Assembly (NCBI RefSeq): GCF_000143415.4
Contig: NW_003314322.1
Location: 559,430 to 623,429 of the forward strand
Reading direction: 5' to 3'
DNA: 64,000 nt
From: Selaginella moellendorffii
Taxonomy: Eukaryota > Plantae > Lycopodiophyta
The notes beneath the pieces were generated by a model. The model made no database searches and was not told the DNA's origin. It was given only the letters and a program-made list of their open reading frames with translations. Each line of letters begins with the position of its first letter. Position 1 is the first letter of the stretch. The translations under genes were made by a program, and so were the position numbers. This document shows, piece by piece, positions 1 through 64,000 of the stretch.

Positions 1-356
1 TTTACCAAACGAACAGAACGCTAGATAGAACGAAACGAAGAAAGTTGCGCAGAAAAAGGTGATGGATTGCGTATGGCTTCGTCATCGCGCTTTCGTCGAG
101 CTTCGTCCAAGCGCCAAGGACTTAAATGATTCCCTGTTGCCACAACTTGTCCAATCCAACCAGTATATTTCTCCACGCCCACAAGTCGTCCACCGAGATA
201 GGGGAGAACGCTATGCACAAAGAACATCCGACCGGTATCCGACCGGGTTGGGCGGTCGGCCGACCGGTCGGAACGGCCGAACGCGGTCGGAACGTCCCGT
301 TCGGGTGTCGGCCGACCGGACCCGACCGGGGCCGAACGGGTGTTTTTAGATAGCTG
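1..356. mobile_element. Probable end of an hAT-like DNA transposon/MITE (GC-rich CCGAC/GTCGG subterminal repeats plus a candidate TIR)
   Basis: 230-340 is dense in CCGACCGG/GTCGG motifs in both orientations. It ends at TGTTTTTAGATAGCTG (reverse complement CAGCTATCTAAAAACA), which resembles CAG-starting hAT termini. The other end is outside the window. Confidence 0.45.
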
Positions 357-986
357 ATTGAATCGGAGTGGTTTTTCCTAGATAGTAAGCTTTCCACTCC
401 CGCATTCTCGCGCCTGAAGAGTGTGACGCAAAGAAGTTTTTTTTCAAAGTTTTGGAAGTAACCATAAACAGATTTCATTCAAAATGTGGACTGCAGTGAA
501 AGTGTGCTGCGTGAGCTCCACGGATATCAACAGCAGATGCTTCAGAGAGTCCACAAGTGTTTCACTTTTTCTGCGCCCTTGGCGTGGTCACTGTTCCTTG
601 TTAGAAGATTTCGGGTGCTAAAAGTAAAGTCTACTTGGAGCCTCGGGATGGATGGCCACGGATGGTCCATTTTACTTCTGATTGCCCCTGCATCCCCTTG
701 AAAAGGATAGAAATGTGAGCAAAACTGGCTAGTTTGGATGACCACCGAGCACTTGCCTTTCCGATGAGAATCTCTATACACGTCATATGGATACTTGACT
801 AGCCAGTTGCGGTGAGTTCGCGTTGTTACCTTGCTCGAACAAGACACGACTCACAACGGCATCAGTGCTTGAAAAGAAGGTACCACTTTTGACTAAAGCC
901 GATCTCCATTAGTTTCCTACAGTCAAGCAGCATCAGCGTCAAGAAGAAAAACGAAAACACGAAGGAAGAAAAATAGAAAAGAGAAC

Positions 987-2666
987 TCATACCTTTTCTT
1001 GCCTGAAACGTCTGCGCTTCTTAAGCTTCAACAATGTAAGAGCATCCACCTCACTCCCATTTATCAGATTTCCTAGCAACACATACGCTGCTTCGTTTGA
1101 TGGATCAGCGTTGAGAGCGTTTTGTCCAGCACGGGTCCCCAAAGCTACACTCTTCCTAGCGCTGCAAGCTCCCAGCAGGCACAGCCAGTCTATCGCATCC
1201 GGAACGTAAGGCATGCTGAGGATCAAGCTTTCAGCCTCCCGCAAGTACCCCGCACGACCAAGAAGATCAGCCATGCAGCTAAAGTGGTGCTTGCCGGCTT
1301 TCACCTCGAAGTCCCTCAGCATCGAGCAGAAGAAACTCCACCCAAGATGAACATCGCCCAGGTGATTGCAGCCGTGAAAGATGGAAGCAAACGAGGAATC
1401 GTTCGGCCTGAGTCCATCCACTGCCATGCTCGCAAAAAGCTCCAAGCTCTTTGCGGAGTTCCCGCATTGTGTGTTTAGAGCCAGCATAGTGTTCCAGGCG
1501 ACCACGTCTCGGACCGGCATCGCTTGGAACAAACCACTGGCGGATTCCAGGCGTCCATTGTGAGCGTAAACCAAAACCATGGTACTCCACGAAACCACGT
1601 CCGGCACCGGGATAGAAGTGAAGAACCACATCGCGTCCTCCAAATGGCCGTTGTGCATGTAGCTGCTGAGCATACAGTTCCACGTAACTAAGTCCTGTTC
1701 CGGCATGAAATCAAACGCGGACTTTGCAGCTTCCAGCTCCCCGCTCTGAGCAAAAGCCGCTAATACGGCGTTCCAGGAGACCAAGTTCTTCTCCGGCATA
1801 GAGTCGAACAGCGCCTTTGAGTCACCCAAGCACCCGTTTTGGACGTAAGCCGCGAGCACTGTGTTCCACGAGACCACGTCCAGTTCCGGCATGAGAGCGA
1901 TGACCTCGAGAGCTGCTTGTAGGTTCCCGGCTTGCGCATAAGCAGCGAGCATCGAGTTCCACGAAACCATATCCTTGTCGGGTGCACCATCAAATAGTGC
2001 TTTTGCTTTCTCGGAGAGTCCCCGCTGGGCGTAAGCAGCCAGCATGGCGTTCCAGGCGACGAGGTTCCTGTCCGGCATGGCGTCGAAGAGAGCTTTCGAC
2101 TGTTCGATATCCCCGGCCTGGGCATACGCGCACAGCATTGCAGTCCAGGACACGTAGTTCCTGAGCGGCATTTGATCGAAGACTCTCTTTGCGCGCTCCG
2201 CTTGTCCTGCCTGTGAGTATCCGGCCAGAAGAGACGTCCACGAGACCACATCCCAGTCTGGCATCGCATCGAAGAGAGCCTGGAGCTTGGAGAGGTGCCC
2301 GAGCTGGGCATAGGCGGACAGCATCGTGTTCCACGAGACTCGGTCTCTAGCCGGCATTTGGAGGAACACCACCTCGGACTCCGCGAGATGCCCATTTTGG
2401 GCATACGCAGACAGCATCAAGTTCCACGAGTATATGTCCTTGTGAGTGATGCTGCCAAAGACCAGCAGCGACAGCTCCACATTCCCACAAAGGCCATACA
2501 TCTGGACGAGAAGATTGGCGATATACGGCCCATCCTCTCCCTGGAGATTTGCCAAAACTCGCGAGTGGATATCCCTGGCTCGAGAGAGGGTCTTGCACGA
2601 CTTGATAAGCTCGACACACTCGTCAGTAGAAAAGCCAGCTTGTACCATTGCCTTTGAGGTAAACAA
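987..2666 (-). CDS. PLS-class pentatricopeptide repeat protein with E domain (organellar RNA-editing factor type), no DYW
   Basis: 559-aa ORF with ~31-aa tandem repeats (D.VSWN.ML.AYAQ.G....A..LFD.MP) and an E-domain motif (HFSCMADLLGRAGYLREAE...MPYVPDAIDWLCLLGAC). Confidence 0.95.
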   Translation of the reverse strand: MFTSKAMVQAGFSTDECVELIKSCKTLSRARDIHSRVLANLQGEDGPYIANLLVQMYGLCGNVELSLLVFGSITHKDIYSWNLMLSAYAQNGHLAESEVVFLQMPARDRVSWNTMLSAYAQLGHLSKLQALFDAMPDWDVVSWTSLLAGYSQAGQAERAKRVFDQMPLRNYVSWTAMLCAYAQAGDIEQSKALFDAMPDRNLVAWNAMLAAYAQRGLSEKAKALFDGAPDKDMVSWNSMLAAYAQAGNLQAALEVIALMPELDVVSWNTVLAAYVQNGCLGDSKALFDSMPEKNLVSWNAVLAAFAQSGELEAAKSAFDFMPEQDLVTWNCMLSSYMHNGHLEDAMWFFTSIPVPDVVSWSTMVLVYAHNGRLESASGLFQAMPVRDVVAWNTMLALNTQCGNSAKSLELFASMAVDGLRPNDSSFASIFHGCNHLGDVHLGWSFFCSMLRDFEVKAGKHHFSCMADLLGRAGYLREAESLILSMPYVPDAIDWLCLLGACSARKSVALGTRAGQNALNADPSNEAAYVLLGNLINGSEVDALTLLKLKKRRRFRQEKV

Positions 2667-2815
2667 AGTTATTGTCCTGGATGCCTCTTCTCTGCGCCAT
2701 AGTTGCTTTTCTTCACTGACATTGGCCGAAGCTCGCGAGTAAACTTCCCCAGCTCAAGGGAGGGTCTTAGAAACTTTATTTGTTCTTCCATTGTTCTTCA
2801 CAAACTTGTATGAAC

Positions 2816-4074
2816 TTACGGCTTCCAGGAAGAAAGAGGTGGTGTTGTCGCGAATCGCCAAGTGCTGGACATATCACCGTATCGTTCTCCCTTGACTCCA
2901 GCCACCACGCTTTCAATCTCGTCAATCTCGGCCTTGGAGAGGGTCACGTCTAGCGATCCAATGTTTTCCTTGAAGTTCTTGAGCTTGGTGGTGCCTGGAA
3001 TGGGGACAACGTCGTCGCCTTGGTGCTGGACCCAAGCCAGAGCAAGCTGCCCTGCGGTACAGTTCTTCTTGGCCGCTATCTTGCACAGCTTCTCGTAGAT
3101 GGTTTTGTTGTGCTCCAGGTTCTCACCTTGGAACCTTGGGACAAACTGCTCAAGAAAAAGCCCACGTTACAGTCAAGCTTGAACTGTAAAAGACTTATCA
3201 AAGCTTGCCTTGCGGAAATCCCCATCGCCAATCTCTTCTACGATGGCTTTTCCAGAGAAGAATCCTCGTCCGAGAGGACTATAAGCAACTATTCCGATTC
3301 CAAGTTCCCTGCAACACAAGTCTCGGATCAAAACTTTGATTGGGAAGGATCTAGCTCAGCTTCTAGCAGACCTGCAAGTTGGAATAACGTCCTCCTCGAC
3401 ATCTCGACTCCAAAGGGACCACTCGAGCTGAACAGCAGTGATGGGGTGGACCGCATGAGCTCGGCGAATATCAGAAGAAGAAGCCTCAGATAAGCCCAGA
3501 TACTTGACCTTCCCTTCCTCCACCAATTTCTTCATCTCCCCTACCTTTCAAAGCCAAGAAAACCACCTATCAGTATAGAACAGCGAGAAAAAACTCTGGA
3601 ACAGTACCGTGATTTCGATGGGAACTTTCGGATCCACACGGTGCTGGTAGTAGAGATCGATACAATCCACATCCAGCCTCTTCAAGCTGCCCTCGCAAGC
3701 AGCACGGACGTGGGCTGGATCACCACGAATCCCTCGATTCCCCTTCTCGTCCACGAAGAATGCAAACTTGGTGGCCAGTTCCACCTTGTCTCTGATACCC
3801 TTGATCGCCTAGCAGCCAAAAGAAATCCAATCTACGAGAATGCTTCGATAGAAGAGCCAAATCCTACCTTGCCGACGAGGATTTCGTTGGTGTAAGGCCC
3901 GTACATGTCCGCCGTGTCCAGGAATGTGATCCCCGACTCGATCGCCGTGCGAATGAGCTCGATCATCTCCCCCTCCGGCTTGGGAGGGCCGTAGAATGCC
4001 GACATTCCCATGCATCCGAGGCCTTGCTTGGAGACCTCGAGACCTTGCGAGCCGAGCTTGATGCGCTGCGCCAT
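2816..4074 (-). CDS. Aldo-keto reductase (IN2-2/perakine reductase-like), multi-exon
   Basis: [25 protein letters not shown]...[32 protein letters not shown] and PIPGTTK motifs across GT-AG exons. Stop TAA at 2816-2818. Confidence 0.93.
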
Positions 4075-4201
4075 AGCCAAGAATCTGCCCTAGTAAGTGA
4101 AGCCAAAAACCCCAAATTTTCTTCATGCTTATATGCTCGAGAGGAATAGTACGGACGATCACGAGAATGTACGGCAAGATCTTGAAAGTAAAGAACATTT
4201 G

Positions 4202-4789
4202 TTATACATTCCAGAGTTGTGCGGGGGCATCGCTGGTAGCAGCGAGCCTCTCATGATCGAAATTGCTAGAGGAGGATGAGAGAGACGAGAGAAATCCACT
4301 ATCGACGCTGCTGCAGCTGTTGCTATTGATCGTTGTGCTGCTGGCAATGGCGATCTCATGGAGCCAGATCTGGTGCTTGAGGAATTTGACGTAGCTGATG
4401 GCTTCGTCCAGCATCGACGCCGTGTCCATCTTGCTGCCGCCGGGAACCAGGCGCTGGAGCGTCTTGAATCGCTCGCTGATGCGCTTGCGACGCATCCGCG
4501 CCGCCACGCTCTGCGGATCCGTCGAGAATTTGGAGCTGCTGCCGCTGCGTTTGGATCCCGGCTTCCCGCTACTGCCAGCCTTCTGGTGATCGGGAGAGGA
4601 ATTCGCCGATGCAGCCAGGAATCCCGAGGGATGAAACAGGGAATAGCTGATGGAATCCGGGCAAAATCCAGACGTGGGCGACGCCGAATCCAGCGCAGCT
4701 ACGGTCCAGGCATCGCTGGCCGGCGAATCGATGGAAGAAATCAGGAGATTGTCCATCATCGCGGCGGCATTCTCGTCAAAGAGATTCAT
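4202..4789 (-). CDS. bHLH transcription factor, LAX1/BA1/ROX (HEC/IND-related) type, intronless
   Basis: [56 protein letters not shown]. Confidence 0.9.
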
Positions 4790-5081
4790 CCTTTCGGAAG
4801 GAAAAACAGGGGACTCTCCCTCTCCCGCTCTTTATATATCTAAACAAGAGATGATTGGAAGAATCAAAGCCTGGCTCTTTTCTCTTCTTCTTTTTTTCCC
4901 TTCTTTCTTTGCAATTCAGAGCAGCAAATTCAGATTTTTTGTTTTGTGTTCCCCAGATTCCGGGCCAGGTGGTCTGAATGTTTTTGCCATCAATCCAATC
5001 TTTCCAATTTCCCAGCAGCCACCATCATGATCTGGACCGAATTGCTTGCTTGCTTGCTTCGCTGCTACTCTGTAAGAACCC

Positions 5082-5110
5082 GAGAGAGAGAGAGAGAGAA
5101 GAGAAGAGAG
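5082..5110. repeat. (GA)n microsatellite upstream of the bHLH gene
   Basis: Run of gagagaga with minor interruptions. Confidence 0.8.
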
Positions 5111-5304
5111 ATCGTGTTCTTGCGAGTTCCTGTCTCTCTGGTCTGGCCCCCCCTCATCAATCAGCGCTACGATCGAGAGAACTCGCGACAGCGACCGACG
5201 GCTCCAAAAGAAACGCGTCACTCTTTCTGGCATGGAAATTCCATGGATACTCCAAACTTCAAAAGAAGGCTTGGCCACTGCAAAAACTCCTGCAAATCTT
5301 CTGC

Positions 5305-8300
5305 CTAGCGTTCTTGCTTCCCAAACGTTTTCCTGGTGCTTGTCCTTTCACTCTGTTCGAGAAGCTCGCTCTGTGTGCGCCTGTAACTCAATCTGGTCGG
5401 ATCCGCTAACCAAGGGAACACAAAACATGCCTTCTTCCTCCTCTTTCTTTCTTCCCCGATTAGAGTGACGTAACGATGATCGCTTATCTCTCTTATGAAC
5501 TTGCCATCTCGATGGATCAGCTCAGCCTTCTTCATTTCTTCTGCTGATACCGCAGATCTGGGAAACGAGTTAACTTCATCGGGGGAAGGCTCATCACACG
5601 CAGCACTTAAAGAACGTAGCAAAAGCATCGTGCTCGACTTACTTTTCTAAGCATGTGACTCTCTTTATACAGCTCTGGTTCTGCCCGCCTCGCTATCTCA
5701 AGACAACAGCTTCGCTAACATGCGAAGGCTTGGGGTCGAAGACCTGGCAAGAAAAGAAAAGACAAAAAAAAACACGAGTGAATGAATGAATGCCATGAAA
5801 TGTGCACCTGTTATCTGGAATCAAAGCCAAATAAGACTTTAAGTTGGACTTGAGCGATGGGTATCGGTTAAGACATGCCAGACAACCTGGAGACATGGAA
5901 ATCAAACAACCTGACATGAGCTCTAATGGTTTCTTTAACTAGAAAAAGAGATCAAAGAATCGACCTGAAACGATCATGTCCATCAAATCTTCCTCCTCTG
6001 CTGCTTCACCCTGAATTTGAAAGCCGGGGAGTAAATGGTGGCAAACTCTACGCTTGGAAAGTGTAAGATGATACCTGATAACAGCGCTGTAAGCACTTGC
6101 CAACAAGGGTATAGATTCTCTCCAGCTCGGAGGCTTCCAGGCAGTCTTTCAGAGCGCCTTCGTCCGTCATATCCAACACTGATGTGCAGAAACACGTCGC
6201 CATTGCACTCTCCATATTTTGGTCGGTTTTCACTGCAAACAAAACGATATAAGAACCATGTTGGCACTTGAAAAGAATGTACTTACAGGCCCAAGAGACG
6301 ATCTCAGGCAGCGCCGGAACAAAGTCCACAAAGCTAGGCTCGTGAATCAAGCTGTTTTTCTGGTGTCATGTCATCGATAAAAAGCTAGTAAGCCATCGAG
6401 CTTCTTGTTATTTCCTACGTCACCTTTTGCAGCACATTGAGAAGAATGTCGAGTGCTTCAACGATCAAAACCTCATCTCGGTTTTTTAGTGAAGTAACGA
6501 TGAACGATACTATCTGAGACAAGACGTTTTAAAGTGGTTTTACAAACGCAATGACATGAACCTGCTTGTGTCCTCCTGATGATACCAGTGCCTCACAACC
6601 ATCCTCAGCCATAGTAACCTGCAGCAATGCAGGCACCAAAAACTGCACGGCGTAGAAGGGGCTGCAAGCATTGCAGTAAGACATCCATAGAACCGAGTAT
6701 TGGAGGAAAAAAAAAACTTGCCTTGTTTCACTGTCTGGAGTGACTGATAGAAGAAAGCTAAGAAGTTTCAGGAAACGTGTGTTGTGTGCGGATGGAGCCT
6801 CGGCCAAGTATCTTACCAAAATCTTGTTCAGTTCACTTGTCGAGAATCTTTCTGGAAACAAATTGCTCACCGGCCAAGAAGCCGAACGGAACTTATTACT
6901 TCGTCCCCTTGATGGACACCATTGTCCTGCCAAAGAAAAAGTAACAAAATAAAAAAGAAAGATGACGATCAGACAAGCAGAGAAAGAACAACCTTTGCAG
7001 CTTCCAGGTATTCCAACAGAATACCAGCTATGTCATCTAATGCAGAAACTATCTTCTGCAAGGAACTTGCATTCACCTTGATGGAAGCCTCTGCAAGAAT
7101 GAGAATTCGCAATAAATCCTGAGAAATAAAGAAGAGCTGAATACCTTCCTGCGAGGTGAAGTTGATGATATTTTCAACAAGAGAGTAGTAAACAGCTAAA
7201 CTGCGCTGCTTCTCAATATCCCAGCCACTGGAACTGCTAGAAACGTGTAGAACATCACCAAGTACGATGGGAATTTCTACTCGCAGAGACTCCACCACGA
7301 GGAAAAGAAACCTGACTCAGGGATTCATCAACTTCTGAAGCGTAAACGAAATACAATCGCACTTACCTGTCAGAAGAAGAGCTTGATACCTCTGTGTCAG
7401 GAAAGTTGATGTTTCCAACAAGCCACGAACCTCCCAAATGCTCCACCATTTGCTCAGCCACCTCCAGAGCTCCTTTCCGGTATTCTGGTGCTGCATTTAG
7501 TTTATAGTATTAGAAGACCGCATGGAGTTTGCCTTATTCTACGAACATACAAACACGACTGTGAAGTATTTGACCCAGTCCTGTGCGCACATCGTCGGCC
7601 CATGAAAGACTTGCACAGTTCGTACTCAGCGCTGCTTTTGTATTGGACTGCAAAAGGTCAAAAAATAAAAAAATAGCAGCGGTTGTTGTAAACACGAGCT
7701 ATACTTACAGAGACCAAAAGCAATTTCAACACTTCCATCACTTCAAACTTCCCGAGATTTTGCTGCAACGACAGATGCCTCGACAAAGGAGGGACAACCG
7801 ATGCTAGTCCTTGCGCGTATTCCGAAGTTTTGCCCTCCATAGTTAGCCTTGTCACCAAGAAATACAAGAGCTTCACAACCGCCACAACCTCTTGAGCTTC
7901 TGTAACGATGAAGGCAAACATTAAGAAGAACTAAGTATCTAGTCTTGAAAGGAACACAGAGATACCTGGCGCAGCATTTTGGAGAAGGCTGCCAATGGCT
8001 TGAAAAACTCTCGACTGGCAAACAGCTACAAAGCCTTTGTCTGAAGCTGCGGCAATTCCCAACAAGCACTCGCTAGCATCAACAGAAACGTCCCTGGGCT
8101 TTTCGATTCAGTAGAAGAAAATCGAGAGAAAGAGGGAAGAAACGTACTTGGCGCTAAGCACCTCCACGTAAACGGGAACTTTATCGATGACATCGCTCGA
8201 AGATGCAAGCTCGGGAATTCTACAAAATGCGGCGAGTATAGAAATGCCGAGCTTGAGATAGTCATGCTGCTGCATTTCTTTCTCGTGCGTGGCAAAATGC

Positions 8301-8535
8301 CCCAGGCCTACGCAAATCCTCTCTTTAGAACGAACAATTCTACAACGGAGCGAGAAAACGAAGTACCTGTTCTCAAGAGGCGATCGACGAACTGGAAGCC
8401 GATGGCGTCAAACACCTCGTGGACGGCTTGCGCATCGCCTCCGGACACAAACTTGGTGGCGAGAAGCAGACCCACCAGGCGCTGCTCATCGTTGCTCCCG
8501 CGCAGGAGCTTGAGGCATTCGTCCAAGCTCGCCAT
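5305..8535 (-). CDS. Neurochondrin family (ARM-like) protein, multi-exon; 3' end approximate
   Basis: The N-terminus MASLDECLKLLRGSNDEQRLVGLLLATK...DAIGFQFVDRLLRTG is typical of plant neurochondrin. Further exons include FLLLVVESLRVEI, VRYLAEAP and FLVPALLQVT. Confidence 0.85.
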
Positions 8536-8919
8536 AAACCCTAAACCCGCTCAAGACCTTCCTTTTAGGGCACAAAAATTTCGACACCTCGCCCGTGTCG
8601 ATCCCGAACTAGAAGAAGATTATATATAAACCTTAACGTTAGATGGGATGTTGTGCATCGCAAGAGTAGTGATCGTCGCGCTTTCTCCAGAACAATCGAT
8701 GACGCGTCACGAGAAGAAAAAATCAAAACTCCCTCTTTCTGCCCTAAGGAAGGTCTTCCAATCCAGAAGTTTGGCGCGATAGGTGTGCTTTTTGTTTTTC
8801 CTCTGTAGAATTTCTCGTACAAATTCTTGGGAACATTGAGCCCAGGGAATGGTGATGCGCTGGAACTCTTTACCTTGGAAGGAAACAATTACTGCCCCGC
8901 TACTTCTAATACAATCTTG

Positions 8920-9243
8920 AAAACGTCCAGATATTCATCTTTGAGGAGCTGAAAAGCTCGTTTCAACGCATGGAGAATTGTCTCAACATTCAATTCAAAC
9001 TTCCAATTTGTTCTATGCTCTGGAAATAGGCTTCCTTTCATCGGGAAAACATGCTGACCTCGGAATTTCCTCGAGGCCGAATGATATGGATGTCACACCT
9101 GTCAAACTCTACATATTCAACGATGGTATTGCAATACTCACTTAGACGAGTTTGCCAGTGTCTACATTCACCGTCCAGACATGAAGCCAGCCTACAAGTA
9201 AAGCTTCAAAGTCAGCTTCTTCCTTGTGATTCACCTTGAGCTG
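8920..9243 (-). pseudogene. Truncated copy of the WI12-domain gene 3' end
   Basis: Clear similarity to 20440-20880 (WLHVWTV..DTGKL..LSEYCNTI exon and 3' flank). Similarity stops abruptly at 9243. Confidence 0.75.
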
Positions 9244-9279
9244 AACTAACCTCAAAGGGCCCTTACAACCTTTTCTTGT

Positions 9280-9396
9280 CTGTAATTATCTGTAATGTAT
9301 ATATTATATATAATCTGTATATAATCTGTATATAATCTGTAATCTATATATTATCTGTAATGTATATATTGTAGGATTATCTGTAATGTATATATA
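9280..9396. repeat. AT-rich short tandem repeat (TATAATCTGTA-like units)
   Basis: Repeated tataatctgta/attatctgtaatgtatatat units. Confidence 0.8.
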
Positions 9397-11102
9397 GAGT
9401 CATGAAATCGCGGCAAACCCTGATCGAGAGGACCTGCCCAATCTAGCTCACAGCACGGAATAAAATCTTGTCATCGCTGGAAGAAGCATTCATCAGCTCC
9501 CTATGACTTCTTGCCACGTTCGTAAATCCAATATTTTAACTATATTTTAGAATATTCCTCAATTCAACCGTCTATACATGAGTCTAGGGAATGCATCTGC
9601 CCACATATGTTAAGTTAGTGTGATTGCAATTAGTAAGAATTCAGATTTGGCTGGCTCTATTGAGATTTAACACCCTTCAAGAGAGTACAGTCATTAGGCT
9701 AAGTGCCATTTTACTTCTGCTTTAAGCTAAAAACTTAAACACATAAATCTTAAAACTTTTCTCTATTTCTTTTCATCCGATAGCTCATGGATGTTTAGCA
9801 GCATATTTCATAGAGATCAGGTCTTGGATCTCATAATCTGGCTTAATGTCTTCTAAGAGATGGATCCTTCTGTATGACTCCAATAATTAACCATTTTAAG
9901 AATCCTTTATTGACTGCATGAATCTAGTTATTTAGAAGTAAAGGACCAGTAACTAAATTATAGAGTAATCCCTCTGTGAAAAACCTTAAGGATTTTTTCT
10001 CCAGCTTGAGGTATTCTATAATGGTCACATTGCACATCATGGCATCAGAGCTCTTGATAGGGAAGCCCAAGGAATGGATTATGATTGAGATCCTAGAACT
10101 CAAGTGGGAGATGGCTTATCTTCCATTTTTGTATTGTCTGTAATGCAAGTTATTTTGTACAACAAAAATTTAAGATGATAAAGTTGGCTTTAAAAACTCA
10201 GAAGTTGGTTGAATATTATCCTTTTGTGAGGTTCAAGTGTAAAAATAATGATGTTGTATACTAATATTAACATAATGAAATTTTGATAGCTATTGGATTA
10301 ACTTCAATCCGGACCACTCACTCTTGTATATAAACTAGGGTTCTTGGGTTAATTGATATGCATATTTTTGTATTCTATTTTTATATTTTATACACTCACG
10401 TTGGTGGAACTGAAAGGCAAGTTTGATTGTCCTTGAAGAGTGCTTAAATTTGGGATTTTGGTTTAGATTTAACTTTTGCATCATCTAGATCTCACTTCCC
10501 TTATACCCTTTTCAATTTTTTATTTTTTATTTTTTCCTTTTCATTCATCTTCATAGCAAAGCAACAACCTCCTCCTCTAACTCTAAAACAATAGTTGGTG
10601 TAATTTCTCAATGCTATGCAATTGCAATTGAACAATCATATTTAGTTGATAGTGGTATTCATGGCACGTGGTACAATTTCTCTTGCTCTTACTACCAATA
10701 CTTGCGTTTAACTAGAATTCTTCTATGGGAATCCTAGAGATAATGTGTACTACTGGTTCGATCATTTTATGGTGACTGCCACATATCATTCTTAAGATGA
10801 TGGTCAGTGTTTGTATAACTTTCCTATAAGTCTTCAAAGGATGTTATTATAGTGATACAATAGCTTGAGCATAACCACTTGTGCAAATTGGAGCATTCTC
10901 TTGGACCGCCTTTTCCACTTTTTGCTACATGTTGTTTAGATCCACTTCCTGTGAAAGATGATCTTGTTCCAATGAAGATTGATGTTTCCACTGATATAGT
11001 GCACTCTATCTCTCTTTTCTTAGGCCAATTGTAATTGCTTAATAAAAGAGTTTTTAATGGCTATTTTATCCCCATTTATCCTCCAAAATTTTACAATGAC
11101 AG

Positions 11103-12226
11103 TGTAAGCCACAAATTTTTCCTTTCCAATTTGCCAGCTTACCTCGCCTATCCGTCCAACACCGCCTTGGCTTTTGCTAAGTTCCCTCGCCAAGGTTCTC
11201 GCCTATGGTACCAGCTCCTACTTGGTTTCAGCTACTCACTGCACGAGCAACGGAGTGTTACCCATCCTTCCACGGATTCCCAAATCACTCCCAATCCCCC
11301 TCCCCAGGTTAGACTGGACTTAAGGTTCGGCTACACTCCCCGCAAGCACAAGCAGCCAAGCACACCAAGCTTCCAGGTTCCTAACATCCCTTGGTACCAC
11401 AAGACTTGATCATGGGACCCTCTAAATCCCAAGTCTTGAGTGCAACACTTGCTTCGGGACGCCGGGGCGAAACACCGTGGCCTAACGGCCCGGTATGGGT
11501 ACCTCTCGCCCCCCACTTCCATCCCGAAGGAAGGCCCAAGCCCCTAGGAAGGGCGAGGACCAATGAGCCACATGGTACTCAAGTGGGGCACCATTCCACA
11601 TGAGCCGGGAGCACCGCAATCGGTTTCCCTTTCGGGAGTGGGAGCTGCTCTTGAGCACTTCCTTGGATGGCCCCTCCGGCACCAGCCAAGTCCATGCTCA
11701 CTCCCACCCAAGGCCCCTCGGTCCCAGTCTCAACCTCAAGTCAGTTTGGAAGCCCAACTGGAGAGTCCCTTCAAAACTGGTTCCTGGACCTCACTATCCC
11801 TACTATACTTTTGGAACCCCCTGCAGCCCCCCCCCCCTGGGAGATGCACGCTTTGGGCTTTCACCCCTTGACCCGTATTAATATTTGGACTTAGTCTCTG
11901 GCTCGATCTCGGACCCGATTTCGGATCCGACTTTGGATTCGGTTTCGGACTCGATCTCGGACTCGATCTCGGACCCGATCTCGGACCCGACTTCGGACTC
12001 GACCTCGGACTCGGTCTCGGACCCGATTTCGGATCTCGGACTCCGTCTCGAACTCGGTCTCGAACTCGGACTCGAACTCGGTCCCCGAGTCGGTCTCGAA
12101 CTCGGTCCTAGAGTCGGTCTTGGACTCGATCTTCGACTTGGTCTCATCCGATGAACTCTTTGTCATTTTGGTCATACTTTCGGGGTTCCTTTAGCCTACG
12201 ACACCTCGGCGAGTTGGTTCCTTACA
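11103..12226. mobile_element. Solo LTR (1124 bp) nested in the Gypsy element
   Basis: TGTAAG...CTTACA termini and a perfect 5-bp TSD GACAG (11098-11102, 12227-12231). GC content is much higher than the host element. Confidence 0.88.
11890..12150. repeat. 12/18-bp minisatellite inside the solo LTR
   Basis: Tandem GACTCGATCTCG/GACCCGATTTCG and CTCGAACTCGGT units. Confidence 0.9.
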
Positions 12227-15163
12227 GACAGTATGTCTAAATTTCATTCCATTATTATATGTGCTACATTACCCCCTTTCAAATATGTGAATGTCTTTAT
12301 TGACTATTGACTAACAACCCCTATTACACCAAAGGGAACTAACATCTCTATTTCTACACAAAAATTTATCAATCCTTTTATTGTTTAAATTAGCTATTTT
12401 ATGTGAGGTAACTAATCATCCACCCGTATCACAATCCCATGGTGGCATCCATAAGAGGAAGAACGTATGCATGGATGTTCAATACATATGATTTCAAATT
12501 TATGGATAAGAATATACTTTACTCAAGGGTTTATTATATTTTCTCCAATACCACATGTAATGCACTTTATTTCACTCCCCTTAAGCTAATTAGAAAAGGG
12601 GTAATTATTTGATAAGAAAGCCTTTAATAACTATTTTATCCCTATTTATCCCCCAACATTCCAAAAATCCACAATAATAGTATATCTAAATCTTATTCCA
12701 TAATCACATGTATTACACCTAAGTTCAAGGACAAGGGTGAGGACATGGTCATGGCTATGAACTACTGTTGATCTTCTCAACATTTCCCTAATTCCCTCCT
12801 CTCATCTATGTCTTAAATGCTTTAAGATTGGCAACCTCTATTGCTTATGTAGAGACCTTAGTGTCAACATGTTTTGTTGGTGGTGTTTCAGTGGAAGTTC
12901 TAAACACTGAGATGCTTTTGAGAAATGAGGAGTCACGTAAGTCTTTATGCGAATAAGTTAATGACTTTTTTATTTTTATTTCAGGAGTATCATCAAAGGG
13001 TACCAGTTTATCTAATGTTTACTTCCCAAGCTCGTTTTTATAATAGGTTTCCTATTATTTTTTCTATATTAGTTGATACAAACTCGAGTTTATCTTTTAT
13101 TGTTCAGCTTATTGCCATATGCTGCTATCTACATTTGCATCGTGTAGTAGAGCCAGTTTTCATTATTTATAGAAACGGTTACATATATGCAAATGCATGG
13201 GATGAGGCACATCTAGTTGTGCATATAAACAATTTTGAGTTTGAGTTGCAGCCATTGTAAGTTGTGCTGAATTGAGCTTTTAACTTTATCCTGTATGGAT
13301 TAATTATGGTGCAATCAGTGTAACTTTGAAGCTTCTCCCTTTTGTCTCACATTTCCTTATATTTCTTCTATTCCTTTTACTTTTATTCTTTTTTGCGCCC
13401 CTTTACTCTTACTTTTGCTTCCATCACTTTTGTCTCTTTATTACTTCTTTTTATATTTCTGTCTTGTTCTTTTATACCCTCTTTAAATCCCGTTAACAAT
13501 ATTTGTATTATAACAGTTGATTGGCTTATGAAGGAGTGCCAATCTCTTTGAATTTGATTTTTCATTTAGAGCCAAAATTATAACACATCATCCTATTCTA
13601 ACTGGGGATGTTTGTTTAGTCAATGTTCTAATTCATCATCAGTCACCAAAAGAGGTTAAGATTTTATGTGCAAATATTAAGGAGATATTAAAAAATAGTG
13701 TTATCCGAAAGTCATAGAGTCCTTAGGCATATGAACCTCCTCTTATGATAAACCCTAATAGAAGTATTTATTTCTGCATCGACTATCATTTGTTAAATAA
13801 AGTCATAATCCCGCCTCACACTGCTAATCTTTTGGATTGTCTAGGGAGAAATCATTAGTTCACTATATTAGATTTTCTAGGTACTGGCAAATGTTGATAG
13901 TTGATGAAAATATTCCTAAAACTACTTTTTATACATTATTTAGTTTGTACAATTTTTTGGTAATGCCATTTAATTTAAACAATACTCCAATGACTTTTCA
14001 ACAAATGATAGATGAGATTTTTTATGATATATCACAAATGATTATTGACTTCATTGATGATGTCTTGATCCACTTGAAGGGGATGTAGAAGGAACTTGCC
14101 TATGATGTTTGTACGGTGTTGGATCGGCTGCGAGAAGTTGGTTTAAAGCTAAAATGATCAAAGTCCGTGTTTAGGTCTTCAAAGACATAACTTATTTAAG
14201 GTACCATATTTCAAATGAAGGTTTGTAAGTTGATCTTAACAAATTTATGGTTATTCCCAAACTCTTTATTCCAAAGTGTGTGAATGACATACAACTCTTC
14301 TTAGGCAAGGTGCAATATCTTAGCCATTTCATTGATCATCTTTTTTATTATACTATACTGCTGCAAATATTGTTAAAGTTGTTAATATCATCTTTCATAT
14401 TATCTATAGGCTATGAAAGGGCATTTATGGATTTTAAAGAGTTATTGATGACTCTTTCAGTTTTAACATATTCTAACTACACTTAACTTTTCATTTTGCA
14501 CATAGATGTTTTTGATATTAGTTTTAAATGTGTGTTGATGCAAGAGAACTTGAGTGTTCTTAGTCATATTATATACATCAACCATACATTACAACTAGTA
14601 CAACTGAACTACTCTACAATAGAGGAAATGTGTTTAGCAGTAGTTTTGGGGTTTTGAAAAACTTCATGCATATTTATATGGTTCTCGGACATTATTAAAA
14701 GATGATCATGCTATAATTACTTCATTATTGAAGTAAAAAAACTTAGTTAGTCGTATTGTTTAGTGAGCTTTAAAGCTTTAGATATATGATTTTGGTATTA
14801 TTTATCACCTAGGGAGTTATATAGCTAATATTAATGCCCTTTCTTGAGCTCTTCTTCCTTTTTCACTCTTTTCTCATATTTCTAATGAGCTTGTTATTCC
14901 AGTATCTATGGCTATTTGGACAAATATTTTATATCATCAATAATTGTTGTACTTGATGTTAAGTGTTTACAAGATTTATTTTCTCTTGATAAAGTTTATG
15001 AGGCTCAAAAGGTTAAGTTGTGGATTCAAAACCTTTGTGATGAGATTGAGAATCTTGCATCATTTGTTAATGACTTGCCATTTTGGCATTCACATTTTTA
15101 ATATGACCTTGAAGACAATCTTCTTTATTTTATGGAGATGGATCATAATGATCATTTATGGTT

Positions 15164-15694
15164 CTATTCAAACCCAAAGACGCTTAACCCCAACTATCCC
15201 AAAACCCTTAACCGATTGGAAAAAGTGGTGCATTCTTGTTCATAGGCCCTTTCCCTTTGGTTGTTTACAATTCACCACGCTTCCCTACAAGTTCACGCTC
15301 TCGTGAACGGAAGCTAAAAGCTATAGCTCTCCCGAGAGCCCCACTTTTTTGACACCCTACCCCTCGGGTCGAGCCCAACGGGAGCAAACTAGACCAGCCA
15401 GATATCAATCAACATGTGGTGCGATTCTCCTAGCCAACCAACAAAGTCAGACCCAAAACCTCTTTAATACCAAATGTAAATTCATGAATTTGGACTTTTC
15501 AGAAACTCCTTGAATTTGGACTTCCCGGGAAGTCACCCAACCCAATACTATTCAAACCCAAGGACGCTTAACCCCAATTATCCCAATACCTTTAACCGAT
15601 TAGAAAAAGGGGTGCACTTTTGTTCATGGACCCTTTCTCTCTATATTTGAACTCTATAGATTGTCTCTCGAATCATTTCCTTTGGTTGTTTACA
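15164..15694 (-). mobile_element. Cassandra-like TRIM retrotransposon with a 5S rRNA-derived LTR segment
   Basis: Direct repeats: 15475-15694 is a full LTR (TGTAAAC...TTTACA on the minus strand) and 15164-15269 is truncated. Degenerate tRNA-Met PBS at 15460-15472, PPT-like GGGAAGCGTGGTGAAT at 15270-15285, and a ~205-bp non-coding core. Confidence 0.85.
15518..15572 (-). promoter_or_regulatory. 5S rRNA internal Pol III promoter-like segment (box A, IE, box C) within the TRIM LTR
   Basis: Minus-strand GTTAAGCGTCCTTGGGTTTGAATAGTATTGGGTTGGGTGACTTCCCGGGAAGTCC matches recalled plant 5S rRNA at 46/55 positions without gaps. Confidence 0.85.
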
Positions 15695-18008
15695 ATTGTG
15701 TTTAGTGCCAAACTCGTAATATTCCCCCTTTTACTATAGAAGAATGGTTTGAGTCAATTGTAGTTTTATGTTTATTTAAGTTAATGGCATTTTATCTTAC
15801 GGTCGATTATTAATAATGATTATGTTATTATTACTTTTAACTACTTTAATCATTAAGTGGAAGTCAATACTCTTGATAATGTGTTTACTATTGCTATTAT
15901 ATACTTTCTCTTCAATCGAATGGTGTTTCAATATTCCTATTTGGAGCAAATTTTTTCGAATGATGTTCCCACATTTATAGCTAAAACATTTTAACATTTT
16001 GGTTTGGAATACACCATACTTTCACAAATGTTTATCATCTATAATCATATGGTTTGGTAGAACGGCCTATTCGGACCTTCAAAGGATGACCACAAAATAT
16101 ATGAACTTTCAACATTTAGATTAAGATGGTTATTTGCTATCTCTTTTATATAAGGTGCAAAGTTTTGTTAGTACTTCATCATATAAATTGTTATATGGTC
16201 ATGATTTAATATTACCAACAAAGTTGAGTTTACCTTTATAATTGCTATAAACTATCTATACTACATCTTGGGATTAATATTTGATGAGCATTTTTCCAAG
16301 TAGAGTTTATCAAACATCTAAGCCGCATACAAATGGGACAACAATATCATTCTCCACCTACAAAGTACAAAATGGATGACTTTATGTTAATCCATTTTCC
16401 CAATCTTACAATACATTATTTGTCTAAAAAGCTCCTTCTTCTGTGGAAGAAATTGTATTAGGTGTTATAGCAAGTTAGACTTCAAATTTATGAGGTTCAA
16501 TGTGATGTATAACAAACTAATCCTCTAAAAATTATGCATATAATAGCTAAAATGTTTCGTATAAAGGGATCATGAATAACTAACACTACATATAGATTCA
16601 CCAATATTTCCTCTTGATATTTCTCCAAATTTTAATTTGTCCACTAAAGAACTTTAACTATCTTCCATTCTTCTAAGATGAGGGAATGATGTGAGGTCCA
16701 AGTGTATAGTTATGATGTCATATATTAATATTAATATAGTGGGATTTTGATAGCTGTCAAATTAATTTCAATTTGGACCACTTCCTTTTGTATATAAACT
16801 AGCAAGGCAAGGCAACTTGGGCTAATTTATATGTATATTTTTGTATTCCATTTTTGTATTCCATGCATTCACACTTTTATACTTTTAAGTTTCAAATATT
16901 TAATAAAAATTAGGTACAAATGATTTTAAGAATTAATAAATATTCCTTACATCAATGAACTAAGCATTGTTGCAAAAGTGCAGGAAATTATTCTAGAATG
17001 GTTTGCAAGAAGATTCTATAATATTTCTTTAGAATATTATATTCACAAACCTTGAACCCAAGGAGATTTTAAAAATTTCCTTTAGAATATTATATATCAC
17101 ATAATATATCCTCTATAATACCATATACCTCACACCAATTACTTGGTTGTAAGAGGTAGTTTTGGTTAGTTTATGTCATTCTTTCATGCCATTGAGATCC
17201 TAGGCTGACAGTTCTACTTAAATTGATTTTGCAGACAGAACATCTTTCTTGATCCTTGCAACAAAGATGTGAATTTCCAGTGGGCTTGTCCACATAGACT
17301 GATGGCACAGAGAAATTGCAAATTAATGATATTTTTGCATTGTCTAGAGTCAAGGTTTTGCTATTGGGTTCTTTGTGTGAAACCTTAGTCAATGCACTAG
17401 GCTTGGCCACAATGAACGACATTTTGTCATCATAAATATATACCATAAGAACTGTTTCTAGATGCCAACATCTAGCAAGGCAAGCAACTTGTGGTTGTAA
17501 AGGAAACACACATCTTTTTCTATACACACTGTTGTTGACATTTGCTTCGTATGGCTAAATCATAAGACCTTGCGGTGGCATTATTGCTGGAGTAATAGGC
17601 CCTCCAGAACACAGAGGATAGTGACATCTAGGCTCAGGTAGTTTACTTGGCTGTCACAAGCCGCAAAGAGCACAAGCTACATGAAGATCACTACTACCTA
17701 GCCTCCTCTTGTACCACCTCAACCAGCACCTCTGCCAGCATTTGCATCTAGGGCTGCTTGCAAGTTGGACAACTCATGTAGATCTGTTGATCTCGAGAAA
17801 TCTTTGCTGAGATATGCTCCTAATTGTCCTTAGCTGATGCTACACTACCAACCTACACTCCACACACTAGTGCCATCAAACAAGGAATCCCTTCTCCAAT
17901 ATGTCACTCTGGAAAACCAAGGGACACACCCCACCCCAGCCAAAGATTCCCTTTAATCCCCTACTGCCAACCAGAAAAAAGGAAACCACAACATTCTGAC
18001 TTTCCATC

Positions 18009-20250
18009 TTATTCTTGAGCTTGCATCTGGCACTCAACATGATTTCGGTGACTAATGCTCTTCGTCCCTGCCAGGTAATGGTGGAATTTTCGGTGGAGGA
18101 ATGTGATAACAAGATAAGTGAGCTTCATTTGCCAGCCACTAAAATCCTCAAGCTTGACCGAGCTGTTCATATTCACTGTCTTCACTCGATAGGGATCAAC
18201 CCACTGGATCTTCAGCTTGCCTGGCCGCTTCCAATACTTGCTCTCATATAAGAGAACAAGATCGCCCACAGTAAAAGTCTTGCTGCGCAAATGCCAATCA
18301 TACCACTTCTTCTTTTGACACTAGAAGGCTCGAGCTTATCAAAGTCCTTCAACCTTTTCTTCTAGCTCCATCCCAATGCTTGATTGCTGTATGCAGTGAG
18401 GGAATTTCCAGCTCAAGAGGAAGAATTGCTTCTTGTCCATAGACAAGCTGAAACAGTGAGAACCGAGTTGGTACCTTGTAAACCACCCATAGAGCATCAA
18501 GGAGCTTCAAGTCCCAGTCACTAGCACTAGCATCGCACAGCTTTGCCAGAGAGCACTCAACTTGCCCATTCGCTCTCGGATGGTATGGTGTGGAACAATG
18601 ATGGGAAATTCCATACTGGACAGTAAGAGCAGTTATATAATATATTTGCATTTATAAAATGCGTGCCCCAATCAGTGATGAGCTCCAATGGACAGCCAAA
18701 ACATGTGATGATGTTCTTTTAGAGGAACTCAGCAACCTTCTCTATTATATCCATCCACCCACTTGATCAATAGTCTATACTAATTCCTCTTATTCGTGTT
18801 GGCTTGAACAGTCCCATAAAATCAATGCCCCACTTCTCAAAAGGAAGAGCTGGAATCAAAAGCATTGCATCCCAGTGAGTGGGCCGTCCAATACACTGGT
18901 AAGGATGACACCTTCTTACAAAGTTTGCTATGTTCTACTGGAGAGTCGGCTACCAATATCCATCTTGAAGAAGAACCATCACAAGAGGCAATAATCTGCT
19001 TGAATTCTTGCTGTAAAATATAGTGCTGCAACCGGCCCTTCTTGTAAAGTTGGCCTGCAATCAAAGTAAAAGCATGGGATTGGTACAAGAGTTGCTTCTA
19101 TGCCACCTCATCATGTCTGGGAAAATTCACCAACTGCTAGAAACTCCGAAATTCCCTAGTACCACTCTGGAGCAGCCTCAGCATGAGCTCCCTCCCTCTG
19201 GAGTTTCTCCATTAGCCTCTAAAGAGAGCTGTATCTAGCAACTCATCCTTGACCCCTTCCTGCTCTGACTCTCCAGGTAGTCTCGACAAATGCTCGGGCA
19301 ACAAGTGAGATTTTCATGGCTTAAGCATGATCTCAAACTCAAATTTTTGGAGGAGAAGAAGCCAGCAAGTAATATGGCGACATAGCTTATTGATGAGATG
19401 AGCATCTGGTGGTCTAGGTAAAACACAAATCAGAAGTAATAGCAATATTTGCAGTCAGCCCTCTCAGTTGCTATATAATTCCTTTCGGCTCTAGACAACT
19501 ACCAGCAAATTGGGTGATCCCAACCATCATGTGGCTGGCAAAGAGGCTGACACGTCCATATGAATATGGAATTAGCCAAGTGGCTTCAAAATAGGCACAA
19601 TTGTCAAAGCTAACCAAAAGAAACTTGGCATCTAGGAAAGGAGCATCCTTCCTTAACAAGATTGTCAAGGGAGAAGCTACATTGGCATAGTGCTGAATAA
19701 AACATCAATGATACCCAATGTGGCCCAGAAAAGCTTGATGGTCTTTCACAGTTCTTGGGGGCATTAGCTTTTTCACAACCTGGATTTATAGCCAAGGCTG
19801 AGACTACCCTACCAAGAAGCGTGCATCTTGAAATTGTATTTTTTGAAATACCAAACTTCCAGCATCGCGGAAACACTACACTGGTAACTTCCAAAAGTCA
19901 AAAAGTCAGAGGAAAACTTACACTCTCTTGTGAAGAAGACTTGCTAAAAAGTAGCCGGTGTGTTGGTCAACCTGAATGGCATGACAAAGAAAATAAAGCA
20001 GCCCTACTCTGTAACAAATGCAGTCTTTTCTCTATCGTCCAGAGCTACTTGTATACTCTACGTTGTAGCAGCTAAAGCCGTCAATAAAGCTATAGAGTTC
20101 GTTGCATCGGTAAACAGATAGTTAACCACTACCCTTCACCATTTAGGGTTCATGGACTATTTGTGATCCAGATCTGCAAGTAGAACTTTGAAGTTGGAAC
20201 TATCAATGACCGAAGAAAAAGTCAAAGTTAAAGATTCTCTAACTAGAAAT
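18009..20250 (-). mobile_element. Degenerate Gypsy pol fragment (RT-RNase H-integrase; Athila/Tat-like)
   Basis: YSFIDGFSCYN..VALDDREKTAF (RT), STPYHPRANGQVE, FQLVYGQEAILPLELEIPS and FTVGDLVLLY..PGKLKIQWVDPY (integrase C-terminus), with frameshifts. No LTRs identified. Confidence 0.85.
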
Positions 20251-20581
20251 TTGAGTCAGGTATGTTTGTTATTTTTCCTTTCTTTCTAGTTTCAAAAGTA
20301 GGAAGACAAATTCTTGGAGCTTAGAGCTGGACAATCTTTCCACAACTTCACCTGGCAGCAAGGAAACATTTACTGGACAATATCGCCCCATTTGCTCTCT
20401 ATCAGAAACAAGGATTTAATTTGGCAAAGTTTTTTTGCATCCAGAACGCCACTTGAGAAGCTGAAAATCTCGTTTGAACGCATGTTCGAACTTCCATTTT
20501 GTTTTCTATGCTCTGGAAATAGGAAAGTAAACTAATTCCACTGTCAAACCCTATGTGCATGAAGAAAGGAAGAAAGGAAAT

Positions 20582-21500
20582 CTAATGCGCCGAGAACGCG
20601 AAAAAACCAAAAGCAATGCTCACTGCAGTAAGTTTCTGCGGTTCCTTATACATTGTTGGTATGACAAGCACAGGAAAACTTTTCTCCACGTCCGAACTCT
20701 GACCGAGAACTAAAGTCGAATCCCCACGTCCAAATTCAATGATGGTATTGCAATACTCACTTAGGTTCGTGAGTTTGCCAGTGTCAATATTCACGGTCCA
20801 GACATGAAGCCAGCCTGCACATAAAGCTTCCAAGTCAGCTCACTCCTTGCTTCCTTGTCAGTACCTTGCCCTTGAGCTGCGGCTCTGGTTGAATCAATCC
20901 TGTGGATGTGATCCGGCACGAAAGAAACGCTGCCTATCCGCTTTTCTCCAGTCAGCAGCTTCATCATGTACTTGTTTGAAAGCCGAGGACCATGAAACCG
21001 CCATTCAATCTCGTCTGAAACAAGAGACTTGAGTGTGATCGCATCCGCCGCCAGCAATCTGTCATAGAATTGGACCACCAAATCGACCTGTATGCCAAAA
21101 AGAAGGTTTTTCACAGATGGAAAGAAATTTTGTGAAAAGCTTTACGCTTGCAGTATAATTTTTGAGTTTTTCTCGAGCCTCAGCTCCAACGGCGACATAG
21201 ACACCTGAAGGAACGAACTCGTCTCCGCCGGAAACACTGGCATTTAGAGATAGTTCTGCCTAAAGAGGAGATTTTGCGGACGATATGGAAAATGAACATG
21301 TGGCTTACGAGCTGGCGTGTCGATTCCACAGTAATACTTAGTACGACGTCGTCCAGAAACTCCTTGGTGTGCACTTCGTCACTCTGTGGAAATAAAAGGC
21401 AAGAACTTCAGAAGATAGCGCTACTTGCTACTACTCACCTTTAGATCCTTCAAACGAGGCGTTTGGTTGATCAAAAGTTGTGCCAGATCGTCCGTTGTTA
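20582..21500 (-). CDS. Multi-exon protein with a C-terminal wound-induced WI12/SAG20 (NTF2-like) domain; 5' extent uncertain, possibly to ~23300
   Basis: VVQFYDRLLAADAITLKSLVSDEIEWRFHGP...MMKLLTG...FVP, a ~50-bp intron, then WLHVWTV...LSEYCNT. Further in-frame upstream exons have GT-AG sites. Confidence 0.75.
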
Positions 21501-23329
21501 TAAGACTTCGCGTTTCCCTCTGAATGGGAGTAAGCATTTTGAGCTATGCAGCAAACTCCAAGCACCAGTGGCTCGTGTAAAATTTGTCCGTGACCATGAA
21601 ATTTGTGCATTAGACATATATATATGTAGAAAAATGTAAGCGATCATTCCACTCAGTATGTCACATTCATCCTGTTTGAGCACGCTTTTAGTCGATTCCC
21701 TCTTAGCAGTGTGACACACACTGTGCCATAAAAGGGACCTATAACTTATCACTACGATCCAGAAGAGACTCGAAGAAATATCTCTGGAGACATTTCCTGA
21801 CCGGATTTCAATTGAGTCGTCAGATGAATATAACTCAGTCTTTTACTGGCATCATGATTTAGATAATATCTTAGCTTTCAGGGATCCAAAAACAAAGGTG
21901 ACAGATATTTGGAGAAGAAACCCGCTTTCTACGGGAAATCCTCGATTCATCTATATTTTGTGGCTCCTAACGCTGTGGGATTGATCAGGCACACGAATCT
22001 TTCAATGCGGGTGCATGGGACAGGAAGAAAGAGGCTCCAAAAGTTAATCTCCCGCGCGTCAATGATTCGATCGACCTCATGACGAACAGCAGCATCTTGC
22101 TAACACCGGAAGAGAGAGGTAACTTCATTTATACGTTTCGTGTTTCCAGTCAGTGTGGAAATTTACTAGAAAGAGGAAGCATTGAGACGCGCCTAGATTG
22201 CTGTTTTCTTCGTTATCTAGTGTTTCTAACGCTAAGAGAGTGATGATTCAAAGTAACTCTATTGTTTCCCTGCGAGTGTTTGCGACGGGACGAGAGAGGT
22301 GTTTCTCCAAATATCGATCTCTCTTTTGCTGCAATATTGTCGGCCTTTGTAGTCCCAGTTTCGTTCGATCGTGGCAAAAGACACCGTCGTTTGGCTCACG
22401 ATGCTGACGATTAGCTGAAAGAAGTTTTTACTTTTGCTGACTTTACGTGTCACTAGATTACTCGGAATCACGGACAAATTTATCGAAAACTGTGGTAAAA
22501 GGCTTGGCGCTGCATTGCAGCCAACACGGGCCTTTACGGTGAGTTGATGTTAACTGAGAAAACTAACTAGTTTACGTTGAAATAGATATGGACTTGGGCG
22601 AAGTTATCTTCACCATGTTGATAAGCCTGATCCATCTAGTATCAAAGCTCGATTCGAACCTCTTATCAAGGCTTGAAAGTGAGTGACGTTCTATCTCGAT
22701 GATCTTCACTTGGTTTTGCTGCATAGCATGGGAGTACAAGTCCCGAAGAGTTCGTTCGAGACGCAGCAGCACTTGCTGGATGGAAAGTCTTTACCAAATC
22801 AATCCGCCATCTCGTAACTGAGTTTCTTGATGTGTCACTATTGAACGATTTTTTCCCAGTCAGCAGAGATTGCTATGGAGTCTTTCACGATGGAGGAGGA
22901 CAGTCGAGAAATCACTTCGGGTAGCTCTAGATAGAACAATTTTCTAGCCATTTGTTGACATTGAAGTCGCCTGGCAATACAGGTCTCTTTCAAGTTGCCA
23001 GGGGGTTTCACATTTCATCAACTGTTACATCCAAAGGGCTTGCCGAAATTGCGGATGGAATGGAACAGCATGAACGTGACATACTGGATTATGTTCTTTT
23101 CTCTGTCTAATGTTGTCGAACGCAGATCTCACTGAAACTTCAAGTTCACGGGCAGCTTTTACACGAGCGACTGGTAGAAGTTCCTCCTTGAATATTGATT
23201 TCACTTAAAAATCGCTGCAGCCTACTCGCAGCTGGATCTTGACCTTTGGTACGTCTATAGCTGATAAACCTGCAAATGCTTACTATCATTCAGTAAATAC
23301 GGACATACAACACCTCGTATTTACCTGGC

Positions 23330-23930
23330 AGAACACTTGATCAGCCAAGCGGCTATGAATGTCCAAGGACTCATTCGGAAAAATCTTAGAGTGAGTTGAA
23401 GTTGCAATATCTTTATCACTTCATTCTCATAGATTGCAAGAACGAACCTCATGGAGTTCTTGCGCAATACTGTATTACTCGCTGGCTTCGACCGCTTTCT
23501 GGAATCAACACGTCAGCTTGTAAGCCACGTTTACGTTAAATAGTGCTCTCAAAGTTGCTCTTCAGATCCATTGATGCCAATGTTTCTGGCGTATGTTGTG
23601 GTGCTATTGAGGGATATCATGGTCCCCGGCTTTCGGACAAATATATGATGAAGCTGCTGACTGGAGAGCAACGGCTTGGCAGCGTTTGCTTCGTGCCTGA
23701 TCAGATCCGGACAGTCGATTCCAACAGAGTCGAGCTGAAGGGCAAGGTATCTGTGGGGAAGATGAACGCTGTTCTGCAGGGTGGCTTCATATATGGACCG
23801 TGGATGTGAACACTGAGTGAGTATTGCAGTACCATCGTTGAAATAAAACGGGGAGATTCAAAAGTTAAAAAGCTTGACTGTGCTTGGTTTACCAACCATA
23901 TAGGAACAAGAGGTCTTCGGTTTTCTCTCC
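23330..23930 (+). pseudogene. Inverted, deleted/frameshifted paralog of the WI12-domain gene
   Basis: ESTRQL|gtaagc exon, YHGPRLSDKYMMKLLTGEQRLGSVCFVPDQI and WLHIWTV, followed by a frameshifting deletion. Confidence 0.75.
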
Positions 23931-24199
23931 CGAAGGTTCGTTCTTGTTTTTTCGCACGTAGAGTTTGACATGTGTATACTGTCTTCATCTCAGGCGGACT
24001 TGCATATACCATTGGAACTCGGTGCCATGTCTATTTTACTTCTAGAACAACAAGTTCTTGCGTTGAGCTTGTGTTCTTCCTCCAGGCTTCCATTCATTGG
24101 TCCAGCTGTTGCATGCGTTGCAGAAAAAAGACCCTTCGGAATTTTTTTTAGTCGCGTGAGCGGAAGTACATATTTTCCAACTATTGATTCAATTTTTTT

Positions 24200-24960
24200 C
24201 TGCCACCATAACAAACGATAGCTTGGGTCTTTACATGGAGGAGGACAAAGCCAAGAGTTTTAGACACATTCTCAAGGCGTTTCTCGGGCCTGAAGGGGTA
24301 CAGAGACACGTCGGAAAAACGAGTGATCTGATCCAAAAGCACGTCGAAAGAGCTGGACTGGTGAGAGCAGAATCAAGGGCTATGACGTGTTGAAACAAGC
24401 TCTCTTTTTTATCATCATAGATTTCGTCTTCAGCTTATCAGACGAGAATGAAGTTGCTACGATGCGAGATCTGGTTGGAGACATAACTCAGGCAGCACTA
24501 CAGATACCACAACAGGGAGATCATCTCTTGTCCGTGCTACTCGACGTGACGAGCAGGAGCTCCTTGGCGTTCTTGATCAAATGCATCGCTCAGAACCCCG
24601 CCAAGGTACGAAGAGCTTTTCCAAGTTGTGACGTTTCTAAAGCTTTATGTCCAGAGAACCAGGCAATAGCATCAGGAAAATAACATGGAGAAGCAATCAA
24701 GTGGAGCGCTATCAAGTAAATGAAATACACTTGGAACGTCGTCAAGAATCCATGCGATTGTTTCTTGCTGCCGGTGGAAGCTTGCGCACGGCACATGTAG
24801 ATTTCGAGGTGGAGGGCTTCACGGTGCCAAAAAACTGGCAAGTAAGTAGCCTCCGAGCAAACTTTGCCGATCAGTTAGTAATATTTGTCTCTTCTCCTTG
24901 GCAGCACGAACGAGAGATTCTTTCCTGAGCCAAAAAAGTTTGATCCTCGGCTCGTTTACA
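24200..24960 (+). pseudogene. Cytochrome P450 pseudogene (CYP85 clan, CYP716-like)
   Basis: FRHILKAFLGPEG, ESMR (ExxR), FEVEGFTVPKNWQ and FPEPKKFDP motifs. It has frameshifts, large internal deletions and no heme-Cys motif. Confidence 0.8.
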
Positions 24961-24984
24961 ATTAACAAATGTTAATTAGCCTAA

Positions 24985-25065
24985 GTTGAGATGGCCGAGC
25001 TGGTCTAAGGCGCCAGATTAAGGTTCTGGTCCGGAAGGGCGCGGGTTCGAATCCCGCTCTCAACA
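24985..25065 (+). tRNA. tRNA-Leu (anticodon AAG)
   Basis: GTTGAGA/TCTCAAC acceptor stem, D-arm TGGCCGAGCTGGTCTAAGGC, anticodon arm CCAGA-TTAAGGT-TCTGG, long variable arm and GGTTCGAATCC T-loop. Confidence 0.97.
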
Positions 25066-25142
25066 ACTGTGTTCCTATAAATAGGTGTACGAATTTCCTT
25101 TTAAGACAGTTTCCTTTTACTTTGAGGTTTAGGGTATCAGCG

Positions 25143-27158
25143 ATGGATCCAGGCGTCATTGACGCGCTGGGCAAGAGTATGGCCACGCTTCTCACAGTGG
25201 TAAGTAAAATGCCGTTCTAAACTTCTCGTTGCGATCCTTTTGTTTTCTTCTGTTGTTGATTCTTTTGTTTTCTTTTTTATTTTCTAGTCCCGCGACAACG
25301 ATGGGGTGGATTTCCTAGCGGAGCTGCTGGGAGTTTTAGCGCGTGGGCACTTGTGCCAAGTGAGCTCGGACATGGAGACGATGGAGTCCATCGTAGAAAA
25401 CCTGGTCGACTCCTTCTCGACGGGGTATTCAAATTTGAAGAAGAAACGCGGGGATCAGAGCTCCAGTCCAGATGTCGACGACCGGAGAGTCTCGGAACTG
25501 AAGAAGAAACGCGGGGGCTCCAGTCCAGATGTCGACGATCGGAGAGTCTCGGAACTGAAGAAGAAACGCGGGGATCGGAGCTCCAATCCTGTCGACGAGC
25601 GGAGAGCGGAACTGAAGACGAAACGCGGGGATCCGAGCTTCAGTAGCAGTGTCAGTATCTTTGCTGACAGAGAGCGGGAAAAGGAAAGGCAGCCACATCC
25701 CAACGTACGCCTTTCCTGCCGGAGTGGAAGCTTTCGCGCAGCTCGGGAAGCTGGAGACGGTCTGTCACTTCATGGAGTCGTGGAAGAAGCCGGATCTCAG
25801 GACGTTCTATCCGTCGATGGTCTGAGTCTAAGTGACGAATGGGAGGATGGATCGAGCAGTGAGGATCAGGTAACAGTAAAAGAAGGTGGCATGCATATGT
25901 GTGGAGCTTTCCAGCACTTGAGACGGGAGTTTATGAAAGCTTCCCAGCAATCAGGGGCTACAAGACCGCCGCAGATCATAGATCCGGAGAAAGAGCCGAC
26001 CGTGGAGCCGGAGAAAAAGGTCACAGATACGAAGAAAGAGGTCACAGGTCCGGAAAAGGAGGTCGCAGATACGGAGGTAGAGGCCACGGATTCAGATTCA
26101 GAGTCGACCGTGGAAGGTGGATACATAAAAGTGTTACAGCATGAAGTTGAGGAACTGGAGTACTTCGTGGAGGAAGAGGAAGACTCTGGTGGAACAGGAG
26201 AGCTTGTGACGTTTACTGTGGCTAGCAGCTGCGGCCGCCTCGGACCGGCGTCGAGGCCTATCTCGCACGCGTTGTCACTTCGACAACAGACGCTGATCGA
26301 GCAAAGGCGAAGCAACTCTCTCAAGGAAATGGAGCTCGTCTGTGCGATGAAGGGCTTGCAGCTCAAGGAGCGAGAGCTGGACATGCAAGTCGAAGCGATC
26401 GACATCGGCAGGGAGACGCTGGACGTGAACAGGAGCACGCTCAAGTTCAATGTTTCCAAGGCTGAACGAGACGCCGTGGCCGCCGACTGTGCCGACTTTC
26501 GGAGCTCCACGTCCGACTACTTCGTCGCGGGCTTGCTGATCATGTTCGGGTTCACGGGGTATTGCGTGTGGAAGAATCTTCCGGAGTGGTTTAAAACGCT
26601 GAGCAGCTCGTGTGCTGCAACACCTACAGTCACTAAAAAGGTTTGTAAGCTTTTCTTCTCTCTTTGTTGGCTTTGACTCACATTCGTTTCCTTTGCCAGG
26701 CATGGTACCATTGGAACTTCGTTGGATCGATAACAAGTAACACCGGCTACTTGCTTTGCATCGCCAGAGGGTGTGCTGGAGGGATCGTTGGACTGCTGCT
26801 GTGCGTGCTCCTCCTCTTCGTCTGCAAGAAGACGCTCAGCTCCTCCAAGAACGCAATGCCGATGACTATCTTCTTGGTGGGGGGCTCCTTCATCGGCTTG
26901 GTCGGGAGAGCGATCATCGACCTCTTGGGGGGACAGGGATGGAACTGGATGGTGGTGTGGCTACTCTCGTGCGTGCTCCATGCCTGCACGCACTTCTTCA
27001 CCGAGTTCTTCGTCAAGCTCCTCAGCAGGAGCAGAATTGCGGCGATCTTGTTCCACGTATGTTTGGCGGTGGGATTGCCGCTCGGGGCTGGACTAGCAGG
27101 ATTTCCATCAGCCTTTCCATCGCTGAATGTTTTTTTAGCGGGGCCTGCAAAGTTTTGA
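25143..27158 (+). CDS. CPR5: CPR5-like nuclear-pore membrane protein (3 exons)
   Basis: EQRRSNSLKEMEL..KGLQLKE..L....DYFVAGLLIM..GY...SSC and several C-terminal TM helices ending ..LP..AGL..F, as in CPR5. Confidence 0.8.
25436..25640 (+). repeat. In-frame 57-63 bp tandem repeat in CPR5 (LKKKRG..SSPDVDDRRVSE x3.5)
   Basis: Directly visible in both DNA and protein. Confidence 0.9.
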
Positions 27159-27301
27159 AGGGATTTTTGATCGAAATCCCATGATTGTTTCTCTTAGAAA
27201 CCTTTGCTAATTTATAATAATTTTTGTGCTATCTTTTGTTCTTTCAACGCTTGAAATAGAAAGCTAGCTCGAGCTGGAGAAGGAAAGAAGCCCTAAGCAA
27301 A

Positions 27302-28060
27302 ATGGAAGGGCGCCTGGATTTGCTGATTGATCTGGACGATACCCTGGTGTCCATCGGCGACGACATCAAGGTTCCTGTCAAGGCGCTGGTCGGCTCATAC
27401 AAGTTCGCTCACGGTGCGTTGGAATTCGTCGTAGCTCTGGCCAGGATTCCTGGGACAAGAATCGGTTTCTACAGCTGCGGCTCCAAGCAGCGCAACGAGA
27501 ACCTCATGGAGAAGCTCGCGGTTGCCCTCGAGGAAGAGCTGGGATTCAAGATGAGCGAGGAAATGGTGGTGTACAGCGTGACCCGCGGAAACAAGAAAAC
27601 GCTCCAGGGGCTGAGGGAGGGGCTGGACCTGGAGAGAACCATCCTGGTGGACGATGCCGGCAGGAACTCGGAGGCGGGCGAGGTGAGGAACTTGCTCAAG
27701 ATCTATCACAGGAAGCGGCTGTACGATGAAGAGGGCAAGCTTTGCAAAGGTGGCAAAGTCTTCAAGGCCAGGATCGCCAACAATCTCGTCCGCGCTCTCG
27801 GCCTCATCGTCAAGTCGATCCGATCGTCCTCTTCCGCCGTCACGGTGGTGCAAGCGCTGGAGTCGCTCCAGTGGAACGGGGACGAGTATCTCCACGACTC
27901 GAGCAACTCGGAGGAGATTTACCAGCTGGGTGTGGAGGCCATGAGAAGCGTGAGGCCGGACTTTGGCATGAAAGAGGTGGTGAGCTCGGTTCATCCTTGG
28001 TCGCCACACGAGTTTAACGAGGAGCTCTTCCCAAGTTCACGCAGCCAGATCCTCCTATAA
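27302..28060 (+). CDS. Intronless HAD-superfamily FCP1/NIF-type phosphatase
   Basis: Motif I LLIDLDDTLV, G..EF, motif II FYS, motif III K, motif IV RTILVDD...N...NL. Confidence 0.85.
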   Translation: MEGRLDLLIDLDDTLVSIGDDIKVPVKALVGSYKFAHGALEFVVALARIPGTRIGFYSCGSKQRNENLMEKLAVALEEELGFKMSEEMVVYSVTRGNKKTLQGLREGLDLERTILVDDAGRNSEAGEVRNLLKIYHRKRLYDEEGKLCKGGKVFKARIANNLVRALGLIVKSIRSSSSAVTVVQALESLQWNGDEYLHDSSNSEEIYQLGVEAMRSVRPDFGMKEVVSSVHPWSPHEFNEELFPSSRSQILL

Positions 28061-28243
28061 ACCCACTTTAAATTTCTCGTTTCTCTAATGCAAGGTTTCT
28101 TTGATCGCTGAACCATCAGTGATCTACTAGTGGGGATTTTCTTTTCTATCCAATGTCACTGCAATCTGGGCCGTCTGATTTGAAACTTTTGTTCAATCTC
28201 GGCCGTTGGCCGCAGGATTGTATCACAAGCGGCTCAAGGCGCG

Positions 28244-31200
28244 ATGGAGGCCTCGTGGCATGAGTTGGCGGCGCTCGGCGGCGGAGGAGGGCATCGCCAC
28301 CAGCAATGCCAGCGCCCCCTCATCGCCGCCACTCCGATTTTTTTCGTGCCTCGTTGCCACGTCCAAAGGTCAGCCTCCGATTCTTTCAGGGTTTTAGGGG
28401 TTTGGATCGGTCGCTTGGAGGAACGAGATGTTGTTCATGCTTTCATGGATATTTCTATCGAAATGTAGGTGATATTTTGATGTGTGGTTTTTTTTGTCTT
28501 GGCAGGAACCTAAGGATTGTTTGCTCTGTCTCGGAATCGGTGTGTAGAAATTTTCCTTTGGAGTTTGATCTTTTCTTACGATGTTTTTCTTGTGTAGTTT
28601 TCTCCCAGCACTGCGACAGCTCTTCAATCAAAGAAAGCGTTGAGCAATTCAGTAAGCATTTACGACACTACACTACGAGATGGTGCTCAGGTGAGGTCGT
28701 TAAATTTTCGTCCTTCGCTGGAAACTCCACAGTGTTTTTTCTTTAGATGGTGGGAATTTCCTTGACTCTAAATGACAAGCTAAAGATTGCTAAAGCTCTC
28801 GCAGACATTGGTGAGTTCCGTGGCTATTTTTCACTCGATGCAGTATGTTGAGATAGTTTGTATGTGTTAAGGTGTGGATTATATCGAGGGAGGATGGCCC
28901 GGATCAAATCCAAAAGACGCAGAGTTTTTCAAGCTTTGTAAGGACAACATTTTGAAGGGGCAGTCCTCGAAGCTTGCGGCATTTGGTTCGACTAGAAGGA
29001 AAAACTCCACTTGCGAAGAGGTTTGCTCGCCAAAATCGCGTGGACTCTGAAATTCTGATTGCTTGAACAGGATACTAACGTGCAAGCGTTACTCTTTAGC
29101 GAGGCAGAGGTTATCACGGTGGTAGCAAAGGTGACCTTCTTCGTTCTTTTCTCGCCCGAGTGGTCTCACATATTTGATATGGTCAGGCGTGGGACGTACA
29201 GGTGACAAGAGTACTCGAAACAACACTAGCAGAAAACTTGAGAATGGTCGCGGAAACTATTTCGTATTTTAAGGTGAGAAACTTCGGTCTGCAGTTGTTG
29301 ATTCCTCTGTTCACACATGTATTGAGAACAATCTCAGGTCCGAAGCAAGGAGGTAATGCTTGACGCTGAGCATTTTTTTGATGGTTTTACAGCAAACAGG
29401 TACCACGCGTTTTCTGTTAACAATCGTTGCTAAGCGATCGTGCTTTTTTCACCAGAGCTTACTCGCTAGAGTGCTTGAAAATTGCGGCGAAGGCTGGAGT
29501 TGATGTAGTCGTCTTGTGCGACACCAATGGAGGGTCCATGCCCTGGACTGTAGAGGTATCCATCTTTTCGGCTAGTTGAAAAGAAGTTCTCACTTCTCCC
29601 TGGAACAAAAAAAACATCACAGGAGGTGACAAGAACTGTTAAAGAAGAGTTGATGCCTTGGCCACATGTCCGTATAGGAGTACACACACACAACGACACG
29701 GAACTCGCTGTTGCCAATTCTCTGGCAGCTGTGCGAGGTGGGGCATCGCTAGTTCAAGGATGCGTCAATGGCTACGGGGAGCGAACTGGAAATGCAAATC
29801 TGGCACGTATGCTCTTGGAACTTGTACTTGAAAATACTAAGCTATTTTGTGCTGTTCTTCGCAGATTAGCGTGATCGGGGGACTTCAAGTCAAGATGGGA
29901 TTTACGTGTATCCCTCCCGAATCTCTTGCAAATCTTTCCAAGCTGGCGTCCACTGTCGCGGACGTTACAAAGCAGACAATGTCACCAACGCAACCGTACG
30001 TTGGCTCGGCGGCCTTCGCTCACAAAGGTGGAATCCATGTTGCGGCGATACGCAGGGTGAGAAAATCATCCTCCTTTCTTCTCGAAAGAAAAGTTTAAGA
30101 AAAACGCGTATTGCCGAACAGATGCCCGAGAGCTATAATCATATGGATCCGACTGTCGTTGGAAATGCCATGCGTTCAGTCGTGAGTGAGCTATCTGGCA
30201 AAGGTAATATACTTGATAAGGTAAGCAAGCAACAAGTTTTTCATTAGTCGTTTTAACAATCTGAGAGCTCTCAGGCTGAAAAAGCTGGCCTTGTTTTGGA
30301 CAACGATGTCGCCGGAAGTGTTCTTGCGCACATAAAGCAAATGGAAAGAGAGGTACGCAAGTTTTTTCACAGCTTTTACTCTCATCTTTAACAGAGTTTG
30401 AGTTGCAGGGATGTGCTTTTGAAAACGCTGGTGCCTCTGTTGATATGCTGATTGTTCGAAAGGGAAAGCGCTACCAGCAGCCGTAAGGATCTACTGACAA
30501 ATTCATTCTGTCTGACTTTCTTCCTCGCAGCTTTCAAGTCTTGGAATTCACGGTGCTTTCGAGCAACCGCGGCGTGCATTCCATTAGTAGCAACGGGAAC
30601 TCGCAGATCCAACAAGATAACTGGCTCGCGTGGTGTGGAAGTGACAGTCAAGTGAACCAGGCGATGGTGAAACTCTCCGTCGATGGCAAAAGTCAGGTAT
30701 GCAACAACTTGCATGAAAGCATGAACTTGAGAGATTTGCTCTTCCGGCTCAGGTAAGCGCAGCGGAAGGGATCGGTCCAGTGGATGCTCTCAGTCACGCT
30801 TTAAGGTGGAGAATTCTCGATCGATCGCGTACTTGCAACTTACATTGTCTTGCTCGAGATTCCAGGAGCGCGCTCGAGAAGCACTACCCGCAACTCGAGC
30901 AAGTGGAGCTCGCGGACTATCATGTCCATCTAGTGGAGCCATCGACTGCTCACAAGGGGACCCTTTCAACGACGCGAGTGACAGTTGACTTCACGGATGC
31001 TTCTGGCAACAAGTGGACGACCGTGAGTCTCATTCAAACGCAAGTGTTCTTCATTGTTTATGCTCAAATCACTTTCATTGTTCCCAGGTTGGTGCTCACA
31101 CATCCATCGTAGAAGCCAGCTTCCGGGCGCTCGTTGACGGCCTCGAATTTGGGATCGTCAATTGCTCCGAGGTACCAAAGCTCGATCAAAGTTTTTAGTT

Positions 31201-31274
31201 TTCTTCTTCTTTTTGCTTTGTCCAAACGCCGATGTTCTTCACAGGATGGCTGTTCTGCCGTTCACAAAAAGTAA
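28244..31274 (+). CDS. cimA: Bacterial-type citramalate synthase (CimA/LeuA-like DRE-TIM protein with regulatory domain), many introns, probable transit peptide; start uncertain
   Basis: [91 protein letters not shown] and [11 protein letters not shown]. Confidence 0.88.
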
Positions 31275-31738
31275 AACGATGCGTTCTAGGCTATTTGAGC
31301 AGCTACAAAGGAAAGCGCTTGGAATGTTCCCAGGTTTTTGGACTTGGCCATGGTCCAAAATCCACGTAAAGGCCCAAATATTGTACTGTAATTAGGGCTT
31401 GTCTTATTTCTGAGAGGGTTTCTGGTCGCCTCGCCTCGCCAGTGGATCGAGGCGCCGTGGCGCTGCAATCGAATTCTCGCCTCGCCCGCGAGCTATGGAG
31501 CTGGATCAGTGATTGACGATGAGGAGGAGCTGGATTCGCAGCGCCGGAATTCGCCATTGCAAAGGAGCGCAGGATGCTAGACTTGTGGTGGCTGTTTGGG
31601 GGACGAGCTCGCTCTCCAGCTGAGGACGAGAACGGTGAGTGAGCCCCTTTTTCTAAATTTCCTCTCTTTGCGATTGCATTGTATCTTTAGAACTCTATCC
31701 GCGATGCTTATTTATTAAAATTCTTAACCCAGACAACG

Positions 31739-34700
31739 ATGTCGGACGTGTCAGCTTTGCTCCAGGCGTCCGTGTTGCGAAATCTCTCGGACAAGCTCTA
31801 CGAGAAGCGAAAGATCGCTGCTCTTGAGGTGAGATTATATCCCTTTCCTTCCTGTAAAATTTAACAATAGATTGTTCATCAGGTGGAAGGGGTCCTGAAA
31901 TCTCTAGTTAGTTCCGGCGACCATGAGAAGATATCCTCCGTCATATCGATACTAATCAATGACTATGCTCTATCGCCACAAGCCAATCACCGAAAGGTAT
32001 GTGAGAGTGAGACCTTCGCTTTTTCTTAGTTTTTTCTCTTATGCCAGGGGGGGCTGATTGGATTGGCGGCTGCTACTGTTGGCTTGGCCTCCGAGTCTGC
32101 CCAGTATCTTGATGTAAGTATTGAGTTCTTCTCCCTTGCGAAAAAAGGGGTTTTCTTTTTTTTTTTTGCTCAAAGGAATGACTATTTTGCAGAGAATTGT
32201 TCCGCCTGTTTTGATTTCTTTCACGGATCAAGACAGTCGGGTGCGATATTACGCATGTGAGGCACTTTACAACATAGCAAAGGTACATCTTACTTTTCAT
32301 CATGGGGTTTCTGTGCTTGGAGCTAACTCAGGGTAGGTATCTAGGTGTCGAGAGGTGACTTAATTGTTTTCTTCAACAAAATATTCGATGCCCTTTGCAA
32401 GCTCTCGGCGGATTCAGATCCTAATGTTCAAAGTGCAGCTCATCTTCTGGATCGTCTTGTCAAGGTAATTTCGTCAATCTCTTAGTTTCTTTTAATTTCT
32501 TAAGAGTACTCATTTCTTTTATTTTTTGATATTTTTTTATGCTCAGGATATTGTGACGGAAAGTGATCAATTCAGGTAGTCAAAACGCTTTGGTTCTTGG
32601 CTAAATGTTTTCTGCTCAGCATTGAAGAATTTATTCCGCTATTGAGGGAGCGAATGAACGTGCTCAATCCGTTTGTCCGACAATTTCTCGTGGGATGGAT
32701 CACTGTATTGGACAGCGTCCCGGACATTGATATGCTGGAGTTCTTGCCAGACTTTCTCGACGGTAACATCATAGTCGACTCTTTAGTTTTGTAACCCTTT
32801 GCATGTAGGTCTGTTCAACATGCTTAGCGACAACAGTCACGAGATCAGGCAGCAAGCCGACTCTGCATTGTCCGAGTTTTTGCAAGAAATTAAGAATGCT
32901 CCTGTAAGCCTTTTGTTTTTAAAACGCATTTATCATTCTTGACCGTGAGTTTTTAAATATTTAGTCCGTGGATTACGTTCGCATGGCTGCGATACTTGTA
33001 CAAAGAGCTAGATCACCTGATGAGTTCACTCGTCTAACATCCATAACATGGGTATGAAACGTCAATCGTTTCTTTAGTAGTTACTTTAAAATATTTCAGA
33101 TGAGCGAATTTGTGAAACTTGGAGGGGATCAGCTTGTGACATTCTATGCGGAGATTTTGGGTGCCATTCTACCAGCAATCTCTGACAAGGAAGAAAAAAT
33201 CAGAGCAGTAAGATTGAGCTCTTTAACTAAACATAATACGCTAAAAACATCTGATTATAAGGTTGCTCGTGAAACAAACGAAGAGCTTCGAGCCATTCGT
33301 GCTGAACCAGTTGAAGTGATAGACATTGGATCAGTTCTGAATGCAGCTAGACGGTAATCTTTGTCGTTTCTAAAAACTTGGACTTGAACAAAATAGTTGT
33401 GTAGGGAGTTGGGAAGCGAGTTTGAAGCCACAAGATTGGAAGCCTTGCGGTGGATGCTTGTTCTTCTTGAGAGACATAGAACAGAGGTACTTGGAGTTTT
33501 CTTTTCTGTACAGTAGTTGCTAACATTTTAACAGGTTCTATCGTTTCTTGACGAAATATTTCCTGCATTGCTTCAGTCTTTGTCGGACGAATCTGATGAT
33601 GTAAGCATTTGCATTTGTTTTTGTATGTTTGTCACCTAAAATGTATCTGTTAACAGGTTGTGTTGCTGGTTCTGGAGGTTCAAGCTTGTATAGCACGGGA
33701 TACACAACAATTTCGGCGTTTGATGGTCTTTCTTGTACATAAATTTCAAATGGACAATCTTCTGCTTGAAAGGTACTTTACGAAGTCAATAGTTAAACAG
33801 TCTTCGTGACCAGCATTAAATTTTCAGGAGAGGAACCTTAGCGTTGCGACGTCTCTGCGTCCTCCTTGACGCCGAGACTGTATACAGAGAGTTGGCAACT
33901 ATCCTGGAAGGCGAGGCGGACTTAGAATTTGCAACCGTTATGGTCCAGGTATCAGTATCTAGTTTGCGTTATCAGCGAACTTATGCATGTGCACTTACAG
34001 GCACTTAATTTAATTCTCCTCACGGCTTCAGAACTTGCCGATTTAAGGGCACTGCTAAAGGAGTCGTTGACAAATTCGCAAGGAAAAGATCTTTTTGTTG
34101 CTCTGTATTCATCGTGGTGTCACTCGCCGATGGCTACTGTTAGCTTGTGCTTACTTGCTCAGGTAATGTCCCGTCCAACTTCTTGTTCCAAAACACATGA
34201 TCATGCTTTGCAGGCTTACCACCATGCAAGCGCAGTTATCCAATCTCTCGGGGAGTCGGACATCAACGTCAAGTTTCTAGTTCAGGTGGATAAGCTGGTA
34301 CGGCTTTTGGAAACTCCAATCTTTGGTTACTTGAGGTTGCAGGTAACCGTTTTACTACCACTTGGTCATTTTCTAACGCTTGTGTATGACAGTTGCTAGA
34401 ACCAGCGCGCTATCCCTCGTTGCTGAAGACGCTCTACGGGCTGCTCATGCTACTCCCTCAGGTGGGTACAGAAAATGAATTCTGGCAAACTGATCATTAT
34501 TGGCATTCGATTTAATGCATGCAGTTTGATGATGCAGCAAAGCTCTGCATTCAAGATATTGCGAACGAGACTGAAGACCATCCCGGCGTACGCTCCCATG
34601 CACATCCAAGCAACACCGGCGGCCGAGCTTGCTGGACTGAATGCAGGGCGTAGATCCGTATCGGCAGTACCGTACCTGTCTCACTATCCAACTGGAGACG

Positions 34701-34989
34701 ACGGGGACAAGGTGTCCGACTTGAACAGCGGGCCCGGTGGAATCAACTTCACGATGAGGTTGCAGCAATTTGAGCTGATGCAACACCAGCACAGGCTCCA
34801 CCGCCAAGCAGTGCAGTCGCAGCTCTCCAAGCCACCAAAGAAGCCTGCGTCTCAGGTGAGAAATCTTTCATCCCGTTGGTGGTGATGTTTTCCTCACTTT
34901 CGCTTTCCTTGTGCTGCGTCCAGGGCGATGATGCGCGGGGAAAATCTTCCAAGCTTGGGCTTTCTCCGTCCAACTGGAGATCTTCCTAA
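31739..34989 (+). CDS. VAC14: VAC14 homolog (PI(3,5)P2 regulatory scaffold), multi-exon
   Basis: [69 protein letters not shown] and [17 protein letters not shown]. Confidence 0.96.
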
Positions 34990-35167
34990 GGTTATTTTCT
35001 TTGTGTCTGTCTGTCTATAGAGATGCTACATAGCCATTCACATTCTTGCAGAATCTTTGTGTATAGAGAGCTTTCATACTTTTCTATTGATAAAGTTCTT
35101 TCTCGCACTTATCTAGCTCGTGTTTCCATTAGAACCTTAGGTCTCCTCAGGAAGGGTGATACCGCGT

Positions 35168-37219
35168 ATGGAAGCGAGCGCGAGCATGGCCAATGCATCG
35201 TCTCTCCTGTAAAGATTTCCTTCTTTTCCTTGCAAATTGATTCATTGGTTTTGCAGCTCGTCTTCTCTCCCGACCAAGCGTAGAGCTTCCGCATTGGGTT
35301 CTGGGTAAGTGCTGAAAACTCTCGTGTATGCGTATGGTTCTACTAGTTTCCAGAACAAGCGGTAATGCAGGGGCGTGGTATCAAGTACCCGAGCTCAACC
35401 TTCGCGATCATCGTTTCGAAGTTCCTCTCAATTATGCTGCTCCTTCCGACTCGACAATCTCAGTCTTCGCTCGAGAAGTCGTCTCAGGTAAAAACATATC
35501 AGCGCTGGATCTCAAAATGAGATACTTACAATACAGTTGGAAACGAGGAGAAAGACCTGCCATTTTTGCTCTTCTTGCAAGGGGGTCCCGGATTTGAATC
35601 CCTTCGTCCGCTGGAGTGCAGTGGATGGCTGAAAAGAGCTTGCGAGGACTTTCGAGTCATCCTTCTAGATCAGGTTTCATTCATTTTATTCCTGTGTGTT
35701 TGATATCTCTTTCAGCGAGGAACTGGGCTTTCTACCGCCTTGACTGTTGGATCGCTGAACCAACTTTCGAGCCCCCAGGCACAGGCATCCTACCTCCAGC
35801 ATTTTCGAGCTGATAACATCGTCAGAGACGCGGAGATGATTCGAAAGAGCCTTGTGCCACACGGAGAGCCTTGGACTCTCCTTGGTCAGGTAAAGCTCTC
35901 GCTTTTTAAACACTTGCAACGCCAACCTTGAAATGCTTTTCCTATCCAGAGCTATGGTGGTTTCTGTGCCGTTACTTATCTAAGCATGGCACCATCCGGC
36001 CTGGAGCAAGTGCTACTCACGGGCGGTCTTCCTCCTATTGACGCTGGATGCACTGCCGAGGCCGTGTATCGTGCTTGCTACAAGCGTGTCCTGCTCCAAA
36101 ACATGAAGTTTTACCAGCGTTTCCCTCGGGATGAAGAGCTCGTCCGGGAGATTGTTTTACACTTGGCAAGTAGCGAAGGTGGAGGGGTGAGTCGATCTTT
36201 TCTTGCCATTTATACTTATATAAAGTGTGTGATAGGTGCTTCTTCCATCTGGTGGCAAGCTCACACCAAGGAGCTTTCAGTTGCTTGGCTTGACAGGATT
36301 GGGATCACACACTGGCTTTGAAAAGCTTCACTTCACGTGAGCGCTGCGCTTTTCGTTTTCCTTCTTTTCTTTATGTTTTCTTCGTTCAGTCACTCTAATT
36401 TATTTCTCTTTTATTTCCTTCAGGTTGGAGCGAGCATGGGATCCTGTTCTTGTACCTGGCATTAGCAAGCAGCTTAGCTACACATTTCTTCGAGCGGTAG
36501 GGTGTTATCAACCTTTTGTCTTAAACGCTTTTTATTTAACACTTGTATAGTTTGAGAACTGGCTGGATTTCGATACAAATCCTTTATATGCACTGATGCA
36601 CGAGCCTATCTACTGCCAGGTACGTCGGGCAAATGCAGTTCTCCGGAGGTGCCAATAGCGTGATGTTGTCATGCTTCAGGGTGCGGCATCAAACTGGGCA
36701 GCACAAAAAGTAAGAGATGAACTGGATGAGCAGTTTGATCCGGTCTTTGCTGCAAAACATAGCGAGCCCGTTCTTTTCACGGGAGAGGTATGATTGGTCT
36801 TCTTCTGCTGATTTCCTCGCGAACACTGGTCTCAGATGGTGTATCCATGGATCTTTGACGAGATAAAACCGTTGCATCCTCTAAAGGAGGCTGCAAACCT
36901 CCTAGCCGAGAAACAAGATTGGCCAGTTCTCTACAACCATGAGGTTTTACGCTCTAACAAGGTGCACTTTTCTTTTCTCTTTTCTCCTTTTGCGCAAAAG
37001 ACATTCTTTGGCTGTGTCGTTCAGGTGCCCGTCGCAGCAGCGGTGTATTACGAAGACATGTACGTAAATGTGAGCTTGTCAGAGGCGACGGCTGCGTCCA
37101 TACCAGGAATAAGGCTGTGGATCACTAACGAGTTCATGCACTCTGGACTCCGCGAAGATGGCTATCGAGTCTTGGATCATCTCCTTGCGATGCTAAAAGG
37201 AAAGAGACTGCTTCGATGA
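35168..37219 (+). CDS. Proline iminopeptidase (alpha/beta hydrolase, S33), multi-exon
   Basis: LRDHRFEVPL, LQGGPGF, DQRGTG, FRADNIVRDAE, GQSYGG nucleophile elbow, YYEDMYV and TNEFMHSGLR. Confidence 0.92.
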
Positions 37220-37272
37220 CTTTCCTTTAAACTTTCGAAATTCCTTTATTGTTTAGTGAGTTCCAGGCCTTT

Positions 37273-38390
37273 CTAAGCGCTACTCTTCCAAGCCGAGAGA
37301 GGCAGCGAGGAAGTGAAACGCCATGTATTGGTTATATGGACGTCGCTGTACCTCTCTCCCTTGACGGAATCAACCGAAACTACACTCTCGACCTCGTCGA
37401 TATCTTCCTTGGAGAGAGTGACTCGGAGAGAAGCTCGGTTCTCTTCGAAGTTTTGGAGCTTGGTAGTGCCTGGAATAGGAACAACGTCGTCGTCTTCGTG
37501 TTGGACCCAGGCAAGAGCAAGCTGCCCGGGACTGCAGTTCTTCCTCGCAGCTATCTTGCAGAGCTTCTCGTACAAAATCTTGTTGAACCTTGGAACCGTC
37601 TGTATCAAATAGACAGCGCTTTAGAACTTTACAAGCTTCTTGCAAGAACATTACCTTGCGGAAATCGTCATTGCCAATCTCTTCCACCACAGCCTTCCCT
37701 GAGAAGAAGCCTCGCCCAAGTGGACTATAGCTAACAATGCCAATCCCAAGCTCCCTGAGTTTTACAAGAAAGACCATCTTAATGAATGAAACAGTGAGGA
37801 GAAGTTATCTGCAAGTTGGAATGATCTCCTCCTCGACATCTCGGGTCCAAAGAGACCACTCGATCTGAACAGCGGTGATGGGATGAACCGAATGAGGTCA
37901 ACGAATATCAGCGGCTGATGCTTCCGAGAGCCCCAAGTACTTCACCTTCCCCTCCTTGACGAGCTCTTTCATCGCTCCCACCTTCACGGAGCAATCGATA
38001 TAAGTTAGACACAAAGTTCTATACAACTCTTACCGTGATTTCGATTGGAACTTTGATAGTAGAGATCAATGCAGTCGATCTCGAGCCTCTTCAAGCTGGC
38101 CTCGCAAGCAGCACGAACATGTCCCCCCGAATTCCAATCTTGACATTGCTGTTCCAGTTTCCATCGTGGAAAGCTACTGCAAACTTGGTCGCGATTTGGA
38201 CCTTGTCCCGAATTCCTTTGATCGCCTGCCACGAATTAGTGAGAACTTCCACACACTTTCATCGATTGCGTTTACCTTTCCACGTTGGTATGCGGTCCAT
38301 AGACATCAGAAGTGTCGAGAAAAGTGACCCCCGATCCAACAGCCTTGCGGATGAAATCGCTCAGGCTTTTTAACATTGATGGACATTCCC
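37273..38390 (-). pseudogene. Aldo-keto reductase pseudogene (paralog of 2816-4074)
   Basis: The 3' exons are intact, but a frameshifting deletion removes HRVDP after LYYQ and exon 1 is deleted/frameshifted. Confidence 0.8.
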
Positions 38391-38588
38391 GAGCGGACAC
38401 AAGACTTGCATATATTTACATGGAGAAAATGAAAAAGTAGTAGTTAGGGGAAACAGAGTATGTCGTTTAACTAGAAAACTAACATGGTATCGGAGCAAAC
38501 GATGATCTCATGGGCAAAACAAGACCACGCAGCGAGCAGCTAGATCGCGTGACCACTCGCAGAAGAAGAGGAAGGGAAAAATCTGTGC

Positions 38589-38688
38589 NNNNNNNNNNNN
38601 NNNNNNNNNNNNNNNNNNNNNNNNNNNNNNNNNNNNNNNNNNNNNNNNNNNNNNNNNNNNNNNNNNNNNNNNNNNNNNNNNNNNNNNN
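38589..38688. other. Assembly gap (100 N)
   Basis: Run of n. Confidence 1.
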
Positions 38689-38809
38689 GTTGTGGTCATT
38701 TCTTCTACAATTTCCAGCACGCTCCAACCCTGATCTTGAATGAACTTTTCTACAGCACGGATTTTTCTTCTTCTGCTGCAGTCGAGTGGTCACGCGATCT
38801 AGAGTCCTT

Positions 38810-39378
38810 GAAAATGCATGATCTTCACTTATCTCAAAACTTTAGCTGATTATGATTGAAAGACTTTAGGTTGAACCGATGAATTGAGAAACTTCAACTT
38901 GAGCTAGTAGAGGAAAGCTCCTTATTAGTGAAATCGTTGGAGTCCAAAAGTGGTAATGAAGTAACTGTGATGCATGACTAGTCTCAATGTCAGAAAACTG
39001 ATGCATTTTCGCCTGAAAATTCGTTCCTGAACTTCCTCGAAAATGCATGATCTTCGCTTATCTCAAAATTCTAGCTGATTATGATTGACAGACTTTAGGT
39101 TGAAGCGATGAATTGAAAAACTTCAACTTGAGCTAGTAGAGGAAAGCTCCTAAATCGTTGGAGTCCAAAAGTGGTAATGAAGTAACTGTGATGCATGACT
39201 AGTTTCAATATCAGAAAAACTGATGCATTTTCGCCTGAAAATTCGTTCCTGAACTTCCTCGAAAATGCGAAAACTTCAACTTGAGCTAGTAGCGGAAAGC
39301 TCCTTATTAGTGAAATCGTTGGAGTCCAAAAGTGGTAATGAAGTAACTGTGATGCATGACTAGTCTCAATATCAGATT
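38810..39378. repeat. ~230-bp tandem repeat, about 2.5 copies
   Basis: A unit starting GAAAATGCATGATCTTC.. recurs at ~38810 and ~39040 and, with a deletion, at ~39261. Confidence 0.9.
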
Positions 39379-39699
39379 TCAAGTCATCATTTTGGAGGTT
39401 TCATTCTTTTACAAAGTTTTGGACAACGTCATCCTCTTGGTGATGTACCCAAGTTGCTGGACTGAACTGCTTCCTGTGCAAATAGATGACCGTTTTGAAA
39501 TTTACAAGATTCAGTTGGAATGATCTCTTCTACATCACGGTCCAAAAAGACCACTCGATAGACTGGTGTTGCTATATTTGTAGATGAGCATAAATCTAGT
39601 TGGAATGACCTCCTCCACATCACGGGTCCAAATGATCTCCTAGGAAAATCATTTGATATCTAATCCGTCAACCGCTACTGTAGCGGCAGGAAGGAGTTG

Positions 39700-41216
39700 A
39701 GGATGCAAGGGAGGCGGAGCTGGAGCCAGGACGTGTGGCCCGGCGTGTGGATGTCCGCCAGCGACAAGTGTGTCATCGGCGCCCAGACCTCGGGGCTGCT
39801 CATCGTCTTCCGCCTCGTCTCCTTCGTCGGCTACTGCCTGTGGTGGGTGCTCTCCAGGCTGTGGAGTGGGGGGATTATGTCCGACACGGACAGCTCCCGG
39901 ACGGACAGGAAAGCCGGGCACCGGAAAGGCGACGATGGGAGTGGCCAGGAGAGCAAAGTTGACAGGGTGAGGCGCAAGGCGGAAGAGAAGCGGCTGGCTA
40001 GGCTAGAGAAGTAACAGATGGAGGCCGAGGAGAGAATGCAACGGGAGGAAGTAGCCAGGCTTGTAGACGAGCGCAGAAGGCAGAGGGCCGATGCTCAGAA
40101 CGACAATAAGATGGCTGACGAGGGCGGGAGTAGTGAGGCCCAACGCCGGAAACAGGTGAAAGCCCGGTCACGAAAAGCAGTTGATGAAAGTCAAGGCGTC
40201 GGTGTTGAAAAAGCAGGACAAGCATGTTGTGTCCGCGACGGCAATAGCTGGTACCACCTCGTCAAGCAAAGCGAACGCAAATGAAGGAGTAAGCCATCCG
40301 CGTGGAACCGGATCTCTTGGGCGTGGGGTAAAGGAAGTGGCACAAGGATACCAAGCACCACCAGAGTATCAGTGAGGTTCGTAACTTGTTCGTAACTTGT
40401 TCTTCACACTCCGTTGCTTTCAAGTGACACGGGGAATCGTTGTCTGCTCAGGTCCAAGGCTTGGATGCTTCAACTAGCACATCTCCTGACGTCGACGGCG
40501 TCCCGCCATCGCCATCGCCATCGCCATCACCTGCTCTAGTTGAGGCTGATCTCCAAGCGCTTCACGACAGTGCTTCCTTGACTAGTCCCCGCTCGTGCAA
40601 GAACGAAACCGCCGGCCTGTCACCAGTCGACGATTGTCTTCCTCCTCCTTCCCCGTCCCAGTCCATCTACTCGACGTTCATGGCCAGTGTTCCAGTCTCA
40701 GATGCACAACCGGATTATGACGGATGGGTGGCTAGTGACTTGGCTCCCAAGTCGACGTGGAAAATGTGGGAGGCACCCAACCTCGATCTTCCAAGGCTTA
40801 CTCAGTGCATCAACGGCGTGGATCCAGTGTCGTCCCAGCCCAGCAGTGACCTGACATCGTCATTCCTAAGCAGCGGCCCGGTCGGCATCGTCCCGAGCGT
40901 CCCCATCACCAATAACCTGTGGTCCAACTATCATGCATTCTTACAAGTGCCAATCATGGGTGAGTTTAAGGCCACAAGACCAAGTCGTTGCCCATATGTG
41001 GCATCTGGCACGACCTTGGTGACGACGTCCCTATCAGCTGCTTTGGTACAGGTTCAAAGGTGGAGCTCATCTTTGAATGCCCCAAGAACATTTTCTCATG
41101 GGCTCTTTCCAGTTGACCACGACTTTGATCCTCCTCCTGGTGGAGATACCCTCGGAAACTCTTCGGCGGAGATAGACTTGCGATGGAAATGCTGCTGCAG
41201 AGGGAGGGTCAAATAA
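39700..41216 (+). pseudogene. Pseudogene fragment of a plant coiled-coil ('NST1-like stress response') family protein
   Basis: RRKAEEKRLARLEK*QMEAEERMQREEVARLVDERRR.R with an in-frame TAA at 40012-40014. It lacks an N-terminus and is followed by a Ser/Pro-rich ORF. Confidence 0.6.
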
Positions 41217-41482
41217 CGTCAACGAACTTGACCGGTCAGAGACGGTCAAACATAAAGTCAACGGACTTCCCGAGCCGTCATCTTCGTGAACATTATCTCA
41301 AGGAGGTCACATGCTGGCGAGATCAAGTTGAAAGAGATCAAGTTGCGAAAAGTATTAAGTTAATTTTGGAGCTTCTCGTTCCAACAGCTGGAAGAACCTC
41401 GTGTCAGGTGGAATGAATGCGATCCCGCTTGACCTAATTTGGGTATTTGGTAGGGTTTTTGGAACTCGCGATCGATCGATCC

Positions 41483-42403
41483 ATGGCGCTTGCTGCTGCG
41501 ACGTCATCGGCTCTGGCGGGGAGGATCTCGCTGCTCCCGTCGCTCCCAGCTCTAAGCGAGAGATCGAGCATCAGGTGCGATTTCCACCAGCAGCAGCAGC
41601 AGCAGCAGCAGCGGCGGCGGAGGCGGAGCCCGGAAATGCTGGTGCTGAGAGCGACGGGAGGGGGAGGGGAGAGTGTGGAAGTGGAGCAGAAGGAAACGAT
41701 CCTCCCGTCTGGCGAGTGGCCCGAGAATTTCTCCATGCTCAACTTCGAGGATCTCACCGTGCACTTGGAGCCATCGCTGTTTAAAGCCGAGGTTTGTATT
41801 GCATTGCTCCTTGTTTTGCTGGGTAGACAAATTCCTTTCTCTTCCAGGCTCAGCCATCTACATTTCTCGCGGATGTCATGTCCAGGGAGCTCATCACAGC
41901 TTCTCCGGACGCGCTGCTGGAGGAGGTCGATCACCACTTCTCGCATATCTCCGGGCTTCCGGTGGTGGACAAGGATTTTCACTGCGTTGGTGTTCTGTCC
42001 AAGAAGGATAGAACCAAAGGCTCTAAAGGGGTACGTACCACGATTGCATTGTAGATTTGACAAGGTTCTCTTTTAATCGTTTCTCCAGCTCAAGACGCCT
42101 ATTCGGGAAGTGATGAGCTCGCCCGCGATCACCTTATCTGCTGACAAAACTGTGTCCGGTCAGTCTAGGTTCTTTCTCACAAACGAAGAAAGAGTTTAAT
42201 CTATTTCTTCTGCGACTAACACCGAAAGTACAGATGCTGCCGTGTTCATGCTCAAGAACAAATTTCATCGGATTCCTGTTGTAAACAACTCGAACCAAGT
42301 CATTGGTAATATATTCTCCCGTCGCGATCTCGCTAAACTCTTGAAATTTCCAGGCATTGTCACGAGAACTGATATCTTCACAGCAATGGAGGGAGGATCA
42401 TAG
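41483..42403 (+). CDS. Plastid-targeted CBS-domain-pair protein
   Basis: Transit-like N-terminus, PSGEWPENFS, ISGLPVVD, VMSSPAITL, HRIPVV and GIVTRTDIF over 5 exons. Confidence 0.9.
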
Positions 42404-42566
42404 CGATGATACTTCGTAACTTACAAACCCGTAAATAAAACAGTTTGCAAAATAAGTTTTCTACGGATTAATCATTAACACCTTGGATAAGTATATTTTT
42501 CATATTAGGAAAGCATATTCGATTTTACAAAGTTCTGGTTAGGGCAACGCGATTTTGAGGACAGCT

Positions 42567-43471
42567 ATGGCGGGCGACGAAGAGATCGTGAACATGAGGG
42601 AGCCGGACTATACTCCCGCCAGCATCTATGAGATCGATGTTAGGGTATTCTTCCTCCATCCAACTCGCGTTTGTTTTCATAGATCGATTGGTGATCACAG
42701 GACAAACACGGCCAAAAAGTTTCCATGAGCAAATACAGAGACAAGGGTCTTTTGATCGTCAATGTCGCCACAATGTCGTGCGTATCTCCTGTTCTCGATT
42801 GATTGCATTTTCCATTCCTCATATGATCCATCCAGGGCGTTTGCTTCAAGCATGTACAAGGAGCTCAACGAGCTCCACGTAAAATACGTGGACGAAGGTT
42901 CTTTTGATCTTGTGTTTCTTTCTCTGGGATCCTCCAAACTATAGCTTCGATTGCAGTCGTGATTCGCCAGGGCTAGAGATTTTGGCATTCCCGTGCAACC
43001 AATTCGCTGCGCAAGAGCCACTCAGGACGGAATATCTTCAAGAGACAGTCTCTTCTCGATTTGGGCCACACTTCCCACTCTTTGAAAGGGTACGAGAGAT
43101 TTCTCACTGAGAATAGGATCCAATTCGAACACTTGATCGAGAATTTTGACGATGTTTGATCCACAGGTGGATGTAAATGGCCCAAACACCGCAGTTCTCT
43201 TCAGGTACCTCAAGGACAAGAGCGATGGCGATCGAATTCGCTGGAATTTCACAAAGTTTTTGATCAATCGAACTGGTGGAATTGCTGGGAGATACGCCCC
43301 TCACATACCACCATACAAATTGGAGGTTGGTTCTTCCCATTCTAGCATTTCTTCATCAATTTTCTTTGACATCAGGAAGATATCAAGAGCCTCTTGGCTG
43401 TGGAGCTCCCATTTGAGGAAGAAAAGAGAAAGAATGCCCCCGAGGAAGAAGAACAGGAGGAAGAACCCTAA
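42567..43471 (+). CDS. Glutathione peroxidase-like protein lacking the peroxidatic Cys
   Basis: LLIVNVATMS, LEILAFPCNQFAAQEP, FPLFERVDVNG, IRWNFTKFLI and RYAP, in a 6-exon plant GPX layout. Confidence 0.9.
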
Positions 43472-43550
43472 AACGTTTATAATGTAGGAGGGAAAATGGC
43501 GCACGTGGAAAATGCGCCAGTGGAAGTAGTGTTTTTAGGGTTCTCAGGCT

Positions 43551-45147
43551 ATGGCATGCGGTCAGAGCCGCCTCAATGGCTGCTACATCGATTCCTTCCA
43601 CCAGCACCATCGGCATCAGGGTGTGGCATTCTCGCGGCCGGCATTTGGAGCTCGCTGCAAGCTCGCACCTAGATTTCCCAAGAAAGCGCTGGCGGTGGAT
43701 GTGCGCCAAAATGCGGCCACTGACACGCAGGAGCAGCAGCAGCGAGCCCCGCTCGAGTGTAGCCAGGACGTGATCGATGCCGAGGCGAGGCTGTTCGTCC
43801 ACACCTATGATCGAGTTCCAGTCGCATTTGTGAGGGGGCATGGATGCAAGCTCTACGACATCGATGGGAAGGAGTACTTGGACATGGCGGCCGGGATCGC
43901 TGTGAATTCCCTGGGGCATGGCGATCCACTGTGGGTGAAAGCCATCTTGGAGCAGGCTACCACGCTCGCGCATGTCAGCAATGTCTATCACTCCTTGCCT
44001 CAGGTATGGAATTCTTTCTCTTTTTTTTTCTTTTCTCTCGATGTGTTTGCATGGGAGAGATCCAAGAGAAGTTCTTCTAAAACTTCGTTCATGGTTCTTC
44101 CAGGTGAGACTCGCAGAGAGATTGGTCCAATCCTCCTTCGCAGATCGCGTCTTCTTCTCCAACTCTGGCACCGAAGCCAACGAGGCCGCGATCAAGTTTG
44201 CGAGAAAGTACCAGAGGGTGAAAGCCAAAGAGAAGAGCGACAAGCAGGCATCGTCTCCTCTCGTGGAGGATCCCATCCCGACGGGCTTCGTTGCCTTCTC
44301 GAACAGCTTCCACGGGAGAACTCTGGGAGCGCTGGCGCTGACGAGCAAGGAGAAATACCGCGCTCCGTTCGAGCCGATCATGCCCGGGGTCAAGTTTGTG
44401 GAATTCGGCAACTTGGAAGCCGCCGAGAAGATCGTCCAGCAGCAAAGAACCGCGGCGGTTTTCGTAGAGCCGGTCCAGGGCGAAGGTGGTGTCTATCCAG
44501 CCATTGGCCATTTTCTCGAAGGCCTTCGAGCGCTTTGCTCCAGCACTGGAACTCTCCTAGTGTTTGACGAGGTAAGGTTCAGCACTCTTTTTTTCTTTCG
44601 CCAACTTTCCAAAAACTTCCAGGTTCAGTGCGGTCTAGGCCGAACCGGAAAGCTCTGGGCGCACGAAGCATACGGCATAGAGCCGGATATCATGACTCTG
44701 GCCAAGCCGCTAGCTGGGGGCTTACCGATCGGAGCGGTGCTCGTGACTCAGGCAGTAGCGGACGCCATCGTTCCAGGCGATCACGGCAGCACTTTTGCGG
44801 GGAGTCCTCTGGTGTGCAGCGCGGCTCTGGCGGTTCTAGATCGGCTGCAAGAGCCCGGGTTCCTGGACAGCGTCGCGAGCAAAGGCAACCATCTGCGAGA
44901 GCTCCTGACGCGAATGCTGGCACCGTTTCCGCACGTAAAGGAAGTTCGTGGTGCCGGGCTGCTGGTTGGGATTCAGCTGGACGTATCGGCGGCGCCGCTG
45001 GTGGCAGCGGCTCGCAGCAAAGGGCTGATCGTCTTGACGGCGGGGGCCGGGGACGTGGTGAGGCTGGCGCCGCCGTTGGTAATCTCGGAAGCGGAGCTGG
45101 AGCAGTGTGCGGAGATCCTTGTCAGCTGCATTTCTTCATTGGATTGA
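43551..45147 (+). CDS. Acetylornithine aminotransferase (ArgD/WIN1-like), organellar
   Basis: [51 protein letters not shown] and [12 protein letters not shown] (PLP Lys); 3 exons. Confidence 0.95.
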
Positions 45148-45473
45148 ACAAGTTTGTTAGGATTATAACGATCAAACTGCGCGAGTTCTTGATAGTGACT
45201 GTGTTTTGCGATTTCTCGCAATCGTGCCGACTTAAAAAAGATCTAAGCTCAAGACATAAGCCAATTTACCTATCTATCAATTCTCGGGTCAACTCAAAAT
45301 AACAAAATATTTCCGAATATTCTCTGTCAGTCAGGACGTTGCTATTATGAAGAACCATATTCCTAGGCAATTAAGGATCATGGTCGGGATTCTCAATACT
45401 GCATGCTGCGGAAAGGCAAGTCTATGAGCTTGATATATTCTATGGCGGCTCTAAGGTCTAGGGCTAAGGTTTC

Positions 45474-48400
45474 ATGGAGTTAGATGCCGACATGCCTGAT
45501 CGAGGCACTACGGTGCGGTCGTTTCTTGAATCTCAAATAGCCGGGAAACCGGCCGTGATTGATCGGGCTGTGCAAAGCCTGGAATCAAAGGGCTACGAGT
45601 TTGTGGGGGAGTTGAAAAATCTCACATACGACGAAGTGATCCAGCTAAGGGTGCCTGTCTTTGCTGCTAAGAAGCTTGAGCCGCACCTCAAAGTGCCAGG
45701 TATGTCTTCTCGCGCTTCGCGTTTGTTTGTATGGCTATGACTGTTGTGTTCTGCCTGTCCTATGCCCCTTGTTTTCTCTTTGATCCATGTCGGCTAGAGT
45801 GTTGCCAAGAGTTTGAAAAAGGTCTTTGTCTCATGTCTTTGGCTGTGTGTATGCCTTCGGTTTCTTTTGGAGATTGTCTCTGCGTGTTTGCCTCAACAAT
45901 CTATAGAGTATCTTGCCTGGCTCTTTGGGATCTTGGCTTATGAAATCTGACGTCTTTTATCCATGCCTTCTAACGCACAGGTAAGATGCTATCGCTTGAT
46001 CTTTTGTCTGACTGCATCGTTTGTCGTTCCTTCTAAACACGATTTTTTTGTAATTTTGCAGCGGCGAGAAGAGAGGCCATTACCAAAGGTACTGAACGCC
46101 TGCTCGTCCTTTATCAATAGTGTTTGTTTTGCAGGGTATGTGGAAGCTATACTACAGAAGTTTGGGGATCAACTCTCGGGCACTATTTCCAGCATGACCC
46201 CTGAACACGCGTTCAAAAGAAAGTTCCCGCTCACCAAGGTTCCAATTTGCCAGATACCAGTTTCGGGAGGTTGGCAACCGAGTCTTTTGTGGCATGATCT
46301 GGAGCAGCCTCTTGGTTCTGGAAGGATTCTTTCATTGATTAAAAGATCCAAGCCCAGTCTTTTGATTCTATTCGGCATCTCTGGATCCGGAAAGACACGT
46401 TGCTTATACGAGATTGCGGTGCAGCAGACCTGTCTTTACTTCTCCGGCGTGTGTTCCGGTTCTCCTACTGCTGATGGCTCCCGGGACCTGTTGGTTGTGT
46501 CCGAGACACTGCAGAGGCTGTATCCAACAGGCCCGATTCCCGTTTCATCCCTCAAGACCTGTTTGAGGGCGGTGATCCTGTCAAGGCTTTTCATTCACCG
46601 CAAATGTGACGACCTCCTCAAGCCACTCAGCAATTTGACATTTCTTTTCAAGCAGGTTATGCACCGGCAGCTCAACTATATTCAGGCTGACCCTTGGGCC
46701 TATTTAACCGGGTGCATCTTGACGTTGGCGGAGTCAGCACATGATCTTCCTGCATTGGAGTCTGTGTTGAGCGAGATGCTGTATGAGTACACCTGGGACT
46801 GGCCGATTGTTTTGGACGAGTGCCAAGAGGTGAACACATATCTGAAAGACAGGTTCATGACAGGGGATGGGGAGACGGGCAGCCTTAGACGATCAATGCT
46901 TGATACGTTTGTTATCGCTCTACAGGATGCTGGGTTCAAAAACACAGTAATCTTTGCTGGGACCGGGAGATCACTATTTCATGTGGCCACTCACGTCTCC
47001 GAGGTATATTGTATGTGTTCCTGCGTTTCATGAATCATGGCTAATGTTTGCGTCCATAGACTCTGAAACACCGTGCGAGCATCTACTGGTATACATCCTT
47101 TGGCGAGTTTCGGGATGGTGAGTCCCTGAGGCAATATGCTAGCAATGTGCTGGAGGATTGCAGCGTCATAGACTTTGAGAGGCTCGGGGTGCTGTACAGA
47201 GGAAGATATCGGGCGTTTGTTACTGCTCTTGAGCTCTATATCCTTTCTAACCCGCCTGCAGACGCAGCTACAGGGTTTTTCTTGGATTATGCCAAAAAGA
47301 CAACATCCATGAGGTACGTGAAATTTCACCAAGCGGCAGAGCTTCTCGACTGATGATTGGAATGCCACAGGGGTGCATCAGCAAGCCAGGAGATACGTGG
47401 AGATATTATGGACACAGTGAACAGGACTGTGCTCGATGATGTCTACCGATTTTTTTCACGAGTCTCGAGCGATGAATTGGCGGCAGCGAAAGCTTTAGTT
47501 CAATCAGTTGTTGCGAACCACTTCTTTGGTACAGGAAAGGTGGTCGTGCTGAATCCAACGTTATCACTGGTGGAGTTTGGACTTGGGAGACTTAGTTATG
47601 AAGGGCACGGGCTGATGCAGTGGGTGTATCAAGGTCACGACGGAATTATTGGGCATGCTGATGCAAGCGAAGGATGCCAAGCTGTAGAGATCTTCGAGCC
47701 ACTGGTTTGTCGTGCCTTGTGGCACTATTTTCAGGAGAATTCCTCCTTGCAACATATCCAACAGCATCATTTTCTGGAGAAGGCCGAATTAAGTGCCAGT
47801 GCCACTGGGGAGGTTTATGAAACTGCCGTTGCAGAGATGATTGGGAAGCATTTAGACAGGAAGTGTCTGGCTGATCTTTTCTCATCGTGGAACACACAGC
47901 CGATTCCTGCTATCTACAACAACACTGCAACTCTTGTCAGGCCTAAGGTTGATCACCTGAACCTCGTTGGGACCGAGACGGAGGACTTCCGTTTAATCGA
48001 TTGGATAAACAGCGTGACTAGCGGTCAAGACAGCTTCTTTACTTTTTTTTCGACGGGCAGGAATAAGACTTGCGGCCCGGACATATGGTGGTTTTTGACA
48101 GTTACGCAATATGCACAACCTGAGCAGGGAGACAAGCTTCAATGCGCTGGAGAACCAAGTAGTGGGGAGCAGGCAGACGATCGTCAGTCAGTGACAACTT
48201 TCATCATATGTGCAGCTCAAATGAAGACTCTCCAGAAAATGGCAAGGGGTGACTATCAGAAGGCTATCTCTTCGTTGGATCTTAACAAGTTATTCTTGCA
48301 CAAGAAGGGTGGTAAAAAGGCTGTGACGAGGAAAGAGGACGACGAAGGTGCGAAGCGAGTGAGGGAACTCGCAAGATTTGGGTGCCTAAAACTTGTGGTC

Positions 48401-48610
48401 ACAACGGATTTTGTAGATTTGACGAAGTTCCAGCCAAAGGCTAAGCAACATCCAGCAAAGTTGAGGAAGTTGAACACTGCACATTGTCAACAAGACTGTG
48501 TTCCAGGAGATGTTCCAGCGTTACTCGGGGTTATTGATAGTACAAACATTTGCATGTTTGATGAGCGATGGTTGATTGAGAGTGTTAAGATTTGTAAGGA
48601 TTCTCACTGA
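45474..48610 (+). CDS. Crinkler/RHS-like protein: SAM-like N-terminal header, P-loop NTPase and PD-(D/E)xK-type nuclease domain
   Basis: Helical ~75-aa first exon, Walker A LILFGISGSGKTR, YF..GS.D, Walker B IVLDECQ, VIFAGTG, GRYR, then GEVYE...GPDI...AQMK. The frame stays open after removing GT-AG introns. Confidence 0.72.
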
Positions 48611-49067
48611 ATAAAAATCTCTCTTAGTGGTTTTTATAAACTATTTAGTATTTTAAAGAACTCCGTTCTGAAAAGCTGCTTTTCACTCTAGAGCCAATGC
48701 CAGGAAGCTGCTCATCTCATGAGATGTCCACTTTAATGAAACTTCATGATATCCTCGTCCAATTCCACTCCTCCTTTGTCAAGGCTGCCACCTTGTTCCA
48801 GTCTTCCAGCAATAACCTATTGTACCACTGTCAGCTCTTGCTTTGCTCGGGCCTCCAGCCTTGCTGAATCCAGTCTATTGTGCTTGATTTCCAAGTCAGC
48901 ACTACACCTGAATGACCTGCTCCCACAAGAAGTGGACTTGAAGGATCTGCAGTGAAAAGTGGAAAAAACAACGTCTCATATATTGTGCGAAGTGAAAAGC
49001 ATTGTCAAGGTCATTTTCAGACTTGCCTAAGTAAAATGCAACTACTCCTTCCACCAAGGGCAAGCAC

Positions 49068-49167
49068 GAGAGAGAGAGAGAGAGAGAGAGATCGATCTTG
49101 CCCTCACCGAAAATGTATGGTTCTATTGGAATAGGTCACCGAAAATGTAGGGTTCTATTGGAATAGG
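49068..49167. repeat. (GA)n microsatellite plus a 32-bp direct duplication upstream of the F-box gene
   Basis: GA run, then TCACCGAAAATGTA.GGTTCTATTGGAATAGG twice. Confidence 0.8.
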
Positions 49168-49221
49168 ACGCTTCAGGTGGGTTTACCTTTTTCCGCGGCT
49201 TATAACCATCGCTCTCTGTAA

Positions 49222-50052
49222 ATGAAGGGATACGACAGCAGCATGGGAGAGTTTGATGCTCTGGGCGATGATCTAGTGCTGGACATCTTGTCTCGCCTCA
49301 AGCCAGCAGATATAATCCTTAAAGCCGGGCGCGTCTGCAAGCAATGGCGTCGCCTTGCACGCTCGCAGGAGCTCAGGGAGCTTGTGGCTCGCAGAACCGC
49401 TGGAGATCCAGATCCAGATCCAGAGCCGTGGTTTGTGCTACAGCGTGGCCACCGCTTGCTCTTGTATCCTTCACTGGAATCTCTTTTCACCAATCAGGGC
49501 TGGGCTGAGCTTGATCATGGCTCCTTCTCCGTCGGTCCGCCGGGACACAGGTTTATTCTCCTGGCGTGCGCGCTGGGGCTTGTGTGTGGGAGGCTGGAGG
49601 ATCTGGACGAGGCTGGCGGCGAGGCCATGACTTTAGCTGTTGGAAATCCACTGACGAATGCGTGGAGATTTCTTCCCCGGATTCATGTCAAGGAGAAGCC
49701 GCGCAGATACTTTATTAGGGTCAAGAGATCGGGGCATTACCATGTGATGTTGGAATTTGAGGGGTTCGACATGGATTATCATTCAAAGTCGAAGGATTGG
49801 GAAGCTTGTCCTCCTCGTGCAAAGCGAAGGAAGCTATCCTTTATTGGGTCGAGGAAAGACGGGCTTGAAGACTGGCTTGAAGGCAGGTTTGCATTGCGAG
49901 TGAGGAGACGCTCAAGGAGCAGATTGAATATCTGCTTGGGGGATGACGGATATATGATTTATTACTGGGGTCTAATTGGCGAGAAAGTGATTTTTATGGA
50001 GGAAGTAAGCGACATAACCTTTGCGTTCGTTCCTTCGTTAGCAGTGCCATGA
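49222..50052 (+). CDS. F-box protein, intronless
   Basis: FDALGDDLVLDILSRL...RVCKQWRRL, GLVC, VGNPLTNAWRFLP and C-terminal FAFVPSL. Confidence 0.9.
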   Translation: MKGYDSSMGEFDALGDDLVLDILSRLKPADIILKAGRVCKQWRRLARSQELRELVARRTAGDPDPDPEPWFVLQRGHRLLLYPSLESLFTNQGWAELDHGSFSVGPPGHRFILLACALGLVCGRLEDLDEAGGEAMTLAVGNPLTNAWRFLPRIHVKEKPRRYFIRVKRSGHYHVMLEFEGFDMDYHSKSKDWEACPPRAKRRKLSFIGSRKDGLEDWLEGRFALRVRRRSRSRLNICLGDDGYMIYYWGLIGEKVIFMEEVSDITFAFVPSLAVP

Positions 50053-51104
50053 CACAGATTTATATCCGACCATTGTTTAAAAAAAACGAAAAAGAAAGAA
50101 TGAGGAGATGTAGCTATGCTTTCCAATGAATTTGTGTGTTGAGCTTCACTGCTTTTGAACCAGACTCCGGATTGTAACGCTTGGCCGCACAAGATCGGAT
50201 GGTGGCGTCAACTTGATAACCAAAGAGCAGAAGTCGAGTTGGCAATGTTAGAGGATGAATCATCCCACATATCTGCCTATGGTTTACAAGAGAAATTTTT
50301 TAAAAAAGAACAGAGTTTCTAGCTTTTAGACCATCTGTGTGATGTTTGGCAAAATGGAATTGATCCATGAGGCCCACGCATTGTGGAGTTGGGTTCCTGA
50401 CTGTTTGTAGACTGTTTTTCTTCCAAGATCACGAGGAAAAATCCGACCTTTGGACAGGAAAAGGTACTCGAAGGAGAGACCATGCCATCTTCCCGGCGGG
50501 CAGAAAAAGAACGTTTGTAATGACGATTGAAAGTTTTTGGAACATAACCTTGTCAATCCATAGTTCCTTCAGGCTATCTAAATTTTATATTTGTATCGTT
50601 CAATACATTTCCCACGCTCGCGTATTTTTGCGAAGGGTTTAGGGTTGGCTGTGGAGGAGGCGGCAGTGGCGCAATGTCCTCCAGTGGAGCACTGTTTGAT
50701 GCGCTGTAAGATTCTTTTGCTCCATTGCAAGATTCTTTTGCTCCATTGCTTGCTTCTTTATCTTTTCCCCGGATTAGTGCTTGGAAATGTTGCTTGCTTT
50801 GACCCTTTCATTTTCTTCACCGAGTTCTTGTATGGAGCTTATGGTGTAGTCTAGATTAGCTTATGTTGATGTGAGTGCCCTGGAGATAGGATGGCTCCTG
50901 GATTTGTGCTCCACTGAAACTTGTGGTGCAGATGTTTAATCCAAATTTCTAGACAACCTCGCCATGATTCTGTGGTGAGCTCGAGTGCCATTTGGAAATA
51001 TCAGGAGCTGCGGAGCAAGCTGGCTTATATATATCTCGCAAGCCCTCTATTCTCGGGTCGATTTTCGGGGAAGAGCTTCTTCGCATTTCTCGACGCTTGG
51101 CGAG

Positions 51105-54042
51105 ATGAGCTTCGTGGCCGTTCCACGGCCTTCCTCGGTGAGCTTTACAGGCCAGGCTCTGGACTGCGTACCGTGCCACAAGGGAGTGTCCTCGTTATCC
51201 ATCCAGGCAGACAAATCCAGGAGCTCACTTCACAAGAGACTTGCGGTGGAGACGAATGTTGTCACTCGAAACGATGCGGGCGTTGTCTCTGCATCCAAAC
51301 CGGAGGAGAAGTTTCCGGTGGAGGTCAAGGAGGAGAATTTTCCTCAAAGCCAACAGCAGGTTCCGAGGCTTCTCATAGCAGGAGGTGGAATTGGAGGCCT
51401 GGTCCTCGCCTTGGCGGCTAAAAACCAAGGCCTGGATGTGAAAGTTTTCGAGAGGGACCTCAGTGCCATCCGAGGTGAAGGTCAATACAGAGGGCCCATT
51501 CAAATCCAAAGCAACGCTCTGGCCGCGCTCGAGGCTGTGGATTCTGCTGTCGCGGACGAGATAATGGAGACTGGCTGTATTACTGGAGACAGAGTTAATG
51601 GGCTTGTCGATGGACTTACAGGAACTTGGTATGTTTTTAAAGTTTTTTTCCTTTGTCTTGAACGTGATTTCTTTCCATGCACAGGTATTCCAAGTTTGAT
51701 ACTTTTACGCCGGCCGCGGAGAACGGTCTGCCCGTTACTCGTGTCATCAGTAGAATGAAGCTTCAAGAAATCTTAGCTCGAGCTGTCGGTCCCGAGCTGA
51801 TTGAGAACAATGCAAACGTTGTGGAGTTCAAAGACGACGGGTCAAAGGTATTCGCTTCTTGTCCACGAGAGAAGATATTCTTGATCTCAAGACTAGGATC
51901 TGATTTCCGCAGGTGACAGTGAAGTTGGAAGACGGGCGATACTACGAAGGAGACGTTTTGATAGGTGCAGATGGAATAAGATCAAAGGTAAGAAGGGAAG
52001 TGCGTTGCTTTCACTGGTGCTTTATTGTTGTTGAGGTTCCAGGTTCGCGAACAGCTTCTCGGCTTTCAGGAGCCAACGTACTCTGGATACACTTGCTACA
52101 CAGGAATTGCGGATTTTATTCCTCCAGACATCGACACCGTCGGGTAAGTTTCGTCTCATAGGAATGCTTCGCAGGATTTCTTCTAACTGGTCGATCTCTC
52201 GTTTTCTTTTTCTTTGTAGATACCGCGTTTTTCTAGGACACAGGCAATACTTTGTCTCGTCGGACGTGGGATATGGAAAAATGCAATGGTATGGATTTTT
52301 TAAGGAGCCAGCGGGTGGCACTGACCCTCCCGGAAGTGAGTTGTATGCAAAAAGCTATGGCGGCGATCAACTAACAGCCGCTATGGACTGTAGAACGGAA
52401 GGAAAGGCTGCTCAAACTTTTCGGCGACTGGTGCGACGGAGTTGTGGACCTGCTGCTCGCTACTCCGGAGGAGCAAATTTTGCGCCGGGATATTTATGAT
52501 CGCGTTCCCATACTCAACTGGAGCAAAGGCCGTGTTACTTTACTTGGAGACGCCGCCCATGCCATGCAACCAAACATGGGCCAAGGAGGTTGCATGGCGA
52601 TTGAGGTAACTTTGGAAAAGTTTTCTTCATTTGCTTCACGAACGCATTGTAAACTTGCAGGATGGATACCAGCTTGCGTTGGAGATAATCAAGGCATTCA
52701 AGGAGAGTGCCAACGAGAATAAATTCGTCGACTTTTCACGAGTTCTGCAAAGGTGAAAGTTGGGGAACTCCCATTCCCAGTGGCTGATGCTTTTCCTGTT
52801 CTTCCTTTTTTTTCCGCAGTTATGAGAGCCAAAGGAGGCTGCGAGTGGGTGCCATACATGGGATGGCACGAATGGCTGCAGTAATGGCTACTACATACAA
52901 GCCATATCTTGGCGTAGGACTCGGGCCTTTATCGGTATAGCGTTTGTGATTTTCCCGGCTGACAATGCGGACTTAACAACCAGCTCTTCTCCTTTGGCAG
53001 TTCATAAAGAAACTTAGGATTCCGCATCCAGGCAGGGTTTTCGGAAGATTTTTTGTCAACATAGCAATGCCGGTGATGCTTAGCTGGGTGCTTGGCGGCA
53101 ACAGGTTTTTTTTTCTTGCCGCGTCTTTCGTTGCATAAGATAGTTATAAACTGTGTTGTCGCAGTGCTGCTTTGGAAGGCCGAACGCCCTCATGTAGATT
53201 AACTGACAAGGTTGGTTTGTCTGTTTTCTCGTTGGTTTTCTATTGATTTTGTTACGTTTCTTCTACAGGCTAGCGATAAACTCCCGGAATGGCTCAGGAA
53301 TGACGATGCTCTAGAGCGTGCTACTTCAGCAGAGTGAGCATGGCCAGTTTTTGTTTCTTACGGAGTAAAGCATTAATATACAGGTGGTACCTCGTACCTG
53401 ACGGCGAGCAAATGCCATTCCAAGGAGACATAACGGCATCGGGGAAGAAGCTCTTCAGACTTGAGCAGGGACTTTCGAACATCATTGGGTAATTACTTCT
53501 TACATTCTCTTGGAGCCTCTTCTCTCTGACTCAGTCCGGCTTATATTTTAGCAGGAGAATGCCAGCCAACAAGGAAGGAAATGTTTTCGTGATAGATAGC
53601 TCTCAGGTACTTTGCAATTTGTTTAGTTCTTCCAGAGAATCTCGAATACAGGTTGCGGATAAGCACGCCGAGATAACGTTCGTAAATGGGGCGGTTTTCC
53701 TCACGGACTTTGGCAGCGGTAAAGGCACCTGGATCACAAAGTAAGTAGGCACGTCCTCGCTCGTTTTCTTAACCGAGTTTGTGAGCTTTTACGCAGCGTT
53801 AATGGTGGTCGTTACAAAGCTCCACATCACGTCCCCGTTCGGCTTCACGCAGGAGAATTACTGGAATTTGGAGAAGGCAAAGAGGTAAGAAACAGCAAAC
53901 CTCGTTTCATTTATCATCCAGTCTTATGTGATCTCTCTTCTTGGATTTCAAGGCGGCCTTTGGAATCAAGCAGAGAAAAGAGTCCATGCCAAGCGTTGCC
54001 AGATCGAAAACACCACCAGGGATGGCTCTTGCGGTGACCTGA
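51105..54042 (+). CDS. ZEP: Zeaxanthin epoxidase with C-terminal FHA domain, multi-exon
   Basis: IAGGGIGGL, RGEGQYRGPIQIQSNALAALEA, GADGIRSKVR, LLGDAAHAMQPNMGQGGCMAIED, IPHPGRV and an FHA-like end. Confidence 0.96.
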
Positions 54043-54870
54043 TGAAAGATGTGAAAAACGCAACGTAAAGAGCGTTTTCATTCGTTTCTTCATCATTTTT
54101 AATCTGTGAGCCAGGGAAAAGCTCTATAGCAAACTTGTCGTGGATGGGAACAGCCGTATCAAATATCTCGAGCAGTACTGGGTACATTTGCGCTGCTATT
54201 TGATGACTTTGGTTCGCCTTTTTGGTACTCTAGCTATTCTTCTCGCAGGCATTGAAAGAGACAACGGCGAGAACCCGAGAAGAAGAGAAGAAAAATGGAG
54301 CAGTGCATGGACAGCGCGAGATAATCGCTGGACGTGAAAGGCGCCGAGCTTCCGTCTTACTAAAATACTTCGTACAATCGGAAAGCAAAGGTGGCGGACG
54401 TTGTTGACTTTGAATGCCAGTCTTGTTTAAGTCTTTCCAGCTAAAAAAAATTCCAAGGTTTGATCTTAAAATTTCGCGAAGCCGGCCAATATCTAACAAC
54501 ACTACAAAGCTCAAGTCAATGGAATCTAGCGAAACAGTAGGCAGCGGCGAGTAGCGAATATTCTGCCAGCCGCACTGGGTTCGATTCTCCTCTCTCTCAC
54601 TTTTTCTTCTTTTTAATACTTATAGGTTACATTTCTTTTCTCTTCGTCCTCCCATCATGCGCTATGGTGATTGCGCGTGAAAGGAGGCTTCTTTGTTTCT
54701 TTCCATTCTTTCTTCCTGGCTCCAAATCCACAGAGCGATCGCGATCGCTAACTTCTAGGATCGCTGGTCGGTTGATTCTTGCGATTTTTTTTGTCACGCT
54801 CTCGTGCGCGCTCGCATGATCGCCCAATTCTCCCCTCTTCTCTTCTGTGAGACCTCTCTATAGGATCGTC

Positions 54871-56757
54871 ATGGCGGATCTAGAGCACAAGATCAATCCT
54901 CGCGCGCACAGGGCGGGGCTGCGAAGACTCTCCGAGAGGGCCAACGCATTCTCCGAGAGGATCTCCGCCTCTTCTTCCTGTTCTTCCTCCTCCTCCGCGG
55001 GATCATCCCTCTCTTGCGACTCCATCGCCCAATTCGGGAAGCAGCTCGCCGATCACCTGCGCGCCAGCGGCATCCCTCTCGCGCCGGGCCTGTCCGACCA
55101 CGAATTCGAGCGAATCGAGGCGTTGCAAGGCTTCTCCTTCCCTCCGGATCTCCGCGCGCTGCTCGCCCACGGCGTCCCCTCCGGCGCTGGCTTCCCCGAC
55201 TGGCGATCGGCGTCGCCCGCCACGCTCGCGCGCTGGATTGGTATCCCGGGCGCCGCGATTGGCCACCGGGTGGAGCGATCGGGTCTCTGGCGCGGCGGTA
55301 GTCCGCGCGGTACGCTGCCGCATGCCGCGCGTCGCACCGCGCGGTACCGGTTTCAAACGAGCCCGGTTATGGTGCCCGTCTTTGGCCTCTTCTTCCTTCC
55401 CGCGTCGCCGGCTCGCGCTGGAAATCCCCTCTTTCTCGTCCACAATGGCGCGATCGTGTGCTGCGGCGGTGGAATCGGCGAGTTCGTGCACATGGCATTC
55501 CTGGGTCTCGACGAGAATCGCAATGGCGGCGCGGATGATCGAGAGGAGGGCGAGGGCGAGTTCCCGTTCGTGATCGAGGAGGAATTCGAGGAGGAAGAGG
55601 AAGAGCCAGATCGGCGGCGGTGGTCGACGAGCTTCGTGGAGAATCGCTGGCCCATGAGGTCGATGCTCTTCCTCGAGGAGCGATCGAAGTCTCTTCCGGC
55701 TGGGTGCCGCGAGGCGGCGGCGGCGGCGATTGAGGGCCGCGAATTCGAGTCCTGGGGGAGGAATCTGGACGCCCTTGCCACGACGCTGGGAACGAGGAAG
55801 AAGAAGAACAGGGCCGAAAAGATTCCCCAAGAAGATTCTCCTTCTCCTTCCTTGGGGCAGCAGAGGACGAGCTTCGCATGCTATGGATCATCATCGCGGG
55901 CCAAAATCTACGAATTGGGCGGCGGCAAATCGATGCCAGGAGCGCGTTTGAATCGGATCATCACCAGGAATTTGGCAGCTTTGCCCAGGAATCATTCATC
56001 GACCGCCGGGAGCTCTTCGTGCTCGTCCCCTGTTGCCAGGGCCGGCGGCGGCGTGAGGAGGATCGAGTTCTGGAGCGATGTCGCGGACAGGATGATCAAG
56101 CAATCGACGAAAGAGGAAGAAGAATCCTTCGCGCTTTCGATGTGCCTCGCCCCCATCGCTTCTTCCAACTCCTCCTCTTCGTCTAGCAGCTCGGGCCACC
56201 ACCATCACCGGCGGACCGTGTCCTTCTCGGCAGCTATCGATCGAGCTGTGGATGCCAATTCTTCTTCTTCGGCGACAGAAGCCACGCGATCGGCAGCAAT
56301 TCCCGAGAAGATTGCGATCATCTCTCCAAGGTCAGCGGTGAAAACGTCGATCGCCACGAAGAAGTGGGATTTTCCAGGGGATCACGCGGGACCCATGTCG
56401 ATTCCTGCCGCGCCGGAAGCGAGCAGCAGCTGGAAGAAATCATCTGGCGACGGCGACGGCGATGGATCTCAGCTGGTGGCGAGCTTGCTCGAGGATGTGG
56501 CCGCGCGGCTGAGGAGCGCTGGGTGGCGCGAGGAGGAGGTGCTGGAGATGGTGGAGGGGGCGTCGCCAAAGTCGGTGCTGGACAGCGTCAAGACGAGCAG
56601 CTCCAAAAAGGAGGAAGAACAGCACCACCACCGGCAAAATGGATCCACCAAGACTTTGGATTCGATGCTTCTGTCAAGTTCGCTCAAGGCTGCGGGATTT
56701 AGCGTGCAGGAGGTGTCGGACGCGCTGTGCTTCGATCTGGGAGTGGAGTGTCGCTGA
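54871..56757 (+). CDS. Plant SMI1/KNR4-like domain protein, intronless
   Basis: PGLSDHEFERIE..FSFPPDLRALL..G.P.G.GFPDWR, P.MVPVF, GNPLF and IEFWSD motifs. Confidence 0.8.
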   Translation: MADLEHKINPRAHRAGLRRLSERANAFSERISASSSCSSSSSAGSSLSCDSIAQFGKQLADHLRASGIPLAPGLSDHEFERIEALQGFSFPPDLRALLAHGVPSGAGFPDWRSASPATLARWIGIPGAAIGHRVERSGLWRGGSPRGTLPHAARRTARYRFQTSPVMVPVFGLFFLPASPARAGNPLFLVHNGAIVCCGGGIGEFVHMAFLGLDENRNGGADDREEGEGEFPFVIEEEFEEEEEEPDRRRWSTSFVENRWPMRSMLFLEERSKSLPAGCREAAAAAIEGREFESWGRNLDALATTLGTRKKKNRAEKIPQEDSPSPSLGQQRTSFACYGSSSRAKIYELGGGKSMPGARLNRIITRNLAALPRNHSSTAGSSSCSSPVARAGGGVRRIEFWSDVADRMIKQSTKEEEESFALSMCLAPIASSNSSSSSSSSGHHHHRRTVSFSAAIDRAVDANSSSSATEATRSAAIPEKIAIISPRSAVKTSIATKKWDFPGDHAGPMSIPAAPEASSSWKKSSGDGDGDGSQLVASLLEDVAARLRSAGWREEEVLEMVEGASPKSVLDSVKTSSSKKEEEQHHHRQNGSTKTLDSMLLSSSLKAAGFSVQEVSDALCFDLGVECR

Positions 56758-58074
56758 AACAAAAAAAGAAAAGAAAAGCCAGAGAGTTCTAAGAAAGAAA
56801 AGCGAGACTGTAGTGTAGGTACCTTCAAACCTCGGAAGGGTCTCGGTGAGAGCTGCCAGTTTTTTCTCGCTCGATTCCTTCACGGACCAAAAGCATGATG
56901 TAAGAACTTACGATCAGAAGAAAACGAAAAATAAAAAGAAAAACGAAAGCTTACGTTTAGAGTAAATCCACCACCTTGTTGATTCTTTCGGTGGATCTTC
57001 CTCCGTTTTGTCTGTGTGTTTTTGCTTCTTTTCCTTTTTTCTCGTCCTATGTGTAGTGTAAGTGTTCCAGAGCGAAAGAGCGCTTGGATCCAAGCGAGTA
57101 TGTCCAAATACTTTTCTCCTGTTGTTGAGCTTGGCAGAGCATTTATCCAAATCGCTGCTGCTGTTGCTGTTCACGGCCCTCCAGACTGCTGCTTAAAATC
57201 CCAGTGCTTCAGATTCCTGGTGTTTAGTTTGGAGCATTTTGGCTGTGTCGCTTAGCGCCGAAGTATTTCATCGCGGATGATTCTCTGTTGGCGTCGTCGA
57301 GAGATGGCCAAAAGAGCGTGGGGAATTTCCTGTAAGAGTTAGACAGGACATAGCTAGCAATCAGGAGAACAGGGAGTAAAGGAAGAAAAGAGAAATCACC
57401 CTCTTTGCGAAGCAAGATGAAAAAACATCGCTGTATAATTAAAGCTGCCGCAACAAACTCACAGTACTCCACCCCAAGACACACAAAACGCGTGAAACAC
57501 CTATCCCTCCACATGCTGCTGGTGAGCGAAACAAGCAAACAGGCAGGCTAGCCCCTCGGTTAAACTTCAGGCTTCTCAGGCTTGACACAATCACGGACGA
57601 CTCGACTCGGACTCTCTTGCTGACTTCCAACACGGAGGACTAGCGCAAAAGTCATAGATACCTGGATTTATATATACAAGACGTACATGTGGGAGGAGCG
57701 GCGAAGAGCGTCGAAGGTTCTAAACAACTTGTGCTCGCGGTCGTGTCCCTGAGTGAAAGGAAAGGAAAGCAAACAGCCTTGAATGGCGATGAGAAAGATC
57801 AGCTACGAAAAGCAAAAAGATCACAGAAACTTACAACGTCCGAGAAGTCCGAGAAGTCGCTGTTTGTGTCCACACGACATGAGATGCGCTTGTTGGGAGT
57901 TTTGTTACTGCTGGTGTTGATAGAGTAGTCACTAAGGAGACGTGAAGAGGCGGAGTTCTTGCGTAGATGGATGGATCAGCTGCTCTAGTTTCCTGTCAAT
58001 GGACCTATAGCTAAAAACCCGAAAGTTCCTTCTGTACCGTAGAGGACTACGTTGGCGGCTGGGGCAGCGTCAAA

Positions 58075-58956
58075 TCAAGTCGCCACTTGCTGGTCCAGAT
58101 TGAGGATCCTTTTGAGGTCTTTGGTGGCAAATGCGGCGTCCCAGCAGTTGCATGGCGCTTGCGGCGATGGCGACGCCAAGTTACTGCCCGCAACGTCGAT
58201 ATCTTCCGAGGGCGATCCGCCACTGTTGCTGAAGGCCACCTCCATCGAGAGAGATCGCACGGGAACCGAGAACTTTGGAAATGGCAGTGAGCTTGGGGGT
58301 GGGGACTTTGAGTAGGCCGGACCAGCCCACTTCTCGTCCTCAAACTCTGCTTTTGCTGCCGGGTTCTTCGCATCGATCGGCGAGCTCAAAGATCTGTTGA
58401 GGCAAGGCGCGACGTTGGCAGCACCGCAAGCTACTTGTTGCTTCCTGTAAGATCCCATCGCCTTGTCATACCTTGTGGACGTAGAAAACGCCTTCTTTGA
58501 GCCACTTACGAGCTTCTTCGTCTCTGTGTTACCGTTGGCCTTGACTATAGTCACCTCGACACTGTTCTCTTCGTCCGCGGCAGCGTGGATCTTCCGGTTC
58601 CGCTGGGAAGTTCCAGTCAGAGCGTTGTTCCTATCGTGTTGCTGTTGGGCAGCTCCAGGGAAATCGGCCTTTGCTCCGGTACAGGCGGAAGAAGGGTGGT
58701 GAAACAAACTGGATGGGAGGGACGAAGAGCGAGACAAAACAGTAACTGGCGGCGTCCCTGGAAGAGATTGCGGCTGGCGCTCATAGCGGTGGAAGCAATG
58801 CGGAGACCATGGGGCGTGGCAAGGATGAGGAGGCGGCGGAGAAGAAGACCACTGGATGAGCGAGGATGGATCCCTCGTCTTCCTCGACCTGGAAAGGATT
58901 TGGCTTACCCCAGACATGGAACGATCATCCTCTGGCGCCCGGAGGAGGAATTCCAT
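58075..58956 (-). CDS. Low-complexity protein with PNRC-type proline-rich motif and C-terminal LKRILNL motif
   Basis: WAGPAYSKSPPPSSLPFPKF and ATKDLKRILNLD. The first ATG of the long ORF is at 58956. Confidence 0.8.
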   Translation of the reverse strand: MEFLLRAPEDDRSMSGVSQILSRSRKTRDPSSLIQWSSSPPPPHPCHAPWSPHCFHRYERQPQSLPGTPPVTVLSRSSSLPSSLFHHPSSACTGAKADFPGAAQQQHDRNNALTGTSQRNRKIHAAADEENSVEVTIVKANGNTETKKLVSGSKKAFSTSTRYDKAMGSYRKQQVACGAANVAPCLNRSLSSPIDAKNPAAKAEFEDEKWAGPAYSKSPPPSSLPFPKFSVPVRSLSMEVAFSNSGGSPSEDIDVAGSNLASPSPQAPCNCWDAAFATKDLKRILNLDQQVAT

Positions 58957-59427
58957 GGAATCGCGACATGCGGGCGAAGCGCGCTCGAGCGATGAGGGAT
59001 TTCGGAGAAAGAATGCGGCACTGGCAAAGATTGCGAAGGAGGAGGCCAACTATCGCAAGAATCGCGAGGAGGAGCGCGAGGAGAGATCGAAATGCGGCAC
59101 CTGTGATTACGAGGACGCGCGGTGAATCGGCGCCTTCGATCGATCGCCCCGTCTGTCCGCCCTGCCTGGCTGCCCTAGTTCTAGACAAAGAAGATGAAGC
59201 AAAAGAGTGATTTTGGCCGGTAACTTTATCAAAGGCCTTCGCTTCCCCAGAGGGTAAAATTACGTTTACGCGAATCCCAGTCAGCATCACTTTGCAACAT
59301 ATCTCCATGCATCACTTGCCAATATGATTGGAGGAATCTCTCTCTCGTCTCTTTCACATTTTACTCTTTCCTACCCCGCATTTTAAACTTGCCCAGAGAA
59401 TTAGGGCTCTTATTTTAGGGTTTTTGT

Positions 59428-61889
59428 ATGGGGAGATCGCGCGCGGCATCTGCGGTCGAGGACGAGGCCGGATGGCAGAGGTGAGATTGTCAGACGCTGT
59501 GGATGGATTGATTGTGGACTGTTTCATAGATCCAAGCGGCGGCGGTATGCTCCCGAGAGTTTGGAAACTCCAACTCCAGGTACTTTACAGCAAATTTCTG
59601 TGGAAGGAGTGAAGCTGAGCTGAGCTGGTGCGCAATGCAGGATCGAGCGAGGCAAAGCGAGCGGCTTATCACTGCAATTACTGCAACAAGGATGTGTCGG
59701 GGATGATCAGGATAAAATGTGCCAAGTGTGCTGATTTTGATCTGTGCATCGAATGCTTCTCTGTCGGTGTGGAGATTTCGACGCACAAGAGCAATCATCC
59801 TTACAGAGTCATTGTGAGTGTTTTTTTTCTTACGTTTCTTCGTCGTTCTCACGGATGACTCTTTTGTCAGGACAATCTCTCATTTCCTCTCATTCACCCG
59901 GACTGGAACGCGGACGAGGAGATTTTACTTTTGGAAGTAAGACTTTGGAGACTAGAACTGTAAACCACTGGACTCACGCGTATCATGGCAGGGAATCGAA
60001 ATGTATGGATTGGGAAATTGGGCAGAGGTTGCCGAGCACGTTGGTACAAAGAACAAGACACGATGTTATGAGCACTATATGACGGAGTACATGAAATCTG
60101 TTTGCTCGCCTCTTCCGGTATGCCAGTTCCTCTGATCCTCTGGTATTTTTCTAAATTTTTTTGTTTGCAGGACATGTCTAATGTTGCTGGGAAAACGAAG
60201 GCCGAGCTCTTAGCGCTAGCCAAAGCTTATACGGAAGGAAAGAAAAGTACGTATTGTGGTTTTATAATGCTCGGGGTGATTTCTTACTTTGAAACTCTGC
60301 AGACTTGCTGCCTTATCCAGACGGATCAACTCCAAGAACAGTGAAGCAGGAGGCCACTATCTCCCCTTCGAGAATCAAGTGCTGTTTTTTCATGACTTTT
60401 TTCACCTCTGAGTTTGTATAATTTGCAGGGTCGAGGATACTAAAACTGAACCTCTTGAAAGATCCCCAACGCGTGTTTCATCAGGTTGGTCATACTCGAT
60501 CTAGAACTACAACTTATACTTGGTGACATGAATTTAGGCCTGAAAGCGGGGGCTAAGAAAGAAGTGGAGGATACCGAGGGGCAATTAAATGAGTCTCTCC
60601 CAAGTAACCCGGTCTCTGCTGGTAAAAAGTCCGCAGGGTCTCAAGTAAAGGAAGCACCGGACACTGCAAATGGAGCAAATCCTACGCTTGAAGGTAAGTC
60701 GCTCTGTTCGAGCAGTTTCAGTTCCTTATTATGATGTTTAGATGGAGGTCAAAGCACTCGTAGTTTGGGGAACAAGAAGCCGAAACCAGCACAGGACGAA
60801 ACTAAACCCAGTCTTGCGACAACGGATACAACCGGCTACAATGCCAAGAGACAGGAGTTTGATCCAGAATACGATAACGATGCAGAGCTCCCACTGGCAG
60901 AAATGGAGTTTAAAGACATCGATACAGATGCTGATCGCGAGCTCAAATTGCAAATGCTGCATATTTATCTTGCAAGGTATTGTTTCTAAGAAGTTTACGT
61001 AAGTGTTTCATCTCTGAACCATGCAGGCTTGAAGAAAGAAAACGGCGGAAGGATTTCATACTTGAAAGAGGGCTACTAAATGTGAAGCGCCAGCAGGCAT
61101 TAGACAGGAAGAAGACCAAGGAGGAAAAAGAACTGATTCAAAGAAGTCGGGTGTTTCTTCGCTATCATTCATCAGAAGAACATGAGGCACTTCTTGCAGG
61201 GCTTACTGCTGAGATCAAGATTCGACAGCGTATAGAAGAACTACAAGTGAGTTAAATCTTGTGACCTGAAGTTTCATCCCTACGTTTTTGCAGGAATATC
61301 GCAGTGCTGGCTGTCATACTTTGGCCGAAGGAGAGTATTACGCGATGGACAAGAGAAAGCGCAGTGCCGAGGCCAACCTCAGAAAGGGAAGAGACGCACT
61401 GAACAGCAAGATGACTAACAGATCAAATCGTGCAATAAATAGAGACGGCGCGGAGCCGTCCTCCTCAGGCACCCGTGACATGCAAAGGTATCGAAGCGGA
61501 GCCAACAACATATCGAAACTTCCGTCGGTGGGAGTTAAAACAACGAAGAAAAGTTCGAGCTTCAGTCCACTGGACCTGGCTGGCTTTCCGGGGATTGATC
61601 TCCTGTCAAGCACGGTAAAGTTCGCCTTCGCTTCACTCGACGTGCTTCTAATCTGGCTGCTCGTTTGTTACAGGAGCAAGACCTGTGCTCTCAGTTAAGA
61701 CTATTACCAGCGCATTATCTAAAGATGAAAGAGGTTCTTATGCTAGAGAATGTTGAAAAGGGGGGCCTGAGGCGCGACGATGCATGCCACCTGTTCAAGG
61801 TTGATGCGGCCAAGACGGAGCGTGTGTTTGATTTCTTATGGAAGATGGGTTGGATTGAGGCGTCCAACGATATTCTTCCCAGTTTATAA
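59428..61889 (+). CDS. ADA2: Transcriptional adaptor ADA2 (ZZ, SANT, SWIRM), multi-exon
   Basis: YHCNYCNKD..RIKCAKCADFDLCIECF, DWNADEEILLLE, GLGNWAEVAEHVGTK, EFDPEYDNDAE and LCSQLRLLPAHYL. Confidence 0.96.
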
Positions 61890-61933
61890 AGAGGAAAGCG
61901 TGGTGGTTAGCGCCCTCCCTCGATTTGCAAGCA

Positions 61934-62932
61934 ATGGCGCTCTCTTCTTCGGCTAGCTGTGGTATGGCTTTTGGTGCCAAGGCTGCGGCGCTCGGTGGTT
62001 CTGTTCGACGGGGTTCCAGGATATGTAGCAGTAGAGGGGGTTTTGGGCTTGCTGGTCTCCGCCAAGGTGGGCGGTCTCTATTCGGGCCGAGTCTCAAGGA
62101 TTTTCTTCCATCGAATGGGAGTCGATTCATGGCCGCAACTTGGATCGACAATTCGTAAGCTCGCTCTCTTCGAAGTTCTGTCATGCTGTGAAGTAATTTT
62201 TTGTGTTTTTCGATTGAGCAGGGCCCAGGTAGACGTGGAAGTTCCTCTTTCTGTCGCCTGGGATATGTGGAGTGACCGGGAGAGGATTAGTCGCTGGATG
62301 CCTTGGATTACTTCTGTCAAGGTGATCTAAAAGTTGTGTTTTTCTTTGTTCTAAGTGCCAACTTTGTTTAGGTACTCGAAGATCAGCCTGAATTGTCACG
62401 CTGGACTCTAAGCACAGACTCCTTGGGTCAGAAATTCGAGTTCTCTTGGCTAGCACGCAATTTACAGGTAAAGTCTTGCTCTTTTTCTCTAGCTACAAGT
62501 GTTCTTTTTCTTGTTCTTCCAGCCGATTCACCACCAGAAGATACACTGGCGTTCGGTAGACGGACTTCCAAACCGGTATGCGTTAATTGAGGTCTAAGCT
62601 TTACGTTGGTTTGCTTCTTGTGCTATTAGAGGCACAGTCCGATTTTATCCCCGGGGACCGTCAGCTTGTCGAGTCGAGGCAAGAAAAGACTATCACAATT
62701 CTGTTTCGTGAGCTTACTATCGTCTGCCTTCGCAGCTTACAATCTCGTACGAGCTTCCTGAGGTTATCGGAATGGTTGCATCGGTAGGCGTCTCGATTTC
62801 TCTCTTTCTTGTGCCTGATCTTCTGCTGGTTTTCAGGCCCTTTCTCCCCTGGTGGAAGGCATCTTGAAAGCAGACTTGGATCGTTTCGCCAAACTCGCTC
62901 GCGAAACTGCACTGGAAGCAAAGAAAGGCTGA
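61934..62932 (+). CDS. Plastid-targeted polyketide cyclase/dehydrase (SRPBCC/START-like) protein
   Basis: VDVEVPLSVAWDMWSDRERISRWMPWITSV, FSWLARNLQP, KIHWRSVDGLPNRGTVRF and DLDRFA. Confidence 0.88.
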
Positions 62933-63157
62933 ATTGGAGCTCTCACCCCCATTCGTTTGTTTCGACTTGTATCGAAGCATTGATTAAACAGTGCCTTGTT
63001 CTTGTAGATTGTCACTGCCGAAATCATCGTTTCAAAGACTTCGAGAATTTCTCGAAGCTACAAAGAAGAAGTCTTGTCTAATGATAGGTTCATAGAGAAT
63101 ATTCTCTACTGTTTCTTACTTTTGTGTTATAAACCTCTCCCCTCCCCTCCACGGGTC

Positions 63158-63645
63158 ATGGAGGGGGGCATCGGCAAGAAATTCTCGGCGGGCGCTAGAG
63201 AATGTACCATGTGTGGCGATGTTGGCTTCTCCACGGAGCTATTTCCCTGCGATGGATGCCAGAGACGATACCAGCACAGGTTGATTCTAAGAGCTTTTTC
63301 CGTTGTCGGTGCTTGAGAGAGAGAGTTTTGCTTTCCAGATACTGCAGCGATCTCTATCCCAAGGATCCCAATCCAAGGCTCTGCAACTGGTGCTTGCACG
63401 AGAGGAAGAAGACGAGCTCGAATTTCATGGCTGATCATGGGATTTTCATGACCGGTCACAAGCGAAAGGTTCCCTCTTTCTCGAGTGATGGCACCGCTGC
63501 GCAATCGATCGATTCGGGGGTTTCCAGGCAAGGAAACAATCGGATTGTTGCGAATGGGAGGATCCAATCGCTCCCGCCGCGTTCTTGCAACCATGTCCGT
63601 GGCATTGCCAAGCGGTACAAGCTCCTCTCGCAGGTCTCTTGCTAA
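63158..63645 (+). CDS. Small plant PHD-like zinc-finger protein (2 exons)
   Basis: ECTMCGDVG..ELFPCDGC..RYQHRYCS..CNWCL and C-terminal RYKLL..VSC. Confidence 0.88.
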
Positions 63646-63921
63646 GAACTAAATAAAATATGAGGATCGAGATGATCGCAATCGATCCCAAATGTCCGGA
63701 GGATCAGATCAAAGATCCATGATTTCTCACGGAAAGAAAGATCGGATCAAACCAAACGGCGTGAACTTGACCAAGATTATATTTTTTGGACGTGGTCAAG
63801 TCATACAAAAGAATTACACTATGGTGGTTGTGGTTGTTTTTGATTTTTCCAGATGATCAAACGATCATAGTGTGGCGATTAGGGTTTTGGAGAGAAATAT
63901 TTTGGGGATCCAGCTCCAGCG

Positions 63922-64000
63922 ATGGGATCCCGCGAGGAGGCGCTCGAGGCGGAGAATGGGCGCCTGGTGTCGGAGATGGCGTCGCTGAAGAAGAAGATAA
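63922..64000 (+). CDS. Probable 5' end of a gene truncated by the window edge
   Basis: ATG after a TAGGGTTT motif; open coiled-coil-like frame MGSREEALEAENGRLVSEMASLKKKI. Confidence 0.5.
   Translation, partial: MGSREEALEAENGRLVSEMASLKKKI

Follow-up and report, generated by a model that had tools for sequence, protein, structure and literature searches.

The window under study, a stretch of 64,000 nucleotides from Selaginella moellendorffii, carries one gene of 19 exons that runs from the first ATG at position 28244 to the end of the stop codon at 31274 on the + strand and encodes 628 amino acids (Table 1). The model was built manually with GT/GC-AG introns, spliced transcripts confirm its junctions, and its product is letter for letter the RefSeq “uncharacterized protein LOC9643899” of S. 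moellendorffii (P0153). An initial annotation had placed an intron-rich citramalate synthase (CimA) of bacterial type in exactly this interval. All five motifs that it quoted occur in the spliced translation (an 11-residue motif at aa 111, AFGSTRR at aa 142, DAEHFFDG at aa 213, AFAHKGGIH at aa 368, and SELSGK at aa 404), but its count of about 17 exons was too low.

Table 1. Features of the citramalate synthase gene of S. moellendorffii (positions are those of the window; aa, residues of the spliced product)
Feature	Position	Strand	Basis or remark
Transcribed region	28210..31400	+	5' end near 28210-28229; 3' UTR extends beyond 31400
CDS exons 1-7	28244-28368, 28506-28539, 28598-28690, 28747-28810, 28872-29020, 29071-29130, 29187-29273	+	
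CDS exons 8-13	29338-29399, 29456-29555, 29623-29802, 29865-30056, 30122-30220, 30275-30352	+	
CDS exons 14-19	30409-30482, 30531-30696, 30753-30805, 30866-31022, 31088-31171, 31245-31274	+	
Intron 10, 62 nt, noncanonical GC donor (GC..AG)	29803..29864	+	donor reads GCACGT
N-terminal extension, aa 1-70, presumed organelle-targeting peptide	28244..28648	+	exons 1, 2, and start of exon 3
Catalytic DRE-TIM (HMGL-like) barrel, aa 71 to ~350	28649..29960	+	Pfam HMGL-like on exon 10; collinear TIGR00977 matches
Arg80-Asp81 codons, LRDG motif	28676..28681	+	column near-invariant in bacteria, retained in Selaginella
His279-Thr-His281 codons, HxH metal ligands, HTHND motif	29683..29691	+	sequence reading
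Linker subdomains, exons 11-12, with AFAHKGGIH and SELSGK	29865..30220	+	exon 11 profile score; weak Pfam HCS_D2 match
C-terminal regulatory domain, LeuA_dimer PF08502, aa ~442-619	30409..31171	+	PF08502 precomputed for P0153
Variable insert within regulatory domain, aa ~478-506, partly eukaryote specific	30565..30651	+	pLDDT <50

The gene is expressed and spliced. Contigs from runs X1, X3, X6, and X7, which belong to four studies, lack the introns at the predicted junctions, covering at least 15 of the 18, and word matches to the gene were found in 20 runs from 10 studies. The contigs start at 28229 (X1 and X3) or at 28210, right behind adapter letters (X7), and reach 31400. Exon 2 is only 34 nt long. 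Fusing exon 1 straight to exon 3 breaks the frame, and an alternative start at the ATG at 28306, which mends it, was dropped because the transcripts contain the 34-nt exon instead. The GC-AG junction of intron 10 is present in the X1 contig, which joins 29801 to 29864 without a gap (record positions 968/969), and in X7, where a loose end at 29802 continues into the first letters of exon 11. The profile of the citramalate synthase family TIGR00977 is continuous over this junction (243 to 244/245), and the alga Klebsormidium has an intron at the identical position and phase. Two other ways of ending exon 10, a GT donor one base on (GCAC/GT) and a 41-nt intron, were ruled out by the frame, the continuity of the profile, and the transcripts.

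The closest noneukaryotic relatives of the protein are bacterial, at 50 to 55% identity (best 80 of the first 600 pattern matches), as would be seen if bacterial DNA had contaminated the assembly or if the gene were the dead relic of a transfer. This reading, to which we give practically no chance, is refuted by spliceosomal introns that are removed in transcripts, by introns common to an alga, and by a eukaryotic neighborhood that includes Vac14 as the neighboring gene; the frame is uninterrupted, and conservation of the protein is strong.

The domain records of P0153 (PF00682, PF22617, and PF08502) correspond to an HMGL-like barrel, linker subdomains (HCS_D2), and a LeuA_dimer domain. The N-terminal 70 residues or so have no counterpart in bacteria, whose proteins align from residue 68 to 72. 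This extension is not conserved across orthologues, is disordered (pLDDT 24 to 38), and is rich in serine, threonine, and alanine, with 11 Ser/Thr and 4% acidic residues, versus 11% acidic residues in the remaining protein. It probably directs the protein to an organelle, plastid or mitochondrion, and the plastid is expected, since that is where plants make branched-chain amino acids. The barrel is modeled at pLDDT 80 to 98, and its Foldseek matches are the barrels of isopropylmalate synthase (IPMS), homocitrate synthase (HCS), and the citramalate synthase of Leptospira interrogans (LiCMS). Arg80 and Asp81 of its LRDG motif are, as known from IPMS and LiCMS structures, the residues that bind the 2-oxo acid and the metal in DRE-TIM enzymes, and the HxH pair is invariant both in 13 eukaryotic orthologues and in bacteria. 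The mature enzyme would be a DRE-TIM barrel with Asp81, His279, and His281 as metal ligands and Arg80 holding the 2-oxo acid.

In the predicted structure, the C-terminal domain consists of two beta-beta-beta-alpha units, and in Foldseek the protein matches M. tuberculosis LeuA over the full length, across 589 columns. This domain probably senses an end product, which would place the enzyme under feedback control. The insert within it differs in length and sequence between orthologues, and its residues 486 to 492 are present in 60% or more of the eukaryotic rows of the alignment and in no more than 10% of the bacterial ones. The AlphaFold model, computed from a 13-row alignment (mean pLDDT of 68) and poor in the linker (residues 358 to 410) and the insert, was used for architecture only. 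When exon 11 and the complete protein were searched by sequence against the PDB, no structure of the TIGR00977 clade was retrieved, the best match being the Sulfolobus homocitrate synthase 6KTQ.

Scanned against NCBIfam, P0153 scored 595 bits on TIGR00977 (cutoff of 450), with a match to profile positions 1 to 522 of 526. The match was found, in collinear order, in 12 of the 15 exon pieces scanned, 10 of which match this model alone. Exon 11 reached 64 bits on TIGR00977, and no other model gave it more than 32; judged by profile score, the linker subdomains are the region most diagnostic of the CimA clade. The second-best model, NF002085, which is also the best IPMS model, gave 288 bits (cutoff of 517), and the 13 other models listed were likewise below their cutoffs, including the Leptospira-type CimA NF042433 (138.7 bits; cutoff of 950) and the archaeal IPMS/CimA/HCS group TIGR02090 (214.9 bits; cutoff of 484.75). 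All of the eukaryotic orthologues tested passed the TIGR00977 equivalog cutoff (488 to 610 bits) and fell below all IPMS and HCS cutoffs. Some of these orthologues carry the name “2-isopropylmalate synthase” in databases (NCBI for Klebsormidium; JGI names), as would suit a divergent but ordinary isopropylmalate synthase of the leucine pathway. We regard this identity as very improbable, given the scores on the bacterial LeuA model TIGR00973 (220 bits; cutoff of 598.7) and on NF002991, the long-form 2-isopropylmalate synthase (96 bits; cutoff of 455), the distant position of E. coli LeuA in the tree, and the motifs, because the EVGFP and HSSGIHQDG of E. coli LeuA are replaced by PGSNPKD and AHKGGIH in Selaginella. 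By profile and motif, then, the gene belongs to the Geobacter-type (TIGR00977) citramalate synthase family and not to plant IPMS or methylthioalkylmalate synthase (MAM); the initial annotation was right in assigning it to the bacterial CimA clade.

Phylogenetic analysis agreed with this assignment. The eukaryotic proteins form a clade (support of 100/100) nested among the bacterial TIGR00977 members, with E. coli LeuA outside as a distant outgroup, so that the Selaginella protein does not group with IPMS/LeuA. Four bacterial loci (L014, L016, L051, and L072), probably with frameshifted or wrong open reading frames, had very long branches in an initial tree; a more careful tree was built without them and without redundant rows and E. 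coli LeuA. The sister group of the eukaryotes consists of five proteins from Anaerolineae/Chloroflexota (99/94), inside a clade rich in Chloroflexota (96/92), and the bacterial sample was the same set of 80 best matches, among which cyanobacteria numbered two. Five residues are exclusive to the eukaryotes and the Anaerolineae sister group, and none is exclusive to the eukaryotes and cyanobacteria. Forcing the eukaryotes to group with the two sampled cyanobacteria costs 66.9 log-likelihood units and was rejected by the AU test (p-AU of 0.0028). The clade had been described beforehand as “bacterial/cyanobacterial”; the first half of that label stands, and the second does not, since on these trees, with two cyanobacteria sampled, the origin of the green-lineage CimA is not cyanobacterial.

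The stem of the eukaryotic clade is long (0.40 changes per site), and two residues near-invariant in bacteria were replaced in all 21 or 22 eukaryotic rows, His by Gln180 and Thr by Cys305, while bacteria, including the Anaerolineae sister group, retain His and Thr at these positions. Together with the eukaryote-specific insert in the regulatory domain, these changes could reflect a switch of substrate after the transfer, with acetyl-CoA condensed with a 2-oxo acid other than pyruvate, for example, 2-oxobutanoate, glyoxylate, 2-oxoisovalerate, or 2-oxoglutarate. We consider such a switch unlikely, since, of 100 columns with conservation of 95% or more among 59 bacterial members, the Selaginella protein retains 95 (94% of the eukaryotic cells in these columns are retained), the orthologues combine passing scores on TIGR00977 with failing scores on the IPMS and HCS models, and the Selaginella protein lacks both IPMS motifs. 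The family-invariant residues of LRDG, HxH, GERTGNA, and AHKGG.H are conserved, and Gln180 and Cys305 are among the exceptions to the near-invariant columns. Pyruvate and acetyl-CoA are, from family membership, the most likely substrates, and (R)-citramalate the most likely product.

Orthologues were found in ferns, in all sampled lineages of streptophyte algae, and in prasinophytes (Pyramimonas and Bathycoccus); one fern protein is 75% identical to that of Selaginella over 528 columns. This occurrence implies that green plants inherited the gene from their common ancestor and that it is no peculiarity of Selaginella, and the initial attribution to “this lineage” was too narrow. Deep searches of protein databases gave no CimA protein from seed plants or bryophytes, in line with the earlier statement that model angiosperms lack the route. 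Of the eight Klebsormidium introns counted, six coincide with Selaginella introns in position and phase (an intron after aa 592 was left out because it has no unique GT-AG pair), from which it follows that the gene has long resided in eukaryotes; the idea of a long-domesticated gene is borne out. In the ESM Atlas, a cluster of look-alikes is mostly from Bacillariophyta, and word searches gave no named diatom protein.

To our knowledge, the only plant citramalate route described is that of a recent, IPMS-derived enzyme of apple fruit, and full-text literature searches found no paper describing the plant and algal CimA clade and no assay of its enzymes. The apple enzyme, MdCMS, comes from Rosaceae fruit, lies near the plant IPMS/MAM clusters, and has no regulatory region (PMC7826400). 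Both enzymes belong to the DRE-TIM Claisen-condensation group, and the apple route, in which pyruvate and acetyl-CoA yield citramalate as a precursor of isoleucine, is the one predicted in Selaginella; the Selaginella gene differs in belonging to the bacterial clade, in keeping the regulatory domain, and in being older than land plants. With bacterial CimA of the Geobacter type (nearest, Anaerolineae/Chloroflexota proteins such as P0191 and that of an open reading frame in L001), the Selaginella protein shares the three-domain architecture and an end-to-end profile match above the curated cutoff. Unlike its bacterial counterparts, it is encoded by a nuclear gene with many introns and carries the N-terminal extension, the regulatory-domain insert, Gln180, and Cys305, and its activity is predicted from sequence.

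More distant relatives share less. CimA is known to have evolved in three different clades (PMC12131731), and both LiCMS (NF042433; PDB 3BLE/3BLF/3BLI) and the CimA of archaeal, Methanocaldococcus type (TIGR02090 group) belong to LeuA-family clades separate from that of the Selaginella protein. They resemble the Selaginella protein in barrel fold (Foldseek TM-score by target of ~0.82) and in the reaction predicted for it. Plant and bacterial IPMS and MAM (TIGR00973; PDB 6E1J, 3RMJ, and 1SR9) have in common with it the superfamily, the metal ligands, and a LeuA_dimer-type regulatory domain, and differ in profile score and motifs. A parallel in pattern of origin only is offered by the plant MGDG synthase, an unrelated enzyme for which an origin from a gene of Chloroflexi type has been proposed (PMC3276260) and which also combines a plastid-related function in green plants with nearest bacteria that are Chloroflexi and not cyanobacteria.

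Taken together, these data lead us to propose, with moderate confidence, that the locus encodes an expressed nuclear CimA of the TIGR00977 family, acquired from a Chloroflexota-like donor and targeted to an organelle, which would serve a pyruvate-based route to isoleucine; substrate, location, regulation, and role are predictions. The citramalate formed would be converted to 2-oxobutanoate, the isoleucine precursor, by the isopropylmalate isomerase and dehydrogenase of the leucine pathway, bypassing threonine deaminase. Selaginella, ferns, and green algae thus probably have a second, pyruvate-based isoleucine route. In Geobacter sulfurreducens, most isoleucine flux passes through citramalate in some conditions, with threonine deaminase alongside (PMC3002917; PMC12131731).

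The same chemistry could have another role, with citramalate as an end product or feeding pathways other than that to isoleucine, for example, the organic-acid pool, 2-oxo-acid chain elongation, or specialized metabolism. Family membership is silent on the destination of the flux, and the citramalate synthase of apple supplies ester formation besides isoleucine (PMC7826400). Such a role seems to us improbable: the LeuA_dimer domain, which enzymes that escape feedback control (for example, apple CMS and MAM) have lost (PMC7826400), is kept and conserved here, and retention from prasinophytes to ferns suggests a core rather than a lineage-specific function.

As for the history of the proposed isoleucine route, the gene would have passed from a Chloroflexota-like bacterium into the green lineage before the chlorophyte/streptophyte split, then gained introns and been inherited vertically; prasinophytes, streptophyte algae, a lycophyte, and ferns have kept it. 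A fuller scenario is put forward more tentatively. The ancestor of green plants may have taken up an Anaerolineae-like CimA and with it gained a plastid route to isoleucine that starts from pyruvate and needs no threonine. Prasinophytes, streptophyte algae, lycophytes, and ferns would have maintained this route for about a billion years, and seed plants, bryophytes, and core chlorophytes would each have lost it on their own.

In textbooks, isoleucine synthesis in plants depends on threonine deaminase. If the proposed function is correct, many nonseed plants would have two routes to 2-oxobutanoate, and the textbook pathway would cover only part of the plant kingdom. This would affect how flux models, labeling studies, and amino acid regulation are read in lycophytes, ferns, and green algae and how herbicides or mutations that act on threonine deaminase are interpreted. 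The proposal is directly testable, since the enzyme is a single soluble protein and transformation is possible in Ceratopteris and in several of the algae. The gene would also provide a clean and datable case of ancient transfer from a bacterium to plants, with a noncyanobacterial donor and subsequent lineage-specific losses.

All five motifs from which the initial annotation had assigned the gene to the bacterial CimA clade were found in its product (an 11-residue motif at aa 111, AFGSTRR at 142, DAEHFFDG at 213, AFAHKGGIH at 368, and SELSGK at 404), and profile comparisons confirmed the assignment. The citramalate synthase model TIGR00977 matched with 595 bits (cutoff, 450) over profile positions 1 to 522 of 526 and was, exon by exon, the best or sole NCBIfam match, collinear along the profile. 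The models for isopropylmalate synthase (IPMS; the best, NF002085, 288 bits, cutoff 517; TIGR00973 leuA_bact, 220 bits, cutoff 599), homocitrate synthases (TIGR02146 and TIGR02660; 218 and 195 bits, cutoffs 414 and 463), Leptospira CimA (NF042433; 139 bits, cutoff 950), and the archaeal group (TIGR02090; 215 bits, cutoff 485) all scored below their cutoffs. The IPMS motifs EVGFP and HSSGIHQDG, present in Escherichia coli LeuA, are absent from the Selaginella protein, for which the Pfam domains HMGL-like, HCS_D2, and LeuA_dimer are recorded. Its AlphaFold model showed a confident TIM barrel (aa 71 to ~350; pLDDT, 80 to 98), a regulatory domain of two beta-beta-beta-alpha units at moderate confidence, a linker (358 to 410) and an insert (478 to 506) of low confidence, and a disordered N terminus (aa 1 to 68). 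Foldseek matched this model to structures of IPMS, homocitrate synthase, methylthioalkylmalate synthase, and Leptospira CimA, but only full-length Mycobacterium tuberculosis LeuA spanned both domains. PDB sequence searches revealed no solved structure of the TIGR00977 clade.

The gene model was assembled manually, guided by GT/GC-AG sites and by continuity of the reading frame; its introns are short (48 to 137 nt), and its spliced product is identical, letter for letter, to P0153 (the NCBI protein record LOC9643899). RefSeq thus already models the gene, without a name ("uncharacterized"). Contigs of four runs from four studies covered the exons and skipped the introns at the predicted junctions, and 20 runs from 10 studies contained 26 to 47% of the words sampled from the stretch, approximately as expected for an intron-free transcript. 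Since intron-less contigs cannot be genomic DNA, they show that the gene is expressed as a spliced transcript. Of two earlier, incomplete models, SELMODRAFT_119853 lies on the same scaffold and SELMODRAFT_97271 on a different one, the latter probably being the other haplotype; both are near-identical to the gene except for gaps. Relative to the window, the contigs of one transcript run (X7) carry 3- and 9-nt deletions and four substitutions, which probably represent a second haplotype and would fit SELMODRAFT_97271. The downstream neighbor, a Vac14 homolog starting ~300 nt past the stop codon, places the gene in an ordinary nuclear setting.

Features of the window around the citramalate synthase gene
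Feature	Position (strand)	Observation
AT-rich region	12000-18000	GC 0.33-0.35, versus 0.42-0.56 elsewhere in the window
Upstream gene	25306-28060 (+)	Ends at 28060
Upstream ORF, 456 aa	25306-26673	No Pfam match
Upstream ORF	27302-28057	Weak NIF/FCP1-like phosphatase match, 20 bits, slightly below cutoff
Transcript contig starts	28210-28229	Upstream of first ATG (28244)
CimA gene	28244-31274 (+)	One eukaryotic gene; 19 exons; 628 aa
34-nt exon	28506-28539	Between the first exon and an exon coding a 10-residue segment; transcript-confirmed
Gln180 codon	~29202-29204	His in nearly all bacterial members
Cys305 codon	~29761-29763	Thr in nearly all bacterial members
GC-donor intron	29803-29864	Transcript-confirmed; spliced out in every transcript contig aligned to the gene
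Other X7 differences	29488, 30155	Run X7 has four substitutions in all
X7 deletions	31302-31343	3' UTR
Vac14 homolog	31575 to ~36500 (+)	PF11916 Vac14_Fig4_bd, E = 3e-34 (e.g., 33929-34396)

Orthologs were searched in a collection of 5.8 billion proteins with a Spirogloea ortholog, a profile of 13 eukaryote orthologs, and a marine-group profile, supplemented by cluster look-ups. They were found in vascular plants (Selaginella and the ferns Adiantum, Ceratopteris, and Pteridium), streptophyte algae (Spirogloea, Mesotaenium, Closterium, Klebsormidium, Chlorokybus, and Mesostigma), and prasinophytes (Pyramimonas parkeae and Bathycoccus prasinos), and many marine metagenome proteins grouped with Bathycoccus. 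One of these marine proteins, an ortholog of Mamiellophyceae type (L082, 10001-12076), is intron-free and lies on a 98-kb marine metagenome contig of plainly eukaryotic genes, and the related cluster of protein P0349 contains B. prasinos CAL6278179.1. Neighbors on this compact contig encode SUI1, SNF2-RING, MINDY, TLC nucleotide transporter, and EF3 proteins. All eukaryote-profile matches above the bacterial level (~790 bits) came from the named groups or from unnamed contigs nested among them in the tree. This search, which covered proteins of 345 to 1099 aa and which fragments or pseudogenes would escape, returned nothing from seed plants, bryophytes, Chlamydomonas, or Chlorella. The ESM Atlas look-alike clusters of the Selaginella protein were dominated by Streptophyta, Chlorophyta, and, unexpectedly, Bacillariophyta, suggesting that diatoms may be a further eukaryotic branch of the family; the protein-collection searches gave no named diatom protein. 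One such cluster, named "(R)-citramalate synthase," has 165 members, mostly Bacillariophyta.

The origin of the gene was analyzed with two trees. The quick one had 129 rows, comprising 28 from eukaryotes, 80 labeled bacterial genome loci, metagenome matches, E. coli LeuA, and distant representatives of the family; the careful one had 81 rows and 528 columns (LG+C20+F+G4 by PMSF; support given as ultrafast bootstrap/SH-aLRT). Both recovered the eukaryotes as one clade (100/100; stem, 0.40). Its sister group comprised five Anaerolineae/Chloroflexota proteins (99/94), the whole nested in a Chloroflexota-rich clade (96/92); the bacterial loci sampled were the 80 top-ranking among the first 600 pattern matches, and many of their labels derive from metagenome bins. 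A cyanobacterial origin was not borne out: the two cyanobacteria sampled were placed elsewhere, and forcing their union with the eukaryotes cost 66.9 log-likelihood units (p-AU = 0.0028). The regulatory-domain residues V469, N478, F581, H595, and R604 are common to eukaryotes and the Anaerolineae group and rare elsewhere; no residue was exclusive to eukaryotes and these two cyanobacteria. MGDG synthase is an earlier example of a green-plant plastid function with Chloroflexi affinity (PMC3276260).

Branching within the eukaryote clade broadly followed the species tree, ending in Selaginella plus ferns (100/98), and the long residency in eukaryotes claimed at the outset is upheld by the introns. 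Six of the eight introns resolved exactly at the Klebsormidium nitens locus (L084) match Selaginella introns in alignment column and phase (after Selaginella aa 204, 258, 318, 382, 441, and 521, all phase 0), and a GT intron occupies the position and phase of the Selaginella GC-donor intron. With 18 Selaginella introns and ~1,700 position-phase sites, we estimate the probability of six such matches by chance at ~1e-10; the gene therefore already carried introns when Klebsormidium and land plants last shared an ancestor.

In the 81-row alignment, 100 columns were at least 95% conserved among 59 bacterial members. Of these, Selaginella retains 95; across all eukaryote rows, 94% of the cells are retained. 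The retained columns include LRDG (Arg80 and Asp81), DAEH, CDTNGG, HTHND (His279 and His281), GERTGNA, and AHKGGIH. At two positions every eukaryote row carries a replacement (His to Gln180; Thr to Cys305), whereas nearly all bacterial members, among them the Anaerolineae sister group and the cyanobacteria, keep His and Thr. The 75% identity between Selaginella and Pteridium (528 columns) at this depth of divergence indicates strong purifying selection.

Automatic annotation in UniRef names the Klebsormidium and Adiantum orthologs "(R)-citramalate synthase"; other automatic labels in the group read "2-isopropylmalate synthase." In full-text literature searches, no publication dealing with a plant or green-algal CimA of bacterial type came up, and Selaginella, Physcomitrella, and moss go unmentioned in the article on the apple citramalate synthase (PMC7826400). 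With orthologs already named automatically and no paper on the clade found, the Selaginella protein is an additional member of a known enzyme family. What is new is its Chloroflexota-like origin and its distribution from prasinophytes to ferns, the searches having recovered nothing from seed plants or bryophytes.

From family membership, the enzyme would bind a divalent metal via Asp81, His279, and His281 and hold pyruvate by Arg80 and the metal, and addition of the acetyl-CoA enolate to this pyruvate would yield (R)-citramalate; these Asp, His, and Arg roles are established for DRE-TIM Claisen-condensing enzymes. Absent from bacteria, unconserved, and disordered, with few acidic residues and much Ser, Thr, and Ala, its N-terminal 70 residues look like a putative targeting peptide. 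Isopropylmalate isomerase and dehydrogenase may turn the citramalate into 2-oxobutanoate, as these leucine-pathway enzymes do in bacteria and apple (PMC7826400). In Geobacter sulfurreducens, the citramalate route operates beside threonine deaminase and supplies 70 to 93% of the 2-oxobutanoate flux under several conditions (PMC3002917), and cimA deletion slows growth (PMC12131731). By analogy, the likeliest role in Selaginella would be a route to isoleucine parallel to threonine deaminase rather than replacing it, and the retained LeuA_dimer domain suggests that this route is subject to end-product feedback.
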